Below, piece after piece: positions 1 to 64,000 of a DNA stretch of 64,000 nt; within the stretch, counting starts at the first letter, position 1; each line of letters starts with the position of its first letter. The stretch lies in contig JBEKDF010000001.1 of NCBI GenBank assembly GCA_050014495.1, positions 96,001 through 160,000 on the forward strand. Direction: 5' to 3'. The position numbers were made by a program, and so were the translations under genes. The DNA comes from Candidatus Bathyarchaeia archaeon. GTDB lineage: Archaea > Thermoproteota > Bathyarchaeia > TCS64. Under the pieces are notes generated by a model. It was given only the letters and a program-made list of their open reading frames with translations. It was not told the DNA's origin and ran no database searches.

Positions 1-1119
1 CCAGTCATCGCCTGGCTCACTCGAGGACTTGAGGTGAACACTGGTATTGCAATCTCCGCGAGTCACAATCCGCCACAGTACAATGGCCTTAAAGTCTTCA
101 ACGACCGTGGCATGAGTTTTACAGAGAAGGAACAGGCCCAAGTTGAGACCCTCATGCAGAGTGGAGAGGTCGACTACGCCCCATGGGATAGCATTGGATC
201 GGTTGATTCAACCGAGGCCGCATGGATGTACCTAGACGCCCTGCAGGATGTTATGGAACTTAGTAAGGAATGGAAGATCGCCTGTGATCTATTCTGTGGA
301 GCAACGGGAACTATAGCAGCTGAAGCCTTTGAGGTATTCGGGATACATGCAACCTTAATCAATGGCAACCCCGATGGCCACTTCCCCGCTGGTGATCCCG
401 AGCCGACCACCGAGAACCTTCACAGACTCGGTGCCTACATAAAGGCGACCGAGGCGGAAGTTGGCTTCGGATTTGACGGAGACGGTGATAGGATGATGGC
501 GGTCGACGAGAAGGGTATCCCAGTGAGTGGGGACAGGATTCTCGCAGCCTACGCCGGTCACGTAATCGGAAAGGAAGGAAAAGGTACTGTCATAACTCAT
601 GTCGGCGCCTCAATGTGCATCGAAGACGTAGTTGAGGCAGAAGGTGGGAAAGTGATACGTGTCAAGGTCGGAGACGCCTACATAACCGAGGAGATGGAGA
701 GAAGGAGAGCAGTATTCGGTGGTGAGCCAATTGGGGCCTGGGTCTTCCCCGATGTGCATATGTGCCCCGACGGAATCCTCAGCGCTCTCAAGCTTCTTGA
801 AGCACTTGAGGAACATGAAATGACTCTCTCACAGTTCGTCTCGAATGTTCCAGAGTACCCGATCAAGAGCACAAAGGTTGAAGTCCCGAACAAGTCTCTG
901 GTAATGAAGGGGGTTGAGCAGAACTACAAGCGGATCTTCAATGAGGCAGAGGTGAACCGAGTGGATGGCGTCCGACTTCAACTGGCCGAGGGATGGATAC
1001 TTATACGCGCCTCCGGTACCGAACCTATCATAAGGCTCACTGCTGAGGGCAGAGATGAGAATTCGACCGCATCTCTTCTTGAACGTGGAAGGAAGCTCGT
1101 AATGGAGGTATCCAAGTGA
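1..1119 (+). CDS. glmM: Phosphoglucosamine mutase / phosphohexomutase (5' truncated by window)
   Basis: SASHNP phosphoserine loop, FDGDGDR metal loop, GGE sugar-binding motif, IRASGTEP; adjacent to glmU. Confidence 0.85.
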   Translation, partial: PVIAWLTRGLEVNTGIAISASHNPPQYNGLKVFNDRGMSFTEKEQAQVETLMQSGEVDYAPWDSIGSVDSTEAAWMYLDALQDVMELSKEWKIACDLFCGATGTIAAEAFEVFGIHATLINGNPDGHFPAGDPEPTTENLHRLGAYIKATEAEVGFGFDGDGDRMMAVDEKGIPVSGDRILAAYAGHVIGKEGKGTVITHVGASMCIEDVVEAEGGKVIRVKVGDAYITEEMERRRAVFGGEPIGAWVFPDVHMCPDGILSALKLLEALEEHEMTLSQFVSNVPEYPIKSTKVEVPNKSLVMKGVEQNYKRIFNEAEVNRVDGVRLQLAEGWILIRASGTEPIIRLTAEGRDENSTASLLERGRKLVMEVSK

Positions 1120-2354
1120 AGGCAGTAGTGATAGCAGCGGGGAAGGCGGAGAGACTTAGACCTCTCACATCGACGAGGCCAAAGCAATTAATACCGATTG
1201 CGGGAAGGCCACAACTAGAGTGGCTTCTCAGAGGAATCGCCGAGGCGGGGATCGAGGAGGCCCTTATCATCACCAATTATCTGGAGGACATGACCAAAAA
1301 GAGGTTTGGTGATGGTTCCGAACTTGGTTTAAAACTAACCTACGTGACTCAGAAGGAGATGAAAGGTACTGCCGACGCATTCCGGTACGCGGAGGCATTC
1401 GTCGCGGGGGATGATTTTCTAGGCATAAACGGGGATCTCTACCTGAGCCCGGGCATTATCAGCGAGGTAGTGAGAGCACATAGAGTTGGCGAATTAACAG
1501 TCACGGGTTTGGAAAGGGACCCCTATCTCTATGGTGCACTTAAGCTTCAGGGTGATAAGGTCTTAAGTATCGTAGAGAAGCCCTCCCCAAGTAGTGCACC
1601 CAGCAACGTCACTAATGCGGGCATCTACATCTTTCCAGAGAAAATATTTGATGCTATAAAGGCAACAAAGATCAGTCCAAGGGGAGAGTACGAGATCACT
1701 GACTCGGTGAACCACGTAATAGCCTCCGGCGTTTCAGCACGCGTCCATATGCTCGACGATGTTGATTGGCTTGACATCGGTCACCCTTGGCACGTCCTCG
1801 AGGCAAACACCAGAGCCCTCTCCAGACTCGAATCGAGGATAGAGGGAATAGTCGAGGAGGGCGTCCATGTCCAGGGACCTGTCTATGTCGCCTCCACATC
1901 CAGGGTGAGAAGCGGCGTCTATATCGAGGGCCCCGCCTACATAGGCCCAGACTCCGACGTCGGACCAAACAACTACATCCGTGCGGGCACCACCCTCGTC
2001 GGTGGCAACCGAGTCGGTGCAAGCTGCGAAGTCAAGAACACAATCCTCTTGGAGAAGGCCACAGTCCCCCATCTTAGCTATGTGGGCGACTCTATAATCG
2101 GGGAGCGCTGTAATCTCGGTGCAGGAACAATAACAGCAAATCTCCGTTTCGACCACAAGAACATTAAGATGACCATCAAAGGAGTGCGCATCGACACAGG
2201 ACTTCGAAAGCTCGGCACAGTCATGGGGGACGATTGTCAAACTGGCATAAATGTCAGTATCCACCCAGGTGTCATCATTGGCTCTGGTGCATGGATAGCC
2301 CCCGGTGTTACAGTCGAGAAAGACGTTCCAGAGGGCATTCTCCTTACATCCTAG
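1116..2354 (+). CDS. glmU: Bifunctional sugar-1-phosphate nucleotidylyltransferase/acetyltransferase
   Basis: AAGKAERLRPLT...PK NTP-transferase N-terminus; C-terminal hexapeptide repeats with HLSYVGDS and NLGAGTITAN. Confidence 0.9.
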   Translation: MKAVVIAAGKAERLRPLTSTRPKQLIPIAGRPQLEWLLRGIAEAGIEEALIITNYLEDMTKKRFGDGSELGLKLTYVTQKEMKGTADAFRYAEAFVAGDDFLGINGDLYLSPGIISEVVRAHRVGELTVTGLERDPYLYGALKLQGDKVLSIVEKPSPSSAPSNVTNAGIYIFPEKIFDAIKATKISPRGEYEITDSVNHVIASGVSARVHMLDDVDWLDIGHPWHVLEANTRALSRLESRIEGIVEEGVHVQGPVYVASTSRVRSGVYIEGPAYIGPDSDVGPNNYIRAGTTLVGGNRVGASCEVKNTILLEKATVPHLSYVGDSIIGERCNLGAGTITANLRFDHKNIKMTIKGVRIDTGLRKLGTVMGDDCQTGINVSIHPGVIIGSGAWIAPGVTVEKDVPEGILLTS

Positions 2355-2412
2355 GGCATACGCGAGAAGCTTAAGACAAATTAAATAACAGGGCCGACAG
2401 GGTCTTAGCCCG

Positions 2413-2745
2413 ATGGAGAAGAAGGACTTCAAAAGGCTCTTCCCCCACATTGCTGAGGAGATCGAGACAGATGCCTCAAAGGTTGACCTTAACAAGATTA
2501 ACGAGCCCACACCATCCACTGAGCCCAGCTACAAGGAGGACAGGAAATATGCCGGCTATCAACCCAGAGCCATCGATTTTATAAGAAGATGTAGAAAGTT
2601 ACAGGAGGCTGAGGAGATAATAAACTACCTCGAGAAGAGGGGTGAGATTGCTAGTGAGGAGGCCATGTTACTCAGAAAGCAGCTCAGCGAGGAAGGGCTT
2701 CGTAGCTTCGGTCCCCGAAAAAAGCCCGGCGACTACGAAAAATGA
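2413..2745 (+). CDS. Conserved archaeal protein (DUF2095-like)
   Basis: FPHIAEE...GYQP.AIDFIRRC...A.EII.YLEKRGEI...GLRSFG pattern. Confidence 0.75.
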   Translation: MEKKDFKRLFPHIAEEIETDASKVDLNKINEPTPSTEPSYKEDRKYAGYQPRAIDFIRRCRKLQEAEEIINYLEKRGEIASEEAMLLRKQLSEEGLRSFGPRKKPGDYEK

Positions 2746-2819
2746 AATAGACACTCCCAAAATGTGGCAGTGCATGGCGTTTAAAAGACCTATAAGCATC
2801 GGCTACATATTATATATCG

Positions 2820-3146
2820 ATGTCTTTCTCAGAGAGAAGAGCAATCCTTCTTAGAATACTTGAGATTGAAACTAATATAAATGATATTGAGCACAGCAAG
2901 AATTATCTCATTACGAGAAGGGATCTTAAAGCGCTCGAGCACTTCGGAAGTGGTGGCGGGAGGATAGTTGTTTGCTCCCCCGAGGACCTTGACAGGACCG
3001 TTGAGATCAGGAAAAACAGCCCAGAAATGGGGGAGTATATTGCCCGCTACAAGGAAAGAATGAGGGGCGATAGGGAGCGAATTGACAGTCTCAACATCGA
3101 AAAGTCGAAGCTCAAAACGGAACTTTTAAACAATTCAAACCGGTGA
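2820..3146 (+). CDS. Hypothetical protein, coiled-coil character
   Basis: 108-aa ATG ORF filling the gap, TATA-like TTTAAAA/TATAA upstream. Confidence 0.6.
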   Translation: MSFSERRAILLRILEIETNINDIEHSKNYLITRRDLKALEHFGSGGGRIVVCSPEDLDRTVEIRKNSPEMGEYIARYKERMRGDRERIDSLNIEKSKLKTELLNNSNR

Positions 3147-3259
3147 CTAACTAAGTCGCTATTCATTTATAGCCAAAGACGCCAAAAAAACACTTCGGGA
3201 GTTGATCATCGGCCACTTTTTAAGCCACGCTGTCCCCAAAGACCTAAGAAGGTCGGTTA

Positions 3260-3568
3260 TTGGGAAAGAAGAAAGTACTAAGCGAGAAGAATCTTCACAC
3301 GATGGTCCTACCATCGAAGAACGATGTCTTAGGGATAGCCCAGAAGATGCTCGGTTTCGATAGGGTCAGTGTAAAGTGTCAAGATGGCAATGTGCGCATC
3401 TGCCGCATCAGGGGCAAGATGAAGCGTCGCACATGGATACGCGAGGGCGATATCGTCCTAGTCAGCCCCTGGGACTTCCAGACAAATGAGCGTGGCGAGA
3501 TATTTTGGCGCTATACGCAGGGGCAGGTCGAGGAACTTAGACAGAAGGGAATACTTCTTATAGATTAA
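3260..3568 (+). CDS. eif1a: Translation initiation factor aIF-1A
   Basis: MLG..RV.V.C.DG..R.CRIRGKMK..WIREGD.V.V.PWDFQ...G.I.WRY. Confidence 0.95.
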   Translation: MGKKKVLSEKNLHTMVLPSKNDVLGIAQKMLGFDRVSVKCQDGNVRICRIRGKMKRRTWIREGDIVLVSPWDFQTNERGEIFWRYTQGQVEELRQKGILLID

Positions 3569-3698
3569 ATGGGTGGAGAATTCGCCCGTTTATAATGGCA
3601 AATCAAAAAAAAACACATTTTTTATTTATACATTAGCAAAAGTTTGCCAGCGCTGAAAAGGGTTTTAGACTTGAAACTCCCCAGCATTACAGGTAAAC

Positions 3699-4907
3699 AT
3701 GCCACCCCTCGTAGGACTCGTAGGTAAGGCAAATGTTGGCAAGAGTACATTCTTCGCCGCTGCCACTCTCAAACCAGTTGAGATAGCCAACTTCCCATTC
3801 ACAACAATCAAAGCCAATAGGGGAGTAGGCTACTTACGCACCCCGTGCGTCTGCCGGGAATTCCACGTCAAAGATGACCCCAACAACAGTGCATGCGTAG
3901 ACGGCATCCGGCTCGTACCAATCGACCTCATAGATACCCCTGGTCTCATACGTGGTGCCCATGATGGAAAGGGCCTAGGTAACCAATTCCTCGACGAGGT
4001 TCGACGAGCCGACGCCCTCATTGTCGTGTGCGATGCAGCCGGCAGTACAGACGAAGCGGGTCAGAGCTGTGCCCCTGGCGCCCACGACCCTATTGACGAC
4101 ATAAAGCTCTTCGAAGAGGAATTTGATGCCTGGCTCTTTGGTATAGTAATTAAAGATTGGGAGCGCCTCGCCCGCACAGCCGAGATGAAGCATGAAGAGA
4201 TATGGAAGCACATAGATGAGAAGATAAATGGTCTAGGTATAACAAGCAGTCACATACAGAACGCCTGCGAAAGGGCGAAACTAAACCCATTCAAGGCCGC
4301 TCAGTGGACGAAGACCGAGCTACATATCTTCTGCACCGAGCTCAGAAAGGCATCGAAGCCCCTCATAGTGGCTGCAAATAAGGCCGACAGGGAGCCTGCC
4401 TCACACAATGTTGAGAGGATCAAAGCAGCAGGCTATAGGGTCGTCCCGACATGCGCCGAAGCGGAACTTGCTCTACGTCGGGCAGCCGAGGCCGGACTCA
4501 TTAGGTATACACCAGGAGATAAAGACTTCAACGTTCTTCAGCCCGAGAAGCTTAACACCAACCAGCTCAATGCACTGGAGAGCATACGTGAGAAGGTCTT
4601 TAAGAAGTGGGGTGGAACCGGAGTCCAGGACGCGATAAATGAAGCTTTTTACAACCTACTCGACATGATAGCAGTCTTTCCTGTAGAGGACGCTGAGAAG
4701 CTCACAGACAGTAAAGGTCGTGTGCTCCCAGACTGCTTCCTTGTACCTAAGGGAACCACCGCCCGCCAGTTTGCCGGAATCATACATACTGACCTAGCCA
4801 AGAGCTTCCTATTCGCCGTTGATGCCCGTACAAAGATGCGCCTGGGAGAAGCTAAAGTACTCAAGGACAAAGATGTAATACAGATAGTCTCTGCGAAGTC
4901 AAGGTGA
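3699..4907 (+). CDS. ychF: YchF/Obg-family ATPase/GTPase with TGS domain
   Basis: GKANVGKST, NFPFTTI, DTPGL..GA..GKGLGNQFL, NKAD, IHTDL. Confidence 0.9.
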   Translation: MPPLVGLVGKANVGKSTFFAAATLKPVEIANFPFTTIKANRGVGYLRTPCVCREFHVKDDPNNSACVDGIRLVPIDLIDTPGLIRGAHDGKGLGNQFLDEVRRADALIVVCDAAGSTDEAGQSCAPGAHDPIDDIKLFEEEFDAWLFGIVIKDWERLARTAEMKHEEIWKHIDEKINGLGITSSHIQNACERAKLNPFKAAQWTKTELHIFCTELRKASKPLIVAANKADREPASHNVERIKAAGYRVVPTCAEAELALRRAAEAGLIRYTPGDKDFNVLQPEKLNTNQLNALESIREKVFKKWGGTGVQDAINEAFYNLLDMIAVFPVEDAEKLTDSKGRVLPDCFLVPKGTTARQFAGIIHTDLAKSFLFAVDARTKMRLGEAKVLKDKDVIQIVSAKSR

Positions 4908-4911
4908 TGAG

Positions 4912-5838
4912 ATGAAGGACGTTAAGGTGCTCGTATGTGATCCAATTGATGAAGTTGGGGTCAAAATGCTTAGGGAGGCCGGTTACCAGGTTGATCTTAA
5001 GACGGATATAACCGGCGCCGACCTCGTAAAGACAGCAGTTGCCTACGACGCCCTCGTCGTGAGGAGCAGAACGAAGGTCACCAAGGAGGTCCTACAGGCT
5101 GGAAAGCCAAGACTCAAGATAATTGCACGAAGCGGTGTCGGTCTCGACAATGTCGATTCTGAAGCAGCAAAAACCCTCGGCATCCAAGTGGTCAACAGCT
5201 CCGAGGCACCGAGCAATGCAGTCGCTGAGCTAGTCATCGGCTACATGCTTAGCCTTAGCCGAAACATCGCCCGTGGTGACGCTTCTATGAAGCGTGGCGA
5301 GTGGGCGAAGAATAAGCTCACCGGCTTCGAGCTCAGTGGTAAGACAATGGGCATCGTCGGTTTTGGCCGGATCGGCTTCTTAGTCGGGAAGAAGACTAAG
5401 GCACTTGGTATGCGCGTCCTTTGCTACGACGTTTTAATAGATAAGATGATGAACCTAGTCCAAGAGGCTGGGGCAGAGGCAGTACCATTAGATAAGCTCC
5501 TCACAGAGTCTGACATCATCACAGTGCACGTCCCACTACTCCCTCAGACCAAGTATATGTTCAATGCCGTAACCATCGCCAAGATGAAGAAGGGCTCGTA
5601 TATCATTAACGCTGCCCGCGGGGGCATCATCGAGGAAAAAGCCCTAATCGATGCCTTAAAAACGGGACACCTAGCCGGTGCAGCTTTAGATGTCTACGAA
5701 GAGGAACCCACAAGGAACCTCGACCTCATTAAGATGGAAAATGTCGTCTGCACCCCCCATATAGGCGCAGAGTCGAAGGAGGCGCAGCTAGGGAATAGTA
5801 CAATAGTCGCTGAGAAATTAATAAAAACACTCGGTTGA
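4912..5838 (+). CDS. D-3-phosphoglycerate dehydrogenase-like 2-hydroxyacid dehydrogenase (no ACT domain)
   Basis: VRSRTKV, GVGLDNVD, GFGRIG, NAARGG, LDVYEEEP, TPHIGA. Confidence 0.88.
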   Translation: MKDVKVLVCDPIDEVGVKMLREAGYQVDLKTDITGADLVKTAVAYDALVVRSRTKVTKEVLQAGKPRLKIIARSGVGLDNVDSEAAKTLGIQVVNSSEAPSNAVAELVIGYMLSLSRNIARGDASMKRGEWAKNKLTGFELSGKTMGIVGFGRIGFLVGKKTKALGMRVLCYDVLIDKMMNLVQEAGAEAVPLDKLLTESDIITVHVPLLPQTKYMFNAVTIAKMKKGSYIINAARGGIIEEKALIDALKTGHLAGAALDVYEEEPTRNLDLIKMENVVCTPHIGAESKEAQLGNSTIVAEKLIKTLG

Positions 5839-5931
5839 TCCTCCAATTCCTTATAACGCAGGATATATTAACGCTAGCCAAGTTTAATAGGAGTCGACAT
5901 GGGGAGAGATTAACCTCCTGAGTAGGTGTGT

Positions 5932-7212
5932 ATGAGAGTAATAATTGGGGCGGGTCTGTCCGGGCTCAGCGCTGCTTACCATTCGGGTGGCGATTACATA
6001 GTTCTAGAGCGGGAGGGAGAGGTCGGTGGCCTCTGCCGTAGCATCACCACAAGGGGTTACACATTCGACCTCGCCCCCCACATCTTCTTCTCTGGGAGCA
6101 AGTACGTCAATGGCTTAGTAAACGAGCTCCTTAATGGTGACCTCGTAAAACAGAGGCGACGCGCCTACATCTATCTTCACGGCTCATACATAGAGTACCC
6201 ATTCGAGGTAAACCTATACGGTCTGCCTCAACAAATAATCGATGCGTGCATAGATGGCGCACGTCACAGACTAGATATGCAGCCCCGGAACTTCATGGAG
6301 TGGATTAAGGCCACAATGGGGGATGGCGTCGCCAAGCACTATATGGTTCCTTACAATGAGAAGGTTTGGAAGTATCCTCTTGAGGAAATGAGCATTGAAT
6401 GGGTGGCAGGGAGAGTCCCAACACCGAGTGTTGAGGACATGGTTAAGGGCGCAAAAGGAAAGTTGGAGAGGGATTATGGCCCCAACGCCTACTTTCTCTA
6501 CCCCCGAGTTGGTGGCATAGGAGCCATTCCAAACGCCTTCATCAAGAGAGTCAAGGACATATCGTTAAACTCGAATGTATTAGAGATACGCCCCAGCGGG
6601 AAGCTCATCAACGTGCTCTACACAAGAAACAGAGAGCAGAAGATACTCCAAGCGAATCGAGTGCTCTCCTCCGCTCCATTACCAGAACTCGTAAAGATGA
6701 TCAGGTCTTCCCCTGAGGAGGTCATCAAAGCTTCCGAGAGGCTAGTCTACAACAGCCTAATCTGCTTCAACGTCGGTGTGAACCGTGAGGCCATCAGCGA
6801 TAAACATTGGCTCTACTTTCCCGAGAAGGAGTATGTTTTCAACAGGATCAGCTTTCCAATGAATCTCTCACCTGAGACCTCGCCCAAAGGTAAGAGTAAC
6901 ATTGTGGTTGAAGTTACCTACAGGGGAGTTAAGCCCGACCCAGAAGCTATTAAGGAAAAGGTTAAGAAGGGGCTCATTCACGCAGGAATACTCCGCGAAG
7001 AAGACGAATTGGAGGTCTTTGACTTTCTAAACTTCAAATATGCGTATGTAGTCTACGACCTCCAGCACAAGGGAAACGTTAATCTAATACTGAGATACTT
7101 GAAATCCCTCGGAGTCTCCTCCATGGGACGGTTCGGGGAGTGGGAGTACCTCAACATGGACAAGGCTATCCTCTCTGGAAAGAGGGCGGCGGAGGAAGAA
7201 AATAGAAAATGA
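5932..7212 (+). CDS. FAD-dependent oxidoreductase (HemY/UDP-galactopyranose mutase-like)
   Basis: GAGLSGL FAD motif, GGLCRS...FD..PH, PYNEKVW, GRFGEWEYLNMD; translationally coupled to a GT2 gene. Confidence 0.75.
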   Translation: MRVIIGAGLSGLSAAYHSGGDYIVLEREGEVGGLCRSITTRGYTFDLAPHIFFSGSKYVNGLVNELLNGDLVKQRRRAYIYLHGSYIEYPFEVNLYGLPQQIIDACIDGARHRLDMQPRNFMEWIKATMGDGVAKHYMVPYNEKVWKYPLEEMSIEWVAGRVPTPSVEDMVKGAKGKLERDYGPNAYFLYPRVGGIGAIPNAFIKRVKDISLNSNVLEIRPSGKLINVLYTRNREQKILQANRVLSSAPLPELVKMIRSSPEEVIKASERLVYNSLICFNVGVNREAISDKHWLYFPEKEYVFNRISFPMNLSPETSPKGKSNIVVEVTYRGVKPDPEAIKEKVKKGLIHAGILREEDELEVFDFLNFKYAYVVYDLQHKGNVNLILRYLKSLGVSSMGRFGEWEYLNMDKAILSGKRAAEEENRK

Positions 7213-7937
7213 TTACAGTAGTCGTACCAACTTATAATGAGGAGAAGAACATCGAACGCTGTCTCCGGGCCCTTGCTATGCAGAGCATACCACGTGATTC
7301 GTATGAAATCATCGTAGTTGACGGAAACAGTAAGGACCAGACGAGGGAGATAGCCTCAAAGTATGCTGACTTAGTCATCCAGCAGAGTAGCTCAGGAGTT
7401 GGAGGCGCTCGGAACGATGGCGTAATAGTCGCAAGGGGAGACATAATTGCTACGACCGATGCCGACTGCCTCCCTGACGAGAACTGGCTTCTAACTATAC
7501 TCGAGGACTTCAGTGACGATGAGATAGTCGCCGTCACAGGATACCTAGACCCCATGATCCCTAAAGACATGCAGAGGTTCAAAGCAGGAACCTATCATTA
7601 CGCATTCAAGGTCGCTAACGGCCTCCGCAAGGCTGGATCTCTAGTTGGCTACCACCATCTTTGTGGGGCGAACACAGCCTTCCGAAGGGATGTCTTCCTC
7701 GAGGTTAAAGGCTACAGAGACCTCGCCTACTCAGACGATATTGAGCTTGCCAAGAGGCTGAAACTGCATGGTAAAATGGCGATGGATGACAAGATACAGG
7801 TCGACTATTCTATTCGACGTATTCAGAAGCTTGGGATAGCTAAGTACACATGGATGATATTTAGAAACGACGTCAATGTAATGTTTCTCGGCATGAAACC
7901 AATTAAAGGTAACTATGCCAAGCAGGATTATAATTAG
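7209..7937 (+). CDS. Glycosyltransferase family 2
   Basis: VVVPTYNEE, VVDGNSKD, GARNDG, TDAD. Confidence 0.9.
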   Translation: MITVVVPTYNEEKNIERCLRALAMQSIPRDSYEIIVVDGNSKDQTREIASKYADLVIQQSSSGVGGARNDGVIVARGDIIATTDADCLPDENWLLTILEDFSDDEIVAVTGYLDPMIPKDMQRFKAGTYHYAFKVANGLRKAGSLVGYHHLCGANTAFRRDVFLEVKGYRDLAYSDDIELAKRLKLHGKMAMDDKIQVDYSIRRIQKLGIAKYTWMIFRNDVNVMFLGMKPIKGNYAKQDYN

Positions 7938-7971
7938 AAAATTAATAGATGGTTTCCTACATCGGATAGTA

Positions 7972-8424
7972 TTACTTTCTTGTGACCCAATTAAGGTCCT
8001 TGTCAGCCTTAATGTGGGGGCTTGCGGGGTCGAGGAGTATGACCTCATACCACTTATTTACGCCGTCCTGCCAAACCCAGTAACTGTTGAGTACCTCAAG
8101 GTTAGGATACTTCTTCGAAGCTCGTTGCTCCGCTATTAACTGAATACTCTTCGCGGGGGTGTATTTAGTTACACCCATCTTTTTCGGCCTACGGCCGAGG
8201 ACGGCTCTGAGCTTATGTGCACCACCGCGGCGGACGCGTACTCGTACCACCACTATACCTTTCTTGGCCTTGTAACCGAGCCTGTGGGCGCGGTCTAGAC
8301 GCGTTGGCTTATCCACTCTATTGACGGCGGGTTGCCGCCTCCAAGCGACGACGCGCTGGCGCATGAGATCCTGCACGTAGCTCTTCGCCGGACGTTTCCA
8401 AGCCTCTTCGAGGTGCCGGTACAT
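7972..8424 (-). CDS. rpl15e: 50S ribosomal protein L15e (short C-terminus)
   Basis: PTRLDRA..LGYKAK.G.VVVRVRVRRGG, IAEQRA..KYPNLEVLNSYWV.DG..KWYEVIL.DP. Confidence 0.95.
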   Translation of the reverse strand: MYRHLEEAWKRPAKSYVQDLMRQRVVAWRRQPAVNRVDKPTRLDRAHRLGYKAKKGIVVVRVRVRRGGAHKLRAVLGRRPKKMGVTKYTPAKSIQLIAEQRASKKYPNLEVLNSYWVWQDGVNKWYEVILLDPASPHIKADKDLNWVTRK

Positions 8425-8670
8425 TGACGGATTCTCCTATGCGAAGACCTTAGAGAAGTCTACGGCCTAATAAATGTATAGGGGTGCACTTTTGAACTAG
8501 GGGACAAGGGTGAAAGAAAAGAAGAGTATGGTAACTAATCAAATATGGTACAGATGAATAACATCGTTGCTAGGGGCGTATGAAAAATGAACTTGATCGA
8601 TATGAAAAATGAGAAACAAATTGAATTCTCTGGCTACTGCATCATTCTAGAAAAGCATTGATGATTGGGG

Positions 8671-9087
8671 TCAACGATTGATCAAACCATCTACTATTAG
8701 ATGTCGCTTCTGACGGAGATATACAACCGGTATACTTCGTTCCCTAAGTCTCCTTCTTAGCATTGCATCGGTGGTGCCAACCACATAACCACCAAAGGCT
8801 GCAAGCCTGATAAGTTGATCATCTACCTCCTCACCAGGTTCGAGATGGACATCCAAAAGGGTAATCCCACCTGCTAAAGTTAATGCAAACTCAATCTCCT
8901 TCTGCTCACCCGGCTTAACCAGATTCTTAAGTTTCCTGAGTTCCTCAACAACGGCTGTGGTTGTTGCTAACTCGAAAGAAGTCTCGATGACACGCTTTAA
9001 CTCGGCTTCGATGTCAACGCCAAATCTAATTGATATCATCAAGAAATTTGTGTCCAAAAGTACCATAATGGGTTCTCTGTGGATCAT
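8671..9087 (-). CDS. PIN-domain protein (Fcf1/Utp24-like)
   Basis: LLDTNFL, V..EL, DD, TTD..L.RRL...PV.YLRQ; directly after aIF-2 gamma. Confidence 0.85.
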   Translation of the reverse strand: MIHREPIMVLLDTNFLMISIRFGVDIEAELKRVIETSFELATTTAVVEELRKLKNLVKPGEQKEIEFALTLAGGITLLDVHLEPGEEVDDQLIRLAAFGGYVVGTTDAMLRRRLRERSIPVVYLRQKRHLIVDGLINR

Positions 9088-10331
9088 CAGTTACTCAGGG
9101 CTCCGGCTCCAATAAGGCGCCAGCGCCCATCAATTCTGCGGCTGAGTGCCACCCTGTCAGTTTCCTCACCACAGATGGGGATGCTGAGCTTAGCTTCGAG
9201 ATAATCCTTTTTGACAAGCGTGACGTCCGCCATTGTCTTAGCTGTGCCAACGTTGAGGAGAAGTTTCTCCCCCTTGGCGATCGCCGCCACTTTCTCCTGC
9301 TCCTTACTTCCAACGACACTACCGAAGAGCTTGACTTTCATCGATAGTTCATCCTGAACAGATGGGAGAGTTCCGAGTTTTCCGAGTAGACTTCCGACGA
9401 GACCGTCGCTCTTGCTCAGACTCGGATCGAGTAGGGTTCCTACGCCAACTAAACCACCTGGAATCGCCTCATCAACGGTGGTGCCGCCAATGTGGAGACT
9501 AGTAATCTCTGTGACGAGCTCCCTCATCTTCAGCTTATTTTTATCCCTCGTGGGTAGGCCGGGCTTGATCTCGACCTCATCTCCCACCTTGAAGCTGCCC
9601 CGGTAGATGCTGCCGCCAAGAACACCTCCAGTCAAGTCATCGATCATTGTCCCCGGGTTGTTGACATCGAAGCTTCTAACTATGTGCATACGGCCGGGTT
9701 TATTGGAGTCCCTTTCGGGGGTGGGGAGGTACTCCTGTATGGCTTGGAGAAGCATGTCTATGTTGACCTCGTGTTGTGCTGAGACAGGTATGATGGGGGC
9801 ATCCTCCGCGACTGTGCCATCGATGAACTTTACTATATCGTTATAGCTCCTGATGGCATCATCGCGCTTTACGAGATCAATCTTGTTTTGTACTATAATG
9901 AGATTCTTGAGCCCTAGCGTGTCGATGGCAGCGAGATGTTCCCTCGTTTGTGGCTGTGGGCATTTCTCGTTAGCTGCGATGACGAGTATTGCCCCATCCA
10001 TTACAGCTGCGCCAGATAACATTGTAGCCATCAGAATCTCGTGGCCGGGGGCGTCCACGAAGCTGATAGCCCGCTGGAACTCGGCCTCCTTGCCACAGCC
10101 CGAGCATACGGGAGAGGTGCAATAACACTTTGGCTCATCACAATCAGGGCACTTGAATATGGCGAAATCGGCATAACCGAGCTTTATTGTGATGCCTCTT
10201 TTTAGTTCCTCGCTGTGCTTCGAAGCCCACTGTCCAGTTAGTGCTTGGACGAGCGTTGTCTTTCCATGGTCAACGTGGCCAATTGTACCGATGTTGACCT
10301 CAGGTTGTTTAGGTAGGCTAGATATTTCCAC
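9087..10331 (-). CDS. eif2g: Translation initiation factor aIF-2 gamma
   Basis: QPEVNIG..GHVDHGKTT, RGITIKLGY, Zn knuckle, DAPGHE, QTREHL, NKID, RWRLIG. Confidence 0.97.
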   Translation of the reverse strand: MEISSLPKQPEVNIGTIGHVDHGKTTLVQALTGQWASKHSEELKRGITIKLGYADFAIFKCPDCDEPKCYCTSPVCSGCGKEAEFQRAISFVDAPGHEILMATMLSGAAVMDGAILVIAANEKCPQPQTREHLAAIDTLGLKNLIIVQNKIDLVKRDDAIRSYNDIVKFIDGTVAEDAPIIPVSAQHEVNIDMLLQAIQEYLPTPERDSNKPGRMHIVRSFDVNNPGTMIDDLTGGVLGGSIYRGSFKVGDEVEIKPGLPTRDKNKLKMRELVTEITSLHIGGTTVDEAIPGGLVGVGTLLDPSLSKSDGLVGSLLGKLGTLPSVQDELSMKVKLFGSVVGSKEQEKVAAIAKGEKLLLNVGTAKTMADVTLVKKDYLEAKLSIPICGEETDRVALSRRIDGRWRLIGAGALSN

Positions 10332-10487
10332 TTCCCCCGTGCAAACTCAATCAGTGATAAGCCTCCTCTTAAATACATTTATTGAAATCACTGAACCCCT
10401 ACGCGGATAATTCCGCGACTTAAAAAGAGGCACTTGGGAGGTAGATTAAATTTAATCGAATTATTAATAGAAAGTGAATATAGGGTT

Positions 10488-10901
10488 TTATTGTTTTGGC
10501 TCTTCTTTGAGCTTTTCGGTAACAGGTTCTGTTACCTTCTCCGCCTTCTTCTTTCCCTTGGTCTGGCTAACAATAGAGAGGTTGATGAACTTAGATTCCA
10601 TGCTTAATGTATTCCCACGAATTACCTTCCTTCTCCTTTCCCCTTCGGACTTCGGATGAAATCCAACTCCGCCACTCAATATGACGTGTGACTTGGCGGT
10701 TCCGTGTATATCAGGGCGCATGGGTATGCCATCCTTATCGGTTCCACCAGTTATCTTTAGTATATATCCTGCCATATTAGCGACAGAACCATCAACTTCC
10801 TCGCCTATCTTTTTGCCGATGAGTGGCGTCATCCTAGCGTCTTCTAATTCGACCTTCTGGCTTTTTCCTGTTGAGGGGTCGGACACGATCAATAGTGGCA
10901 T
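10488..10901 (-). CDS. rps6e: 30S ribosomal protein S6e
   Basis: SDP.TGK, LKITGGTDKDG.PMRPD, GERRRK.IRGN. Confidence 0.95.
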   Translation of the reverse strand: MPLLIVSDPSTGKSQKVELEDARMTPLIGKKIGEEVDGSVANMAGYILKITGGTDKDGIPMRPDIHGTAKSHVILSGGVGFHPKSEGERRRKVIRGNTLSMESKFINLSIVSQTKGKKKAEKVTEPVTEKLKEEPKQ

Positions 10902-10913
10902 TGTTCTTCTCTC

Positions 10914-12692
10914 CTATATGGCCCAGAGTGGGTCCTTCTTCCTTTTTATTTCGACGAGTTCCGCGAGGGCCTTGTTGGCGTTCTCAGTCAGACGTGTAGC
11001 GAACTTCTGTCGCAACGCTCTGGCATCTTTCTCCGGAACGTCCACGTAAAGGACATCTCGCTCTTTTATATGTCTACCGACGATGGGCGTAGGCATCGAA
11101 ACAGCGACTTCCTTGCCTTCCTCGGCCTTACTTATCGCAGCTCCTTGGTCCTGGATCTGTGTGAGGCGCCCGAGTCCCTCATTCTCCCTGTTGACCATTA
11201 TGGAGTTAGGAATTAGGATGCCTGCCTCGACGCGGACGCCAAAGATAGCTGGCTTTGCGCGGCGGAAGATGTAGCCGTCGAGTATCTGGATCTTGGCGGG
11301 TTGGACGAGAGTCTCGAACTCCTTTCGGGCTTTAGCTTCGCGCTCCCCCTCCATCCACTTGATATAGTCTTCCATCAGGTTGTAGATTATATCGTTTCTG
11401 AATACCTTTACACGTTGCTCATCGGCTTCAGTCTCGGCGTCAGGAAGGAGCTTGACATTGAAGGCGAGGATAGCACCATAGAGTGGTTCCTCGAATCGGA
11501 CTGAAGCAGATTCCATTACGTCTCGGCGACTAACGTCACCGATGTCCGCTAGGCGGATTGGAATGTCCCTCGCTCTGATGCTCTCAACAAGAGCCTCAAG
11601 GCTCCCCAGAGTATCTGTCTTCACTATTATACCAGTCTTATCGGTTTGTACTTTGACGCTCTCCATCTCCCTTACTATTTCGGCGAAGGCTTTCTCCTGC
11701 GTCATTTCGCCTCCAATGACAATGAGAGGTGAGCCTGGCAGTGCGTCCTCAATGTTGGGGGCTGATATTTTGATACCAGCTGCGGCTGGAACTTCTGTGA
11801 TAGTAGTGAATTTTTTCTTTGGGTCCCTGATCTCGTCAAGGGGTTGGGGCATGAGTAGGGCACGGATCTTCGTGGCTATCGGACCATTCTTGCCGCCGAT
11901 GACTATTGTATCCTCGGCCTTGAGGATACCATCGTAGATTATAGCATTGAGAGTGTGACCGAGACCAACCTCCTCACGGACCTCGAGTACAGTACCCTGG
12001 GCTCGGCCCTCAGTGACAGTAAGTTTATCCTGCATATACTGCTGTGTTAAACCGATGAGGACGGCGAGTAGCTCGCCAATGCCTTCACCCGTCTTGGCGC
12101 TGACGGGAACGATGGCGACGTTACGTGTGAAGTCGCGCACCCTGTCGAAACGCTCAGAGCTTATACCCTCCCGGCTGAGGACGCCCATCATGCTGTAGAG
12201 CCTGTTGTCAAGGTCCTCTTGGACAAGCTGCTGCTGTTCTGCATAAGTCTGAAGGAAGGCTTGGCCTTCCTTGGAGCGCCACCCCTCTATGCGATCTATC
12301 TTGTTAGCCGCAATTATGAAGGGTGTCTTTCTGCTCTTCAGTATTCTTAGGCTCTCATAGGTCTGGTTCTCAAATCCATGCATCACATCGACAACGAGAA
12401 TAGCGATGTCGGCAACGCTTCCACCGCGACGGCGAAGATTAGCGAAAGCCTCGTGACCTGGAGTGTCTACTACTAGTAGTCCAGGTATCTGAATATTGAC
12501 ATTGAAGTTCTTGACGAGTCTCTGAGTTATTGCCACAAGGGTCTCAAGTGGAAAATAGCTAGCGCCTATCTGCTGTGTCATTCCACCTGCCTCGCGTAGC
12601 TGAACAGCGGTACCTCTAATTTTATCGAGTAGGCTCGTCTTCCCTGTATCGACGTGGCCAAGCATGCATACGATAGGTTGGCGGATTGGCAT
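10914..12692 (-). CDS. infB: Translation initiation factor aIF-5B (IF-2)
   Basis: RQPIV.MLGHVDTGKTSLLD, EAGGMTQ, DTPGHEAF.NLR.RGGS, NKID. Confidence 0.97.
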   Translation of the reverse strand: MPIRQPIVCMLGHVDTGKTSLLDKIRGTAVQLREAGGMTQQIGASYFPLETLVAITQRLVKNFNVNIQIPGLLVVDTPGHEAFANLRRRGGSVADIAILVVDVMHGFENQTYESLRILKSRKTPFIIAANKIDRIEGWRSKEGQAFLQTYAEQQQLVQEDLDNRLYSMMGVLSREGISSERFDRVRDFTRNVAIVPVSAKTGEGIGELLAVLIGLTQQYMQDKLTVTEGRAQGTVLEVREEVGLGHTLNAIIYDGILKAEDTIVIGGKNGPIATKIRALLMPQPLDEIRDPKKKFTTITEVPAAAGIKISAPNIEDALPGSPLIVIGGEMTQEKAFAEIVREMESVKVQTDKTGIIVKTDTLGSLEALVESIRARDIPIRLADIGDVSRRDVMESASVRFEEPLYGAILAFNVKLLPDAETEADEQRVKVFRNDIIYNLMEDYIKWMEGEREAKARKEFETLVQPAKIQILDGYIFRRAKPAIFGVRVEAGILIPNSIMVNRENEGLGRLTQIQDQGAAISKAEEGKEVAVSMPTPIVGRHIKERDVLYVDVPEKDARALRQKFATRLTENANKALAELVEIKRKKDPLWAI

Positions 12693-12759
12693 AACAAGCA
12701 CCCGTCTAAATTCGCCTGTAGCTCCGCCTATTAACCTATCTGAGCCATCTAAAAAAGAA

Positions 12760-14943
12760 CTAAGCGACCCTCATGGTGGAGGGAGGCGAAGCCTTCCCGA
12801 ACATCACGGACTGGAGGCTCGTAGGCTTCACCTTTTCGAAGGCTACTTCGAAGTGGCGCTCGTAGATCTTGAGCTCTTCTATGTGCTTCTTCGCATCTTC
12901 GGCGTCGGGGTGGGCAGAGAGGTAGTCGTTTATGGCAGCGAGACTTGCTGCACTGCAAACCGCCGCGATCTCAGCGCCTGTGTACATCTCTGTCTGCTCT
13001 GCGAGTTTGTCCATACTCACATCCTCCGCTAGGGGCATCCCCTTAGTATGGATTCTGAGTATGGCCTTTCTCGCCTCCAAATCGGGGGGTGGAATATAGA
13101 GCATCCTATCAAAGCGTCCAGGTCTAAGGAGAGCGGGGTCGACCATGTCAGGCCGGTTTGTAGCTCCAATCACAGTGACATCCTTAAGCTCTTGGAGCCC
13201 GTCTAGCTCGGTGAGTATCTGACTTAACATCCTTTCAGTGACACCGGAGTCCCCAAGACTGCTACCCCTCCCAGGAGCCATTGCATCGATCTCGTCGAAG
13301 AAAATAATGCATGGAGCTGCTGTACGTGCCTTTCTAAAGATCTCCCTGACACCCTTCTCGGACTCGCCGACCCACTTGCTGAGGAGCTCGGGACCCTTGA
13401 TGCTGATGAAGTTAACACCACTCTCAGTAGCAACAGCCTTCGCGATGAGGGTCTTCCCCGTGCCAGGTGGGCCATAAAGGAGTATCCCCTTTGGGGGCTT
13501 CGCAGCTGTGTGCTCGAAGAGTTCTCTGAACTTGAGTGGCCACTCAACTGCCTCACGAAGCTCTTCCTTCGCTTCCTGAAGACCGCCGACATCATCCCAT
13601 CGGACGTTGGGGCTCTCGACAAGAACCTCTCGTAGGCTACTTGGGTGGACCTCACGCATGGCATCCTCGAAGTCCTGCATCGTTACGGTTATCTTGTTTA
13701 GGAGTTCAGCGGGTATGCTCACTTGACTGAGGTCGATCTCGGGGAGAATCCGGCGAAGACTACTCATAGCGGCCTCTTTACTTACCGACTCTAGGTCAGC
13801 GCCAACGAATCCATGTGTTCTGTCTGCAATTGTGTCAAGATTTACATCCTTGGCTAGAGGCATGCCACGTGTGTGTATCTGAAGTATCTGCAGACGTCCA
13901 TTACGGTCAGGGAGGCCTATTTCGATCTCTCTGTCGAATCTTCCTGGGCGTCGCAGGGCGGGGTCGAGGGCATTAGGGCGATTAGTCGCACCTATGACGA
14001 CTACCTTTCCCCTTCCCTCCAGACCATCCATGATTGTTAGTAACTGAGACACTATACGTTTCTCAACATCGCCGCTGACCTCCTCTCTCTTTGGTGCGAT
14101 GCTATCGATCTCGTCGATGAAGATTATGCTTGGAGCGTTCTCCTGTGCCTCCTTAAAGATCTCACGGAGTCTCTCCTCGGACTCCCCGTAGAATTTACTC
14201 ATTATCTCTGGTCCGCCAATGCTGTAGAAGTTTGCCTGGGTCTCGTTGGCGACCGCTTTAGCCAGTAGGGTCTTACCGGTGCCCGGGGGACCGTGTAGTA
14301 GAACACCCTTAGGGGCCTCTACACCGAGGCGCTCGAATATCTCGGGATGCTTAAGGGGGAGCTCGATCATTTCCCTGACCTTAGATATCTCCCTGTTAAG
14401 ACCTCCAATATCCTCATAGCTGATCTTGGGGACACTGCCTTGCGTCTTGGGAGCCTTGTCTGTGAACTCTATCTCAGTGTCCACGTCGATTATCACAGCG
14501 TCGGCTTGTGGCTGCACCGATGCGACGATTAGGTCGACGCGCCGCCCCATGATGTTTAAAGGAATGACGCTACCTTTTGATACGACTCGCCCCTCCAGTA
14601 ACTGCGTTAGATAGCCCTCTCCACCTTCGATCCTCAATGGCTCCGTAGGGTAGAGTGTGAGCTTCTCAGCTGGCCTCGCTTCGACCCGACGCACCGTGAC
14701 ACGATCATCAAGGCTGACACCAGCGTCGTTGCGCAGGTTACCGTCTATCCTGATTATGCCCTTTCCATAATCGTTCATCTGGCCAGGCCAGATGAGGGCG
14801 TACGCCTTCCTCTTGCCTGTTATCTCTACGACCTCACCGGCACGCCATTGGAGCTTGTTGACAAGCTCTGGGTCGACGACGGCTATTCCTCTGCCCGCAA
14901 CGTTCTGCGGTGCCTCAGCTACTCTAAGTGTAATATTTTCCAT
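12760..14943 (-). CDS. cdc48: CDC48/VCP family AAA+ ATPase
   Basis: N-domain plus two AAA modules ([27 protein letters not shown]). Confidence 0.95.
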
Positions 14944-14975
14944 TTTTAATCCTCCTCAAAAACTGTTAATCAGGT

Positions 14976-15506
14976 TTATTTGACTATGATGTTGACACCT
15001 TTAGGTGGCTCTGGGCCTTTCTTCTTGAAGATGACCTGTAAGATGCCGTTTGTGTAGCTAGCATCGGCTGTGTTAGGGTCGACCTGTACGTCCAAAGGAA
15101 TCTCAGCGTTATACGGCGTCCCTGAATCATTCGTAGTGATGGTCACATGCTCCTCCGTAGCGTTAATCTTGATACCCGACTTATCGGCTCTTGGCATCTC
15201 TGCGATCACCTTGACCATTCCCCCATTTTCATCGATGGATATGTCCACGAGAGGCTCGCGAATGCCGAGCTGTTGACTACCCCCTGTTGGCTTTACATTA
15301 CCGAACTCCTTCACATGTGGCTTGCCATCAGAACCTATGTTGACCTGGTACCCGTAGTACCAAGTCTTTGCGTTAGGGTTCTTCTGCATCTCATTCCACA
15401 TCTTATTCCCGTTCTCATCGAAGTCCCAGAAGTCTCTGAGCATATCATCCCAGAGAGATTCGAATGGGTTTCTTCTTATTCTCCACGTCATGTTTTTCAC
15501 TGCCAT
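14976..15506 (-). CDS. hsp20: Archaeal small heat-shock protein Hsp20
   Basis: YYGY.V.IG.DGKP.V.EFGN, REPLVD, AEMP, A.Y.NGIL.V; start 15506 or 15491. Confidence 0.9.
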   Translation of the reverse strand: MAVKNMTWRIRRNPFESLWDDMLRDFWDFDENGNKMWNEMQKNPNAKTWYYGYQVNIGSDGKPHVKEFGNVKPTGGSQQLGIREPLVDISIDENGGMVKVIAEMPRADKSGIKINATEEHVTITTNDSGTPYNAEIPLDVQVDPNTADASYTNGILQVIFKKKGPEPPKGVNIIVK

Positions 15507-15538
15507 GGGTTGTGTATGGCCTCTTAATAAATATTGTG

Positions 15539-15565
15539 CCATAATGTCATATTTTTGACATATGG
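15539..15565. promoter_or_regulatory. Inverted repeat ATGTCA-N6-TGACAT in the hsp20/regulator divergent promoter
   Basis: CCATAATGTCA-tatttt-TGACATATGG just upstream of a minus-strand TTTATTAA box (~15524-15531). Confidence 0.5.
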
Positions 15566-15622
15566 TAATGTTTTAAAGGAAGTGTTATAAGTCTTAAATC
15601 GCCAGCTACGGGTGAAAGATAC

Positions 15623-16276
15623 ATGTCGGGGCACTCTAGCGTTCAGGACGTGGTACGGGTCATTGTGACCCGAAACCCGTACCTTTACCGCGGGTTAAGG
15701 ATGAGAGTAGTGAACTATAGTGCTCTCGCACGCTACATTCAAGGGGAGGTTCAGAGTGCCTTCGGCGACGAAGTAGATGCAAATACAATAGTCACGGCGA
15801 TCATGAGAGTGAGCAACCAGCTTATAGAACCCGAGGAGCCAAGAAGCCCATTGGCGGGCAGTAGGATTAATCTTGTGACTGGGATATCAGAGGTTCTGAT
15901 AAGAGCCCCACCCGTTAGACATACGGAGATCGTGGAGAAGATCGTGAAGCTGGGCGTCTTCGATAGCTACATGCTTAATCTTCACCAGACTCAGTTAGGA
16001 ATAAGACTATTCACTAACTCTAACGATGTTGGTAGGATCTCTGAGGAGTTGAAGACTGATGACGTTGAAATTAATAGTGGATACGCAGAGCTCCACCTCA
16101 GGATGCCCCCTGCGATGAAGGGTGTTGAGGGGTTGTTGACCATGATAATAGATGTCCTCTCCCAGAATGGAGTCCATGCAATAGAAGCAAATCTCGCTGG
16201 CGATGAGCTAAGACTCATTATAAGAGAAGACGATGCGGGTAGGGCCTTCGACTCGCTTAGGGCGATGTCGAGGTAG
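15623..16276 (+). CDS. ACT-domain-containing protein with N-terminal helical domain (putative regulator)
   Basis: VNYSALARYI N-terminus; C-terminal ACT-like G...II..L..NG.......EL.LII...DA.RAF..L. Confidence 0.65.
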   Translation: MSGHSSVQDVVRVIVTRNPYLYRGLRMRVVNYSALARYIQGEVQSAFGDEVDANTIVTAIMRVSNQLIEPEEPRSPLAGSRINLVTGISEVLIRAPPVRHTEIVEKIVKLGVFDSYMLNLHQTQLGIRLFTNSNDVGRISEELKTDDVEINSGYAELHLRMPPAMKGVEGLLTMIIDVLSQNGVHAIEANLAGDELRLIIREDDAGRAFDSLRAMSR

Positions 16277-16548
16277 ACGAGCTTACTCATTAAAAGGCCA
16301 TCGAGAAGGAAAACAGCTCATGAATGGACGATGACCCTCGTCTTGGGTGGCGAAAAAAGGGAGCGCGAGGAGTTATGGGGAAAGGTAAAGATCGCCTTGG
16401 AGACGGGAGTCTGGGCGCACACTGGCCATTCAATGAGGCCCTAAGGTACACAGGATTTGAATGATCTAAGAAAGATTCCCTTTTATTAGGAGTATTTTTC
16501 TAAAATCACATTTAAGGTCAAGACACGGATTCGGGTTTGGATTGTCTC

Positions 16549-17706
16549 CTAAGCTAGTAGAATCGCAAGTATACCGATAGAGGACACGATGGCGGTGACT
16601 TCAAAGGTCGTTTCTAACCCCCAGATCTGTGCCACACCACCGAGGATTAGGGGGCTGACTACGTTACTCACATTGCCGAAGCTCGAGTAAACACCCATCG
16701 CCGCTCCCCTGTGTTCCGGCGAAGCCTCCTGAGTGACATAGACGTTCCCTGAGGTAAGGAATACGCCATAGGTGAACCCAAGAAGAGCGAGGATTAGGAG
16801 TAACGCCAACAATGTGGAGGACATCGCTAAGGCGAAATACAGGCATGAGGACAGGGCTAGGCTCAACGTTATGAGCGTTAACGCTGTCTTCCCACGGGAG
16901 ACTGCACCAGCTGGGAACCTGATGACTGTCGACACGAGTCCCCGAACGGTGAAACACAATCCAATTTCGGAGGATGTAAGTCCAATGAAGACCCCATATA
17001 GGGGGTAGAACGTGATAAGTGAAGAATACATCAATGTGTTCACGAAGTTGGAAACACCAGCAGCAAAGATTCGCGCGTCCGAGATCGCTTCCCTGAAGTT
17101 CACTTTACTGACTGCTTGCGTGTTCCTAACGACTTCCTTCCCAGAGAAGAAGAGGCAGACGAGACCTGCGAATCCAAGTAGGCTGCTAATCATGAAGGCG
17201 GCGTAGTAATTCCATGTGGAGGAGGCGAAACCTCCAAGAATGGGGCCGAGGGTGAAGCCGGATCCCATCATCGTCATGTAGAGCCCCTGTAGTAGAGCCC
17301 GCTGCTTTTTTGGGGCCGCCTCGGACACCCAGATAAAGCCGATGCTGAAGGTAGATCCCTGTGCTATACCGAGGAGGAGACGAGCACCCAAGAGGTGAAT
17401 GGGTTCCCGAGAGATCGTGTAGAGCAGTGGTACAGTGATGAAGAGGACATAACCTAGCATCATGACGCCACGTCGCCCAATCCGATCGGATATGCTACCA
17501 ATGGGTATGCTGAGGAGGACCATCGCCACTCCGACTGCGGAACCGTATATCCCGATCATCTCGAGATTGGCCCCGAGCCCCTCTGCAAAAGCGGGGAATA
17601 TGGGTATCACGACACTGTGACTCGCGTCCGCGAAGAATATGGCCACACAGACGACAACGACCCCCCAGAAACTGCGCCTCTCATCAAGGGATAGATCTGA
17701 GAGCAT
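16549..17706 (-). CDS. MFS transporter
   Basis: About 12 hydrophobic segments; motif A GSISDRIGRR. Confidence 0.9.
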   Translation of the reverse strand: MLSDLSLDERRSFWGVVVVCVAIFFADASHSVVIPIFPAFAEGLGANLEMIGIYGSAVGVAMVLLSIPIGSISDRIGRRGVMMLGYVLFITVPLLYTISREPIHLLGARLLLGIAQGSTFSIGFIWVSEAAPKKQRALLQGLYMTMMGSGFTLGPILGGFASSTWNYYAAFMISSLLGFAGLVCLFFSGKEVVRNTQAVSKVNFREAISDARIFAAGVSNFVNTLMYSSLITFYPLYGVFIGLTSSEIGLCFTVRGLVSTVIRFPAGAVSRGKTALTLITLSLALSSCLYFALAMSSTLLALLLILALLGFTYGVFLTSGNVYVTQEASPEHRGAAMGVYSSFGNVSNVVSPLILGGVAQIWGLETTFEVTAIVSSIGILAILLA

Positions 17707-17886
17707 CTCACTGTAGGGTTGATAGAAGAGTTAAGAATCCTTGCCCCTGGCCTTCCTGCCTACTCTATAGTCACTCCTTGACCATAGCCCCCTCTAATTC
17801 TGAAAAGAGGAACTGGATGAGATGCATCGGAATAAGTACGGATCCAGGTACCCTTACCACGATAGCCTAATGTGCACGCGAAATGA

Positions 17887-17963
17887 TGGTGGGCCGGGCC
17901 GGACTTGAACCGGCGACCTCCGCGGTGTGAACGCGGCGTTCCACCAAGCTAGACTACCGGCCC
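17887..17963 (-). tRNA. tRNA-Val(CAC)
   Basis: GGGCCGG acceptor, CCGCG-TTCACAC-CGCGG anticodon arm, GCCGG-TTCAAGT-CCGGC T arm, encoded CCA. Confidence 0.95.
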
Positions 17964-18189
17964 ACAGCACCACTAGGGAACCCGACGCAATAAAATCCTT
18001 TTCGCCATCATAATATTCGCGACAGAGAACATTTTCGAGTGCGCGCTTACTAGATTAAACCGAAAACCGTTCAGTCTACGATTCGAAATGCACGCGCTCA
18101 ACGAATGAGAGATCAATCCGGCTTTTTTACTCAAAGGAATATCGTAGATAAGTTTAAAATATCTGAATGAGTTCCGCTAAGAGAACAAC

Positions 18190-18468
18190 ATGGTCGTAAA
18201 AGTCGCAACACCGGTCGAGATTGTCGACGGCATAAGCTTCCGTCTCAGGACCGACCAGATAGTTATCCTCGAAGGCCTGACCTTACCTGCTAAGAACACC
18301 GAACAGGAGAAGAAAGCAATGGCCAAGTTGGGTGAGCTGGTCTTAAAGAAAAAGGTCTCATTTGAAAGCCACAGCATAGACACCTTCGGCCGCACGAAGG
18401 CAGCTGTTAAGCTAGAGGATGGAACCGACATCAATAAGAAGATGGGAGAGTTCCTCGCCACACTATAG
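18190..18468 (+). CDS. Small thermonuclease (SNase)-like protein, probably inactive
   Basis: IVDG, V.L.G...P, A...L..LV..K.V, DTFGR..A.V...DG.DIN pattern; acidic catalytic positions replaced. Confidence 0.55.
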   Translation: MVVKVATPVEIVDGISFRLRTDQIVILEGLTLPAKNTEQEKKAMAKLGELVLKKKVSFESHSIDTFGRTKAAVKLEDGTDINKKMGEFLATL

Positions 18469-18547
18469 AATCAACACAGGCGCAATAATCATTATACTCG
18501 TGGTTTCTCCCAGAAATCGTTAAACCCCCAACAACCACCATCCATCC

Positions 18548-19657
18548 ATGAGCGAGTTCAACCACCTGAGGACTAATGAACTTATATCAAGTCTTAGAAA
18601 AGACGGGTTCGACGCCCTAATACTTTTCCCAGGCCCAAACATGGCCTACTACACCGGCTTCAATATTGGATTAAGTGAGCGACTGGCTTCCGCTCTCATC
18701 CCGATGAACGGAAAACCCACATTTATCGTCAACAAGCTCGAGGAGGAGCTCCGGGGTCAGACACCCTGGTTTAAGGAGAAGGCCATCTGGCTCGAACAGG
18801 AGGACCCAATTGCCATCCTCGCGGAAACGATGAAGGATCGGGGCCTGGTCTCGGCGAAGATCGGTGTACCCGAGGATGCCCCATGGGGCTGGGTGAACAG
18901 GCTTCAAGCTGCTCTCCCAGGGGTACAGCTTGTTGATGTCTCAGACTATGTCAGCAATATACGTATGGTGAAAACGCCCCAGGAGCTTGAATGGATGACG
19001 ATGGCCTGCCATGTAGCTGACATGGCATTAGAGGCCAGTTTCAGTAAACTGCATACGGACATGACTGAGAAGGAGCTTAGCGAAACCCTCAGCGAGGAGA
19101 TGAGTAGACTCGGAGGAGGTCAGACTTTCACAGGTGTGCTCTTTGGAGAGCGGGCCGCGCTTCCGCATGGTAACCCGGGTGATAGACGCCTGAAACAGGG
19201 AGAAGCGATCCTAGTCGACATGGGCTGCACAGTAAATGGTTATTGGAGCGACATAACGCGAACAGTATTCTACGGTGAACCAAGCCTTAGGCAGAGAGAA
19301 CTATATGACATTGTCCTACGAGCCAATAGAGCAGCATTCGAGGCGGTGAGGCCAGGCGTTACTAGCCAGTCCGTCGACGAGGCCGGCAGGAAGATAATAG
19401 AGGACTCTGGGTACGGGAGATACTTCATTCACCGCCTCGGTCATGGCGTGGGTCTGCAGGTCCACGAAGCCCCATACATCGTACTTAACAACAGACTCAG
19501 ACTCGAGCCGGGCATGACATTCAGCGACGAGCCGGGTATTTACATTGTTGGTGAGCTTGGAATAAGGGTCGAGGACACCCTGGTCTGTACCCATACAGGG
19601 TGCGAGAGCCTCACCAAGTTCAATAGGAACTTTCTCACGTATCCAGTGAAGGACTAA
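18548..19657 (+). CDS. Xaa-Pro peptidase (M24B)
   Basis: PHG, DMG...GYWSDITRT, HRLGHGVG..VHE, EPGIY, GIRVED. Confidence 0.92.
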   Translation: MSEFNHLRTNELISSLRKDGFDALILFPGPNMAYYTGFNIGLSERLASALIPMNGKPTFIVNKLEEELRGQTPWFKEKAIWLEQEDPIAILAETMKDRGLVSAKIGVPEDAPWGWVNRLQAALPGVQLVDVSDYVSNIRMVKTPQELEWMTMACHVADMALEASFSKLHTDMTEKELSETLSEEMSRLGGGQTFTGVLFGERAALPHGNPGDRRLKQGEAILVDMGCTVNGYWSDITRTVFYGEPSLRQRELYDIVLRANRAAFEAVRPGVTSQSVDEAGRKIIEDSGYGRYFIHRLGHGVGLQVHEAPYIVLNNRLRLEPGMTFSDEPGIYIVGELGIRVEDTLVCTHTGCESLTKFNRNFLTYPVKD

Positions 19658-19661
19658 AGAT

Positions 19662-20012
19662 ATGGACTTCCTAGCCCCATCGACTATAGCAGGCGCTGTC
19701 CTCATTGCGCTGGGACTCTACTATATAATATTCTGGTGGAGCTACTGGAAGGTAAACTATAAGGGAAAACTAGTCACTGGGGGACCATATATGATCGTGA
19801 GGCACCCCTACTATCTCGGCTTTCTACTCCTGACTACCGGCCTAGTCGTCATCCTACCCCTCGTCGAGACCATAGGTCTCGCCCTTGTATCATGGGGCGT
19901 CATACTATCTCAGATAGGCAAGGAGGAGGAGGAGCTCATCAAGAAGTATGGTAGTAAGTATCGAGAATACCAGAAGCGAGTAAAGTGGCGCTTGATCCCC
20001 GGCTTGTATTAG
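19662..20012 (+). CDS. Isoprenylcysteine carboxyl-methyltransferase/PEMT family membrane protein
   Basis: LVTGGPY..VRHP.Y, EE..L...YG..Y.EY...V..RLIPG. Confidence 0.85.
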   Translation: MDFLAPSTIAGAVLIALGLYYIIFWWSYWKVNYKGKLVTGGPYMIVRHPYYLGFLLLTTGLVVILPLVETIGLALVSWGVILSQIGKEEEELIKKYGSKYREYQKRVKWRLIPGLY

Positions 20013-20048
20013 CAACCGATTTCTATTCAACCAACTATAATCTCCACG

Positions 20049-20702
20049 ATGAGCGAACTCGTAGACTACTATAGACAGAGGGCAAAGGAGTATGAGGATG
20101 TCTACTACGGGACGGACCCCCACCGTCAGGAGGAGCAAGCTTTGATGGCGAATACTATGAAGACTTCACTTGCCAAACGAGATGTCCTCGATATAGCATG
20201 CGGCACAGGTTGGTGGGATCGAATCCTGTCAGAGACCGCCAAGAGTATAACGGGGCTCGATATAAACCGAGATGTACTCAAGATCGCCAAGACTAAGGAA
20301 TACATGTGTACAACGCGGTTCCAGGTCGGGGACGCTTATGAGCCACCCTACCAAAGTGCCAGCTTCGATGGAGCCCTCGCCACCTTCTGGCTCAGCCACA
20401 TCCCTAAGGCGAAGCTGCATGGATGGATCGATACCCTCCACAAGGTGCTGAAGCCTGGGTCGAAGATCTTCATTGCGGATAACACGAACATACCAGGCAT
20501 CGGGGGTCCACTAGTCACCAAAGAGGGGGATGAGAACACATACAAGCTCCGGACCCTCAAAGACGGCAGCCAGCACATGGTCCTTAAAAACTATTACTCG
20601 ACGAGTGAACTCATAGATATATTCGGGAGGCATGTGGAAGGCTTCAGTGAGGGAAACACTTTTCATGGTCACTGTTTCTATTGGGTTGATTACGAGATCT
20701 AG
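20049..20702 (+). CDS. Class I SAM-dependent methyltransferase
   Basis: [11 protein letters not shown]......WLSH, LKPG. Confidence 0.88.
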
Positions 20703-20860
20703 GTCTTCACCCTGAAGGCTTCCTTGGGAGCCCCACAGATAGGGCAGACCCAGTTATCGGGAACCTTCTCAAAAGGCGTGCCCGGAGCTATGCCGGATGG
20801 GGGGTCTCCCTCGGCAGGATCATAGATGTAACCACAAACAGTGCACTCATATTTTTCCAT
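20699..20860 (-). CDS. Rubredoxin (53 aa, not in ORF track)
   Basis: Manual translation [53 protein letters not shown]; two CxxCG motifs. Confidence 0.95.
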
Positions 20861-20953
20861 GAATAGAATCTAGCAACGCCCTGATTTAAAGGAGAGTGTA
20901 GGAGGGGAAGAGTCGGAGATTTGACTATTTAAAAAATTGAAGAGTGGAGTAGA

Positions 20954-21712
20954 TTACTCCTTGATGGCGCCGATGTCGTGGACCTCGACAGCTCCAAGGT
21001 ACATCTCGTTGAGCTGTGGGTGGTTCGCCAAGACTTCAGCACTACCAACGAAGGTAAACCTGCCTCCTCTCATCATGTATGCTTTGTCACCGACCTGAAG
21101 GGCGCGCTTAGCGCGTTGCTCGACTAGAACGATGGGTAAACCCGTTGTCTTAGCCATCTGCTCGAGCTGCCTCATGACGTCGTTGACTAGCTTAGGCATT
21201 AGTCCTGCGGTTGGTTCATCTACCATCATCAGTTTGGGGTCCCTCATTAGAACCATGCCCTCGGCGAGCATTTGGCGCTCACCACCGCTCAATGTGCCCG
21301 CTGCGCGTGGCATGTAGTCCTTGAGTCTTGGGAATAGGTTGAATACGAACTCGAGTTTATCGGAGTACATCTTGGTGTTGTTCACCGTGTAAGCCGCCAT
21401 CTTGAGGTTGTCCTCAACTGTTAGTTTGCTGAAGATGTTGCCTGTCTGGGGCATGTATCCTATACCCATCTTTGTCCTCTCATAGGGTGGGATCCTCGTT
21501 ATGTCCTTCCCTTGAAAGAAGACTTGCCCGGAGTATATAGTCGCGAGGCCCATTATTGCCTTCAGGAGAGTGGTCTTGCCGACGCCATTGGGGCCGACGA
21601 TAACAGTTACTTCACCATCTGGAACCTCGAAGTCCAGATCGTAGATAACGTGGATTGGGCCGTAGCCGACATTTAGTCCCTTAGTCTCTAGTATGTTACC
21701 CACATTACTCAC
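20954..21712 (-). CDS. livF: Branched-chain amino acid ABC transporter ATPase (LivF-like)
   Basis: GPNGVGKT, LSGGERQMLA, DEPTAGL, LVEQ. Confidence 0.88.
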   Translation of the reverse strand: MSNVGNILETKGLNVGYGPIHVIYDLDFEVPDGEVTVIVGPNGVGKTTLLKAIMGLATIYSGQVFFQGKDITRIPPYERTKMGIGYMPQTGNIFSKLTVEDNLKMAAYTVNNTKMYSDKLEFVFNLFPRLKDYMPRAAGTLSGGERQMLAEGMVLMRDPKLMMVDEPTAGLMPKLVNDVMRQLEQMAKTTGLPIVLVEQRAKRALQVGDKAYMMRGGRFTFVGSAEVLANHPQLNEMYLGAVEVHDIGAIKE

Positions 21713-22463
21713 CTAGGTACGACTCGATGACGCGTGGATCCTCGAAAACCTCTTCAGCTGTGCCCTCTATGACGAGTTGGCCACGGTCCATAGCGAATAC
21801 ATGGTCGGCGTATTGGGCAGCTACCTCTAGTCTGTGCTCTATGACAAGGAATGTAATTCCTAGCTCGTCGCGGAGTCTCAGGACGTGGTTGAATATCTGG
21901 TGGCAAAGCTTCGGGTCTATGCTACCAACTGGCTCGTCTAAGAGTATCGTCTCTGCGCCTGACATCAGTGTCCTGCCTATCTCCAAGAGTTTGAGTTCTC
22001 CCCCGCTCAGGGTGTTCGCGGGTTTGTTCCAGACATGTCTTAACCCGAGGACCCTGAGTAGCTCGGAGGCCCTCCGAACAGCACTTATCTCGCTATCTAT
22101 CCAGGTGGGCTTTGCGAGGGATTTAAAGAGGTTCTCCCCAGCGTTATCGGGGAGGGCGACGAGCATGTTCTCAAGGGTCGTGAGATGTAGGAATGGTGAG
22201 GCTATTTGGAAGGTCCTGACACAGCCCCTTCTCGCGATCTTGTACATCTCCTCGTGTGTGATCTCTTCGTCCCTGTAGTAGATTTTCCCTTCCTCGGGGT
22301 GAAATATGCCCGAGATACAGTTGGTTAATGTGGTCTTTCCGCAGCCGTTAGGGCCGACCAGAAGGTAGATTCCACCCTCCTTTAGGCCGATGCTGATGCC
22401 ATCGACGGCTGCGAAGTGACCGAAATACTTCCTCACGTTTTCGATTCTGAGAATCTCCGACAT
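21705..22463 (-). CDS. livG: Branched-chain amino acid ABC transporter ATPase (LivG-like)
   Basis: GPNGCGKT, RTFQ, LSGG, IEH, DPRVIESYLG. Confidence 0.88.
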   Translation of the reverse strand: MSEILRIENVRKYFGHFAAVDGISIGLKEGGIYLLVGPNGCGKTTLTNCISGIFHPEEGKIYYRDEEITHEEMYKIARRGCVRTFQIASPFLHLTTLENMLVALPDNAGENLFKSLAKPTWIDSEISAVRRASELLRVLGLRHVWNKPANTLSGGELKLLEIGRTLMSGAETILLDEPVGSIDPKLCHQIFNHVLRLRDELGITFLVIEHRLEVAAQYADHVFAMDRGQLVIEGTAEEVFEDPRVIESYLGE

Positions 22464-22585
22464 ACCAGCATCAACTAAACTACCTGTACCATGTACATAG
22501 TTTAAATAGTTTTGCAGAGAGCCTTTTAAGGCAAAAAGTTGATTCGAAAAAAACTATAGAAAAGAAAATTGAGGTTTTACGTGGT

Positions 22586-23917
22586 TTACGGTCCCGCTAT
22601 GTTGTATTTGAGGTTCGCCATCATTCCAGCGGAGTCCCAGGTCATGACCTTCGTGTCAGGGTTGTAGACCCCGGCAATGTAGGAGAAGCTAGCCTTAGTC
22701 GCACTAGGAGCGTAGTACCAGACGTTGAATGGTGGAGGAGCCCTGTCCCCGTACTCATTCAGTTGGCACCAGCCACCCGAACCCCATGTCGTATCGGATA
22801 TGGGAGTCTGGAGGCTGAGTACGTCCTTTCCGGCTATGCTCTGAGCCTGGATCTGGCTGTACGCACTGATGAACTCGATGTCGTAGGCATACGCGGAGTA
22901 TGCTGTGAACTGCTGCTTAGTGAGGGCCGTGTATTTAGCTGCCAACGCATCGAATTGGGAGGACTCTGGGGACTGTGCCATCATGCTGAAGCACCGCAGG
23001 TGATTCACCTGATCAGGAGCATCATCCATGCCACGCTGAGAGACAGCCGTGCCGTCACCACCGAAGCATGGGCACTTGTAGAAGTCCGCGTAGTCCTTAG
23101 CCTGGCTAGCGATCACTGGGAACTCGTCGAAGCTGAGGAGCAGGGTGCCGACGCGCTCGGGGTTACCACCGTTGGCTGCGATCGCGGCCGTTGCCGCGGT
23201 GTTGGCCTGCTGGAGGTAGTTCGAGAAGTCGGTCGCCTCTGTGGCGTATCTTATCGTCGTGCCTGCGAAGTTGCCGCCCTTAGCGGTCCAAGCTGGCGTG
23301 AAGAGGTTGACGATGCCATCACCCCAGGAGTCGCCACGCTGGAAAACTATCACCGACTTGATGCCGTAGCCCCACATCATGTCGACGAGGGCTGGCGCCA
23401 AGGCGCTGTCAGCGGGGCACATGCGGTAGAGGTAGTCGTTAGCGATGGCTAGGGTCGGGGAGGTTGAGCTGCTGCTCCACATGAGCATGTTGTTTGAGTT
23501 GCAGTAGCTTAGGCTCGCCTGAGCCTGGCTCGACCAGCCTCCACCCTGGAAGACGGTGTCACCGAGGGATAGGAATCCCTGCACCTTCTCTAGGTGGACG
23601 TTGTCCTGACCAGTGGCGTCCTCGAGTAGGTCTGTGAAGGTCGGGGCGCCCCAGTTGAGGGCCTGCATCTGTTTGTTGAGGTCTGGGAAACACATCGACT
23701 CCATTAGATACTTTCCTGTCTCTAGGGATGTTGTCGAAGATGCGATATAGCCTAGCTTGATTGTTTGACCCTTGAGGGGTAGCGCCGTTACAGTCTGAAC
23801 GGTCGTTGTGCCAACAGTTACAGTCTTTGAGGGTGCTGCGAAGTATCCTATGCCTCCGCCCACGATCAAACCTGCGACCAGTAGCACTATTGCTAGTGTC
23901 ATTCCTTTATCTGCCAA
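22586..23917 (-). CDS. Branched-chain amino acid ABC substrate-binding protein, N-terminal membrane anchor
   Basis: N-terminal TM and Thr-rich linker; SSTSP.LA...YRMCP.D; AYD; LNEYGDR. Confidence 0.85.
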   Translation of the reverse strand: MADKGMTLAIVLLVAGLIVGGGIGYFAAPSKTVTVGTTTVQTVTALPLKGQTIKLGYIASSTTSLETGKYLMESMCFPDLNKQMQALNWGAPTFTDLLEDATGQDNVHLEKVQGFLSLGDTVFQGGGWSSQAQASLSYCNSNNMLMWSSSSTSPTLAIANDYLYRMCPADSALAPALVDMMWGYGIKSVIVFQRGDSWGDGIVNLFTPAWTAKGGNFAGTTIRYATEATDFSNYLQQANTAATAAIAANGGNPERVGTLLLSFDEFPVIASQAKDYADFYKCPCFGGDGTAVSQRGMDDAPDQVNHLRCFSMMAQSPESSQFDALAAKYTALTKQQFTAYSAYAYDIEFISAYSQIQAQSIAGKDVLSLQTPISDTTWGSGGWCQLNEYGDRAPPPFNVWYYAPSATKASFSYIAGVYNPDTKVMTWDSAGMMANLKYNIAGP

Positions 23918-24162
23918 TTTTTACACCTTTGTTTGTCGCGATAGTAGACTTCGCCATACTATATTTAAGACTTAACATAATATGCCCTAAGACGCTAGAT
24001 CTTTAACTAGATCAACGAATTATCTCGATTCCACAAATATATATCGTGATCTTGTTAAAAATATTAGGATTAATAATCTATATTATACTTGATTTGCAAT
24101 AAGGTTCGATCAAATGAAAAATATTATAAACTTTACAAGTTGCAAAACTTAGCGGAGAAAAT

Positions 24163-25122
24163 ATGGATTTAACGATTTGGTATATGGCAATAACTTACGC
24201 TGCTGAACTTATGCTTCTAAGCATTGGTTTTACATTGACCTACCTAACAGCTAAGATTCCGAACTTCGCTCATGGGACTTACGCCGGTTTTGGAATCTAC
24301 GTCAGTTACACTCTTTCAAAGTTCTACCATGTTAATCCTTACCTCGGACTTCCATTAGCGTTTATCATCGGAAGCGGTGTCAGTATAGTAGTCTACAAGT
24401 TAGTTATTAGCACGCTAACGAAGATGGGGAGCGGTTCGATCGTTTTGACGATCGCCACGCTAGCAATTCAGATCTTCTTAGGTGCAATACTAAACATCTA
24501 TTCCTACATATTCATCGCGTTCTTTCATCAATACGCAACTGCTTTCCTCCTAAAGGAAGATGACTTCCATATAGGTGACGTTGCTGGAATCTTCTTCGTC
24601 TCGCTAATAATCAGCGTTATAGTCGTAATCATACTTCACTACATGCTCACAAGAACAAGGATGGGCATAGCCATGAGAGCGACAGCTGAGGACACAGAAC
24701 TCGCCTCAGTTCTTGGTATCAACATCAACTCCGTCCAACTCTTCTCCTGGTTCCTCACGGGTGGTCTCGCTTGCCTAGCAGGTGCTATGATCCCATTCTG
24801 GTTCCAAAGCAGTCCGACGACGGGCTCAGGAATCATCACTAGCATCATGGCGGGAAGCCTACTTGGCGGATTAGATAGCGTATACGGAGCCATTCTTGGA
24901 GGCTTTATAATAGGTATGTCAGAGATCATGCTGACGCTAGCAGGTCAGGTACTATTTGGCAACTGGTTTGGCGAATATAGACCACTAATCCCCATGTTCT
25001 TCCTCATCGCAGTACTACTGATCGAGCCCAGAGGCTTGCAAGGCTTCTGGGAGAATTATCAGAGGAGAAGATCGAAGCCAATTCCAAAGGAACCTGAAAA
25101 GAAGGAGGAGGCTAAGAAGTAA
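24163..25122 (+). CDS. livH: Branched-chain amino acid ABC permease (LivH-like)
   Basis: GFTL......NFAHG, TRMG.AMRA...D..LA...GIN, LGG. Confidence 0.88.
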   Translation: MDLTIWYMAITYAAELMLLSIGFTLTYLTAKIPNFAHGTYAGFGIYVSYTLSKFYHVNPYLGLPLAFIIGSGVSIVVYKLVISTLTKMGSGSIVLTIATLAIQIFLGAILNIYSYIFIAFFHQYATAFLLKEDDFHIGDVAGIFFVSLIISVIVVIILHYMLTRTRMGIAMRATAEDTELASVLGININSVQLFSWFLTGGLACLAGAMIPFWFQSSPTTGSGIITSIMAGSLLGGLDSVYGAILGGFIIGMSEIMLTLAGQVLFGNWFGEYRPLIPMFFLIAVLLIEPRGLQGFWENYQRRRSKPIPKEPEKKEEAKK

Positions 25123-26300
25123 TGTACACCAACATAGCTCTGGGAATACTAAGCTCAATGCCCGCTGCGATCCAGGGAATAGATAGGCTCGTTGTGGACA
25201 TTGCGATGTTTTTCGGCTTGCTAGTTATCGTTGCCATGGCCCTCAACTTCCAGTATGGTAACGCAGGCATCCCAAACATGGGGTGCGCAGTGCAGGTTAT
25301 CGTAGGCGCTTTCACAGTTAGCGGTATCGTGTTGAGGATCATGTTCATGGTAGCGGCAGCAGGAGGCTTGCCTCTAGATGATTGGAATGACCCGTTCAAG
25401 TTTATCTACAGCAACCCTTCAAACGTAAGGCTTGTCAATGGTCTCTTTGCTAGTGACGCTGTACTCGCAATGGGCTTCTTACTTTTAAGCCTCGGAATCG
25501 CTGTCCTGATGGGAGCCCTTACTGGCTATCTGCTTGCTCTGCCCGCGATCCGTCTGAGGGCTACTTATCTGATGATCGTCCTCATCACGGTCGCTGATGC
25601 GTCACAGATCTTCGGTAGAAACATTACAGGTATTTCGGGTGGGACTCTGGGAGTTTGGATCCCCAATGTCTTCGCCTGGTACCCCGGTGACATAGGTGTA
25701 GTAACGGCGGTTGTAACCCTGCTACTCGGCCTTATCAGCTTCTTCATATTCAGAACCATGCTTAATTCGCCCTACGGTAGATTGATGAGGTCTCTGAGGG
25801 AGAATGAGGTGACCTTAGCCAGCGTCGGCAAGAATGTTGTAGGAATCCGCCGAAACATCCTCATGTTTGCTTCGGGTATCACTGCGATAGCGGGTGTCAT
25901 GAACGCCTTCTACGTGCAATTCGTCAACCAATCAGACTACCAACGAGCCTACTGGACATATTGGCCTTGGTTGATGCTCATCCTAGGTGGACCTGGCAAC
26001 AACGCCGGAACCTTCCTAGGAGCGGCAATCGTCGTAGCATTAAGGAGACTAATCATCATATACAAGTTCCAGATACAGCAGTTCTTCTTCTTCCCAGTTT
26101 CCTACCTCGAGGACATCATCCTCGGTGGCCTCCTAGTCTTGGTGATGATTTTCAGGCCCAGCGGACTGATCCCTGAGAAACTACTTTACATTCCTGGCAT
26201 CAACTACGCAAAAATGGTAAAGGAAGAAGTAAAGGTAGACTGGCGCGCGGCACCGAAAGCAAGAGAAACGCATGTTGAAAAGAAGGAGGAGAAAAAGTGA
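25122..26300 (+). CDS. livM: Branched-chain amino acid ABC permease (LivM-like)
   Basis: P.IRLR..YL, SPYGR.MR..RENE, ILGGPGN..G. Confidence 0.88.
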
Positions 26301-26491
26301 TGAACGGACTAATACTCCTGGCTAGCATACTACGAATCATCGGACAGACAACAGCTGATCAGTACGACAACATCCTCTTCTACCTAATGATCGCGCTCTG
26401 GATCATTATGCCAGTCTTCATCGTCTACGAGGAGATAACCGAGCGCAGGGCCCTCAGAGAAGCCGATAAATCGGAAGAAGGCACAGCTTAA
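26297..26491 (+). CDS. Small membrane protein (64 aa) coupled to livM
   Basis: Start overlaps the livM stop (GTGA); hydrophobic segment [18 protein letters not shown]. Confidence 0.55.
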
Positions 26492-26567
26492 CCATCCCAT
26501 TTTCCATAATTTTTTTCTTTTAAGCCACTGCAAGAATTAATAGGTATAAATATTCTAAAAAAAGCGG

Positions 26568-26939
26568 CTACTCCGTTGTTAGAGTGTAATGAACACCCAG
26601 ATTACTGAGAGCCACATCTATCCTTTCGATTAGGTTCTCGAGTTGCTTCAAAGTGGGCTTCTTATCTACCCACTCGAACATGAAGTCGTAGTCGCCGAGG
26701 AGCTGCTTCGCGTCGCTAATTATCTTCGCCGGCTCGTAGCAGTCAACGTAAGTATTCTTGAGGTTGTTTAGGTAGTTATTCCAATCTCGGTTGTCTACCT
26801 GCATCCGTGTGGGGTACGGTATGCATTTGTGGCTGAACTTTACCTCCCTCTCCTTGGACATCTCGACGGCTACACCCTCGAGAGCCTTGAGGGCCTTCAT
26901 GAGCGGTGGACCGTATATGCGAACATAAGTCTTAGCCAA
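26568..26939 (-). CDS. Hypothetical protein
   Basis: 123-aa ORF with globular composition, own TATA-like element upstream. Confidence 0.65.
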   Translation of the reverse strand: MAKTYVRIYGPPLMKALKALEGVAVEMSKEREVKFSHKCIPYPTRMQVDNRDWNNYLNNLKNTYVDCYEPAKIISDAKQLLGDYDFMFEWVDKKPTLKQLENLIERIDVALSNLGVHYTLTTE

Positions 26940-26993
26940 TCTAGTCGCCTAAGAATGCATGTAAGTGAGATAATATAAAATCTTTCCACCATA

Positions 26994-27182
26994 CTACGCT
27001 TTCGCGGTGTCTTCGCTCTTCTCTGACATCCTTTTCATTATGAGGCGGTATCTTCTATATTTGTCGTCCATGGAGAACTTCGCCGGGTGCGGTGACTTCA
27101 CCAAACCTCCGCATCTAGGACAATTGTCCCCCCTAAGCGTGTATGATCCACATCGCTCACATTTCCTGAGTAGCCAGACCAT
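26994..27182 (-). CDS. nop10: H/ACA RNP protein Nop10
   Basis: LRKC..CG.YTL...CP.CGG....PHPAKFS..DKY..YR; follows aIF-2 alpha. Confidence 0.93.
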   Translation of the reverse strand: MVWLLRKCERCGSYTLRGDNCPRCGGLVKSPHPAKFSMDDKYRRYRLIMKRMSEKSEDTAKA

Positions 27183-27190
27183 CGGACACA

Positions 27191-27982
27191 CTACTCCCGT
27201 TTGAAGGAAATTGCACCTTCGTGGGTTGACCACTCCTTCTCCGCCTGCTTCACAATTCGGTCGAGGGCGAACTCAACCTTCTTGTAGTCTTCGGAGGTCA
27301 CCTCGACGCGATATTTGGGGGAGCCAAGGGTGTAGATTTTAACTGTCGATTCAAGTTCATCGCCGAGATCTTGGATCATTCGGAAAACGTCCTTGATTTC
27401 CTCAACGCCTTTATTGCCCATGGCAGAAACCTCAAAGACACCCTGAATGGTGACCCCCTTTACAATGATCTTATCCTTAGCGACGCTTGCAAGAGCTTCG
27501 GCAGTTTTAGCTTTGACGCCTATGTCTGTGAATATCGGTGCACCTTTTTTAGCGGATTGTTCTAGGGCGTCGTATAAGTTGATTTGAGCCTCGTTGAGCT
27601 GGGGACTAATCTCCGCGAACAGGTCCTCAGGAGTAACCTTGAGGTCACCAGCCGCTTGCTTTAGAAGGGTCTCTGCTTTGCGAGTCTTTTTCCACTGTTC
27701 GATCTTCTTTCTGCGATCGTCTTTGTTGACTCTACGAAGTGATAGATCGACCTGGCCTTTTGAGGGGTCAACTCTAAGTACCTGGAGGACAACTTTTTGG
27801 TTTTCCCTTACATGGTTCCTGATGTTTCGGACCCAGCGAGAGCTGATCTCTGAAATGTGGAGGAGGGCTTCCTTGTTATTGTATTCGTCCAGAGCCACAT
27901 AGGCACCGTAGGATTCTATTCGGCTGACGGTCGCTACTACCATCTCGCCTGTTTCCGGCCATTCGGCGTGCCCTAGGCTCAT
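27191..27982 (-). CDS. eif2a: Translation initiation factor aIF-2 alpha
   Basis: S1 domain WPE.GE.V...V....YGAYV.LDEY, HISEISS.WVRNI, KG.VDLSLRRV, G.P.YR. Confidence 0.95.
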   Translation of the reverse strand: MSLGHAEWPETGEMVVATVSRIESYGAYVALDEYNNKEALLHISEISSRWVRNIRNHVRENQKVVLQVLRVDPSKGQVDLSLRRVNKDDRRKKIEQWKKTRKAETLLKQAAGDLKVTPEDLFAEISPQLNEAQINLYDALEQSAKKGAPIFTDIGVKAKTAEALASVAKDKIIVKGVTIQGVFEVSAMGNKGVEEIKDVFRMIQDLGDELESTVKIYTLGSPKYRVEVTSEDYKKVEFALDRIVKQAEKEWSTHEGAISFKRE

Positions 27983-27989
27983 GGGTTGG

Positions 27990-28187
27990 TCACCCTAGAA
28001 CTGCCATGATGGAGCCGTTAATCTCGGCCTTACCACCGGTTGGCCTCGCGATGACCTCTCCGCATGTGCGGCATTTAACCTCATGAGTCGCGTGGCTAAA
28101 TACGATTTGCTCAGACTCACAACTGAGACATTTTACCCTCAAAAACCTTGATGAGGGTCTTGGGATTAGGTTTTCCCACTCCGCCAT
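27990..28187 (-). CDS. rps27e: 30S ribosomal protein S27e
   Basis: P.SRFLRVKC..C..EQIVF.HA...V.C..CG......PTGGKA. Confidence 0.95.
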   Translation of the reverse strand: MAEWENLIPRPSSRFLRVKCLSCESEQIVFSHATHEVKCRTCGEVIARPTGGKAEINGSIMAVLG

Positions 28188-28188
28188 C

Positions 28189-28464
28189 TTACTCCAACTC
28201 CGCCTTCTTGAGTCTTAGTCCCTCGCGCATCAGGCTATGCTTGCACTCCTTGCACTGCAGCATTAGCGTGGTCTTCTTCGTGACCTTGGCCTGGTTGTGC
28301 TGCATCGGGAACTTCTGGCCACCGTAACCTGTCTTACGTATTGCTTGGTCGCGTTCACCCTTACGGGCGCCACGACGCTTCCCAGCTTTGTAAATAGTGA
28401 CAGTGAATTCAGTGTGCGTCTTGCATTTTGGGCAGAAGGTCCTGAGTGTTTTTGGAACTTTCAT
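28189..28464 (-). CDS. rpl44e: 50S ribosomal protein L44e
   Basis: MKVPK....FCP.C..HT, GYGGQ..P, K.TKK..L.L.C..C. Confidence 0.95.
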   Translation of the reverse strand: MKVPKTLRTFCPKCKTHTEFTVTIYKAGKRRGARKGERDQAIRKTGYGGQKFPMQHNQAKVTKKTTLMLQCKECKHSLMREGLRLKKAELE

Positions 28465-29090
28465 TGCGCTGTCTCTACTAGCTTGGCTATGCCCTTCCTT
28501 ATTAGGTTATCCGCATTCTGGGTGGGAAGAGAGGCGACGTCCTCAGCCTTGAATGGGCCGTATGTTTTCATGTCAATACCCATTATTGCTGGTAGTGGTT
28601 GGGTGAATCTTACTACTTTTAGGGTTTGCTCGCTCTTCTCAGTATGTATAGGTAAAGGGGATTGGGGTAGGTGAGTTACAACCTGTAACGGAGCGTATGA
28701 GGCTGAGGTTTCTACGTTGGGTTCCCTACCCAGCAAAACTTGTTTCATCCCCTGTGTATGTGTGGCGAGGAGGCGACGAAGCTCTACTTGGAGGAGTTTC
28801 TCTTCGGCGGTAAGGTTTAAGGATTCGACTGGCGTACCGTTGAGCTCTGCCATTACCAGCTTATTCAACCGGAGCCTGTTGAGGTCCGGGAGTATCCTCT
28901 CTACTTGTTCCCGTTCCTTTTCAATGAGTTTTCCCTTGATTGTAGTGTTTTCGAATGCTCTTTCCTGCTCCCTGAGCTGGGATATGTACCCCGCTACGCT
29001 GTTGTAGAATCCTTCGTGAAGGGGTTGAATGTCTGTTCTCTGTCTCTCCCGTCTCCATGCCTCGAAGATTATCTTGAATTCGTCTGTCAT
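28461..29090 (-). CDS. GINS complex subunit (Gins51/Gins15-like)
   Basis: RLNKL...NLT.EE helical A domain; B domain P.I.G.D.K.YGPF..EDVA.LP..NA..LI..G; follows priS. Confidence 0.85.
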   Translation of the reverse strand: MTDEFKIIFEAWRRERQRTDIQPLHEGFYNSVAGYISQLREQERAFENTTIKGKLIEKEREQVERILPDLNRLRLNKLVMAELNGTPVESLNLTAEEKLLQVELRRLLATHTQGMKQVLLGREPNVETSASYAPLQVVTHLPQSPLPIHTEKSEQTLKVVRFTQPLPAIMGIDMKTYGPFKAEDVASLPTQNADNLIRKGIAKLVETAQ

Positions 29091-30340
29091 TGGTCTATCC
29101 TTGCTCCCTTCTTGCACAGCAGGAAAATGGCGACTGCAAGTGGAACGGTGATGGATTCTTGTATGTAGGGTCCATATTCGGCGTCCCCTATCCTCACCTT
29201 CGGTGCGTGTCTGACATATATTTTCGCCTCCCCTGTTCTGAAAGCTATGGCGCTGGTCATGGGGTCATAATCTGGTAAGGAGTCTAGTTGGATGGTTTGG
29301 ACCTGCCATCCAGTCTTTCCATGCAGGGTATTCGGGAGGCGAATGAGACGGTGAATATCGGTGGTGACGACTGTGTCTATTTCCGCTGCTTGCTCTTTGA
29401 TGGCTATCCCCATGAGCTTCGCAATATCCGCCATAAGTCGCTCCTCATCGCTGACTCCGACCGCTTTGAGTAGGAGACTTGGGTGGCTCTCCTCAAGGAT
29501 GGTGAGGGCCTTCTCACGATTATCTATTAGTAGACTCGTGATCTTTCGCCCCAGCTTTAGGGCTTTTATCTCCTCAGGTGGCGTTGATGCTATGAAGTCA
29601 TAGAGAGCCCTGCCTGCTCTCCCACGCCACCCCTCTTCAGCGAGGGTCGACTTCCCACCTTTCGATCGGGGGTTGAAGCCGAGGTATTCAGATTTTATGC
29701 CGGTGCCAAGGATATAATCGACTACCTCACGTCGGCCTGATTGGTCGAGGCCTCGTACTCTTTGGTTGCGGACATGAACGTGGTAGCCGCGGTTTCCTGA
29801 GAAGTTCACCACGAGATCATTAGCAGGGCTGAAGCCGAAGTCTTGTATAAGTATGTCGAGAAGCTTCTGGGTCTCGTATTTCGCTGCCTGGAGGCACCTC
29901 TCGCAGAGCCAAGTCTCCTCCTCGAAGGCGGCTTTACCACACTTACATATCTCTGGTGGTTTCCCGGTGCCCTCCTCTCCGCAGTTTTTACACTTCCACT
30001 TGTCATGTTCGTGTTGGCATGGTAGGTTGAAGTGGTCCGCATCTATGTCGAAGACAAGGTCAGCTCCGCTCCATCCCTTTCCAGCCATGTCCGCCTCGGG
30101 GTGCTGATAGTAGCAGGAGCTGTGGTAACTGTGGGCGGGGCTATTTTCGGATAGATACCTATGGAATGTGCCCTCGTCGGGGAAGCCAATATGGCGGAAC
30201 ATTGTCTTCCCTCCGAATTGAAGAAAGGCAAATTCTCGCATTTTGATCTCAGTGGGGGCGGGTATAGTCCTCACATTTGATTGGTACCACCTATGGAACT
30301 GATCAGCTACAAACCTGGGACTACCCCAATCGGACTCCAC
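29087..30340 (-). CDS. priS: DNA primase small (catalytic) subunit with Cys-rich insertion
   Basis: REFAF, LVFDIDAD, FSGNRGYHVH, IDTVVT.D.HRLIRLP.TLHGKTG. Confidence 0.95.
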   Translation of the reverse strand: MESDWGSPRFVADQFHRWYQSNVRTIPAPTEIKMREFAFLQFGGKTMFRHIGFPDEGTFHRYLSENSPAHSYHSSCYYQHPEADMAGKGWSGADLVFDIDADHFNLPCQHEHDKWKCKNCGEEGTGKPPEICKCGKAAFEEETWLCERCLQAAKYETQKLLDILIQDFGFSPANDLVVNFSGNRGYHVHVRNQRVRGLDQSGRREVVDYILGTGIKSEYLGFNPRSKGGKSTLAEEGWRGRAGRALYDFIASTPPEEIKALKLGRKITSLLIDNREKALTILEESHPSLLLKAVGVSDEERLMADIAKLMGIAIKEQAAEIDTVVTTDIHRLIRLPNTLHGKTGWQVQTIQLDSLPDYDPMTSAIAFRTGEAKIYVRHAPKVRIGDAEYGPYIQESITVPLAVAIFLLCKKGARIDQ

Positions 30341-30396
30341 TGGTACTCAGGTAGATATATCTCTCGTGTTTTAAAACCAGTTTGGATGTAGGGGAT

Positions 30397-30522
30397 CTAC
30401 TTCTTCACGCCGCTGTGGGGGCACTTACCACAGAATTTTGGGTTGAATATAACGATGTTATTATATTGTGTGCAGAAGTGGAGACCCGTATTTCTCATCT
30501 TCTCCTCTGCGGTTTTAACCAA
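30397..30522 (-). CDS. Putative 41-aa Cys/His microprotein
   Basis: MVKTAEEKMRNTGLHFCTQYNNIVIFNPKFCGKCPHSGVKK between priL and priS, same strand; TTG start, or an internal ATG. Confidence 0.4.
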   Translation of the reverse strand: MVKTAEEKMRNTGLHFCTQYNNIVIFNPKFCGKCPHSGVKK

Positions 30523-30567
30523 ACTGGTCCTTTATTGGCTCGTCGCGGGGGTATTTGAGGTTTGAGG

Positions 30568-31611
30568 CTAAGGTTTCGTCCTTTGATAGGCTAAACGTCG
30601 AGCCTTTATCCGGTAGTAGCTGAGAGGATGCTTGATTCGTTCGCAGATGTCATCCTTATTTCGGCAGATACCGTGGGTTCGTAGGGTATCACATAGGGGA
30701 GGTGTGTATTTAGTACGGTTTCCCCGAACGCCGGCTATATGTTCAACCTGGTACTGGGTCATTGCGGGGTCGAAGTCGCTCACGCTTGTGTACAGGTCAA
30801 CGAGGCTATCTAGAGGCATCCCAACGGTTACTAAGAAGCTGGTTAGGGCGAAGCGCTCCATGTGACTGGCTCGCCTACCTGCGAGTAGTCCCTCCATGCA
30901 GTAGCGGATGCATGGCGGGAAGGCCTCGTTTATAACCTCAGATGGCAGATCCTCGCCGCCCAACCTCTGCCTATTCTCCTCAAATACCTTAGAGACACGG
31001 TCTAGACGTTGTTGGAGGGGTTCTGGTAAGGCAATCTTGGTAAGCTTTGAGACACGCTCCTTAATGAGTGTCTCTACCTCTCCCTGAATCAGCCGGGCAA
31101 CCTCACGCTGAGTAAGTAGTACATAACCGCTCTTCACTATTCGATTGACGAGCTTCCATTTGTCCTCGTGGAAGGATGAGGATGATCGTAGGTAGTCGTA
31201 GAAGTAAAGGCGGAAGTCGTATAGGACACCATCGTATTGTTCGCCGGAGTCAATTAGATCCCATTCGAAGTCGTTCTTCGCTATCTGTGCGAGCTTTTCG
31301 CGATCCTCCTCTTGAAGGAGGAAGTAGACTCGGACGGCTTCGGCGAGGGCATAACGCCTATTGAGGAATTGCTCCCCCTTGACTGAGGCGAACATCACCG
31401 CGACGGGAAAGCTAAGTAACTCCGTCATGTAATCGTCGAGTCGGTCGTCGACAGCGCCGTCCTCGATCGCCTGGACAATTCGCTCAGCAGCCCTGTCCAG
31501 GACCTTGGCGTATAATGGGTCGGCGAGGTCGTCAAGTTGGAGATTCAGAGCGTCCACTAGCTTCACAGCATCCCTGAGGAATGGGTACTTCGCCGCTTCC
31601 CTCTCCAGCAT
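30568..31611 (-). CDS. priL: DNA primase large subunit
   Basis: KYPFL, WKLVNR....G.V, FPPCI, H..RF, YQVEHI.G, YTPP.C.T....G.C....C....HPL.YY (Fe-S domain). Confidence 0.95.
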   Translation of the reverse strand: MLEREAAKYPFLRDAVKLVDALNLQLDDLADPLYAKVLDRAAERIVQAIEDGAVDDRLDDYMTELLSFPVAVMFASVKGEQFLNRRYALAEAVRVYFLLQEEDREKLAQIAKNDFEWDLIDSGEQYDGVLYDFRLYFYDYLRSSSSFHEDKWKLVNRIVKSGYVLLTQREVARLIQGEVETLIKERVSKLTKIALPEPLQQRLDRVSKVFEENRQRLGGEDLPSEVINEAFPPCIRYCMEGLLAGRRASHMERFALTSFLVTVGMPLDSLVDLYTSVSDFDPAMTQYQVEHIAGVRGNRTKYTPPLCDTLRTHGICRNKDDICERIKHPLSYYRIKARRLAYQRTKP

Positions 31612-31876
31612 GTCCTTCAGCCCTCATGGGGTTCCAACTGAAAAAAGGCTTCCCCCCTCGGGGACTTATGACTTATTTAGACTTATTGATACGAGCTAGG
31701 AGCCAATATAAGAGGTTTCAATAGTTGAATTAGACCATCAGGTTCGGTTATCCACCAACGCGAGAAGGATCCCACACCTGCGAGGTACCCAATCATTAAA
31801 GTTGGTCCTATCGGAAATACTCGTCGAGAAAGAACCATTGGGTATAAGCCGAGAGCCTAGGCTTTTCACATTGAGT

Positions 31877-33031
31877 CTACTTCAAGTTCGTATCCGCAAA
31901 GTGCTTGAGGCGACGCAGCCCCTCGGGTGCCCATGTACGCCCATAGCTTATCCGGAAGTTGTTACCAGGATAGTTGAATACCATGCCTGGCCAAACCATG
32001 ATGTGCTCCTGCTTGGCATACTCCTCGGTGAACTTCTCGACGTCCATCCCGATCAGCTCTGGGAAGCCAACAGTTGCACCTCGTGGATTGACCCAGCGGA
32101 AATGATCGGAGTAGTCCTCGAAGAACTCGTTAAAAAGTGGTAGGTTGTCGTCTATAATCTTATGGCTTCGGGCTAAGACCTTGTCTTTTGCTCGGAAGGC
32201 GATGGTTGCGAGTAGCTCGATGGGCGCTGGCTTACATGGTGTCGCAAGACCGTTCAAGTCCTTGAGCTTCTGGAGTAGCCTTTGCTCCTTGATTGTTATC
32301 CAACCTATCCTTAGGCCGGAGAGGGCATAAGCTTTCGACATGACACCGAAGCTGACGGCGGTCTCATCGGCGTCAACTGCAGGGGTAGGCGGTGCTCAGG
32401 TTTTTTGTTCGAGGAGGTGGTAGACCTCGTCGCCAACAAATGTGACGCCCTTCTCATTGCAGAGGTCGATTAGGGCTTTGTAAGTTGACCTGTCTATAGT
32501 AGCGCCTGTGAGGTTGTGGGGGAAGTTAGTGACTAGGAACCGTGTATTGGGGCGGAACGCTTCGCGGACCTTATCCACATCGACGCGCCAGCCATCTGAC
32601 TCCAAGGGGACTAACGACACCTCCGCTCCAGAAAGGCTCGCCAGTTGGTAAAGGGCCTCGTATGCAGGCCAGAGGACGACTATGTGGTCTCCCGGTTTGA
32701 GCATTGCCGTGAAGAAGACCCAGATCGCCTCATCTGCCCCAGCGAAGATTACGACCTGACTGGGATCTACGCCCTTATAGAGTTTAGATACTTCTGTTCG
32801 GAGCTTAATGCCACCGGGTGTTTCGGTGTATTTGAGAGTAAGGTTCTCCCAGTCGCTTCGGAGTTCGTCATCGGCGAGGGCGAGGACCTCACTCATCTTC
32901 AAAGGTTGGATGTCTGACTCGTGCATCGTCATGACGGTATATTTCCTACATTCTAGCATCTGCTCTTCGAGCCAGAGTCTATGTTCGAGACGTTCTCTAC
33001 CCTTTCCTCCAGTTGGCTTGATTTCGCTCAT
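31877..33031 (-). pseudogene. Class I/II PLP-dependent aminotransferase interrupted by an in-frame TGA (32396-32398)
   Basis: N-half has NFPHN.TG and DEVY; C-half has MSKAYALSGLRIGW; both halves lie in the same frame across a single TGA. Confidence 0.75.
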
Positions 33032-33150
33032 GCTGTTACCTCAGGTGATATTATTTGTTGGATGCTTCAAATTAGTAAATCTTTAACAAAAAAACACTTG
33101 CTACATCCATGAAAATGCTTAGTAAATCAATATTTTAAAATGATACTTTT

Positions 33151-33954
33151 TTACTTATTCACCCAATATTGAGCTACTTTCTCGGCTGTTGCGTACCAGA
33201 CTGAAGGAAAACGTTCAATATAGTTGAGGAGCCTATCGAGAAGCATCAGGCCCCCTGGTTTACCAATAATCTGGGGATGGAACATCGTCGTGTAACAGAG
33301 ACCATAGTGGTAATACCCATCGAAGGCGTTCGTCCAAATCTGGTAGCCGGTCTCAGGGCTCTGAATGCGTGTATTATAGCTTGTGCCAGGATAATCTGCG
33401 AATAGATGGAAATCATCCATGTCGAAGTAGCTGGGGACTATCGTTAGACCGTTACCCAACTTGTATGGCAGATCGCTGCCCCTCATGCTGGAGTCGTAGA
33501 GGAACCCATTCTCAGCGAGAATGTCATGTGTGTTGGGACCGACCTCTCCCCCAGCGACTCGGTTGCCAACGGGTATGAAGCCGGACGCCTCCTTTATTGC
33601 GTTGCGGGTATCGAGTATCCGCCTCGCCTCTTCTGCTTTGGAGAGTTTCACCGTATCTTCGTGAACCCAGCCGTGACAAGCCAGCTCATGTCCACGTCTC
33701 CTAATCTCCCTGAATACATCCGGGTGGTTAACAGCATTAATCCCCGGTACGAAGAAGGTCGCTTTGACCTTATGCTTGTCGAGGAGATCGAGTAGACGCG
33801 GATAAACAGGGGCGTTCCATTCATACTGCCCAAGACTCTTCATCCTCGGCATATCCACAACTTCCGGCCGGTTCCCCATGAAGACGTACTCAGCATCGCA
33901 GTCGAACGTCAGGCAGACGGCACACAAGTTACCGTCCGGCCAAACACTATTCAT
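33151..33954 (-). CDS. Polysaccharide deacetylase family protein (PuuE-like)
   Basis: LTFDCD, ATFFVPG, HELACHGWVH, YDSS, HPQIIG. Confidence 0.88.
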   Translation of the reverse strand: MNSVWPDGNLCAVCLTFDCDAEYVFMGNRPEVVDMPRMKSLGQYEWNAPVYPRLLDLLDKHKVKATFFVPGINAVNHPDVFREIRRRGHELACHGWVHEDTVKLSKAEEARRILDTRNAIKEASGFIPVGNRVAGGEVGPNTHDILAENGFLYDSSMRGSDLPYKLGNGLTIVPSYFDMDDFHLFADYPGTSYNTRIQSPETGYQIWTNAFDGYYHYGLCYTTMFHPQIIGKPGGLMLLDRLLNYIERFPSVWYATAEKVAQYWVNK

Positions 33955-34618
33955 CAAATTACACCTAGTATTAACACCACTCATCCAGAGATAATCATTA
34001 TACCCTAAACCCGACTGATATTGCACTTAACCCACTCGCGCTTGTATTAGGAACGGGCCTCGACTATCTTCTCAGAGGTTATCCTGAATGGGTCGCTAAA
34101 GAGGGCCCACCCTTGGGGGGTCGAGGGCACTCGACCTATTTGAGTTGCTCAACCTAGTCCACCTAGTGCAGTTAGGCCACCGGGTCCAATACCTAGTTGT
34201 GCACATAGGATTATCGACCAGCTAGCCCAGCCAACTAACTAACCAACCAACTCCCCTACATGGACCTATTGAGGGACCAGGTGGACAGTTAACAACCTCA
34301 GTTGGGCAGCTTTACAGGGAAGTCTGGATGAGGAGGTCGAGAGTTTCAAGGGCAAGGGACTAGTACTTCAAGATTATCCAACTAGCGAACTCGAAAACCT
34401 TTTGGAAGGAGTGCGATGACCCCTGAGATACTTTTAGCCAAGGAGGTTAGCATCCGGCAGGGTCTCAGATGAACTTCAATATCATGGAGAATGAGACCTA
34501 ATCGTGCGTGCCTGAGAACCTCTGAAGAGTCCGACGTAAGAGGGAAATCATCAAAATCGTGGTTGAGTAGGCTTCTGCATGCATACGGAGATAAAAGTAA
34601 AAAATGTAAGTAGCTGGA

Positions 34619-35050
34619 CTAGTTGACGACGATGTTTTCGAGGCTGAAGTAGCGCTTCGCTAAGAAACGGATCTTCTTGATATTTTCACCATTCTTTCCA
34701 ATGGCTATCCCCTTATCGTGGGGATCGACCGTCACCATCGCGATCTTGTGCCCATCCATCCTGTCCACGAGACGGATATCTTTTACTTTCGCTGGCTTCA
34801 AAGCGTTCCTGAGAAACTTATCGGGGTCATCCATGTACTCAAAGATCTCGACCTGCTTATTTGTCATGGCTCGGAAACGCTTAATCTTCTCCCCACCCTT
34901 TCCAACTGCTAGGCCGACCTCTCCCTTCTTGACGGTGAAGATGAGACTATCCTCCTCAATAATGCAGTCCACCACCGTTGCCCCAGTCATGTTCTGGAGC
35001 AACTGAATGAACTTCATCTCATTCTCCGTTATCTTAACGTTGCTCAGCAT
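34619..35050 (-). CDS. nusA: Archaeal NusA (two KH domains)
   Basis: TGA...DC, GLAVGKGG, KGIAIGKNG.NI; follows L30e. Confidence 0.93.
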   Translation of the reverse strand: MLSNVKITENEMKFIQLLQNMTGATVVDCIIEEDSLIFTVKKGEVGLAVGKGGEKIKRFRAMTNKQVEIFEYMDDPDKFLRNALKPAKVKDIRLVDRMDGHKIAMVTVDPHDKGIAIGKNGENIKKIRFLAKRYFSLENIVVN

Positions 35051-35051
35051 C

Positions 35052-35354
35052 TTACTTCTTCACCAAATCGAGGATCTTGGAGTCACCTGGATCGTTGATG
35101 ACCATCGCAGAGACCGGGAACGGCTTACCACAAAGTGTTCCCAGGTCAACGCTATCCTTGGGGTGCTCCATCACGGGGATCTCGGAGAGTTTCCCGTAGT
35201 TGTCAATCGTCTCCCTCGCCTCGCGGGGGCAGTTACTGCTGACTATCGCCAGCTTCGCTCTTCCTCTGCGCAGCTCCCGCACAGCGGCCTTAGATCCAAG
35301 TTGGACCTTGCCGGTGGAGAGTGCGAGTCTCAGCTCCTGATCTACGCTACTCAT
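35052..35354 (-). CDS. rpl30e: 50S ribosomal protein L30e
   Basis: TGKV.LG, NCP, LGTLCGKPF.VS...I.DPGDS.IL. Confidence 0.95.
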   Translation of the reverse strand: MSSVDQELRLALSTGKVQLGSKAAVRELRRGRAKLAIVSSNCPREARETIDNYGKLSEIPVMEHPKDSVDLGTLCGKPFPVSAMVINDPGDSKILDLVKK

Positions 35355-38300
35355 CGCGTTTTCCACCCATTGTCATGAACAGCTCGACGCTCCCGGTTCC
35401 GAGGGGCATAGACTGTCCGACGATGATGTTCTCAATGACGCCTTTAAGCGGATCGGTTTCTCCCCTCAGCGCAGCTGAGACAAGGTGCTGAATCGTCAGC
35501 TCGAAGGCGGCTCTAGCGAGGACGCTGCTCTTCTCACCGCTAATTCCATGACGCCCGATCTGTTGGACCTCACCCATCTTCGTCATTATATCAGCCACAA
35601 GCATTACGTGCCTGACGTCCACGTCCAAGCCCTGCTCCTCGAGGACGCTGTGGGCCTCTTTGATGAGGGCGTTGCGAGCAGCCTCGATGCCGAATATCTC
35701 CGCGATCTCATGGATGTTATTAGTGGTGGTTCTCATCGCGTCGACGCCGTCAATCTTTATAACCTCCTCGAGGTTACTCCCATCAGTCCTGATTATCCAC
35801 TCGCCCTCCTCTTGGAGGGTTAGGACACGTTTAATCTCGGGTATACCCCTTATTTTTGCTTGTCCTACTGTCTGTGTCAGGATCTCCGGGTTGCTCGACT
35901 TTTCTTCATCTAAGCTAACTGTGTATATGTGGTCCGACTCCTTCTCATACTTCGTGGGGAAAGCACCCTCGATCTCCTTCTCGGTGATGCTGAGTGACTC
36001 CATTCGAGAGGGGTCCATCTCTATTTTTACAACGTTAGCATTGAAATCCACATTTACAGAGCTCACCACATCGTCTAAGGTCGTGTATGTGAGTTTCTGG
36101 GCGACCTCACGAGCGAGCTTTTCACTCTTCTTATGTTTCGTGTCCAGATGGATCTCCATAACTGGTGTTGAGGGGGTCCTCCTCGCATCCACTATCTCGA
36201 TGAGGCGTGGCAGACCGAGGGTTACGTTCTGCTCAGCGACACCCGCGTAGTGGAAGGTACGGAGAGTCATCTGCGTACCTGGCTCGCCGATACTCTGAGC
36301 AGCAAGGATCCCAACTGCCTCGCCTGGCTCGACGAGGCTGAAGTCGAAGTTCTTTAATGCAGTCTCGACTAGATGGTCGACACCTACTTTCGTTAGACCT
36401 GAAGCTTTGAGTTGGGTCTTAAGTTCATTAATTAGACTAGGTGGCAGTACTGTTAGCTGATCGACCTTCTTCTGGATGTAGTCCTCGGTCGCAGCTGCGC
36501 CCTTCTTCTCACTGATCTTTGCACGATCAATGAGCTGTACAACGTTGACCGCTTTGCCGTGGTCACTCTTGCTAGGATCTATACCGTCTTCTCCGTATTG
36601 GAATTGTATGATATCGCCGATGCTGTTGCGCACGGTCCCGTCGTACTCGACGCGCAGGTGCTCCAAAGCATTAATGAGACGACGTTGCATGTAGCCACTT
36701 TGTTGCGTGCGTACCGCTGTGTCAACCAAGCCTTCGCGTCCACCCATGCTGTGGAAGAAGTATTCCAATGGTGTGAGGCCGTCACGATAGCAGTTGTAGA
36801 CGAAACCCCTAGCCTGGGGAGTGGGATCGCCATCCTTGAAGTGAGGAAGAGTACGGTTCTCATAGCCCCTCATGATACGCTTTCCACGGATAGACTGTTG
36901 TCCTACGCTACCCATCATTTGACCGATGTTAAGGCTGCTCCCGCGTGCACCAGTCCTGGTCATGATGATTCCTGAGTTGCCCAATCCGAGTCCCTGCTCA
37001 ACGGTCTCACCGGCCTTGTCACGCGCCTGAGCGAGCTCGTTCATGACCTTTATCTCGAAGGTTTCCTGCATTGTCTGGCCTGGGAGGCGTTCTAATCGAC
37101 CCGTGTCGGCCTGCTCTATGAGGTTCTCGACGCTCTTTTCCATTTTTCTCATGACTGAGTTGATGGTGTTGCGCTCCTTGTCAGCGATATTGAGCTCGTC
37201 TATACTGTAGCTGAAGCCGCGTATTGTTAGGAAACCATTGATGAGGCGTGTGATGCCATTGAGGAAGTCGTGGCCTATGTCTGTGCCGTAGTCCTTGATG
37301 ATCCTATGGAATATCGTCTCGGCCCTCTCTGCCCCGATGCTGTTCTTATCAATGACCCCACTTAGCAACTCTCCTCCCTGGATCATTACATAGGAGTCGT
37401 ACTGGCAGGCCTCTTTGTCGCATGTAGGACAGTGACGGCAGACATTAGCCCGGCTTACGAAGTTAAAGTCCTTCGGGAGGAATAGACTGAAGATCTGCTT
37501 GCCAGTCCACTGCTTAATAGGCTTCTCGACTACTGGGGTGGGGATCTCGCCGCGATAGTTGGCGTTGGCGAGGAGCTTTCCGACCTCTTTCGCGCTTAGG
37601 AGCGTCTCCTTTCTCGTGAGGAGATAGGCTCCACTGATGAAGTCCTTAGTGGCCCCAATAATGGGTGCACCATAGCGAGGGCTGAGTATTTGGTCCTGCA
37701 CCTGCATGAGTAGTCGGGCCTCTGTCTGGGCCTCTTTGCTCTGCGGGATGTGTAGGTTCATCTCGTCCCCGTCGAAGTCGGCATTATAGGGTGGACAGAC
37801 AGCGAGGTGCATCCTGAAGGTCTTGTAGGGTAGCACCCTTACTCTGTGAGCCATGATGCTCATTCTGTGCAATGATGGCTGCCTGTTGAAGAGCGCGATG
37901 TCGCCATCTTTGAGGTGTCGTTCCACAATGAAGCCTGGTTCGAGTGTGTCGGCAATACCGCTCCTGTCCTGCACGAACTCGAGCCTTATTCTCTTCTGGT
38001 CGGGGCGGATAACGTAGAGGGCTCCGGGGTGCTTGTATGGTCCGTTGAGGACGAGTCTCTTCATCTCGTCGAGGTTTCTACCTGTGACCACATCTGGGAC
38101 TGTAAGTCGTACGGCTATTGCCACGGGGACACCAACTTCGTTGATGTCGATGTTCGGGTCGGGACTGATGACAGTGCGTGCCGAGTAGTCTACACGCTTC
38201 CCGCTTAAATTACCCCTGAACCTTCCCTCCTTCCCCTTGAGGCGCTGGGCGAGGCTCTTCAGGGTCCTGCCGCTCCTGTGGCGAGCGGGCGGGATACCGC

Positions 38301-39219
38301 TGACCTCGTTGTTAAAGTATGTTGTGACGTGATATTGAAGAAGCTCACTAAGGTCCTCGATGATTAGAGTGGGTGCACCAGCGTCGATGTTTTCGCGTAG
38401 ACGCTGGTTGATCCTGATTATATCAACGAGCTTATGTGTGAGGTCGTCCTCAGCGCGTATGCCGCTCTCGAGGATGATACTTGGCCTAACATCAACTGGT
38501 GGGACGGGTAGGACCTGAAGGACCATCCACTCTGGTCGGGCGACTTCTGGCTCGAAGTCTACAAGGCGGAGGTCATCGTCGGGGATCCTCTCGAACCATT
38601 CTCTGATCATGTTAGCTGTGAGTCTACTAGCGGCCTCCTCGCCCTCAACGGCGATGGCCTCCCCAGCTTCCTCAGGTCCCTCACCCTCCTCGCTCGCCGA
38701 CTCTGACTCGAAGAAAGTGGTTGGTTTCGCAAACCTGACATTTGTCTGTGGCATGCCACAATGTGGACATTCCTTGCCACGCTTGTACTTCTTAGCTACT
38801 TTGAGTATATCATTAATAGTGTCGTCAGTGACCTTACCAAAGAGTTTGAGGTCTTCCTCCCTCTTCTGTTTAAAGAAGTCGATGCTTTCATTCCCCTCGT
38901 TTGGGAGGAGTATGCGGCCACAGCCGCGACATGTGGCTGTGAGGAGTCGATAGATTTGCTTTGCGAACTCGACGTGTATAACTGGTACCGCGAGTTCTAT
39001 GTGACCGAAGTGGCCGGGGCAGTTGAGTGCGATGTTCCCACATGTTTGACACCTTTGGCGGGGCTCGAGAGTGCCGAGGCGGTGGTCCATAAGACCTCCA
39101 GCGATGGGTGCACCATCCTCGTCGTAGGTGTCACTTGTTTGGATCTCAACGGCACTGAGCTTCCTGACCTCGTCGGGTGGGAGAATACCGAATTTTATGC
39201 TGTCGATGATTTTGCTCAT
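35347..39219 (-). CDS. rpoA: RNA polymerase largest subunit, unsplit A'+A''
   Basis: C..C.....CPGHFGHI, YNADFDGDEMN, AQSIGEPGTQMTLRTFH and LARAAFE all in one ORF. Confidence 0.97.
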   Translation of the reverse strand: MSKIIDSIKFGILPPDEVRKLSAVEIQTSDTYDEDGAPIAGGLMDHRLGTLEPRQRCQTCGNIALNCPGHFGHIELAVPVIHVEFAKQIYRLLTATCRGCGRILLPNEGNESIDFFKQKREEDLKLFGKVTDDTINDILKVAKKYKRGKECPHCGMPQTNVRFAKPTTFFESESASEEGEGPEEAGEAIAVEGEEAASRLTANMIREWFERIPDDDLRLVDFEPEVARPEWMVLQVLPVPPVDVRPSIILESGIRAEDDLTHKLVDIIRINQRLRENIDAGAPTLIIEDLSELLQYHVTTYFNNEVSGIPPARHRSGRTLKSLAQRLKGKEGRFRGNLSGKRVDYSARTVISPDPNIDINEVGVPVAIAVRLTVPDVVTGRNLDEMKRLVLNGPYKHPGALYVIRPDQKRIRLEFVQDRSGIADTLEPGFIVERHLKDGDIALFNRQPSLHRMSIMAHRVRVLPYKTFRMHLAVCPPYNADFDGDEMNLHIPQSKEAQTEARLLMQVQDQILSPRYGAPIIGATKDFISGAYLLTRKETLLSAKEVGKLLANANYRGEIPTPVVEKPIKQWTGKQIFSLFLPKDFNFVSRANVCRHCPTCDKEACQYDSYVMIQGGELLSGVIDKNSIGAERAETIFHRIIKDYGTDIGHDFLNGITRLINGFLTIRGFSYSIDELNIADKERNTINSVMRKMEKSVENLIEQADTGRLERLPGQTMQETFEIKVMNELAQARDKAGETVEQGLGLGNSGIIMTRTGARGSSLNIGQMMGSVGQQSIRGKRIMRGYENRTLPHFKDGDPTPQARGFVYNCYRDGLTPLEYFFHSMGGREGLVDTAVRTQQSGYMQRRLINALEHLRVEYDGTVRNSIGDIIQFQYGEDGIDPSKSDHGKAVNVVQLIDRAKISEKKGAAATEDYIQKKVDQLTVLPPSLINELKTQLKASGLTKVGVDHLVETALKNFDFSLVEPGEAVGILAAQSIGEPGTQMTLRTFHYAGVAEQNVTLGLPRLIEIVDARRTPSTPVMEIHLDTKHKKSEKLAREVAQKLTYTTLDDVVSSVNVDFNANVVKIEMDPSRMESLSITEKEIEGAFPTKYEKESDHIYTVSLDEEKSSNPEILTQTVGQAKIRGIPEIKRVLTLQEEGEWIIRTDGSNLEEVIKIDGVDAMRTTTNNIHEIAEIFGIEAARNALIKEAHSVLEEQGLDVDVRHVMLVADIMTKMGEVQQIGRHGISGEKSSVLARAAFELTIQHLVSAALRGETDPLKGVIENIIVGQSMPLGTGSVELFMTMGGKRDE

Positions 39220-39220
39220 T

Positions 39221-42200
39221 TTACTCAAACTCCTTTGTTAGCTGGAGGCTGGGGGAGAGGCATAGGCTTTGCATCTCCTGTAGCAGTAGCTTGAAAGCGT
39301 AGCTTATTGTAACGGGTTCTATCTCACCCTTTCCCTCGCATATGGGGCAGACGTATTTACGTTGCCGTATGTCGTAGTATGCTTGCTTTCCGCATTTTTC
39401 GCAGACATAGATGCTGTACGCATCTGATTCCTCGAGGAGTCTGTCTTTAAGGAGCATAGCAGCACCGTGGCCTACTAAGCAGTCACGCTCCATCTCGCCA
39501 AACCTTAGACCTCCGCCCCTGGCGCGGCCCTCGGTCGGCTGGCGTGTAAGCATCTGCACCTGCCCGCGGGCACGTGCGTGGATCTTGTCTACGACCATGT
39601 GATGGAGCTTCTGATAATAGACGACACCAACGAAGACGTCGGCTTCGAACATCCGTCCGCTCTGGCCATCGTACATTATCTCCTTCCCACCTGGATGGAA
39701 CCCCATCTTGGTTAGAGACTCTGCTAGGCTCTTGGCGTCCTCGTTGTCGAATGGTGTGCCGTCAACGGGTTCTCCCCTGAGGCTACCGGTCTTGCCTGCA
39801 AGGCTCTCCATAAACTGGCCAACGGTCATGCGACTTGGGAAGGCGTGTGGATTAATGATTATATCAGGGATGATGCCGTGGACGCTGAATGGCATGTCCT
39901 CTGGGTTGACAAGCATGCCGATGACCCCCTTCTGGCCATGGCGGCTAACGAACTTGTCGCCTAGCTCAGGAACGCGGTTGCTGCGTACCTTCACCTTTAC
40001 GAGCTGGCTGCCCTCGATGTCCTTGGTGATGAAGATTCCGTCGACGGTGCCCTCCTCTGTTGGTCGGACGCCGATACTCGTATCTCGGATTTGTGGGCCC
40101 CTGACCTCAAGGCCGCCATACTCTTCCATGAACCTTGGTGGGCTTGTTCTACCGATGAGTATGTCTCCGCCCTTGACCTCAGCCTCGTCGGCGATTAGAC
40201 CGTCGTGCTCGAGCTGGCGGTAAGACTCAGCTCCGTGGTAACCGCGAATACCTTCCTCTGGGATTGTGAGTTTATCCTTGGCACCTCCGAGATATTGCTT
40301 ACACTCGGCTTTGTAAATACGGTAGAAGCTACTGTGGCCAAGACCGCGCTCCACTGCGGCTCTGTTGAAGATGATGGCATCCTCCATGTTATAGCCACTG
40401 CTACTAAGGACTGCGACGATGTAGTTCTGGCCACTTGGGCGCTTGTCGAAGCCTATGATCTCCATAGGCTTTGTGCCTACAGCGGGTTTCTGTGGGTAGT
40501 GAAGGAGGTGGCCGCGTGTATCTGTGCGATCGCGGTAGTTGAGGACGTAGAGGCCGGGTGCTTGCTTGGCCATCGCAGCCTGGTATGTATTGCGTGGAGA
40601 CTGGTTGTGTTCAGGGTAGGGAATGATGCTCGCGACTACGCCGAGGATTGCGAATGGGCAGATCTCCAAGTGTGTGTGTTCTATTGAGATGTTGTTGGGG
40701 TCTATTGCGACGTAGGCATTCTCTTCCTCCTCAGCATCGAGGTACTCGATTATGCCCTCGCGGACTAGGTCTCCCCATTGCCACTTACCCTCGCGAAGCT
40801 GTCGAGCGTGGCGCTGCTTGAGTAGGCTCTTTCCTTCGCTGACTACGATGAGAGGGCGTCTTATGCGTCCCTCATCACAGTTGACGTATATTTCATTGTA
40901 AGTTGAGTAGTAGCAGGCATTAATCTCCCCACTGATTTCACTGCGACGTCTCATCTCGCGGAGCTTTTGCACAAGTTCCTCAGGGGTTGTTGTGTAACCT
41001 AGAAGGTAGCCCTCGACGAATATCTTCGCGCCCTCATGACGGAGGGTCTCGTCTGCGTCCTTAGCTTTGACGACCCCCATGAACTCGAGTGTGCGCTTCA
41101 TCTTTTCGGCGTCTGTGCCGGTGCTAATGCTGGCCATTAGACTAAGGTTTTTGACGAGGCCACAGTTGGCTCCTTCGGGGGTCTCATTCGGGCAGAGCCT
41201 ACCCCAGTGGGTGCTGTGTAGGTCCCTAGCCTCGAAGTTTGGTTGACTTCTGCTTAGGGGACTCTGCAGCCTGCGGAGATGGCTGAGGGTACTGATGGTG
41301 TTTGTGCGGTCTAGAAGCTGGGTCATTCCGACACGTCCCCTGCGCCAATTGCCAGTGGCAAGGGCATGCTGTATTCTGCTGGTGATTATCCCTGGCCTGA
41401 CGGCAGCGCTTATGAGGACTCCCTTGCGGCGGGTGCTCATCCTCCGGAATTGGTAACGCATATCTCGGTAAAGGCTCCAGAAAGCGCTGCGGAAGAGCTC
41501 AGCAAGTAGGGGGCCGGCTAGCTTGATGCGTTTGTTCTTGAGGTGGTCCTTGTCGTCCTCTTTCCTTTCTTGGAGTTTTAGCTCAATAATCCTAGCGCAC
41601 ATCTCGCCGAGAAAAATGGCCTTATCCTTGCGCTGATCGGCACCACGGCCTATGTGTGGGAGGAGGTTACGGTCGAGTATGGCCTCGGCACGCTTCATGC
41701 GGAACTCCTTGACCTGTCCGAAGGCTACGCGGTTTCCGATGTATAGAACAGCATCTTCACGACTATGAATATTGGCTGCCTCGCGGAAGCTCGGCTCGAG
41801 CTCGCCAAGTATTTTAGCATCGAGGCTAACCATGTCGGCGACCTGTTTATCAGTCTCGACTCCAAGTGCCCTCATGAGGGCGACGTAGGGTACTGGAACG
41901 GGTACACCAGGTATTGTTACACTCATCTCACCCTTTGCTTTAAGGTTAGCCTCAATCCTTGCGCGGAAGCCTACGGTGGTTGAGAAGACTTTACCACGGT
42001 AGACTGGGTTGCTTCCGCGGTCGTCTATTTCAACGAGGACTCGGTTGGGGGCTAGGTCCTCAAGACTGACGATGACGCGCTCACTACCGTTGATTATGAA
42101 GTAGCCTCCGACCTCCTCCGGGTCTTCCCCCAGAGCCATGAGCTCGTCGGGGGTGTGGCGGCTAAGGAGGCAGAGCTTGGATTTGACCATTATTGGGAGG

Positions 42201-42550
42201 TCGCCTATGTTGACCTTCTCGTAAGTCTCCTTTCCTTCATCCTCGAGCATTATTTCTAGATAGAGTGGGGCGGCGTAGGTGAGGTTGCGTATTCGTGCCT
42301 CGCGGGGATAGACGGGGCGTTGAGTGCCGTCAACCTCGGTTATTACGGGGTCTCCAACCTCTATGGAGCCGAACTTTATCTCGTACGTGTGGTTCGGCAC
42401 CTCTATTGTGATACCACCTATCTCATCTATGATCTGCTGCAGCGTGTGCTCGACGAACTCGTTGTAGCTGTCGAGGTGCTGCTTCACGAGACCTTCATCG
42501 ACGAAGAAGGTCTTCATGAGGTCCCAGTTATTTTCCTCTGTGAGAAGCAT
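39221..42550 (-). CDS. rpoB: RNA polymerase subunit B, unsplit
   Basis: GGYFIINGSER, ETPEG.NCGLVKN, GDKFVSRHGQKG, GGLRFGEMERDCL. Confidence 0.97.
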   Translation of the reverse strand: MLLTEENNWDLMKTFFVDEGLVKQHLDSYNEFVEHTLQQIIDEIGGITIEVPNHTYEIKFGSIEVGDPVITEVDGTQRPVYPREARIRNLTYAAPLYLEIMLEDEGKETYEKVNIGDLPIMVKSKLCLLSRHTPDELMALGEDPEEVGGYFIINGSERVIVSLEDLAPNRVLVEIDDRGSNPVYRGKVFSTTVGFRARIEANLKAKGEMSVTIPGVPVPVPYVALMRALGVETDKQVADMVSLDAKILGELEPSFREAANIHSREDAVLYIGNRVAFGQVKEFRMKRAEAILDRNLLPHIGRGADQRKDKAIFLGEMCARIIELKLQERKEDDKDHLKNKRIKLAGPLLAELFRSAFWSLYRDMRYQFRRMSTRRKGVLISAAVRPGIITSRIQHALATGNWRRGRVGMTQLLDRTNTISTLSHLRRLQSPLSRSQPNFEARDLHSTHWGRLCPNETPEGANCGLVKNLSLMASISTGTDAEKMKRTLEFMGVVKAKDADETLRHEGAKIFVEGYLLGYTTTPEELVQKLREMRRRSEISGEINACYYSTYNEIYVNCDEGRIRRPLIVVSEGKSLLKQRHARQLREGKWQWGDLVREGIIEYLDAEEEENAYVAIDPNNISIEHTHLEICPFAILGVVASIIPYPEHNQSPRNTYQAAMAKQAPGLYVLNYRDRTDTRGHLLHYPQKPAVGTKPMEIIGFDKRPSGQNYIVAVLSSSGYNMEDAIIFNRAAVERGLGHSSFYRIYKAECKQYLGGAKDKLTIPEEGIRGYHGAESYRQLEHDGLIADEAEVKGGDILIGRTSPPRFMEEYGGLEVRGPQIRDTSIGVRPTEEGTVDGIFITKDIEGSQLVKVKVRSNRVPELGDKFVSRHGQKGVIGMLVNPEDMPFSVHGIIPDIIINPHAFPSRMTVGQFMESLAGKTGSLRGEPVDGTPFDNEDAKSLAESLTKMGFHPGGKEIMYDGQSGRMFEADVFVGVVYYQKLHHMVVDKIHARARGQVQMLTRQPTEGRARGGGLRFGEMERDCLVGHGAAMLLKDRLLEESDAYSIYVCEKCGKQAYYDIRQRKYVCPICEGKGEIEPVTISYAFKLLLQEMQSLCLSPSLQLTKEFE

Positions 42551-42846
42551 TACATCAATCCTCAAATGGGGGTGTTAGGCTGCAGAGCTTATGGCTCCCT
42601 AAATTTGTTTGATAATTAATCGAATGGAATCCCTCGTATCTCTCGGTGTTCATCTCTTAGAAGCCACTACCCTGCAGAGGCTACTATGCCTGCTGAGCAC
42701 TCACTAATAAATGTTTTTGAATGTTGATTTGGGGTTTTTAGGGCTTATATGAGGGTTAGTACAGCATGAGTTGTTATACCAAATGTTTAATAGGGGAACT
42801 CGGTTATTCGATTAGAGCCCGACGGGGAAAATAGGAGATCAGTGGT

Positions 42847-43077
42847 TTGGCTGAAATGATTGAGCGGGTCCTGGAGAGAAGCATCGGTAAAACTGTCCTA
42901 ATTAAGGTGAGGGGCGGTAAGACGCTACGAGGGACCCTTGAGGGCTTCGACCAGCACGTCAATCTTGTGCTCAAGGACGCCGAGAACGTTAGCGATCCGA
43001 TGAAGTCCGAGATGATCGGAACAATAGTGCTGCGCGGCGATAACGTGATAATGATCTCTCCGCCTCCCGAGGGTTAG
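42847..43077 (+). CDS. Sm/Lsm-like archaeal protein
   Basis: G.L.GFDQH.NLVL..AE...RGDNV..ISP; adjacent to L37e. Confidence 0.93.
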   Translation: MAEMIERVLERSIGKTVLIKVRGGKTLRGTLEGFDQHVNLVLKDAENVSDPMKSEMIGTIVLRGDNVIMISPPPEG

Positions 43078-43086
43078 GTGTAATTT

Positions 43087-43269
43087 ATGCCTTCTAAGCA
43101 TGCTATTCATACGGGTAAGCGGACACATATGAGGTGTAGGCGCTGCGGGCGTAGGGCTTATCATATGCGCCTCGGAGTCTGCGCGGCCTGTGGCTTCGGT
43201 AAGACGCCGACACTTAGGCACTACAACTGGATGAGAAAAGATCTTCAGAGGACGCATAGACTCATCTAG
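43087..43269 (+). CDS. rpl37e: 50S ribosomal protein L37e
   Basis: TH.RCRRCGRRAYH.....CAACGFG....R.YNW. Confidence 0.95.
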   Translation: MPSKHAIHTGKRTHMRCRRCGRRAYHMRLGVCAACGFGKTPTLRHYNWMRKDLQRTHRLI

Positions 43270-43426
43270 TTGTTTTCTTCGATCACATCTAGTTTGAGTT
43301 CTCGTCTCTCCCTCTCATAAGGGGGAGAACAATAACATTTCAGATATGTATTAGAAAGGTTCGACTCAGTGTTCGGTTCTTTCGTAGTGATATGTTTTTT
43401 AGGTTTGGAGTATGGGTTGTTGTTGG

Positions 43427-43536
43427 GCGGGGGTACCCGAGACTGGCCAAAGGGGCGGGACTTAAGATCAGGCAGTCTCTGGTGAGAGATCCCGTAGCTC
43501 AGGCTTTCGTGGGTTCAAGTCCCACCCCCCGCACCA
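43427..43536 (+). tRNA. tRNA-Leu(TAA) with 22-nt intron at 37/38 (43467-43488)
   Basis: GCGGGGG/CCCCCGC acceptor, CGGGA-CTTAAG|A-TCCCG, long variable arm, CCA; intron forms a BHB (CTTA/TGAG helix, two 3-nt bulges). Confidence 0.93.
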
Positions 43537-43588
43537 ACCTTCGAAACCCTCAAACTAAACTTGATTTGCAAGTAGTTGGTTACAGAAT

Positions 43589-44317
43589 TTATATATCAAT
43601 TGTTAAATCAGGTGGAACACCAAAAACCTCATCCAACATCATCTTAAAATATGCTTTCGATTTTATATCCAAAAGGAATAGTTTTTTACTATATGCTTTG
43701 TCAGTGAATTCTTTTTCACATATTTTCTTATGAGATCCTTCTATGTCGTTAAAATCATATCCAAGATAATGGATTAAATATTTGTCTCGACTAGTTGAAT
43801 ATCTTATAGCCTTAATTGATTCATATTGCTGTTCTCTAAATTGTAGAACAGGATACAAGTCCATAATAAAAGGTATCATTTGATCATAAGCTGATTTTAT
43901 ATAATCATAATCGTTAGGATTTATCTGACGATATTTCGAATAAATATTGCCTAGTTTCTCCATCATGCGCTCTGACTTTAAATTATATTTATCTACATAT
44001 TCCTCCTCATATTTATTAATAATTAGATTTCTTCTTAAAGCTGAGTTTATGAATGACGAAGGACCTAATCTAATAATTCTATTATTACCAAATTTTCTAG
44101 CAACGTTAGCCTTTTCAACCTTGCTCCGGGCCTCATCATTATAGGGAACACCTGCAAGATTGAACGCCTCTTTTTGACTTCCAAACAATTCATAAAATAC
44201 CCTGGGATTTACTTTACATTTTAATTGAATTTCCTTCATGCTCGGAGTTTTCCCAAACTCACCATAATAATTTTTAATAAACTGAATTATTTTTTTCCTT
44301 TCCTCATCAGCACTCAT
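43589..44317 (-). CDS. AT-rich ORFan with N-terminal HTH resembling the homing-endonuclease-associated repeat
   Basis: GKTPS..EI.......FYELFGS..EAF..AGV; markedly AT-rich; immediately downstream of tRNA-Leu. Confidence 0.55.
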   Translation of the reverse strand: MSADEERKKIIQFIKNYYGEFGKTPSMKEIQLKCKVNPRVFYELFGSQKEAFNLAGVPYNDEARSKVEKANVARKFGNNRIIRLGPSSFINSALRRNLIINKYEEEYVDKYNLKSERMMEKLGNIYSKYRQINPNDYDYIKSAYDQMIPFIMDLYPVLQFREQQYESIKAIRYSTSRDKYLIHYLGYDFNDIEGSHKKICEKEFTDKAYSKKLFLLDIKSKAYFKMMLDEVFGVPPDLTIDI

Positions 44318-44361
44318 GCTCAGTCAAACAGACATCAGTTACTGGCCTCGATTAATCTTTC

Positions 44362-44439
44362 CATTTCCAGCCATTTCTGGAGAAAGTGAGGTCATTTCAC
44401 CTTCATTCCAACCTCATTTACACCCATTTCACCCATTTC
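44362..44439. repeat. Seven CATTTC-like hexamers at ~10-11 bp phasing
   Basis: Copies start at 44362, 44372, 44393, 44404 (CATTCC), 44415 (CATTTA), 44425, 44434. Confidence 0.6.
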
Positions 44440-44563
44440 GGATATCTACAAGGCATGATATACTAAGATTATTGAAGTTTATTTGTGAGGGTTGTCTTAG
44501 AAGAGCAGAAGCTTGGCATATTCACTGCATAGTTTTTTGGGTGCAGAGTCATTATCCGCTGTA

Positions 44564-45325
44564 ATGATAGCAGACGAGAACTTCCACAGGATCGAGGCTA
44601 TACTCGCCGCTGAGGGAAATCGGGGGGGGCTGAAGTGGGCCATGGGGGTCGCCCCCTTCGATGTCGTATTCAATATACTTCTTCCAATACAGAAGAGTAG
44701 GCTCGGGGAGATTACTTGCAGCTCCTTGGAGCACATGATGAGGGAGGGTTCGGTCATAAGCTTAGCATATGCCTATCCTCCCTATGCAATAGAGGCGATT
44801 GCTCAGGGGAAGGAGAAAGCATGGGACATGAATAAGTGGAACATTTACGCACGCGCCTATACGAGGCTCAACAAGGCCCTCAACGAGACGTCAGCTCTAA
44901 TAGCTAAGGAGTTGGGGGGCGTCGCCATACCAGCCACAGTTGGAGGCTTCTCCTCTCAGGTCAGCCACGTCGAGGAGTACTACGCCCAGAGCGTAAGCCA
45001 CCGTGTCGCAGCGGAGCTTAGCGGAGTCGGCTGGAGGGGAAAGAATGAGCTCATAGTCAATCCCCAATTCGGTTGCGCTATCAGGTTAGCATCCGTTCTC
45101 ACAACTGTCCCCATAATGAGAACACCCCCTTGCAAGCAAGGCTGTGGAGAGTGCCACGCTTGCCTAGAGGAGTGCAGGTTCCTCAAATACAAGGGCAAGC
45201 TCGACAACTATAGAGAGCAATGCCGCAGATACCTCGTCTACCTTAATCTTGAGGACGAGGTCTGCGGTAAGTGCATAAAGGCGTGCATAAAGGAAAGCCT
45301 CTATGCCAGTCAATTCAACCTCTAA
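44564..45325 (+). CDS. Epoxyqueuosine reductase (QueG)-like 4Fe-4S protein
   Basis: SHRVAAE.SG.GW.GKN.L...P.FG...RL..VLT, C..C..C...C, CG.CIKAC. Confidence 0.75.
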   Translation: MIADENFHRIEAILAAEGNRGGLKWAMGVAPFDVVFNILLPIQKSRLGEITCSSLEHMMREGSVISLAYAYPPYAIEAIAQGKEKAWDMNKWNIYARAYTRLNKALNETSALIAKELGGVAIPATVGGFSSQVSHVEEYYAQSVSHRVAAELSGVGWRGKNELIVNPQFGCAIRLASVLTTVPIMRTPPCKQGCGECHACLEECRFLKYKGKLDNYREQCRRYLVYLNLEDEVCGKCIKACIKESLYASQFNL

Positions 45326-45522
45326 ACTTTTATAGATCAGGAATGTCGGATTCATAATCGATTTTCCTAAAAAGTACCCGGACAGTTTGAATCAGGTTCC
45401 CTGTTTGAAGTGGAGCGTGCATGAGGATGAAATGTTCTAGTTCCCAGGAACAAGAACCACCTCAAGCAGTCGATAATCAATTTTGACCCAGACTCATTTT
45501 ACCTCTTGGAGAGTAAGCCAAA

Positions 45523-45879
45523 TCAAAAGGTCACGATGCGGTCGGCTTCCTTCACCCAATTTGCTAGTATCATCATTGTGCCCCTCTGGACGCCTTCGGC
45601 AAGATCCTCATCCCTTAACCCGCGAGACTTGAGACAGGTACCGCAGGTCTTCACCTCGACCCCTTTCGCGATGAGGTCTGTGAGCATCTTCTCTAGGTTG
45701 TAATACCCCTCAGGCGTGCTCTGCCCCCTCTTTGCGGCTCCCACACTGTCACCCATAAGGAAGACCCTGACCTGCATACCTATCTCCGTGACGATGGAGG
45801 CGTTGGCTAGGCGGAGAGCGTTCCAAGTCTTCTCGCTCCCATAGGGGGCATCGTTTGCGATTATGAGCAGTTTGACCAT
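45523..45879 (-). CDS. DsrE/YchN family protein
   Basis: N.APYGSE...NALRLA, FLMGD.V, CGTC...RG. Confidence 0.88.
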   Translation of the reverse strand: MVKLLIIANDAPYGSEKTWNALRLANASIVTEIGMQVRVFLMGDSVGAAKRGQSTPEGYYNLEKMLTDLIAKGVEVKTCGTCLKSRGLRDEDLAEGVQRGTMMILANWVKEADRIVTF

Positions 45880-45921
45880 ACCTGAAAAAGGGGATGAAGC
45901 CCCCTAAAACTGTGACGAGAA

Positions 45922-46695
45922 CTACTTTCTCCCCACGAAGAGTGTGATCATCTCGTCGTTTCTAATTGGCTCGTTCCCGTGCTCCACCTTCCACTTTCTC
46001 AGATCAGCCACCCCCCTCTCAAGCCCAGCCTGTGAGATGGGCTGGAACATGCTCCACAGCTTCTTCTCAGCGATCTCTATTAACTCGTCGGCTGACTGGT
46101 ACCTCTCCATGTCGTATGGGTAAATCTCGGTGAGTCGGAAGCCAGCATTCCTGAAATAGGTCTTAAAGGCCTCGTCGCTGGGATAAACATCGAGCTGGCT
46201 CTGCTTAATCTCAGGGAATAGCTTGAGGACGACCTTCTGGTTCAGTTGAGCATGACCGATTGTGTGGGCGATCTTCGCCCCGCCACGCTTTAAGATGCGG
46301 TAGCACTCATTCGCCGCCTCCTGCTTGTCGATGATGTGGTGCCAGACCTGAGCAGCGTAAACGAGGTCAAAGACGTCGCAGCGGAAGGGCATGTTCTCGG
46401 CTACGGATTGGACCACAGGGAAGTCAGGGGTTTTCTCCTTAGCTTGCTTAAGCATTCCGATGGAGGGGTCGAAGCCGACAGCGGTGGCATGAGTCCGTGC
46501 TTGGATGCCAAGCCCATAGTTGCCTGTTCCACAACCCATGTCGACGACGAGGGAGCTCGAGTCGAGGTGCGCCAACAGTTCCGCCTCTCCCGCCCAGAAC
46601 CAGATGTCCTCACTGACCCGACCTTTGTCATACTCAGTACTCACCTTGTTGAAGTGGGGATTGCTAACGGCCATACCTCTTAGAGGATAGATCAA
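45922..46695 (-). CDS. Class I SAM-dependent methyltransferase
   Basis: VVDMGCGTG, AE.MPF....FD, HH, RILK.GG. Confidence 0.88.
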   Translation of the reverse strand: MIYPLRGMAVSNPHFNKVSTEYDKGRVSEDIWFWAGEAELLAHLDSSSLVVDMGCGTGNYGLGIQARTHATAVGFDPSIGMLKQAKEKTPDFPVVQSVAENMPFRCDVFDLVYAAQVWHHIIDKQEAANECYRILKRGGAKIAHTIGHAQLNQKVVLKLFPEIKQSQLDVYPSDEAFKTYFRNAGFRLTEIYPYDMERYQSADELIEIAEKKLWSMFQPISQAGLERGVADLRKWKVEHGNEPIRNDEMITLFVGRK

Positions 46696-46832
46696 AGGAT
46701 AAATTATGGGGTCGATTTATTGGAATTCAGGAAGGGTATACTCATATATAAAAAGCGCCATTTCGAGAGCTCAACATCGAGCCAAGCCCATCCAAACCTT
46801 AATATTTTAATCTAGTAGTTTGCTGTTGTCAA

Positions 46833-46909
46833 GCCGCCGTAGCTCAGTCCGGTGGAGCGTCTGGCTGTTAACCAGTTGGTCAACGGTTCAAGTCCGTTCG
46901 GCGGCGCCA
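46833..46909 (+). tRNA. tRNA-Asn(GTT)
   Basis: GCCGCCG/CGGCGGC acceptor, CTGG-CTGTTAA-CCAG, AACGG-TTCAAGT-CCGTT, CCA. Confidence 0.95.
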
Positions 46910-46999
46910 CATCAACGAAATAGAATAGTTTATAGCCGTAGTTCTCCGCTTCATCTAACTAAGTTTCAAAAAAACAATATAGGAGTATGCGAGCTTAGG

Positions 47000-48976
47000 A
47001 TGGACCTTATTCTTCTTTCACTGTCTGTCGGCGCCATCGCGATGGCGTTCGTCGCGTACCTCTCATGGTCCATAATTCGTGAGCCCGCGGGTACACCTGA
47101 GATGATGAGGATTGCTGCTTCGATAGAGGATGGCGCTAAAGTCTACCTTCGCAGGCAGAACACAACGATCGCCGCCGTAACGGCGCTTGTCACCATCCCA
47201 ATAGCGCTCTACTACCATGACCTCAGGGTCATTGGAGCCTTCGTTGCTGGGTCCGCCCTCAGCCTCCTCAGCGCCTACATAGGAATGATGGTAGCCGTAA
47301 AAGCAAACGTGCGGACGACGAACGCGGCGAAAACGTCAACGGCGAAGAGCTTCCTCATTGCCTTCAGGGGCGGTGGAGTAATGGGCCTCCTAGTCACAGG
47401 CCTCAGCCTCATCGGGGTCAGCATCCTCCTCATGATATTCAAGGACCCAAACCTAATAGTCACCTACGGCTTCGGCTCCAGCCTCACCGCCCTCTTCGCC
47501 CAATTAGGTGGCGGCATCTTCACGAAAGCGGCCGACATAGGTGCTGACCTCGTCGGAAAGGTGGAGCACAGGATACCTGAGGACGACCCACGCAACCCCG
47601 CAGTGATCGCTGATCAGGTGGGCGACAACGTAGGTGACTGTGCGGGTAGGGGGAGCGACCTCTTCCAGACTCTGAGCGATGACTACATAACGGCGATGCT
47701 CCTCGCTTCCATCGTCCTGGGCTTCACAGGCATGAATGGCCTTGTATACCCCCTGATGTTGGGGGCAACTGGAATAATCGCAACGATAGTCGGGATCTTT
47801 CTCACGCGCCAATGGAGGGGTATCAGACCCATCAGCGCATTCAACGTCGGTCTCATTTCCTCCGCAGTTATTTGCATAATAGGCGCTTATTTTGCCACGA
47901 TAAGTCTCTTGGGGGACATCAGAATATTCTACGCCGTTGTCGGAGGCCTCCTGGCAAGCCTAGCGACAGGGCTCGTTGTCCAGTACTATATCGGAATTAA
48001 TAGCGGTCCAATCAAAAAGGTGGCGGCCTCATGCGAATACGGCTCCGCTATAAACATAATCACGGGTCTAGGCTACGCTCTCCAAAGCCCCTTCGTACCC
48101 TTCATTTGCGTCGTCGCCGTTATTTACTTCGCCTTTAGTATTACGGGCTCCATCTTCGGCGTCGTTGGCGTCAACCTCGGCACCGACCTCGCGATAGGGA
48201 TCATCATGTCAAGCGACACATTCGGCCCAATCAGCGACAACGCGCAGGGCATAGCAGAAATGTCTGGTATGGTCGAGAACGCCGACTCTTTAGTCGAACT
48301 AGACTCCATGGGGAACACTACGAAGGCCTTCACAAAGGCCTTTGCAACCCTTAGTGGCACGGTCTCGACAGTCGTCATCTTCGCAACTTACAGTAACTTG
48401 GCGGGGCTCACGAACGCTACAATTGGCCTACTCAGCCCAGTCTTCATAGTAGGCCTTCTCCTCGGTGGCGTCGTCCCATTCCTCTTCTCCTCCCTAATCA
48501 TAGGTGCCACCGCTGAGTCAGCCTATAAGATGGTCGAGGAGGTACGCAGACAGTTCAATGAGAGACCGGGGATATTGGAGGAGAAGGAGCTACCCGACTA
48601 CAAGAGGTGCGTCGATATAGCAACGCGGGATGCTCTTCTTAAGATGATTGCGCCCGGGCTACTCGCAGTGCTTGCCCCAATAGCTGTGGGCCTCATTCTC
48701 GGGAAATATGCTCTCGCGGCGATGCTCCTCGGTAGCCTTGTCACTTCAGCACTACTCAGCCCAACTTTTACATTCGGAGGAGGCATCTGGGACAACGCGA
48801 AGAAGCGCATTGAGAGGGATTTCTGGATGAAAGGGACCCCCGTACACGCTGCGGCTGTCACAGGTGACACAGTCGGTGACCCACTAAAAGATGTGGCAGG
48901 GCCTAGTCTCAACATCTACATGAAGCTGACGAATATGACGGCGCTACTCTTGGTGCCGCTCTTGTTGCTACTTTAG
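47000..48976 (+). CDS. hppA: Membrane-integral pyrophosphatase, K+-independent signature
   Basis: GGIFTKAADIGADLVGKVE, EDDPRN, GPISDNA.G, GNTTKA, DTVGDPLKD; start at ATG 47000. Confidence 0.93.
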   Translation: MDLILLSLSVGAIAMAFVAYLSWSIIREPAGTPEMMRIAASIEDGAKVYLRRQNTTIAAVTALVTIPIALYYHDLRVIGAFVAGSALSLLSAYIGMMVAVKANVRTTNAAKTSTAKSFLIAFRGGGVMGLLVTGLSLIGVSILLMIFKDPNLIVTYGFGSSLTALFAQLGGGIFTKAADIGADLVGKVEHRIPEDDPRNPAVIADQVGDNVGDCAGRGSDLFQTLSDDYITAMLLASIVLGFTGMNGLVYPLMLGATGIIATIVGIFLTRQWRGIRPISAFNVGLISSAVICIIGAYFATISLLGDIRIFYAVVGGLLASLATGLVVQYYIGINSGPIKKVAASCEYGSAINIITGLGYALQSPFVPFICVVAVIYFAFSITGSIFGVVGVNLGTDLAIGIIMSSDTFGPISDNAQGIAEMSGMVENADSLVELDSMGNTTKAFTKAFATLSGTVSTVVIFATYSNLAGLTNATIGLLSPVFIVGLLLGGVVPFLFSSLIIGATAESAYKMVEEVRRQFNERPGILEEKELPDYKRCVDIATRDALLKMIAPGLLAVLAPIAVGLILGKYALAAMLLGSLVTSALLSPTFTFGGGIWDNAKKRIERDFWMKGTPVHAAAVTGDTVGDPLKDVAGPSLNIYMKLTNMTALLLVPLLLLL

Positions 48977-49969
48977 GCCACGGAAATGCTCCCACCCGCC
49001 CTTACCGATGGACTTCTCGACTCCATCCTCGACGTAGATAATCCTCTTCTCATTGGTCACAACACCGAGCTCGAGGAGGTCCACGCCTTGAGAGCGCAGA
49101 GCCTTCTTAGCCTCGTTAACCATTTCAGGCTTGACTGTGAAGATAAGCTCATACTCCTCCCCACCGTATAGGGCAAGGTCTGCTCTGTCGAGCTCATAAA
49201 GCTCCGCGAACTCCTCAGCATCTCTCGTGAGAGGGAGGTTAGTGAGCCTAAAGCCATTACCACTGCTCTTCTGGAGGTCGTGGAGGCTAACAGCGAGGCC
49301 ATCACTTGAATCCATACTGCTTGTGGCAGTGCCCGAGGCGGCGAGGGCTATCCCCGCAGCGACCCTAGCACGAGGCATGTAGACCGACTCCACGAGCCTG
49401 ATGCGTAGTCCCTCGGGGGCCTCCATATCTTCGAGGAGTATCTTAAAAGCAGCGGTAGTGCTGCCAAAGCCACCCGTAGTAGCAAGCACATCGCCCGGCT
49501 TTGAGGTGCTCCTCAATATGAGACGTTTCTCCTCGGCGAGTCCGTAGGCCATTCCGGAGATTATGATGTCGCACGCTTCGTTGGTGTCGCCGCCCACCAT
49601 ATAGCCACCGTACTCTCGGGCGCCCGCTTCGAAGCCCCTGGCGATGTCCTCCACCCAGTCGACCGGCGTCGTGCTGGGCGCGCCGAGGGCGGCGAGGAAT
49701 ATGAGTGGCTGCACGCCCTTCGAGCCGAGGTCGCTGAAGTTCATTACAACTGCCTTGCGCCCCGCCTGGAAAGGTGTCATTCCTCGGGGTATGTCGGTCT
49801 TCCAGACGAGCATATCTGTTTTCAATATCACAGCGCGCCCGTCACCGAGGCTTATGGCGTTGACATCGTCCCAATTCGGCACGGGCATTCCCGGCATGAG
49901 AGTCAGGTGCCTCATTATGCGGTTGATTAGTTCCCGCTCTCCGATCTCTGCTATGGTGGGCAAGGGCAT
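48968..49969 (-). CDS. thiL: Thiamine-monophosphate kinase
   Basis: GERELI, DD, TD, N.SDL...G, GGDT, D.SDGL, GGEEYEL.FT. Confidence 0.92.
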   Translation of the reverse strand: MPLPTIAEIGERELINRIMRHLTLMPGMPVPNWDDVNAISLGDGRAVILKTDMLVWKTDIPRGMTPFQAGRKAVVMNFSDLGSKGVQPLIFLAALGAPSTTPVDWVEDIARGFEAGAREYGGYMVGGDTNEACDIIISGMAYGLAEEKRLILRSTSKPGDVLATTGGFGSTTAAFKILLEDMEAPEGLRIRLVESVYMPRARVAAGIALAASGTATSSMDSSDGLAVSLHDLQKSSGNGFRLTNLPLTRDAEEFAELYELDRADLALYGGEEYELIFTVKPEMVNEAKKALRSQGVDLLELGVVTNEKRIIYVEDGVEKSIGKGGWEHFRGLK

Positions 49970-50009
49970 CGTTCTCGTCTAGGAGCGTCCTCGTTATAAC
50001 GATTGGGGG

Positions 50010-50028
50010 TTAATAAACGTCTTATACA
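50010..50028 (+). repeat. 19-bp direct repeat, left copy (putative attL)
   Basis: TTAATAAACGTCTTATACA, identical to 56831-56849. Confidence 0.85.
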
Positions 50029-50048
50029 TAATTTGAATGGTTTAAAAA

Positions 50049-50300
50049 TTATACTTCAGGCTTCTTTTCGGGTTCTTTTTTAGGTTCTTCAACCGTTTTC
50101 TTTCGAGATTTGGTGCGTGATTTGATTGCACTAACTGTAGCGTTGTCTGCTCCAGTAATTTCTGATATCTCTTTGGGCTTCAAACCAACTTCTGAAAGTA
50201 TTTCTATTTTTTGAGTTAGAGTTTTATCAGCTAGAATAGTTGCAGCATTAATCTTAATCAAGATGTCGATTTTTTCAATTAAAACGTCTATTTTTTCCAT
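50049..50300 (-). CDS. Small HTH protein
   Basis: QKIEILSEVGLKPKEISEITG....TVS HTH-like; last gene of a three-gene unit. Confidence 0.6.
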   Translation of the reverse strand: MEKIDVLIEKIDILIKINAATILADKTLTQKIEILSEVGLKPKEISEITGADNATVSAIKSRTKSRKKTVEEPKKEPEKKPEV

Positions 50301-50316
50301 TAGTGGGGTTTCGCCT

Positions 50317-50784
50317 CTATTTATGTTCAGCTTCTTTGGGCGCTCCAGATGCTTCAACTAGAGGTGTTGAGGGTGGAGTTACCTGTCCGGTAGTACTCTT
50401 TTTTGGTTTTTTAGGTTCCTTTGCATATTCGATTTTTCGCAGGTTCTTGTAGAATTTTCCTTTTGGTTTCTCAATTTCATAAATTATACCAATATCAGCC
50501 CAATTTGACGTAACTCTTGAAAATTGTCCTTGGTCGATTTTGCATTCACTTGCAATTGTCGATTGAGTGTGGTTTCCATCACATAGGTTGTAAGCCTTAA
50601 CGTAGCTATCTGGTTCCGGCTTATGATCTGTGATTATTTTACCAAGAGGTTCGTCTGTTGGGAATGCTATACGTCCAAGAAGCGTGTTTGTTGCTTCAAC
50701 ATAATTTTGATAATATTCGACGGCTGATTTTAATTCGTCTATTTTAGCTATAAGTTTGGCATTAGGATCTTTTGCAGGACTCAA
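50317..50784 (-). CDS. Winged-HTH-like protein
   Basis: AYNLCDG..TQ..IA......Q..SR....W...GII; start overlaps the upstream stop. Confidence 0.6.
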   Translation of the reverse strand: MSPAKDPNAKLIAKIDELKSAVEYYQNYVEATNTLLGRIAFPTDEPLGKIITDHKPEPDSYVKAYNLCDGNHTQSTIASECKIDQGQFSRVTSNWADIGIIYEIEKPKGKFYKNLRKIEYAKEPKKPKKSTTGQVTPPSTPLVEASGAPKEAEHK

Positions 50785-51614
50785 TTTAATGGCTCACCAT
50801 CCCATATCATACATTTAGCCTCATCTTTACTTATTTCGCCACTTAACACAGATTTAACTGTTTCAAAAAGAAACTTTGTTGTCACTAATCTTGAATTATC
50901 CAGTTGCAAGAATTTTCGTGCATGATCTGTAATTGGTTTATCTCTAGTTATAGGGTCTTTTTCCCTAAAATGATTTACAAAAAAGAATCCTTGTAACTTA
51001 TCTGGCTCTCGTTCATCTTTTGCTACTTCTGCTTTCATCCATCCATCTAATTGAAGTGCTTTAACCTTGTCTCCTTGTTTTGTCGTACCTTCGACCTCGA
51101 CTAGAGCTTTCACTCCATTATACTCAAAAGTAACGTCAGCGTAATCTCTATTTTTAATGTGATGTTCAACGTTTTCAAACTCTAACCAAACTAGTGTAAA
51201 TGCAATTGCAGCTTCTAATGGAATATCAGCAAGGTATAACAAACGTTCAAACATATCATATTGTAATACTTTTTCTTGTAGAGTTTTAATCTCGGTATCA
51301 ACTGCTGTTCTTTCAGCGAATGAATAACTACTGATCCAATCTGGCTTAGGTTGAGTCATGATAATTGACTGTAACATTAATTTTGGCAAGTAGATTTCAG
51401 GAACACCGGTCTTTCCTTCGCCACCAAACACAATGTTAAGCTCTTTTGTATCAACAAGACGAGTGAGTGCCTCATTTAACTTAGGAGTTGTAATTCCAGT
51501 TTCTTCGACAAGAACTGTCTTAGAGGGAAGTTTGTGTTTTTGAAAAATATAGTCACTAATGAAATCAAGTATTATTTGAGAATTTTCAGCAATTTCTCTC
51601 TCAGACTCGGACAA
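50781..51614 (-). CDS. wHTH plus PD-(D/E)xK-like restriction-endonuclease-fold protein
   Basis: N-terminal LPSK..L...TGI....L..AL..L; C-terminal LE.AI...L, ADV, VEVEGTTK, QL..W, NHFR..P..R. Confidence 0.6.
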   Translation of the reverse strand: MSESEREIAENSQIILDFISDYIFQKHKLPSKTVLVEETGITTPKLNEALTRLVDTKELNIVFGGEGKTGVPEIYLPKLMLQSIIMTQPKPDWISSYSFAERTAVDTEIKTLQEKVLQYDMFERLLYLADIPLEAAIAFTLVWLEFENVEHHIKNRDYADVTFEYNGVKALVEVEGTTKQGDKVKALQLDGWMKAEVAKDEREPDKLQGFFFVNHFREKDPITRDKPITDHARKFLQLDNSRLVTTKFLFETVKSVLSGEISKDEAKCMIWDGEPLN

Positions 51615-51725
51615 TTAATTCTAGCAAAACTGTAACCTGTTCAATTAAATAAAATGCTCGTTTGCGCAAGTACAAGTCAAAGAAAACATAAGTTTTCTAG
51701 AAACCTAGAAAACAAATACTAACAT

Positions 51726-52316
51726 ATGATTGATCAAACAAAATTCGAATTCATAAAAAAGAAGTATGGGCATCATGCAAGTTGGGCAATTTGGGCTGAT
51801 GTGGGAGAAAAACCAAAAGATAATGTTGGCGATCTAAGCGTTTTTGACATAAAATACAATCCAGGACTTTTACAGCAATTGAATCCCGATATAATTCTTG
51901 TTGGGCTAAATGTATCGCGTGGAATGATGGAAGTTCCACTAGCAAATTTTCACGATGCAAGATCTGTATCACAGGATTTCAAGATAAGATACGCATTGAG
52001 CGGTTCGCCCTTGTGGGGAGCATATATAACAGACATCATCAAGGATTTTGATCAAAAAGCATCTGGAAAAGTGATGAGTTATTTAAGAATGAATAAAACG
52101 TTTGAAAAAGAGAATGTAAGATTGTTTCGTGAGGAAATAAATGATTTAGGAAGTCATAATCCTATTATTATCGCTTTTGGAAAAGATGTTCACACGATTC
52201 TGACCAGAAACTTCACGAATGAATATAAGATTTTCAAAATACCTCATTACAGCAATTTCTGCAGCAAGGAAAAATATAGAGAAGAGGTGAGTTGCATTTT
52301 GCAGTATGGAAAATAA
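51726..52316 (+). CDS. Uracil-DNA-glycosylase-like fold protein
   Basis: IILVGLN.S, NFH, YITDIIK, IIAFG, IPHYS mirror UDG-superfamily motif order. Confidence 0.5.
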   Translation: MIDQTKFEFIKKKYGHHASWAIWADVGEKPKDNVGDLSVFDIKYNPGLLQQLNPDIILVGLNVSRGMMEVPLANFHDARSVSQDFKIRYALSGSPLWGAYITDIIKDFDQKASGKVMSYLRMNKTFEKENVRLFREEINDLGSHNPIIIAFGKDVHTILTRNFTNEYKIFKIPHYSNFCSKEKYREEVSCILQYGK

Positions 52317-52442
52317 ATCGCGTGCTTACTCTTTTTTAAAAAGAATCTGTTTGGTTGAATGTTTAACAGACCACTAGAAAGCCCATTTTTTAAATTCAAA
52401 AATTTAAAACAAATAAGATGCCATTTCCCGTATATTAATCCT

Positions 52443-52475
52443 CCATAGTCTTATCCCCCAAACCCAAACCCAAAC
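52443..52475 (-). repeat. Island motif copy A (inverted) with CCCAAA tandem
   Basis: CCATAGTCTTATCCCCCAAACCCAAACCCAAAC; reverse complement contains TTTGGGGGATAAGACTATGG. Confidence 0.75.
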
Positions 52476-52630
52476 TAATATGATACTAGACAACATAAAA
52501 CACATACCATTATTTTCCGCACATATGGGAATATATAAGCGAATATGTCGACTTTATTACCCTAAAATACGGACATAATCTTATTAACTAGTTAACATAA
52601 TCAGAAAACGTGAGAAAGGGTTTGGGTGAA

Positions 52631-52777
52631 ATGGAGTCAGTTAACGTCGAATTAATTGAGACTAAACTAGTTGAGTTGGAAAATCAGGTTGAAGAACTTA
52701 GAAGAATTATTGTGTTATCAAGGCTGAAGTGTCTTTCACTAAAATCTGATAAAAAAGAATCATGCAAAGATAAGTGA
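52631..52777 (+). CDS. Putative 48-aa coiled-coil microprotein
   Basis: MESVNVELIETKLVELENQVEELRRIIVLSRLKCLSLKSDKKESCKDK, preceded by GGGTGA (Shine-Dalgarno-like). Confidence 0.45.
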   Translation: MESVNVELIETKLVELENQVEELRRIIVLSRLKCLSLKSDKKESCKDK

Positions 52778-52790
52778 TGAGAGATCTTAT

Positions 52791-52824
52791 TTTTGGGGAT
52801 AAGGCTATGGCTCCAAACCCAAAC
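52791..52824 (+). repeat. Island motif copy B
   Basis: TTTTGGGGATAAGGCTATGGCTCCAAACCCAAAC. Confidence 0.8.
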
Positions 52825-52930
52825 AGTTTTGACTGCAGCGCGAGCATAGGATTATCTTGGTATTTTCTCATTAAGCCTATGCGAGCTAAAATATAAGTTT
52901 CAATGCTTTACAAATGAGGGGGAAGCCGGA

Positions 52931-53344
52931 TTGAGCTTACCAGCGCTAAACGAATTCTATAGTAAGTTTAAGGACGATCCAGAGGCTGCCCAAAAGGAGG
53001 CTTTCAAGATAGGTGAAGCTATGGGTCGTGCGTTCATAAAGGAGCACAATATCAAAGGCGATGACATACAAACCATGGCAGAGGTCCTCAACGCTATCGG
53101 ACAGCAGACCTCGACCTCGGCAACGGTTCAAGGCAATAGGGCGATCGTCTCCAACAGGGGCTTCTGCCCCATAATGGCTTCCTCCATATCACTCAATTTA
53201 CCATGGAAATGGCTCTGCAATAATTTTGGTTGGCCATTAATACGAGGAGTGGCTCACGCGGTTAATCCCAAAGCCAAAGTTAACGTAGGTTCCTGGCGCG
53301 CTGACGGCGATCAACTCTGCGAGCACATTTACGAGATAGAGTAG
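52931..53344 (+). CDS. V4R/ATC-hydrolase-like ligand-binding protein
   Basis: G...G, FCPI, LC, A.NP, GD..CE...E pattern. Confidence 0.6.
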   Translation: MSLPALNEFYSKFKDDPEAAQKEAFKIGEAMGRAFIKEHNIKGDDIQTMAEVLNAIGQQTSTSATVQGNRAIVSNRGFCPIMASSISLNLPWKWLCNNFGWPLIRGVAHAVNPKAKVNVGSWRADGDQLCEHIYEIE

Positions 53345-53372
53345 ATCAATCACTTACAAGCGGGATGGCGAA

Positions 53373-54659
53373 ATGACCTCTACAGAGAGAAACTCCAATC
53401 GGGCTACAAGTCTAATAAACATCACAGCCTTCTATGTTGATGGAAAAAACGAGGATTCCTCCCAGTTAGGGCACAGAATCCTAGATTCAATGGCAAGTCG
53501 TTATGGCCTGAAGCCTCCACAGCAAGATGATTTCACTCTTACGTTTACCTTCGATGGTTTTCAGTATAATATAAAACTTATTAAAAGGGGGGCCTGCGAT
53601 GTCTTCCTAATAGATGTGAGCCACTCAACTAGAGAGCCATCAAGGAGATGGAATGAGGATATCTCAGCCTATCAAGATCGTATTCAACCCCTTTTGAAGT
53701 CGTTACCGGATAACCCAACCGCAGCCTTCTCCGTCTACTCGGTCTACACAGGCAGCCGAGATGAGGCGTTGACCACCTTCAACGAGTACTCAGCTAATCA
53801 AGCCCAGCTTCATACAGGTTTAGGGGTCATCCGAGGGTGCCTTCTAGCAATGTTTGGCGATAGCCAACAAGGGGAAGGAAATCAGGTCGTCGAACGTAAC
53901 CTTCTCCTCTCACCCTTTAATTCTGTAGATGCCGAGGCCGTTAGCTCAAGGCTATTAGAGGATATCAGCTCCCTCGCCTCCATAGAGGGAGAAATTAACA
54001 GGCTTTACCGGATGCGTCAGCCCTTCTTTAAATTGATTGGTTCAGTGGAGGAAGACACTCAAAAGGCGATCGATGAGATATTCGGCAACAGCCTACTTAA
54101 CCCGAATAAACTCGAAGATATGGAGGAGTCGTTGAAGGTAATAACAGGCAGATTTTCGACATTGTCTACGATGGCTGGAGCCGTGAGACGCGACAACATC
54201 TTAGTGGAATCTAAGCTAGACGAAGTTGAAGACCTCTTTCAGCGTTGGAACGAGTCCGAGGTAGAGGGGTATCCAACCATCTTCTCGATGGAGATGATAC
54301 ACTACAAGACTCTGAGCAAACCCTTCAAGGATTTTAAAGATAGAATTGAATCTTTGAAGGTGGAGTTGGGGACCGTCTTGGATACCGTTAGAACCCGCCT
54401 CAGCATGAATCAGCAAAAACTTGGCGTCGAGGAACAGAAATCCTCGAAGGATCTATTAACCAAATTGGTGAACCTCCAAGAGGCTCTAAACAAGCTTGAA
54501 ATCCTCATCGTGGCCTTCTACATAACGGAGATGGGAGGCCTGTTCTTCGAGGTGATCGCACACGATGTTGCGCCGCTTCTGACAGTAGCCTTCATACCCT
54601 TTGCTGCGCTAACATCCTTCGGTCTTATTCATTTAATGCACAAGCAAAGAAAAGAGTAG
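53373..54659 (+). CDS. Hypothetical protein with long helical region and two C-terminal TM segments
   Basis: Coiled region 200-370; LEILIVAFYI and LLTVAFIPFAAL hydrophobic segments. Confidence 0.65.
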   Translation: MTSTERNSNRATSLINITAFYVDGKNEDSSQLGHRILDSMASRYGLKPPQQDDFTLTFTFDGFQYNIKLIKRGACDVFLIDVSHSTREPSRRWNEDISAYQDRIQPLLKSLPDNPTAAFSVYSVYTGSRDEALTTFNEYSANQAQLHTGLGVIRGCLLAMFGDSQQGEGNQVVERNLLLSPFNSVDAEAVSSRLLEDISSLASIEGEINRLYRMRQPFFKLIGSVEEDTQKAIDEIFGNSLLNPNKLEDMEESLKVITGRFSTLSTMAGAVRRDNILVESKLDEVEDLFQRWNESEVEGYPTIFSMEMIHYKTLSKPFKDFKDRIESLKVELGTVLDTVRTRLSMNQQKLGVEEQKSSKDLLTKLVNLQEALNKLEILIVAFYITEMGGLFFEVIAHDVAPLLTVAFIPFAALTSFGLIHLMHKQRKE

Positions 54660-54691
54660 CGTGCATATGCGCGCGCAACAGGTGCAAGAAC

Positions 54692-55834
54692 CTAAGCAGG
54701 TGACGTGAAGACTGATTCGTAGTAGAAGCCAGTGTTCGTGGTCACTCTGATGACGTAAGAGGTACTGTGTGCCCAAGTGAAGCCTGTCGGAGCTATGGGG
54801 CCAATCGTCATGTGGGCTCCTGTACCGATCGCATTAGTGACTGTTAATACATAAGCCTGAGATCCAGATGAGTTTACCCTAATGGAGACCGATTCTAGGG
54901 TCGCGTCGACGCTTCCCGTATTCCTAACATCTACGCCTGTAAGTTGACTGAAAGTTGAACCCCAGGTGACTGAGTCGATCCTTACCTGGGTCTGCGCCTG
55001 TGCTGATTGATCATTGTTTGAGATATAGCATCTATTGATGACGATGTCCTGAATGGGCCAGTTATCGTATGGGATCGTCTGATTGTAGACTGGGAGGTAG
55101 ATGTTTCTCGTGCCAGTCTGCACCTTGCTGATCTGGTTTACCACATCCATGCCAGATATCACCTTCCCAAACACAGCGTACCCCGGGTTTGACGCAGAGT
55201 AGTCGAGGTTTTTGCTGTCGACTAAGTTGATGTAGAACTGACTCGTAGCGCTGTTAGAGTCACTGGATCGTGCCATCGCTATGGTTCCGGCGAGGTTACT
55301 AAGGCTGTTGTTTGACTCAAGTTTAATCGGAGCATTAGTAGCCTTCTCCGTTCCGTTCACTGAGAAACCTCCACCCTGGATTACGAAGCCCAGCATCACC
55401 CTGTGGAATACTGTGCCGTCGTAGAAGCCAGCTTTTACATAACTCAAGAAATTCGTTACCGTGATTGGTGCCTTATCGTCATAAAGTTGGATCACAATAT
55501 TGCCCATGCTAGTCTCTAGCGTCACTATGGTTCCATTTGTAACAGTATTCGTAGGTCCGATTTTATTATTTGAACTAAGTTCATTTTTGAGGGCAGCGTT
55601 TTCCTGAATTAAACTCTTTAACTGATTTTATGTGGCGTTGTTGGTATTTGTTAAAACCGTTATTCTGTTATCTAGATTCTTAATCTCAGCTGTGTAATTA
55701 TCCAAGGTACGTTGGTACTCTAATCGTGTCTGTAGCTGTGAGTAATTGAAACCTATAAACGAGCCAGCTCCAAGGGAAATAATAATCATTATTAATGAAG
55801 TCACTAGAGTTTTCCCTGATATGGTGAATGGCAT
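54692..55834 (-). pseudogene. Membrane-anchored cyclophilin PPIase with C-terminal pilin-like domain, interrupted by an in-frame TAA (55628-55630)
   Basis: TM plus coiled coil in frame with APIT..NF, FYDGT.FHRV..GFVIQGG, AMAR, SATSQFYIN, YAVFGKV. Confidence 0.75.
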
Positions 55835-56027
55835 GGAACTCTAACTCGTCTAACTGTTTATATAATATATAGTTTCTAAAAACAGTATTAAAGAATCTTC
55901 TGATTTTTTAAGTGTGCACTGCGAAACATATTGTAGATATGATATACATGATACGGTGATGAAGAGAGTATAAGAGAGTAGATAAGAGATGAGAAAAAGG
56001 AAAGTGAAAGTTAGTTCGTGAATAGAT

Positions 56028-56066
56028 GGGTTTTGGGGAATAAGGCTATGGCCCCAAACCCCAAAA
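56028..56066 (+). repeat. Island motif copy C
   Basis: GGGTTTTGGGGAATAAGGCTATGGCCCCAAACCCCAAAA, self-complementary arms. Confidence 0.8.
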
Positions 56067-56082
56067 TTATTGAGCTAAAAAT

Positions 56083-56622
56083 CTAAAATAAACTGAACTC
56101 GTTCTTCTTTTTTGTTATGCGTTTTTTCTTCTTAACTGTCTTAGCTTCCTTTTTCGCCAAAAGAGAGCTTATCTCCTTTTCAGTTATTTTTGAGCTTAAA
56201 GCATTCACATATTGCGATCTGGTTGGCGGGATAGTTTTACTAAAAAGCAAACCTTCCTCGGTCTTTCCTTTTAATGTGATATGCTTCTCCCTAGCTAATT
56301 TTTTCAACTGGGTTAATGTCAGATCCTTTAAGTTAGTTTTAACAGGATTAGATTCTTCAACTTTCCTTCCCTGCTTTTTTTGAAAGGTAGTCCACGAATC
56401 GGTTCCTTGTAATTTATTGCAAGCATAACAAAGAACTACGCTATTTTTCACACTTGTTGATCCGCCTTTTGACCAAGCGGTTTTATGCCCTATCTGCATT
56501 TCATGAAACTCTAATGATTTTCCACAGTTCTCACATTTTTTCTTAGCTCTTATCCAAAGAATTTGACGATCTCGAATACCAAGCGTTCTTTTTGTTGCTT
56601 TATCGTCTCCCCACAAAGACAT
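56083..56622 (-). CDS. HNH endonuclease (Zn-binding) with C-terminal helical HeH-like segment
   Basis: CENCG...GH..AWSKGG.T...N...LC..CN; L..LT..QLK.LA....I. Confidence 0.8.
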   Translation of the reverse strand: MSLWGDDKATKRTLGIRDRQILWIRAKKKCENCGKSLEFHEMQIGHKTAWSKGGSTSVKNSVVLCYACNKLQGTDSWTTFQKKQGRKVEESNPVKTNLKDLTLTQLKKLAREKHITLKGKTEEGLLFSKTIPPTRSQYVNALSSKITEKEISSLLAKKEAKTVKKKKRITKKKNEFSLF

Positions 56623-56640
56623 TTCAAAACCTTCTAAACT

Positions 56641-56769
56641 TTACCACTCAACCCTTGTTCTCCGCTTGGGTTTCCTTCGTGCATTGAAGCTGACAGTGCC
56701 TTCTTTAGTGTCAAAATTCACAGGTCGCTTGGTCTTGGTCTTTTTCTTCTGAGCTAAGAATGATGGCAT
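56641..56769 (-). CDS. Putative 42-aa highly basic microprotein (not in ORF track)
   Basis: MPSFLAQKKKTKTKRPVNFDTKEGTVSFNARRKPKRRTRVEW, 18 bp upstream of the HNH gene. Confidence 0.55.
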   Translation of the reverse strand: MPSFLAQKKKTKTKRPVNFDTKEGTVSFNARRKPKRRTRVEW

Positions 56770-56830
56770 AGGTTAAAATTTTCGTTAAACCTTAAATGGT
56801 TTTTGATATGCTCGCGCGCGCATTCGGATA

Positions 56831-56849
56831 TTAATAAACGTCTTATACA
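56831..56849 (+). repeat. 19-bp direct repeat, right copy (putative attR)
   Basis: TTAATAAACGTCTTATACA, identical to 50010-50028. Confidence 0.85.
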
Positions 56850-56890
56850 CCCATCTATGAACCTAATAGAATTGCTTGGTGAATGGCTTG

Positions 56891-58042
56891 ATGCGTAAAC
56901 CCCTCGAGGATGTAAGAGTCGTCGACATGACTCATGTCTGGTTCGGCCCCTGGTGCACCATGATGTTGGCTGATTTGGGAGCAGAGGTAATAAGAGTGGA
57001 GCCCCCTTGGGGGGCAATAGACAGGATAAGTGAAGGCATGCTCTATGGTGGGGCCCCCTACACGTTCCACCACCTTAACCAGAACAAAAAGGACCTAACT
57101 CTCAACCTGAAGAGCCCCGAGGGGATGCGTCTCATTAAAGAGCTCATAAAGAAGAGTGATGTAGTCGTCCAGAACATGAGCGTAGGCACCATGGAGAAGC
57201 TAGGCCTCGGCTACGAGGAGTTGAAGAAACTCAACCCCGGCATCATATACGCGGCCCTCAGCGGCTTCGGCCAGTACGGTCCCTACAAGAACAGGAATTG
57301 CTACGCCGTGTTCGCTGAGGCAATGAGTGGACACACCAGGATGACGGGGGACCTAGTCGACCCGCAAGGTCCGCCGCTCGAGATGGCGATGGCCCTTGGT
57401 GACATGTTGCCCGGTAGCCTCGCTGCAATGTCAATCCTGGCAGCTCTCCGCTACCGCGATAAGACCGGACTTGGCCAAATGATAGATGTAGCACAGCTCG
57501 ACTGCATGGTCGCTGTAAACCCGGGGATAACTGGCTACTTCTTTAGTGGCATGCCCATGTGGGAGTTAAGGAAGAAGTATCCCACTGGAGGCATCGGCGG
57601 TAAATTCAAGGCTATGGATGGTGGCTGGGTCCAAGTGGGAGCATTCAGCCCCTCCGCTCTGGAGAATCTGAAGAAGTTCCTTAACTTAGAGGACCCTACG
57701 AAGGAAGACTGTGAGAAGTATGTCGCTTCCAAAAACAGGGACGAGGCAGTGCAGGAGTTAGTTGACGCTGATCTCGCCGCTGCCCCTATCTACCAGCTCG
57801 ACGAGACAGCCAAGGATCCACAACTCGCTGCACGGGGTATGTTCATAGAACTCGATCACCCACTCGCGGGGAAGGTTAGGACTGCTAACAATCCGATAAA
57901 GTTTAGCCTCACCCCGGTGGAGAGGAAAACGGCAGCTCCCATTCTTGGCCAGCATAGCAAGGAGATCCTGAGTAAGATACTCGGTCTCAGCGACACTCAG
58001 ATCGAGGAACTCATCAATAATGGCGTCGTCGCCCCAAGTTAG
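56891..58042 (+). CDS. Family III CoA-transferase (CaiB/BaiF)
   Basis: PL..VRVVD.....GP.C...LADLGAEVIRVE, N.NKK, SGFGQ.GPY, AP.LGQH. Confidence 0.92.
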   Translation: MRKPLEDVRVVDMTHVWFGPWCTMMLADLGAEVIRVEPPWGAIDRISEGMLYGGAPYTFHHLNQNKKDLTLNLKSPEGMRLIKELIKKSDVVVQNMSVGTMEKLGLGYEELKKLNPGIIYAALSGFGQYGPYKNRNCYAVFAEAMSGHTRMTGDLVDPQGPPLEMAMALGDMLPGSLAAMSILAALRYRDKTGLGQMIDVAQLDCMVAVNPGITGYFFSGMPMWELRKKYPTGGIGGKFKAMDGGWVQVGAFSPSALENLKKFLNLEDPTKEDCEKYVASKNRDEAVQELVDADLAAAPIYQLDETAKDPQLAARGMFIELDHPLAGKVRTANNPIKFSLTPVERKTAAPILGQHSKEILSKILGLSDTQIEELINNGVVAPS

Positions 58043-58089
58043 ATTCACCGATTTTCTTAAAAACAGGCACTTCACCCGTATGGTGGAGT

Positions 58090-58165
58090 GGCCCGGTAGC
58101 TCAGCGGTCAGAGCGGCAGCCTCGTAAGTTGTAGGTCGCGGGTCCGAATCCCGCTCGGGCCTCCA
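58090..58165 (+). tRNA. tRNA-Thr(CGT)
   Basis: GGCCCGG/TCGGGCC acceptor, GCAGC-CTCGTAA-GTTGT, T-loop TCCGAAT, CCA. Confidence 0.9.
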
Positions 58166-58217
58166 CCCGTTCTCGAAACCCATTAAATATAGCCCATGAA
58201 ACATTAAAGAGAAGCTC

Positions 58218-59396
58218 ATGGGCGTAGATTTCGGCATCGAACCGGTCTGGCAGTTCATAGCCAGGGCATCCGCTGCCAGGGATAAGGGAGACTATCAGGA
58301 AGCCGAGTTCTATGCGAGAAAAGCTGTCTTCGCCGACCAGAGCGTCGGCGCCACCTACATTCTACTCTGCGAGATATTAGAGAAGGTGGGGAAAAAAGAT
58401 GAGGTGGAGAAGTGCCTTAGGACCGGACTCGCCTCCTGCCCGGGAGACGTCGCGCTCACAAGCATGACCACACAGTACCTGATCAGGAATGGGCGCCTCG
58501 ACGATGCTGAGGCGTTCCTTAGGAGGGCCATTATAGTCGATCCGGATATTGCGGGATACCGCCTCTTGCTCGCAGTAATACTTCATCAGAAGGGGGACCT
58601 TGAACACGCCGAGGAGAGTGCCCGCAGGGCACTATTCCTCGACGACACGAATAGTGACATCTACTCGATGTACGGGGTGATCCTCTGGAAGAAGGGGCGA
58701 CACGATGAGGCCATGAGGTATGTCGCCAGGGCACTTGAGATTAAACCTGAAGATGCCAACGCCCAGCTCAACTATGCTATAATCCTAGAGGGTTCGGGTA
58801 AATTCAAAGAGGCTGAGGAGCATTATAAGAAGGCACTGGAGATACGCCCGGAGTGGCCCGAGGTCAAAGCCAGGTACAACAAACTCATATATCGCCTCAA
58901 TGACCCAACTGAAACACTCAAGAAAGCGAACTCATCAAAACAATCGAACCCAGAGGAAGCGGAAGTACTATTCAAGAAGGCATTGGAGATGCGAGAGGAC
59001 TCTCCTGAGGCCCATAACGACTACGGCATCTTCCTTTGGGAGAGGAAGAGAATAGCAGAAGCCGAGGAGCACCTACGAAAGGCTGCGGATTTGAAACCGG
59101 GTTGGGTCACACCGCAATACAACACTGCCTTAAACCTTGCTAACCAAGGCAGGTATGTGGAGTCAGAGAACTACTTTAAGAGGACATTAGGACTATACCC
59201 TTCATTCCCCGATGGCCACTTCTGGTACGCCAATGTCCTCTTCAAACTTCATCGACTCTCTGATGCGGAGGAACACTATAAAAAGGCAATCGAGCTGAAA
59301 AAGGACCACAAGAAAGCACACGAGAACTACGCTCAGCTTCTCAAGACGCTAGGCCGTATACCTGAAGCCGAGGAGCAAAGCAAACTGGCAAGCTAA
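58218..59396 (+). CDS. Tetratricopeptide repeat protein
   Basis: Repeated A...Y..AL...P....A..NY motifs throughout. Confidence 0.9.
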   Translation: MGVDFGIEPVWQFIARASAARDKGDYQEAEFYARKAVFADQSVGATYILLCEILEKVGKKDEVEKCLRTGLASCPGDVALTSMTTQYLIRNGRLDDAEAFLRRAIIVDPDIAGYRLLLAVILHQKGDLEHAEESARRALFLDDTNSDIYSMYGVILWKKGRHDEAMRYVARALEIKPEDANAQLNYAIILEGSGKFKEAEEHYKKALEIRPEWPEVKARYNKLIYRLNDPTETLKKANSSKQSNPEEAEVLFKKALEMREDSPEAHNDYGIFLWERKRIAEAEEHLRKAADLKPGWVTPQYNTALNLANQGRYVESENYFKRTLGLYPSFPDGHFWYANVLFKLHRLSDAEEHYKKAIELKKDHKKAHENYAQLLKTLGRIPEAEEQSKLAS

Positions 59397-59538
59397 ATTA
59401 AAATTCAAGCTCAAAATTGACGCAAATGGGATCTCGCGCAACTAGGCTTTGGCTTGTTCCTTCTAGTTATTCCGATCTGCTGATGAGAGTTAAAACATGA
59501 GAAGAAGTATGAATTTTTTTATCCCGCGCGCTAACGAA

Positions 59539-60729
59539 TTAGACCTTAGACAGAGCCTGTTGGAGGTCCTCGATAATATCGTCTACGTCCTCGATTCCGA
59601 CACTCAATCGGACGAGGCCATCAGTTATACCTGCCTTAAGGCGGTCATCCTTAGGAACGATGGCGTGCGTCATCGTGGCAGGGTGGCTGATAAGAGTCTC
59701 CACAGCACCGAGGCTAACGGCAAGGCTACAGAGCTCGACATTGTTCATTAATCTACGACCGGCCTCCACACCACCCTTGAGCTCGAAGCTCATCATACAA
59801 CCGAAGCCCTCCATCTGCCTCTTCGCGAGATCGTACTGGGGATGACTCCTCAAGCCAGGATATTTTACCCATTCAATCTTGGGGTGATCCTCAAGCAACT
59901 TAGCGATCTTTTCTGCACTCTCAGTCTGGCGCTGCATTCTGACATGCAGTGTTTTTATCCCGCGTAGGGTAAGCCACGCCTCGAAAGGCCCAAGGTTCGC
60001 CCCCATATTCTTGTATAAAGGGTCCATCCCCTTCAGAAACGCCTTCGTCCCTACAATAGCTCCGCCTAGGACGTCACTGTGACCACTCAGACTCTTTGTG
60101 AGGCTGTGGACGACGACGTCTATGCCATGCTCGATAGGGCGCTGGAGATATGGAGACATGAAGGTGTTGTCAACCATTGTTATAATACCGTGCGCTTGGC
60201 CTAACTTTGAGACAGCCTTCATGTCAGTAAGCTTCATCATGGGGTTTGATGGCGTCTCGATATAGATGAGCTTCGTGTTTGGCCTGATCCCATTCTCAAT
60301 GGAGAATAAGTCACTTGTGTCAACGAGGCTGCACTCAATTCCGTATCCTTGGAGTATGTCTGTGAAGACCTTATGAGTACCGCCGTAGAGGGCGTCTCCT
60401 GCTAGGATATGATCTCCTTTCTTAGCTATGGCCATCACTGCATTTGATATAGCAGCCATGCCAGAGGCGGTGGCCCTCGCGTCCTCTCCGCCCTCAAGTG
60501 CGGCTATGCTCTCCTCAAGAGCTCTCACGGTCGGATTACCGAGCCTGCTGTAGATGTAACCAGTTTCCTTTCCTTCGAATCTAGCTGCGCCCTGCTCTGC
60601 GTTCTGGAAGACGAAGGTCGAGGAGGCATATATTGGGACTGACACCGCACCCGTCGCGGGATCCGGATGTTGACCAGCGTGAACCGCTTTTGTAGCGAAC
60701 TTCGCATTGCCCATGCTATCACTGACCAT
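59539..60729 (-). CDS. Methionine gamma-lyase-like Cys/Met metabolism PLP enzyme
   Basis: YSRLGNPT, SGMAAI, YGGT, ETP.NP, DNTF, HS.TK.LSGHSD, AVSLG..ETL..HPA.MTH. Confidence 0.9.
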   Translation of the reverse strand: MVSDSMGNAKFATKAVHAGQHPDPATGAVSVPIYASSTFVFQNAEQGAARFEGKETGYIYSRLGNPTVRALEESIAALEGGEDARATASGMAAISNAVMAIAKKGDHILAGDALYGGTHKVFTDILQGYGIECSLVDTSDLFSIENGIRPNTKLIYIETPSNPMMKLTDMKAVSKLGQAHGIITMVDNTFMSPYLQRPIEHGIDVVVHSLTKSLSGHSDVLGGAIVGTKAFLKGMDPLYKNMGANLGPFEAWLTLRGIKTLHVRMQRQTESAEKIAKLLEDHPKIEWVKYPGLRSHPQYDLAKRQMEGFGCMMSFELKGGVEAGRRLMNNVELCSLAVSLGAVETLISHPATMTHAIVPKDDRLKAGITDGLVRLSVGIEDVDDIIEDLQQALSKV

Positions 60730-60941
60730 ACTGCGGTAATAACATCATTATCCCCGAGATAATGCCTTCTAAAATCCAAAACGAGATCCTCTTCTATAAA
60801 CAATCACGTGGATTCACATCGGATTATCATTGAAGGTTTTAATAGTTCGGGGGAGGCGCGCGTTATATCGAGCACCTTCCAATTAAGAAAGTATGGACTT
60901 CACTGATCAACGGGATAAAAAAAGTCTAAAAAATGAGTACA

Positions 60942-61334
60942 TTAATGGCTCTTTATCTCATAGCTGAAACGTGGCAAACCCCGCATTGTATTCGCAACAT
61001 AGCAACGTTTCATCTCAGCAAGAAGTCCTTCAAGCTGCCTCGCATCAAGCTTCGCACCTACCTTCACGGTTATATTAAAGCCCGATGCTCTGCTGGGTTC
61101 CTTCTCATTCATGTCATCAACATCGATCTGTAAGCTCGTAGCCTCTATCTTCTGCCTTTTCAAGTACCAGGCGGCATGGAATGCGCTGCAGAGCCCGAGG
61201 CTAGCCACCATGAGCTTCCCCGGAGACATACCAATAGGTGGAGTCTGTTCGTCGAGCCTCCCACTAATTACCTCATAGCCATCTGACTCGGCCCTGAATT
61301 GGTTACCCTCAAGTTGTGTGATCTTCACGGTCAT
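60942..61334 (-). CDS. OsmC family protein
   Basis: SP..L..ASLG.C ... C.V.NT. Confidence 0.8.
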   Translation of the reverse strand: MTVKITQLEGNQFRAESDGYEVISGRLDEQTPPIGMSPGKLMVASLGLCSAFHAAWYLKRQKIEATSLQIDVDDMNEKEPSRASGFNITVKVGAKLDARQLEGLLAEMKRCYVANTMRGLPRFSYEIKSH

Positions 61335-61431
61335 GAGTATCTCGAATCATGAGATGCGCTTGAATAAGTATCTTGTCGACTGAGACGGGGGTGAAACTTT
61401 TATGTGGGATTCGAACGCTTTCAGATGGTGT

Positions 61432-61509
61432 GCCCTGGTAGCTCAGCCTGGCTAGAGCGGCAGCCTTGTAAGCTGTAGGTCACGGGTCCAAATCCCGTCT
61501 AGGGCTCCA
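61432..61509 (+). tRNA. tRNA-Thr(TGT)
   Basis: GCCCTGG/CTAGGGC acceptor, GCAGC-CTTGTAA-GCTGT, T-loop TCCAAAT, CCA. Confidence 0.92.
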
Positions 61510-61514
61510 TACTC

Positions 61515-62123
61515 CTAAGTTAGTGTCATCTGCCTGCTTTTGGGCTGACGTTTCCCAGAGGGCAGCCTCGTTGATCTTGTGATCGGTGCTGGCTTTGATT
61601 CGCCTCTTATCCTGGGTTTTGCTTCTTCTGGCTTCTCGACTTTTACGGTAACTTTCTCCTTTCTCGTCTTCGGCTTCTCGACCTTAGTCGTTTTCCCAGC
61701 CTTGACAGGTTTTACCGCCTTAGCGGCACGCTTTCTTCGGGTTTTACCGACTTCATTGAGTTTCTCTGACTTCCTCCTCCGCTCCTTCTTCTCCGCTTTC
61801 TCATCTCTCGCCGCCACCTTCAGGGGGTTGATGAGCTCGGCCTTCTCCGGGTGGTTCATTGCGATATGCTTTTTGAGGCCTGACTCGCTGTTCATGATTT
61901 TGCCGCAGATTGGGCAAGGGATGCTAACGGCGACGAATTCGACATCCTTGCCTAGGTACTCGCGGCGGAACTTAGAGGAGAGACGCTCCGCCTCCTCGTA
62001 GCTGACCCTTCCATCTGTCTTTATGGCTATCCCAATCGTGATGTTGAAGGAGTCGTGCCTTTCGCTGTCCCTGGCTACTCCAATCTCCTTAACTGGGCCC
62101 TTCAGCTTGAGGTCGTCTGCCAC
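61515..62123 (-). CDS. C2H2 zinc-finger protein with long Lys/Arg-rich tail
   Basis: CPICGK......GL.KH...NH followed by K/R/P/V-rich low-complexity C-terminus. Confidence 0.7.
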   Translation of the reverse strand: MADDLKLKGPVKEIGVARDSERHDSFNITIGIAIKTDGRVSYEEAERLSSKFRREYLGKDVEFVAVSIPCPICGKIMNSESGLKKHIAMNHPEKAELINPLKVAARDEKAEKKERRRKSEKLNEVGKTRRKRAAKAVKPVKAGKTTKVEKPKTRKEKVTVKVEKPEEAKPRIRGESKPAPITRSTRLPSGKRQPKSRQMTLT

Positions 62124-62271
62124 CCTGTTCCCTTCAGAATACTTGCTCTGTGTACCTGAATCGTCTAAGTGCTTAAAAGCGTGTTCTTTCTTTTAGGACA
62201 GTCTCATCTATTAAAAATTCCTCGAGACAATCACAATTGATGGAAATGATTGTTAAAATAGGTTATATCAT

Positions 62272-63336
62272 TTATTTCTTGTACATACCGTACTTCCAGA
62301 TGGCTCTGCCAACAGCATTGTAGTTGGCAATGGGCATGTCTGAGAAAACTGTGCAGCCTGGGCTGAGCATGAATCCTCCACCCTCTGCGCAGTCTTCAAT
62401 GGCCTTCTTAGCAGCATTCTCGACCTGTTTCGGAGTCCCCTTTCTGAGGACTTCCTCATGGTCAAGTCCCCCGCAGATCGCGAACTTGTTTCCATAGATC
62501 TCCTTAGCCCGGCTAGTGGGGGTCCATGTGTGGCTGGCCCAATTAATTGCTGTGACTGGGTACTTTTTGAACCAGCCTGCTTCCATCAGTTTCTCGGGGT
62601 TGCCCTCTGGTGTGCTACAAATGTGCATGAATTTGATAGGACATTTTACTGCGTCGAGGACCTTCTTATCGTAGCCAAGGGCGAACTCCTCGAGTTGCTT
62701 CTGGTCGAGATCCTTCCAGATACGGCCTCCTCCGCCTATCCCGAAGAAGATGCCGGCAGCACCAGCGTCAACGCAAGCCTTAGCGAATTCTTTAGTGGTT
62801 TCAGTTATGGTCTCTAAGCCTTGCCTGAGTGTGTCAGGGTTCTGTTTCATGTCCTTGAGTACCTGCTCAGGGGTAGAGACGCCATTCATCGCTTGGATAA
62901 TAGGACTGGGTATAGTGTAGATGAAGGGTACCCTGCGAAGGTCGCGAGCCAGAATCTCGTTGCATCTCACGTACTCACGAAGCTCCTTCTTAGGATCGAG
63001 AACCCAAAGTTTCTCCCAGTCCTTCGTCTTCGTGACTGTAACCTCCTTCGTGGATGCATCCTCCTCGTTATTGACGAATTCGAACTTGCTCCCCCACTGA
63101 ATCGCCATGAAGCGATAGTAAGGAGTGACCTTCAGCATGTCCATGCTGTAGTCGAGCTCGCGTAGCAGGGCGATATGCGCTTTGGCGGACTCCTCGCCAT
63201 CGCGTGTACACTTCTCCCAACTGTAGCCATTGAGCCACTTGCAGGCGGGGAAATGGCCCCAGAGCGCCCATGGGACGCGGTCGGGGATCTTGCGTTGCAT
63301 TACTGCAAATACACGATCAAATCTCTCGGACTCCAT
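62272..63336 (-). CDS. Uroporphyrinogen decarboxylase / methylcobamide methyltransferase (MtaA-like) family protein
   Basis: PDRVP, GA.GIF, EF...YD, HIC, GGLD, G.P..V, LSPGC. Confidence 0.8.
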   Translation of the reverse strand: MESERFDRVFAVMQRKIPDRVPWALWGHFPACKWLNGYSWEKCTRDGEESAKAHIALLRELDYSMDMLKVTPYYRFMAIQWGSKFEFVNNEEDASTKEVTVTKTKDWEKLWVLDPKKELREYVRCNEILARDLRRVPFIYTIPSPIIQAMNGVSTPEQVLKDMKQNPDTLRQGLETITETTKEFAKACVDAGAAGIFFGIGGGGRIWKDLDQKQLEEFALGYDKKVLDAVKCPIKFMHICSTPEGNPEKLMEAGWFKKYPVTAINWASHTWTPTSRAKEIYGNKFAICGGLDHEEVLRKGTPKQVENAAKKAIEDCAEGGGFMLSPGCTVFSDMPIANYNAVGRAIWKYGMYKK

Positions 63337-63442
63337 CTCGGATCGTATGGGATAGGTTGCATGAATCATAAAAAGGCGTCCCCGGCTTGATAACCTCTAT
63401 AAATAACCTAAACATTGGCTTCATTATTATGTGGCATTTAAA

Positions 63443-64000
63443 ATGAAGTACAGAAGGTTCGGCAAGTTGGACTGGAAGCCCTCGGCTCTGGGCTTTGGCG
63501 CAATGAGGCTTCCTATACTTGATGGCGATGCGGGCAAGATTAACGAGCCCCTTGCCATCGAGATGATTAGGTACGCAATAAACAATGGCGTAAACTACAT
63601 GGACTCCGCTTATCCCTACCATAAAGAGCAGAGCGAGATAATCGTTGGCAAAGCGCTGAGGGATGGTTATAGAGAAAGAGTCAAGCTAGCTACGAAGATG
63701 CCCTGCTGGCTCGTAAACACGGCAGACGACTTCGACAAGTACTTTAACGAGCAGCTGAGGAAGTTGCAAACGAATAAGGTCGATTTTTACCTCCTCCACG
63801 GCCTGGGTAAGAAGAGTTGGCCAAAAGTGCAGGACCTCGGTGTTCTCAAGTGGGCTGAAAAGAAGCTTGACGAAGGCAAGATTGGTTACTTAGGGTTCAG
63901 CTTCCACGATGAGCTTCCCTCCTTCAAGGAGATAGTAGACGCCCACGAATGGACCTTCTGCCAAATTCAGTACAATTATATGGATACTAATTATCAAGCG
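63443..64000 (+). CDS. Aldo/keto reductase (3' truncated by window)
   Basis: MKYRRFG...SALGFGAMRLP, G.NY.DSAYPYH...SE, ATKMP, DFYLLH, GFSFH. Confidence 0.9.
   Translation, partial: MKYRRFGKLDWKPSALGFGAMRLPILDGDAGKINEPLAIEMIRYAINNGVNYMDSAYPYHKEQSEIIVGKALRDGYRERVKLATKMPCWLVNTADDFDKYFNEQLRKLQTNKVDFYLLHGLGKKSWPKVQDLGVLKWAEKKLDEGKIGYLGFSFHDELPSFKEIVDAHEWTFCQIQYNYMDTNYQA

What the first reader, a model, noticed from the sequence alone, without database searches (positions are those of the whole stretch)
50010..56849. Integrase-less 6.8-kb defence-like island bounded by an exact 19-bp direct repeat
Seen: TTAATAAACGTCTTATACA occurs at 50010-50028 and 56831-56849, exactly where AT-rich sequence begins and ends. 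No recombinase or transposase is inside, and the site is not a tRNA. The core has ATAA-ACGTC-TTAT dyad symmetry. Both the reconstructed empty site (GGG..TTAATAA/TTATACA-CCC) and the circle junction (CATTC.../...GAATG) show imperfect flanking symmetry. Inference: a non-autonomous element integrated by a trans-acting tyrosine recombinase, possibly host XerA. The 5-bp ATAA-TTAT spacing differs from the 6 bp of classical dif.
Basis: partly seen in the sequence, partly recalled or inferred. Interest (0 to 1): 0.75.

Follow-up and report, generated by a model that had tools for sequence, protein, structure and literature searches.

The report
Stranded integrase island at archaeal promoter
A 6.8-kb block of extra genes in a peat archaeon lies between two copies of a short site that relatives carry once; it was likely inserted by a mobile element's own integrase, seen beside the same site in a relative and likely deleted here later, so it is a fairly ordinary stranded island, not a passenger of the host's chromosome-untangling enzyme.

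Summary
The 19-bp repeat and the island are real. In 8 of 17 genus relatives thiL and the CoA-transferase gene are only 82-88 bp apart, 7 with one copy of the site; G011, G002, L065 and L068 carry other inserts there. In G002 a tyrosine integrase gene starts about 30 bp inside the same right-hand site. This genome's contig C55 holds the circle-type junction beside a 5' stump of that integrase. In 3 of 3 integrase-less right ends, likeness to the integrase-bearing end stops at a (CG)n tract. Best reading: a decayed integrative element whose own integrase was deleted. XerA is not supported (1 of 71 family genomes over the cut-off). No intact cognate integrase was found in this genome, and no empty or circular joint in 8 runs' contigs. 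The site is likely the CoA-transferase promoter; a related integrase sits at the rpl21e promoter position. Cargo is only partly defence-like. The scan noted (CG)n scars and a promoter-inserted element before, on other DNA.

The parts
48968..49969 (-).
   Evidence: matches in 60 of 61 genomes at E<=0.001, some only paralogues
50010..50028 (+). attL core (19 bp). Host-type sequence on its left; its first 3 bases are element-type (TTA), not the CTG of relatives' empty sites
50029..50042 (+). Element-side arm (P'), TAATT(C/T)G..., shared with G011's insert and the C55 junction
50049..50357 (-). 102-aa ORF, weak match to a phage transcriptional repressor family (likely HTH)
   Evidence: phrog_6223, E 3e-4
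50317..50784 (-). 155-aa ORF, no clear family
50781..51614 (-). 277-aa protein, predicted winged helix + PD-(D/E)xK-type nuclease fold
   Evidence: model pLDDT 86; best PDB matches FokI E 1e-5, EndoMS/NucS-type 6e-4; 19 homologues incl. itself
51726..52316 (+). 196-aa protein, predicted uracil-DNA-glycosylase-superfamily fold; 83-84% identical to proteins labelled Methanoregula, a sign of recent transfer
   Evidence: best E 6e-4, TM about 0.43
52443..52473 (-). Copy of a dispersed repeat (core CATAGYCTTATCC); further copies at 52790-52832 and 56031-56073
52931..54659 (+). Two-gene block (137 aa, 428 aa), GC 0.47; found as a block at 69% DNA identity at another locus in G016
54669..54676 (.). 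(CG)n tract between two cargo blocks
54692..55834 (-). Cyclophilin gene with an N-terminal hydrophobic anchor, interrupted by an in-frame TAA at 55628-55630 (likely pseudogene or two-part gene)
   Evidence: PF00160 E 2e-46
56083..56622 (-). 179-aa HNH endonuclease
   Evidence: PF01844 E 2e-8
56646..56807 (.). Sequence upstream of the HNH gene, found at two other loci of G016 (86% over 160 bp, 93% over 60 bp); likeness ends at 56805-56807
56813..56821 (.). (CG)n tract at the join between cargo and the shortened element arm, where the integrase gene starts in G002
56822..56830 (+). Remaining 9 bp of the element-side arm (P)
56831..56849 (+). attR core (19 bp); likely also the BRE-TATA promoter of the CoA-transferase gene
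   Evidence: promoter matrix score weak
56876..58042 (+). Right flank: family III CoA-transferase gene (likely start ATG 56891, after GGTGA at 56878)
   Evidence: PF02515 E 1e-93

Best explanation
The island is likely the remnant of an integrative element that was inserted by its own tyrosine integrase at a site that is likely the CoA-transferase promoter, and that likely lost the integrase afterwards by a deletion marked by a (CG)n tract, leaving both attachment sites and a patchwork of cargo. Shown: a single-copy empty site in relatives; four other inserts at the same site; the same right-hand site next to an integrase start in G002; a circle-type junction with an integrase stump on C55; the (CG)n tract at the break. 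Inferred: that this integrase did the recombination; that the crossover lies within positions 4-17 of the 19-mer (6- or 7-bp overlap); that the core is a promoter rebuilt at attR; the order 'insert, then delete'; and that the island is now immobile or nearly so.
For: Empty site: thiL-CoA gap 82-88 bp in 8 of 17 genus relatives, 7 with the core; 5 more hold one copy with a different GC-rich gene in the gap. Arms sort as site-specific recombination predicts: host-left + element-right in G011 and the window; element-left + host-right in the window, G002:C28, L065, L068; element + element on C55. G002:C28: integrase start about 30 bp inside attR, reading inward, catalytic R-K-H-R-H-Y pattern present in the alignment (motif recalled); uninterrupted orthologues P0002 (383 aa) and P0003 exist. 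C55: 246 bp at 84% identity to that integrase end, 63 codons at 71% to P0002. The element arm plus core matches exactly only in G000 and G002 among 401 genomes; four 3-mismatch hits are at the level of the reversed control. (CG)n tract within 12 bp of the break in 3 of 3 integrase-less right ends, against about 0.9% per junction from this genome's intergenic density. No empty or circular joint in contigs of 8 runs; single contigs run through each site in X1 and X3.
Against: Only one integrase-bearing copy of the site was found; it is frameshifted (2 of 3 neighbouring host genes on that contig are too) and its left end is off the contig, so no whole autonomous element was seen. The window's attL begins with element-type TTA where G009, G011, G012 and G013 have CTG; simple integration does not explain that unless this species' empty site differs, and no empty site of this species was found. 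L065 and L068 come from hosts 95.6% alike with equal-length joins, so 3 scars may be 2 events; (CG)n tracts cluster in accessory DNA, so 0.9% understates chance. The tRNA-trained promoter matrix scores the core only 3.7 in G009 and G012 (training median 11.2, minimum 2.9). Logan contigs drop rare variants, so 'no circle' is weak.
Confidence: 0.8

Rival explanations
1. The island is a live non-autonomous element: it would have lost the integrase before arrival and would still be excised and inserted in trans by a helper carrying the cognate integrase.
For: Both cores are perfect; 9 bp of the left arm and about 14 bp of the right arm survive. Intact integrases of this type exist in other samples. 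This genome once carried one (C55 stump). The bin may miss mobile DNA (96% complete).
Against: No intact cognate integrase among 13 PF00589 hits and tblastn (best 31-35% identity). The 14-bp palindrome next to the arm in G002 is lost in the window. The four other inserts share no listed cargo with this one in the stretches held. No circle or empty joint in 8 runs.
Confidence: 0.1
2. Host XerA would integrate the element at a dif-like site.
For: Single copy per chromosome, non-tRNA, dyad ATAA/TTAT. By eye the element's right arm matches the right arm of the P. abyssi dif oligonucleotide at 8 of 11 positions, the left arm at 5 of 11.
Against: No XerA over the NCBIfam cut-off in this genome (best 160 of 220 bits, in a phage-like setting); 1 of 71 family genomes. 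Dif is 11-6-11 (PMC8371274, passage); this dyad has 5 or 7 bp. The G002 integrase piece scores 56.5 bits on that model. A dedicated integrase abuts the site in G002 and on C55. The core is absent from G007's short gap.
Confidence: 0.04
3. The repeat would be a target duplication from a transposon or a repair event that copied a promoter, with no integrase involved.
For: A perfect 19-bp repeat, including the three bases that differ from relatives' empty sites; (CG)n tracts and IS-like ends are common in this genome.
Against: Element-specific arms conserved beyond the repeat in unrelated inserts (7 bp on the right in 3 loci, 9-15 bp on the left in 5 loci); a head-to-tail junction with a single core on C55; no terminal inverted repeats at the island's ends among the 25 longest pairs.
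Confidence: 0.05

Closest known systems
CIME (cis-mobilizable element): decayed integrative element that lost integration and transfer genes but kept attL and attR (PMC5704250, passage read)
   Same: Both att sites kept, no integrase or transfer gene, site reused by other elements, tandem-type junction in the same genome.
   Different: Described there for bacteria and mostly at gene 3' ends; here archaeal, intergenic, and no conjugative parent is known. Cis-mobilisation was not tested.
Cryptic integrated elements of Thaumarchaeota (PMC6563490, passages read)
   Same: Size under 20 kb, short att (median 17 bp there), intergenic targets (15 of 68 there), mixed cargo with nucleases.
   Different: Those are defined by carrying an integrase; this one has lost it. 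The word 'promoter' does not occur in that paper's main text.
Archaeal Xer/dif system (PMC2958812 and PMC8371274, passages read)
   Same: Tyrosine-recombinase-type dyad with inner ATAA/TTAT; single chromosomal copy.
   Different: Spacing not 11-6-11; no conserved XerA in the family; an element-borne integrase lies next to the site.
Intergenic AT-rich att sites of lambda, PsiM100 (PMC8371274 section 19 read whole) and Yucahu-i of Atabeyarchaeia (PMC11529989, passages)
   Same: AT-rich non-tRNA site; integrase gene next to the att; neighbouring genes left intact.
   Different: Those elements keep their integrase and excise; neither text, in what I read, ties the site to a core promoter.

Membership tests
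CIME / decayed integrative element | attL and attR flanking the element, with a single-copy empty site in relatives | tested here: met
CIME / decayed integrative element | No integrase or transfer gene inside | tested here: met
CIME / decayed integrative element | Derived from an integrase-bearing parent using the same site | tested here: met
   G002:C28 and C55; the parent's left end was not seen
CIME / decayed integrative element | Parent was conjugative or mobilisable; remnant moves in cis with a helper | not testable with these tools
   No whole parent element available; no joints in contigs
Thaumarchaeal-type cryptic integrated element | Encodes a tyrosine integrase | tested here: not met
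   None inside 50010-56849
Thaumarchaeal-type cryptic integrated element | Short att repeat, no virus or conjugation signature genes | tested here: met
   no exact site match and no integrase relative in viral contigs
Xer-exploiting element at dif | Target is 11-6-11 dif | tested here: not met
   Best dyads have 5- or 7-bp centres; definition
Xer-exploiting element at dif | Host encodes a conserved XerA | tested here: not met
   0 of 11 matches over cut-off in G000; 1 of 71 family genomes; genomes are incomplete
Xer-exploiting element at dif | Site at the replication terminus | not tested
   Genome is in 92 contigs
Defence island | Encodes a recognised anti-phage system | tested here: not met
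   PADLOC: 10 proteins scanned, only HNH-domain-level or weak hits; no methyltransferase
Defence island | Enriched in DNA-attacking enzymes | tested here: inconclusive
   HNH, predicted PD-(D/E)xK nuclease, predicted UDG-fold protein; the other genes are not defence-like
Core promoter (BRE-TATA) as attB | TATA-like box at promoter distance, conserved, used for transcription | tested here: inconclusive
   Conserved across genus and much of the family at a fixed place before the gene; weak matrix score; no RNA data

The most novel reading that the evidence does not exclude
An uncharacterised clade of Bathyarchaeia tyrosine integrases targets the BRE-TATA cores of divergent housekeeping-gene promoters, using the TATA box as one binding arm and rebuilding the promoter on insertion; the elements are then pinned in place by deletions that leave (CG)n scars, turning promoters into cargo-collecting hotspots. 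Two sites have empty-site evidence here (CoA-transferase, rpl21e); 6 of 19 clade loci have a divergent gene starting about 90-160 bp from the integrase and none has a tRNA directly at its 5' end.
Probability: 0.35. Interest if true: 0.58.

Novelty: new member of a known kind. Interest (0 to 1): 0.33.

Why it matters
As an object it is a familiar decayed island. Its value is in what it hands over: a matched set of empty site, left, right and circle-type junctions and intact integrase orthologues for Bathyarchaeia, which makes a recombination assay straightforward; a possible promoter-targeting habit of this integrase clade; and a (CG)n junction where both parent sequences are known (HNH upstream block and att arm), useful for the open question of what writes these scars.

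Tried and rejected
XerA/dif: rejected. 'Common promoter motif': the 19-mer has only 3 copies within 3 mismatches genome-wide. Circle or empty-site joints: none in 8 of 24 listed runs laid; contigs only, X1 may be the source, 4-5 runs are shallow. X14 (a strain about 98% alike) covers the middle cargo and flanks but not 50170-51505 or 56182-56849; uncovered parts prove nothing. Viral contigs: no integrase relative, no exact site. Metagenome scan: 8 hits, of which 3 are this organism (L066, L071, L072), 2 new occupied sites (L065, L068), 3 unrelated (L067, L069, L070). GTDB scan with P0002: 1 locus, the G002 contig. Promoter targeting as a rule for all integrases here: not supported; the C15 integrase joins at the 3' end of the upstream gene, several others are at tRNAs, and of 19 clade loci several have a convergent neighbour or too little sequence. 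Sequence search of PDB with the 277-aa alignment: nothing significant. Protein atlas: not answered. Literature: searches listed no paper on promoter-targeting Bathyarchaeia integrases; the library lacks most subscription papers and no supplements were read (site tables of PMC6563490 could bear on promoter targeting).
Full report
Observation. The 19-mer is present exactly at 50010-50028 and 56831-56849, with no other match within 3 mismatches in the window and none in 100 shuffles. The island has GC 0.40 against 0.559 and 0.524 in the flanks; its middle block is 0.47-0.49. No integrase or transposase family was hit by its ORFs and there is no tRNA at the ends. The host is a Bathyarchaeia-type archaeon by the labels of its integrase relatives, and runs holding the stretch are mostly peat metagenomes.

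The empty site exists. Of 17 genus relatives, 8 have thiL and the CoA-transferase gene 82-88 bp apart, 7 of them with one copy of the core; G009, G012 and G013 share the window's left and right flanks almost base for base. Five have another gene in the gap and one copy; G011 has a different insert that starts at the same base as ours; G006's contig starts at the site; G001 and G010 gave no thiL orthologue.

The recombinase is element-borne. An exact copy of the 19-mer in G002:C28 lies before the CoA-transferase gene with a tyrosine integrase gene starting about 30 bp inside it and reading inward. That copy is frameshifted, as are 2 of 3 host genes checked on the contig; uninterrupted orthologues P0002 and P0003 carry the same N-terminus. 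A metagenome scan gave 8 hits: 3 from this organism, 3 unrelated, and 2 further right ends at the same gene, L065 and L068. The third copy in this genome, on C55, joins the element's left arm to the element's right arm, the form expected of a circle or tandem junction, and carries the first 63 or more codons of the same integrase before an IS-like end cuts it. In register, all seven occupied junctions share AACGTCT and their arms sort into host and element types. These data confine the crossover to positions 4-17. A 7-bp overlap would explain the odd '5-bp' dyad (lambda's overlap is 7 bp; PMC8371274 passage), but the sister integrase at rpl21e shows a 6-bp spacer by eye, so the length is open.

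XerA is not supported. No match reaches the NCBIfam XerA cut-off in this genome, the best lying among phage-like genes, and only 1 of 71 family genomes has one. A residual likeness to P. abyssi dif remains in the right arm (8 of 11, by eye).

How the integrase went. In the window, L065 and L068, likeness to G002's integrase-bearing end stops 9-15 bp outside the core, at a (CG)n tract. In the window the other side of the tract is a block found at two other loci of G016, whose likeness ends 5-7 bp before it. A run of 8 or more falls in a given 12-bp intergenic window about 0.9% of the time in this genome. Caveats: L065 and L068 may be one event (hosts 95.6% alike), and such runs cluster in accessory DNA. 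Earlier notes of this scan describe these tracts as repair or transposon scars (e1-8162686, e1-7056670, e1-8162707); I confirmed their excess, not their cause.

Is it mobile now? Likely not. None of 13 PF00589 hits is the cognate enzyme (best 31-35% identity), the arm is shortened, and contigs of 8 runs show no empty or circular joint. The bin is 96% complete and contigs hide rare forms, so this is soft.

The target. The core is the best-kept part of the gap across the genus and much of the family and lies 42 bp before the likely ATG, upstream of a GGTGA. That fits a BRE-TATA promoter (general archaeal knowledge), but a matrix trained on 41 tRNA upstream regions scores it weakly. Prompted by e1-3924472, I tested a second case: the related C56 integrase joins 70-80 bp before rpl21e, at a TATA-like box, where 7 of 17 relatives have an uninterrupted peptidase/rpl21e gap and G002 a small decayed insert. 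Of 19 clade loci, 6 have a divergent gene within about 90-160 bp and none a tRNA directly at the 5' end; others have convergent neighbours, and empty sites were not checked for them. The C15 integrase does not fit.

Cargo. A predicted winged-helix plus PD-(D/E)xK nuclease, a predicted UDG-fold protein with 83-84% identity to Methanoregula-labelled proteins, an HNH nuclease and a stop-interrupted cyclophilin, plus unknowns. Blocks occur separately elsewhere in relatives, so the island is a patchwork. PADLOC matches no system.

Unexplained. The window's attL starts with element-type TTA where four relatives have CTG. This species' empty site may simply differ, or an earlier round of recombination converted it.

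Comparison and verdict. It works like, and by the testable features is, a decayed integrative element of the CIME kind (PMC5704250, passage), close to thaumarchaeal cryptic elements (PMC6563490, passages) but without their defining integrase. Intergenic att sites are known in archaea (PMC8371274 section 19). Searches listed no paper on promoter-targeting integrases of this clade; supplements were not read. New member of a known kind; interest 0.33. The promoter-targeting clade reading has about 35% odds and would merit about 0.58.

Noticed in passing
window 52444-52456, 52797-52809 (variant at 56031-56073); 67 copies genome-wide: A 13-bp motif CATAGYCTTATCC occurs 67 times (about 0.4 expected), mostly on small AT-rich contigs. 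Likeness between copies stops sharply on one side, where short runs such as (GTTTGG)n or (GT)n often follow; on the other side many copies continue into a shared sequence at the end of a repeated small-membrane-protein gene family. Possibly the end of an undescribed mobile or cassette system.
   Followed up: partly
G000:C55:12067-12331 (L052, L072): Circle-type att junction with an integrase 5' stump, cut after about 70 codons by a repeated IS-like end finishing in a GC run, at a different chromosomal place from the window.
   Followed up: yes
G000:C56:7040-8475; L198:2850-4530: A related integrase (31-35% identity) starts 133 bp from rpl21e, reading away; 7 of 17 relatives have a peptidase-like gene there instead, and G002 has a 1.7-kb decayed insert bounded by a 10-bp repeat at that position.
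   Followed up: yes
genome-wide: Alternating CG runs are 5- to 18-fold above Markov expectation (367 CGCGCGCG against 21-75); 361 of 459 runs of 8 or more lie outside long ORFs.
   Followed up: partly
window about 43425-44500: A tRNA-Leu-like gene with an apparent insertion that ARAGORN did not list in the window, followed by a 1-kb AT-rich stretch (GC 0.32-0.35) with a 242-aa ORF; no flanking repeat found.
   Followed up: partly
L058, L059, L060, L061, L089: Five genus relatives have a different GC-rich gene (permease-like by recall, untested) between thiL and the CoA-transferase gene with only one copy of the site; in G008 it is broken at two GC runs.
   Followed up: partly
L058 and L057 (G002:C18 and C28): G002 holds two CoA-transferase loci 97.7% alike, one without and one with the integrase element; likely two strains in one bin.
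   Followed up: partly

Follow-up and report, generated by a model that had tools for sequence, protein, structure and literature searches.

Motif copies that partition a Bathyarchaeia genomic island are probably junctions of small PolB-less casposons

Introduction

The window analysed in this work, 64,000 nucleotides of a contig from a Candidatus Bathyarchaeia archaeon (JBEKDF010000001.1), contains a small island in which three copies of a palindrome-like motif (A, B and C) separate groups of genes. What kind of site is this motif, and how did its copies come to stand where they stand? A sequence-only reading had proposed a possibly undescribed cassette-recombination site or a REP-like element. 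Our answer, in which we have considerable though not complete confidence, is that the three copies are junction scars of small casposons lacking PolB, whose Cas1 would join the element ends to a 13-bp target that is duplicated in the process. No publication on the motif, on DUF4760 arrays of Bathyarchaeia or on the target of a PolB-less casposon was found among the matches listed, which leave most of the subscription literature uncovered.

Results and Discussion

Layout of the three copies

All three copies were located where the sequence-only reading had placed them. They are intergenic, and A is inverted (minus strand). B and C repeat each other in direct orientation, apart from one mismatch and two one-base indels, and the B–C interval holds three genes. 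The features of the island are the following.

50010..50028, plus strand: left copy of a 19-bp direct repeat, att-like; it bounds the whole island and is a system separate from the motif
about 52443..52456, minus strand: copy A core, 13-bp target site (TSD), inverted relative to B and C
52456..52475, plus strand: single arm of copy A (CCCCAAACCCAAAC...), which is a casposon-type terminus directed to B
52622..52777, plus strand: 51-codon ORF between A and B, with motif-free homologue loci in G002:C23, G012:C6 and G000:C7
52790..52797, plus strand: left arm of copy B, degenerate
about 52797..52810, plus strand: copy B core, 13-bp target site
52811..52824, plus strand: right arm of copy B, a casposon-type terminus, pointing into the B–C block
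52931..53344, plus strand: cargo gene 1, 137 aa, no Pfam match
53373..54659, plus strand: cargo gene 2, 428 aa, hydrophobic C-terminus; its predicted fold resembles DUF3422 proteins
54692..55834, minus strand: cargo gene 3, a PPIase of the cyclophilin type; hydrophobic segment at the N-terminus, in-frame TAA at codon 69
55940..56038, plus strand: left arm and subterminal sequence of copy C, homologous to the cas1-downstream end of the casposons L085/L086 and G012:C4
about 56038..56051, plus strand: copy C core, 13-bp target site, repeating the B core in direct orientation (12/13)
56052..56066, plus strand: right arm of copy C, another terminus of the casposon type, facing the HNH gene
56083..56622, minus strand: HNH nuclease ORF
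56831..56849, plus strand: right copy of the 19-bp direct repeat

The core sequence of the window copies is GATAAG[G/A]CTATGG (13 bp). The B–C block has, as had been noted before, a GC content (0.453) nearer to that of the host part of the window (0.509) than its flanks have (0.35 and 0.375). The claim that every copy carries self-complementary arms did not survive: copy A has an arm on one side of the core only, and no fold was predicted for it (0 kcal/mol), whereas B and C can form hairpins, but fold no better than shuffled sequences (z -0.7 and -1.7).

Two generic readings of the motif were rejected. The copies are not T-rich, and those bearing arms have no orientation bias to gene ends, so the terminator function named in the sequence-only reading as a possible refutation did not materialize. 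Nor is there an orientation bias of the arm-bearing copies to gene starts, which speaks against a generic promoter.

The arms as probable termini of elements encoding a solo Cas1

The arm motif (CCCCAAACCCAAAC) was present at 43 of the 80 loci of a solo-Cas1 family in Bathyarchaeia. Arm copies facing inward numbered 31 on the downstream and 23 on the upstream sides, those facing outward 5 and 6. Arm density was 13.6 per 100 kb at these loci, while 112 kb of genome G021 and 30 kb of CRISPR-cas1 loci contained none. Termini facing inward at both ends occurred at 14/80 loci, and long matching inner terminal inverted repeats (TIRs) were seen in seven of 13 both-end elements. It could be argued that the arms are filler DNA left by a repair polymerase at breaks beside the core, comparable to the GC runs found at junctions in this genome; the arms are indeed of low complexity, and CA or GC runs can stand in the same position instead. 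This origin is very improbable, since the arms run on into element-specific inverted repeats of 60-130 bp and face inward around cas1.

In G000, 32 of 50 arm-like sequences abut a core, as compared to 409 of 20000 random positions. Five of seven solo-cas1 pieces in this genome lie within 1.6 kb of an arm-core junction (a threshold picked after seeing the data), versus 51/718 low-GC ORFs and 0/12 tyrosine recombinases; even within 6 kb of the junctions no tyrosine integrase was found (0/12). Ends of IS110 or of IS5/IS1182-like elements were also considered and discarded, their copies not being tied to the motif. The core differs between lineages, and the arms remain at the ends of the cas1 units. 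A strict two-arm pattern was found in about 4 of 301 genomes of the class, a count from a pattern too strict to give the range of the motif. Viral contigs contained neither the motif nor a relative of the Cas1.

Direct repeats of 13 bp flank complete elements

Among 12 distinct both-end elements, seven are flanked, outside the arms, by a perfect (13/13) direct repeat, one is ambiguous and four have inverted cores, it being understood that for quasi-palindromic cores the call between direct and inverted hinges on one base. Of five metagenome elements with clearly non-palindromic cores, two are direct and three inverted. Inverted cores, as in the four elements, in G011:C77 and in the A–B pair of the window, would not be expected from one simple insertion. 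An element of the same genus (G016:C13), consisting of a primase-like gene, cas1 and cargo, lies between two direct copies of the window's own core, and its left core copy sits within a repeat of the array type described below. Further end-to-end units with direct cores were found in G012, G007, G018 and G000:C34. The casposon targets were reconstructed from flanks, and an empty site was found for none of the single casposon insertions.

The window itself can be linked to these elements through copy C. About 120 bp of this copy (55944-56061) match the end of the L085/L086 elements (78%, E 4e-21), a score reached by none of 60 shuffles, and the same stretch also matches the cas1-downstream end in G012.

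These results bear on the suggestion that the motif is a REP-like hairpin of a HUH (Y1) transposase, or a hairpin att site, unlinked to Cas1. B and C could form hairpins, and arm-core-arm copies recur in several genomes. On the other hand, copy A and many other copies are one-armed, the copies that fold do so no better than shuffles, the core varies by lineage while the cas1 units keep the arms at their ends, and Y1 transposase (PF01797) was not found in G000 (96% complete), although it was found in 6/14 controls. The arms at cas1 loci, the homology of the copy C end and the G016:C13 element largely refute this suggestion, and we give it hardly any weight.

In the casposon explanation Cas1 would catalyse the joining of the element ends to the 13-bp target, with duplication of the target. 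Two ends on one target would produce the palindromic look of B and C, and a lone end the look of A. An end joined to the target would recreate the target, so that elements could pile up at such sites. The B–C block may be a decayed or cargo-only unit between two ends. In another genome a homologue of the B–C gene pair is flanked by two direct motif copies; in G016 the pair is present with no motif nearby, which counts against this explanation. Only one of the five window arms matched a known element end, the inner sequence of the copy A arm matched none of the element ends compared, and the inner sequences of the B right arm and the C left arm do not match one another; movement of B–C as one unit is thus no more than a possibility. 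The proposed search for a B–C deletion was negative: neither a B–C nor an A–B joint was seen in contigs of 8 of the 24 runs listed, contigs being prone to drop rare variants.

Gene content and classification of the elements

The elements are 4.0-9.9 kb in size and have a conserved layout: primase-like gene, small ORF, in some cases an MCM-like ATPase, HTH, cas1. The primase-like ORF, present in 12/13 both-end elements, has a weak AEP-like Pfam match. AEP-type proteins were also the best matches of its predicted fold, at a middling level (best Z 8.1, rmsd 4.1), and Foldseek returned no match at E <= 0.001. The ATPase has a predicted MCM-like fold. These two proteins may replicate the element. 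No PolB motif was detected in 592 ORFs of the 80 loci, and the 13 both-end elements contain no internal ORF over 511 aa.

Full-length Cas1 is about 340-370 aa; Pfam shows only Cas_Cas1, with no C-terminal HTH (a family 2 trait). The E-H-E catalytic motifs are kept in four of five aligned sequences, and by a crude pattern the catalytic residues are intact in 57/73 full-length copies. The closest sequence match in the PDB was 4N06 (104.8 bits), which scored above 6OPM (69.4 bits). No CRISPR arrays were detected in the 80 loci (as a control, arrays were detected in 3/9 CRISPR-cas1 loci), and neither Cas2 nor a CRISPR array was found in G000. Features that mark casposons, a Cas1 unlinked to CRISPR or cas2, catalytic residues, TIRs and a TSD, were found. 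The motif thus most likely belongs to a known kind of site, a casposon TSD with terminal repeats, and not to an undescribed one.

PolB-less casposons were proposed in 2022 as 'family 5' (Salgado et al., PMC9755687), a clade whose members are over 50% identical; the description there comprises six sequences with hypothetical neighbours, called non-self-replicating. The elements studied here share with it the solo Cas1 with intact catalytic residues, the absence of a C-terminal HTH, the general absence of PolB, and TIRs in some members. Four of five family 5 sequences taken from the supplement have long motifs in common with this Cas1, as judged by eye, e.g. MEKGC towards the N-terminal and ETLINEEA towards the C-terminal end. 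The passages of PMC9755687 that describe family 5 give no target site, TSD or primase, whereas here there are a 13-bp TSD, a layout with a primase-like gene, hexamer-repeat termini and a target of about 200 copies.

As far as the cited descriptions go, casposons of families 1-4 are similar in having Cas1 as the sole conserved integrase, TIRs and a site preference with a leader-side motif. They also form tandem insertions with a shared TSD, leave solo TIRs as remnants and can target the 3' ends of genes, such as that of the aEF-2 gene in family 1 (PMC4046053, PMC4779613, PMC6614799). The size of the TSD is also similar (median 15, and 14-15 bp in vitro; PMC4046053, PMC4779613, PMC6614799). The present elements differ from them in lacking PolB, in being smaller and in having a primase-like gene instead. 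They amount to a compact casposon without PolB, with a predicted primase-helicase module, a probable site-specific Cas1 integrase and an AT-rich 13-bp target.

The target is part of a repeat that delimits gene cassettes

The 12-bp core occurs in 149 exact copies in this genome (0.76 expected; reversed control 0). Most of these have no arms and lie inside a sharply bounded 30-bp repeat (TCAGGTGGAAGTGAGGATAAGGCTATTGAG) of about 200 copies (218 sites), in which a 14-bp left half is combined with the core and the casposon target is the 3' half. The repeat, which would be older than the insertions, delimits co-oriented gene cassettes throughout the genome, 124 of them, mostly 370-1300 bp and up to 3.6 kb long, 127 kb in all. 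It explains a share of the accessory gene content in peat Bathyarchaeia. The genome contains 107 DUF4760-like genes. Neighbouring repeat copies are co-oriented in 134/157 cases, and flanks have been exchanged at the repeat, with junctions falling inside it. The boundary check recommended in the sequence-only reading thus came out positive, the copies clustering at borders of accessory genes. Its idea of a cassette site holds to this extent, but the site itself is most likely a TSD bordered by terminal repeats of casposons. In the descriptions cited above, casposons occupy one to three sites per genome, as opposed to the multicopy, array-delimiting repeat found here. Elements, solo ends and arm-less repeats coexist in one genome, with a regularly repeated unit of CRISPR length as the casposon target.

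The stop codon of 22 out of 60 nearby DUF4760 genes lies within the repeat, which in this way provides stop codons for many upstream genes, and the median distance from the core to the DUF4760 start is 34 nt, a promoter distance, so the repeat may also serve as promoter of the next gene. The likeliest process behind growth and shuffling of the arm-less arrays is exchange within the 30-bp repeat. Three origins of this arrangement can be considered.

The repeat could be the conserved promoter of a duplicated gene family, subject to ordinary duplication, deletion and homologous exchange, with casposons merely exploiting it as a target. The core stands 34 nt upstream of DUF4760 starts at 66/139 plain array sites, and variants, as well as the copies in G021, read like TATA boxes at the same position. 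G021, which consists of one contig, has repeats around DUF4760 and other genes, without this Cas1 and without an arm. This Cas1 had no match in G005 either, although 13 exact cores were counted there; both genomes are also points against the casposon explanation. (One backward-pattern control gives no information, the pattern reading the same when reversed.) A promoter does not readily explain why the repeat is retained at gene 3' ends with no following gene and around unrelated enzymes, why CCTTATC is rare upstream of other genes (3/425), or why not one of the 12 near-identical flank pairs has both flanks in common. We put this origin at slightly less than an even chance.

Integrons carry arrays of cassettes with attC sites, which have RYYYAAC/GTTRRRY ends, a bottom-strand hairpin and often the stop codon of the cassette, and their IntI has an extra domain. 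The arrays described here resemble them in their co-oriented single-gene cassettes with one repeat each, the stop codons within the site, the accessory enzymes and the shuffled order. A tyrosine recombinase acting on the 30-bp repeats would fit with the finding that the arrays in G002:C34 and G000:C69 begin alike, with one zinc-ribbon tyrosine integrase, spacer and first repeat in common; the integrase is divergent to the array and the first cassettes differ. Linkage in 12 pairs gives a hint of a junction, which would fall between core positions 8 and 12. However, this integrase ends beside a tRNA-like sequence in G002, like ordinary island integrases, it is broken in G000, and the nearest tyrosine recombinases at other arrays are of other families. 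The repeat consensus lacks GTTRRRY ends, as had been observed before, no hairpin was found, and the arm-bearing copies are most likely transposon ends. We consider an integron-like mechanism rather unlikely.

CRISPR arrays have short spacers, of about 20-60 bp, with cas genes next to the array. Here a 30-bp co-oriented repeat contains the site used by a Cas1-family element, and its ends, we presume, resemble type III CRISPR repeats, for which Rfam gave no support. It differs in having genes as spacers, no Cas2, no CRISPR match in Rfam and a duplication of 13 bp. The Cas1 might nevertheless capture gene-sized DNA without terminal repeats and duplicate the repeat, which would make a CRISPR-like array with genes as spacers. 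The length, sharp bounds and co-orientation of the repeat, the junctions inside it and the presence of the casposon target within it are compatible with such capture. The A. boonei casposase requires the leader as far as -15 together with the beginning of the TSD (PMC6614799), which, as described, resembles the 14-bp left half plus core. Against capture, the duplication at casposon insertions spans only about 13 bp instead of 30, the arrays of G021 occur without a match to this Cas1, and the left half resembles the cassette gene's own 5' region. Capture of this kind is therefore doubtful, and so, to the same degree, is the view that the casposase built the arrays, with a repeat that is stop codon, promoter and next target at once, and so gave rise to over 100 kb of shuffled cassettes in a single genome. 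If true, such arrays would stand between casposon, integron and CRISPR array as a still living intermediate. The route from casposon ends or targets to CRISPR repeats is, in the account of PMC4779613, an open question. The target repeat may link transposons, gene-cassette arrays and CRISPR arrays, and the end, leader, 13-bp core and lineage variants are defined substrates for asking whether a casposase builds arrays.

The island and its cargo

The motif cluster is nested in a 6.8-kb island, which likely entered via a tyrosine integrase at a different site, the 19-bp repeat. The corresponding thiL / CoA-transferase site is empty in G009, G012 and G005, with a single copy of the repeat, and in G002 it is occupied by a tyrosine integrase gene. 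The 19-bp sequence was dismissed as a dif/Xer site: it is not conserved in single copy across relatives (6/41 genomes), is att-like and lies at a promoter region. The island contains no cas1, Rfam found no match in it or in five array loci, and PADLOC reported nothing but an HNH-domain match.

The Atlas neighbours of cargo gene 1 are archaeal and named hypothetical or methanogen-output-domain-like, which we regard as a lead only. Cargo genes 1 and 2 co-occur in relatives. A 60-bp stretch on the upstream side of the HNH ORF (56748-56807) recurs directly after cas1 in a G016 casposon (93%).

Copies of the motif and genome-wide distribution of its core

The three motif copies lie where the sequence-only reading had placed them, all in intergenic DNA, with their cores at

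52443-52455, inverted: copy A
52798-52810: copy B
56039-56051: copy C

As had also been seen, B and C are direct repeats that differ by one mismatch and two 1-base indels, and A is inverted to them. The self-complementary arms ascribed to every copy did not hold for A, which has a single arm and does not fold, and the folding of B and C was at the level of shuffled sequence.

The genome-wide search that the same reading had suggested gave 149 exact copies of the core (GGATAAG[G/A]CTAT) in the host genome, G000, as against 0.76 expected and none in the reversed control. There are 5-81 copies in 8 of 17 genomes of the genus, and 0-2 in the other nine and in 23 of 23 genomes searched outside it. 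A matrix scan of G000 at the loosest threshold yielded 258 matches (33 on reversed sequence), 218 of which were retained, 40 weak matches without a recognisable flank being left out. The left flank was CAGGTGGAAGTGA at 158 of the 218 sites and (TTTGGG)n, GT-rich or other sequence at the rest, and in G000 left and right flanks combine in every way. Arm-like sequences in G000 abut a core in 32 of 50 cases, compared with 2% of random positions.

Arms as casposon ends, core as duplicated target

The arms are casposon ends. Six Pfam Cas1 matches were found in G000; Cas2 and a CRISPR array were looked for there and neither was found. Of 7 cas1 pieces, 5 have an arm-core junction no more than 1.6 kb away, a threshold set after the data had been seen; the same is true of 51 among 718 ORFs of low GC content and of none of 12 tyrosine recombinases. 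A metagenome scan for this solo-Cas1 family returned 392 relatives, of which the best 80 (70 clusters at 97% identity) were analysed. The arm motif was present in 43 of these 80 loci and was not found in the control DNA. It points inward at 31 downstream and 23 upstream sides, outward at 5 downstream and 6 upstream sides, and 14 loci have it at both ends. The both-end units, 13 after one duplicate was dropped, measure 4.0-9.9 kb and encode a small primase-like protein (12 of 13) and an ATPase (4 of 13); seven have inner terminal inverted repeats (TIRs) of 60-130 bp. For the primase-like protein, Pfam gives a weak AEP-like match and fold comparison gives middling matches to AEP-type enzymes, the structure model of the ATPase matches MCM AAA+ domains, and this Cas1 keeps its catalytic motifs and lacks the C-terminal HTH. 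None of the 592 ORFs from the best 80 of the 392 loci contained a PolB motif. The 20-bp two-arm pattern was found in GTDB at 12 loci, all 12 from Bathyarchaeota or Bathyarchaeia, which places the host among the Bathyarchaeia.

The core is a duplicated target. After removal of two duplicates there were 12 distinct elements, and beyond their arms seven have a perfect 13-bp direct repeat, one an ambiguous repeat and four an inverted one; the exact length of the duplication is 13-15 bp, depending on how runs of G and C are assigned. The core varies by lineage (GTTAAAATTTAAC, GGTAAACTTTACC, GATAAAATTATGG and others) and the arm is constant. In G016:C13, from the same genus, a primase-like gene, cas1 and cargo lie between two direct copies of the same core as in the window (11 of 13 positions identical), the left one within the array-type repeat. 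Units with direct cores and without Cas1 occur in G012, G007, G018 and G000:C34; in the last, the inner TIRs match over at least 76 bp, and the unit is inserted just 3' of a DUF4760 stop codon. Among the 218 G000 sites, TG follows the core at 1 of 33 with a right arm and at 97 of 185 without, as if the commonest array variant (TG after the core) were rarely targeted; one targeted TG site occurs in G007.

Judged by sequence similarity, the link between the window and casposon ends is direct for copy C. Positions 55944-56061 match the end downstream of cas1 in loci L085/L086 (78%, E 4e-21), a score reached by 0 of 60 shuffles, and the copy C end also matches the end downstream of cas1 in G012:C4 (76.5% over 132 nt). 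The remaining four window arms had no match among the element ends compared.

Proposed mechanism

It is observed that arms end cas1 units, that these are bordered by 13-bp direct repeats, that copy C is homologous to such an end, that insertion into the array repeat occurs, and that flanks are exchanged at the repeat. The earlier view of the copies as borders of cassettes stood as far as the exchange of flanks is concerned, but not as to their nature, which is most likely that of a casposon target with ends. By analogy with known casposases, as described in PMC6614799, PMC4046053 and PMC4779613, Cas1 would join both 3' ends at staggered positions, with the G-rich left half of the repeat as leader. 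An end plus core could be reused as a target, giving shared-target junctions like B and C, and inverted pairs would arise by later rearrangement between ends or cores. Replication is predicted to depend on the primase-like and MCM-like proteins.

Relation to known casposons

The element probably works like a casposon, and the casposon features tested were found, PolB excepted. PolB is a feature of casposon families 1-4 and is absent here, therefore the element is not a member of these families. Its most likely place is in the PolB-less group that Salgado et al. (2022; PMC9755687) call 'family 5', as suggested by motifs compared by eye in five supplement sequences. Casposons without PolB had thus been proposed before; the contribution of this locus is to show which sequence is the target, that the target is amplified across the genome, and that it overlaps a stop codon and a likely promoter. 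In the literature covered, which was incomplete, we found nothing on the motif, on its role as a target or on arrays of DUF4760 genes.

Arm-less cassette arrays

Most core sites are part of a sharply bounded 30-bp repeat, the core forming its 3' half, that delimits arm-less gene cassettes. Neighbouring repeat pairs are co-oriented in 134 of 157 cases, and their spacing peaks at 550-680 bp. DUF4760 has 74 Pfam matches in G000, and a local profile detects 107 ORFs, in tandem arrays (e.g. C72, C74, C75, C77, C50, C24, C53); the repeat is upstream of 71 of them (median 34 nt) and downstream of 65. Unrelated enzymes are also located between repeats. DUF4760 is also expanded in other members of the family, several genomes in all; a search of 16 genomes from outside the family did not find it. 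A site lies near the stop codon of 60 DUF4760 genes. In 22 of these the codon sits at one fixed place within the core, and the stop offered by a second frame is used in none; the common GATTAT variant keeps a stop. Among 273 sites (G000 and relatives' loci), 12 pairs have one flank at least 85% identical and no pair has both. There is a hint in these sequences, from few informative positions and small numbers, that the junction may lie between core positions 8 and 12.

Among the explanations of these arrays we rank first a duplication anchored at the promoter, with exchange inside the repeat, and put its probability a little short of even. Capture of the cassettes by Cas1 seems unlikely: in the one-contig genome G021, from a different genus, DUF4760 and other genes are flanked by a diverged form of the repeat (10 copies), with neither arm nor match to this Cas1 found, and G005 likewise has no match. 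Four C-terminal remnants of this Cas1 are present in G011. Shuffling by a tyrosine recombinase would agree with the finding that the same integrase heads arrays in G002:C34 and G000:C69 with different first cassettes; however, this integrase looks like the tRNA-site island type, and we consider such shuffling as unlikely as capture by Cas1.

The integrase (L064:12146-13914, in G002:C34, and G000:C69:1142-2613) has a zinc ribbon and a conserved upstream spacer with repeated AAGAGTATC / GATACTCT boxes, after which the first array repeat begins; many array repeats likewise open with GAGTATC. A mini-cassette that lacks a gene, 80-100 bp long and enclosed by two repeats (about 20 clear copies of 38 matches), contains a dyad, ATAAG-ATGAGG-CTTAT, resembling tyrosine-recombinase sites:

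G000 C75:3803-3899
G000 C63:9705
G000 C85:3547
G000 C7:91974
L039:2261-2342
L039:2922-3003

The B-C block and the low-GC island

The B-C block holds three genes and is, as had been noted, more host-like than its flanks (GC 0.453 vs 0.35 and 0.375; host part of the window, 0.509). Pieces from sequencing runs X3 and X4 connect B with C, confirming the assembly, and no deletion joint across the block was found in the contigs searched, which came from 8 of 24 listed runs. The layout of B-C is formally target - end ... end - target; the cores of A and B are inverted to each other, an arrangement also seen in L085 and G011:C77. Genes homologous to the B-C pair are found between two arm-core-arm copies in direct orientation (G002:C44), within an array (G002:C23), adjoining a core (G009:C105), close to an arm remnant (G000:C7), or with the motif absent nearby (G016:C19). 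Because of these mixed settings, and with one arm matched, transfer of the block as a single unit is only plausible.

The cyclophilin gene of the block (54692-55834) has an in-frame TAA at codon 69, between the hydrophobic N-terminal part and the catalytic domain, and a 79% identical paralogue 14 kb off on C1. Runs alternating between GC and CA mark the places where fragments of cas1, primase-like and integrase genes break off, and they also join unrelated gene halves:

G000 C18:49632
G000 C79:2289-2746
G000 C24:45821
G000 C69:1142
window 54660-54680
window 56810-56822

A perfect 19-bp direct repeat (50010-50028 and 56831-56849) borders the low-GC island. In G009, G012 and G005, thiL directly neighbours the CoA-transferase gene, and a single 19-bp copy lies in between; the island was therefore inserted at a site of its own, distinct from the motif, and copies A, B and C are nested inside it. 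In G002 the thiL / CoA-transferase site is occupied by a tyrosine integrase gene. The att-like repeat spans the TATA-like box in the gap between these two genes, thiL and CoA-transferase, and a third copy, whose inner flank is the same, is on another contig (G000:C55:12067; L005).

Within the island, 50049-52316 contains three co-oriented ORFs (102, 155 and 277 aa) and a 196-aa ORF, which has different flanks in run X14; no Pfam or PADLOC family was found for these ORFs. Elsewhere in the window, an AT-rich ORF with a weak HNH-repeat-like match (43392-44317) adjoins a tRNA-like sequence not called by ARAGORN; the corresponding place in G002, after rpoB, is occupied by the integrase-headed array.
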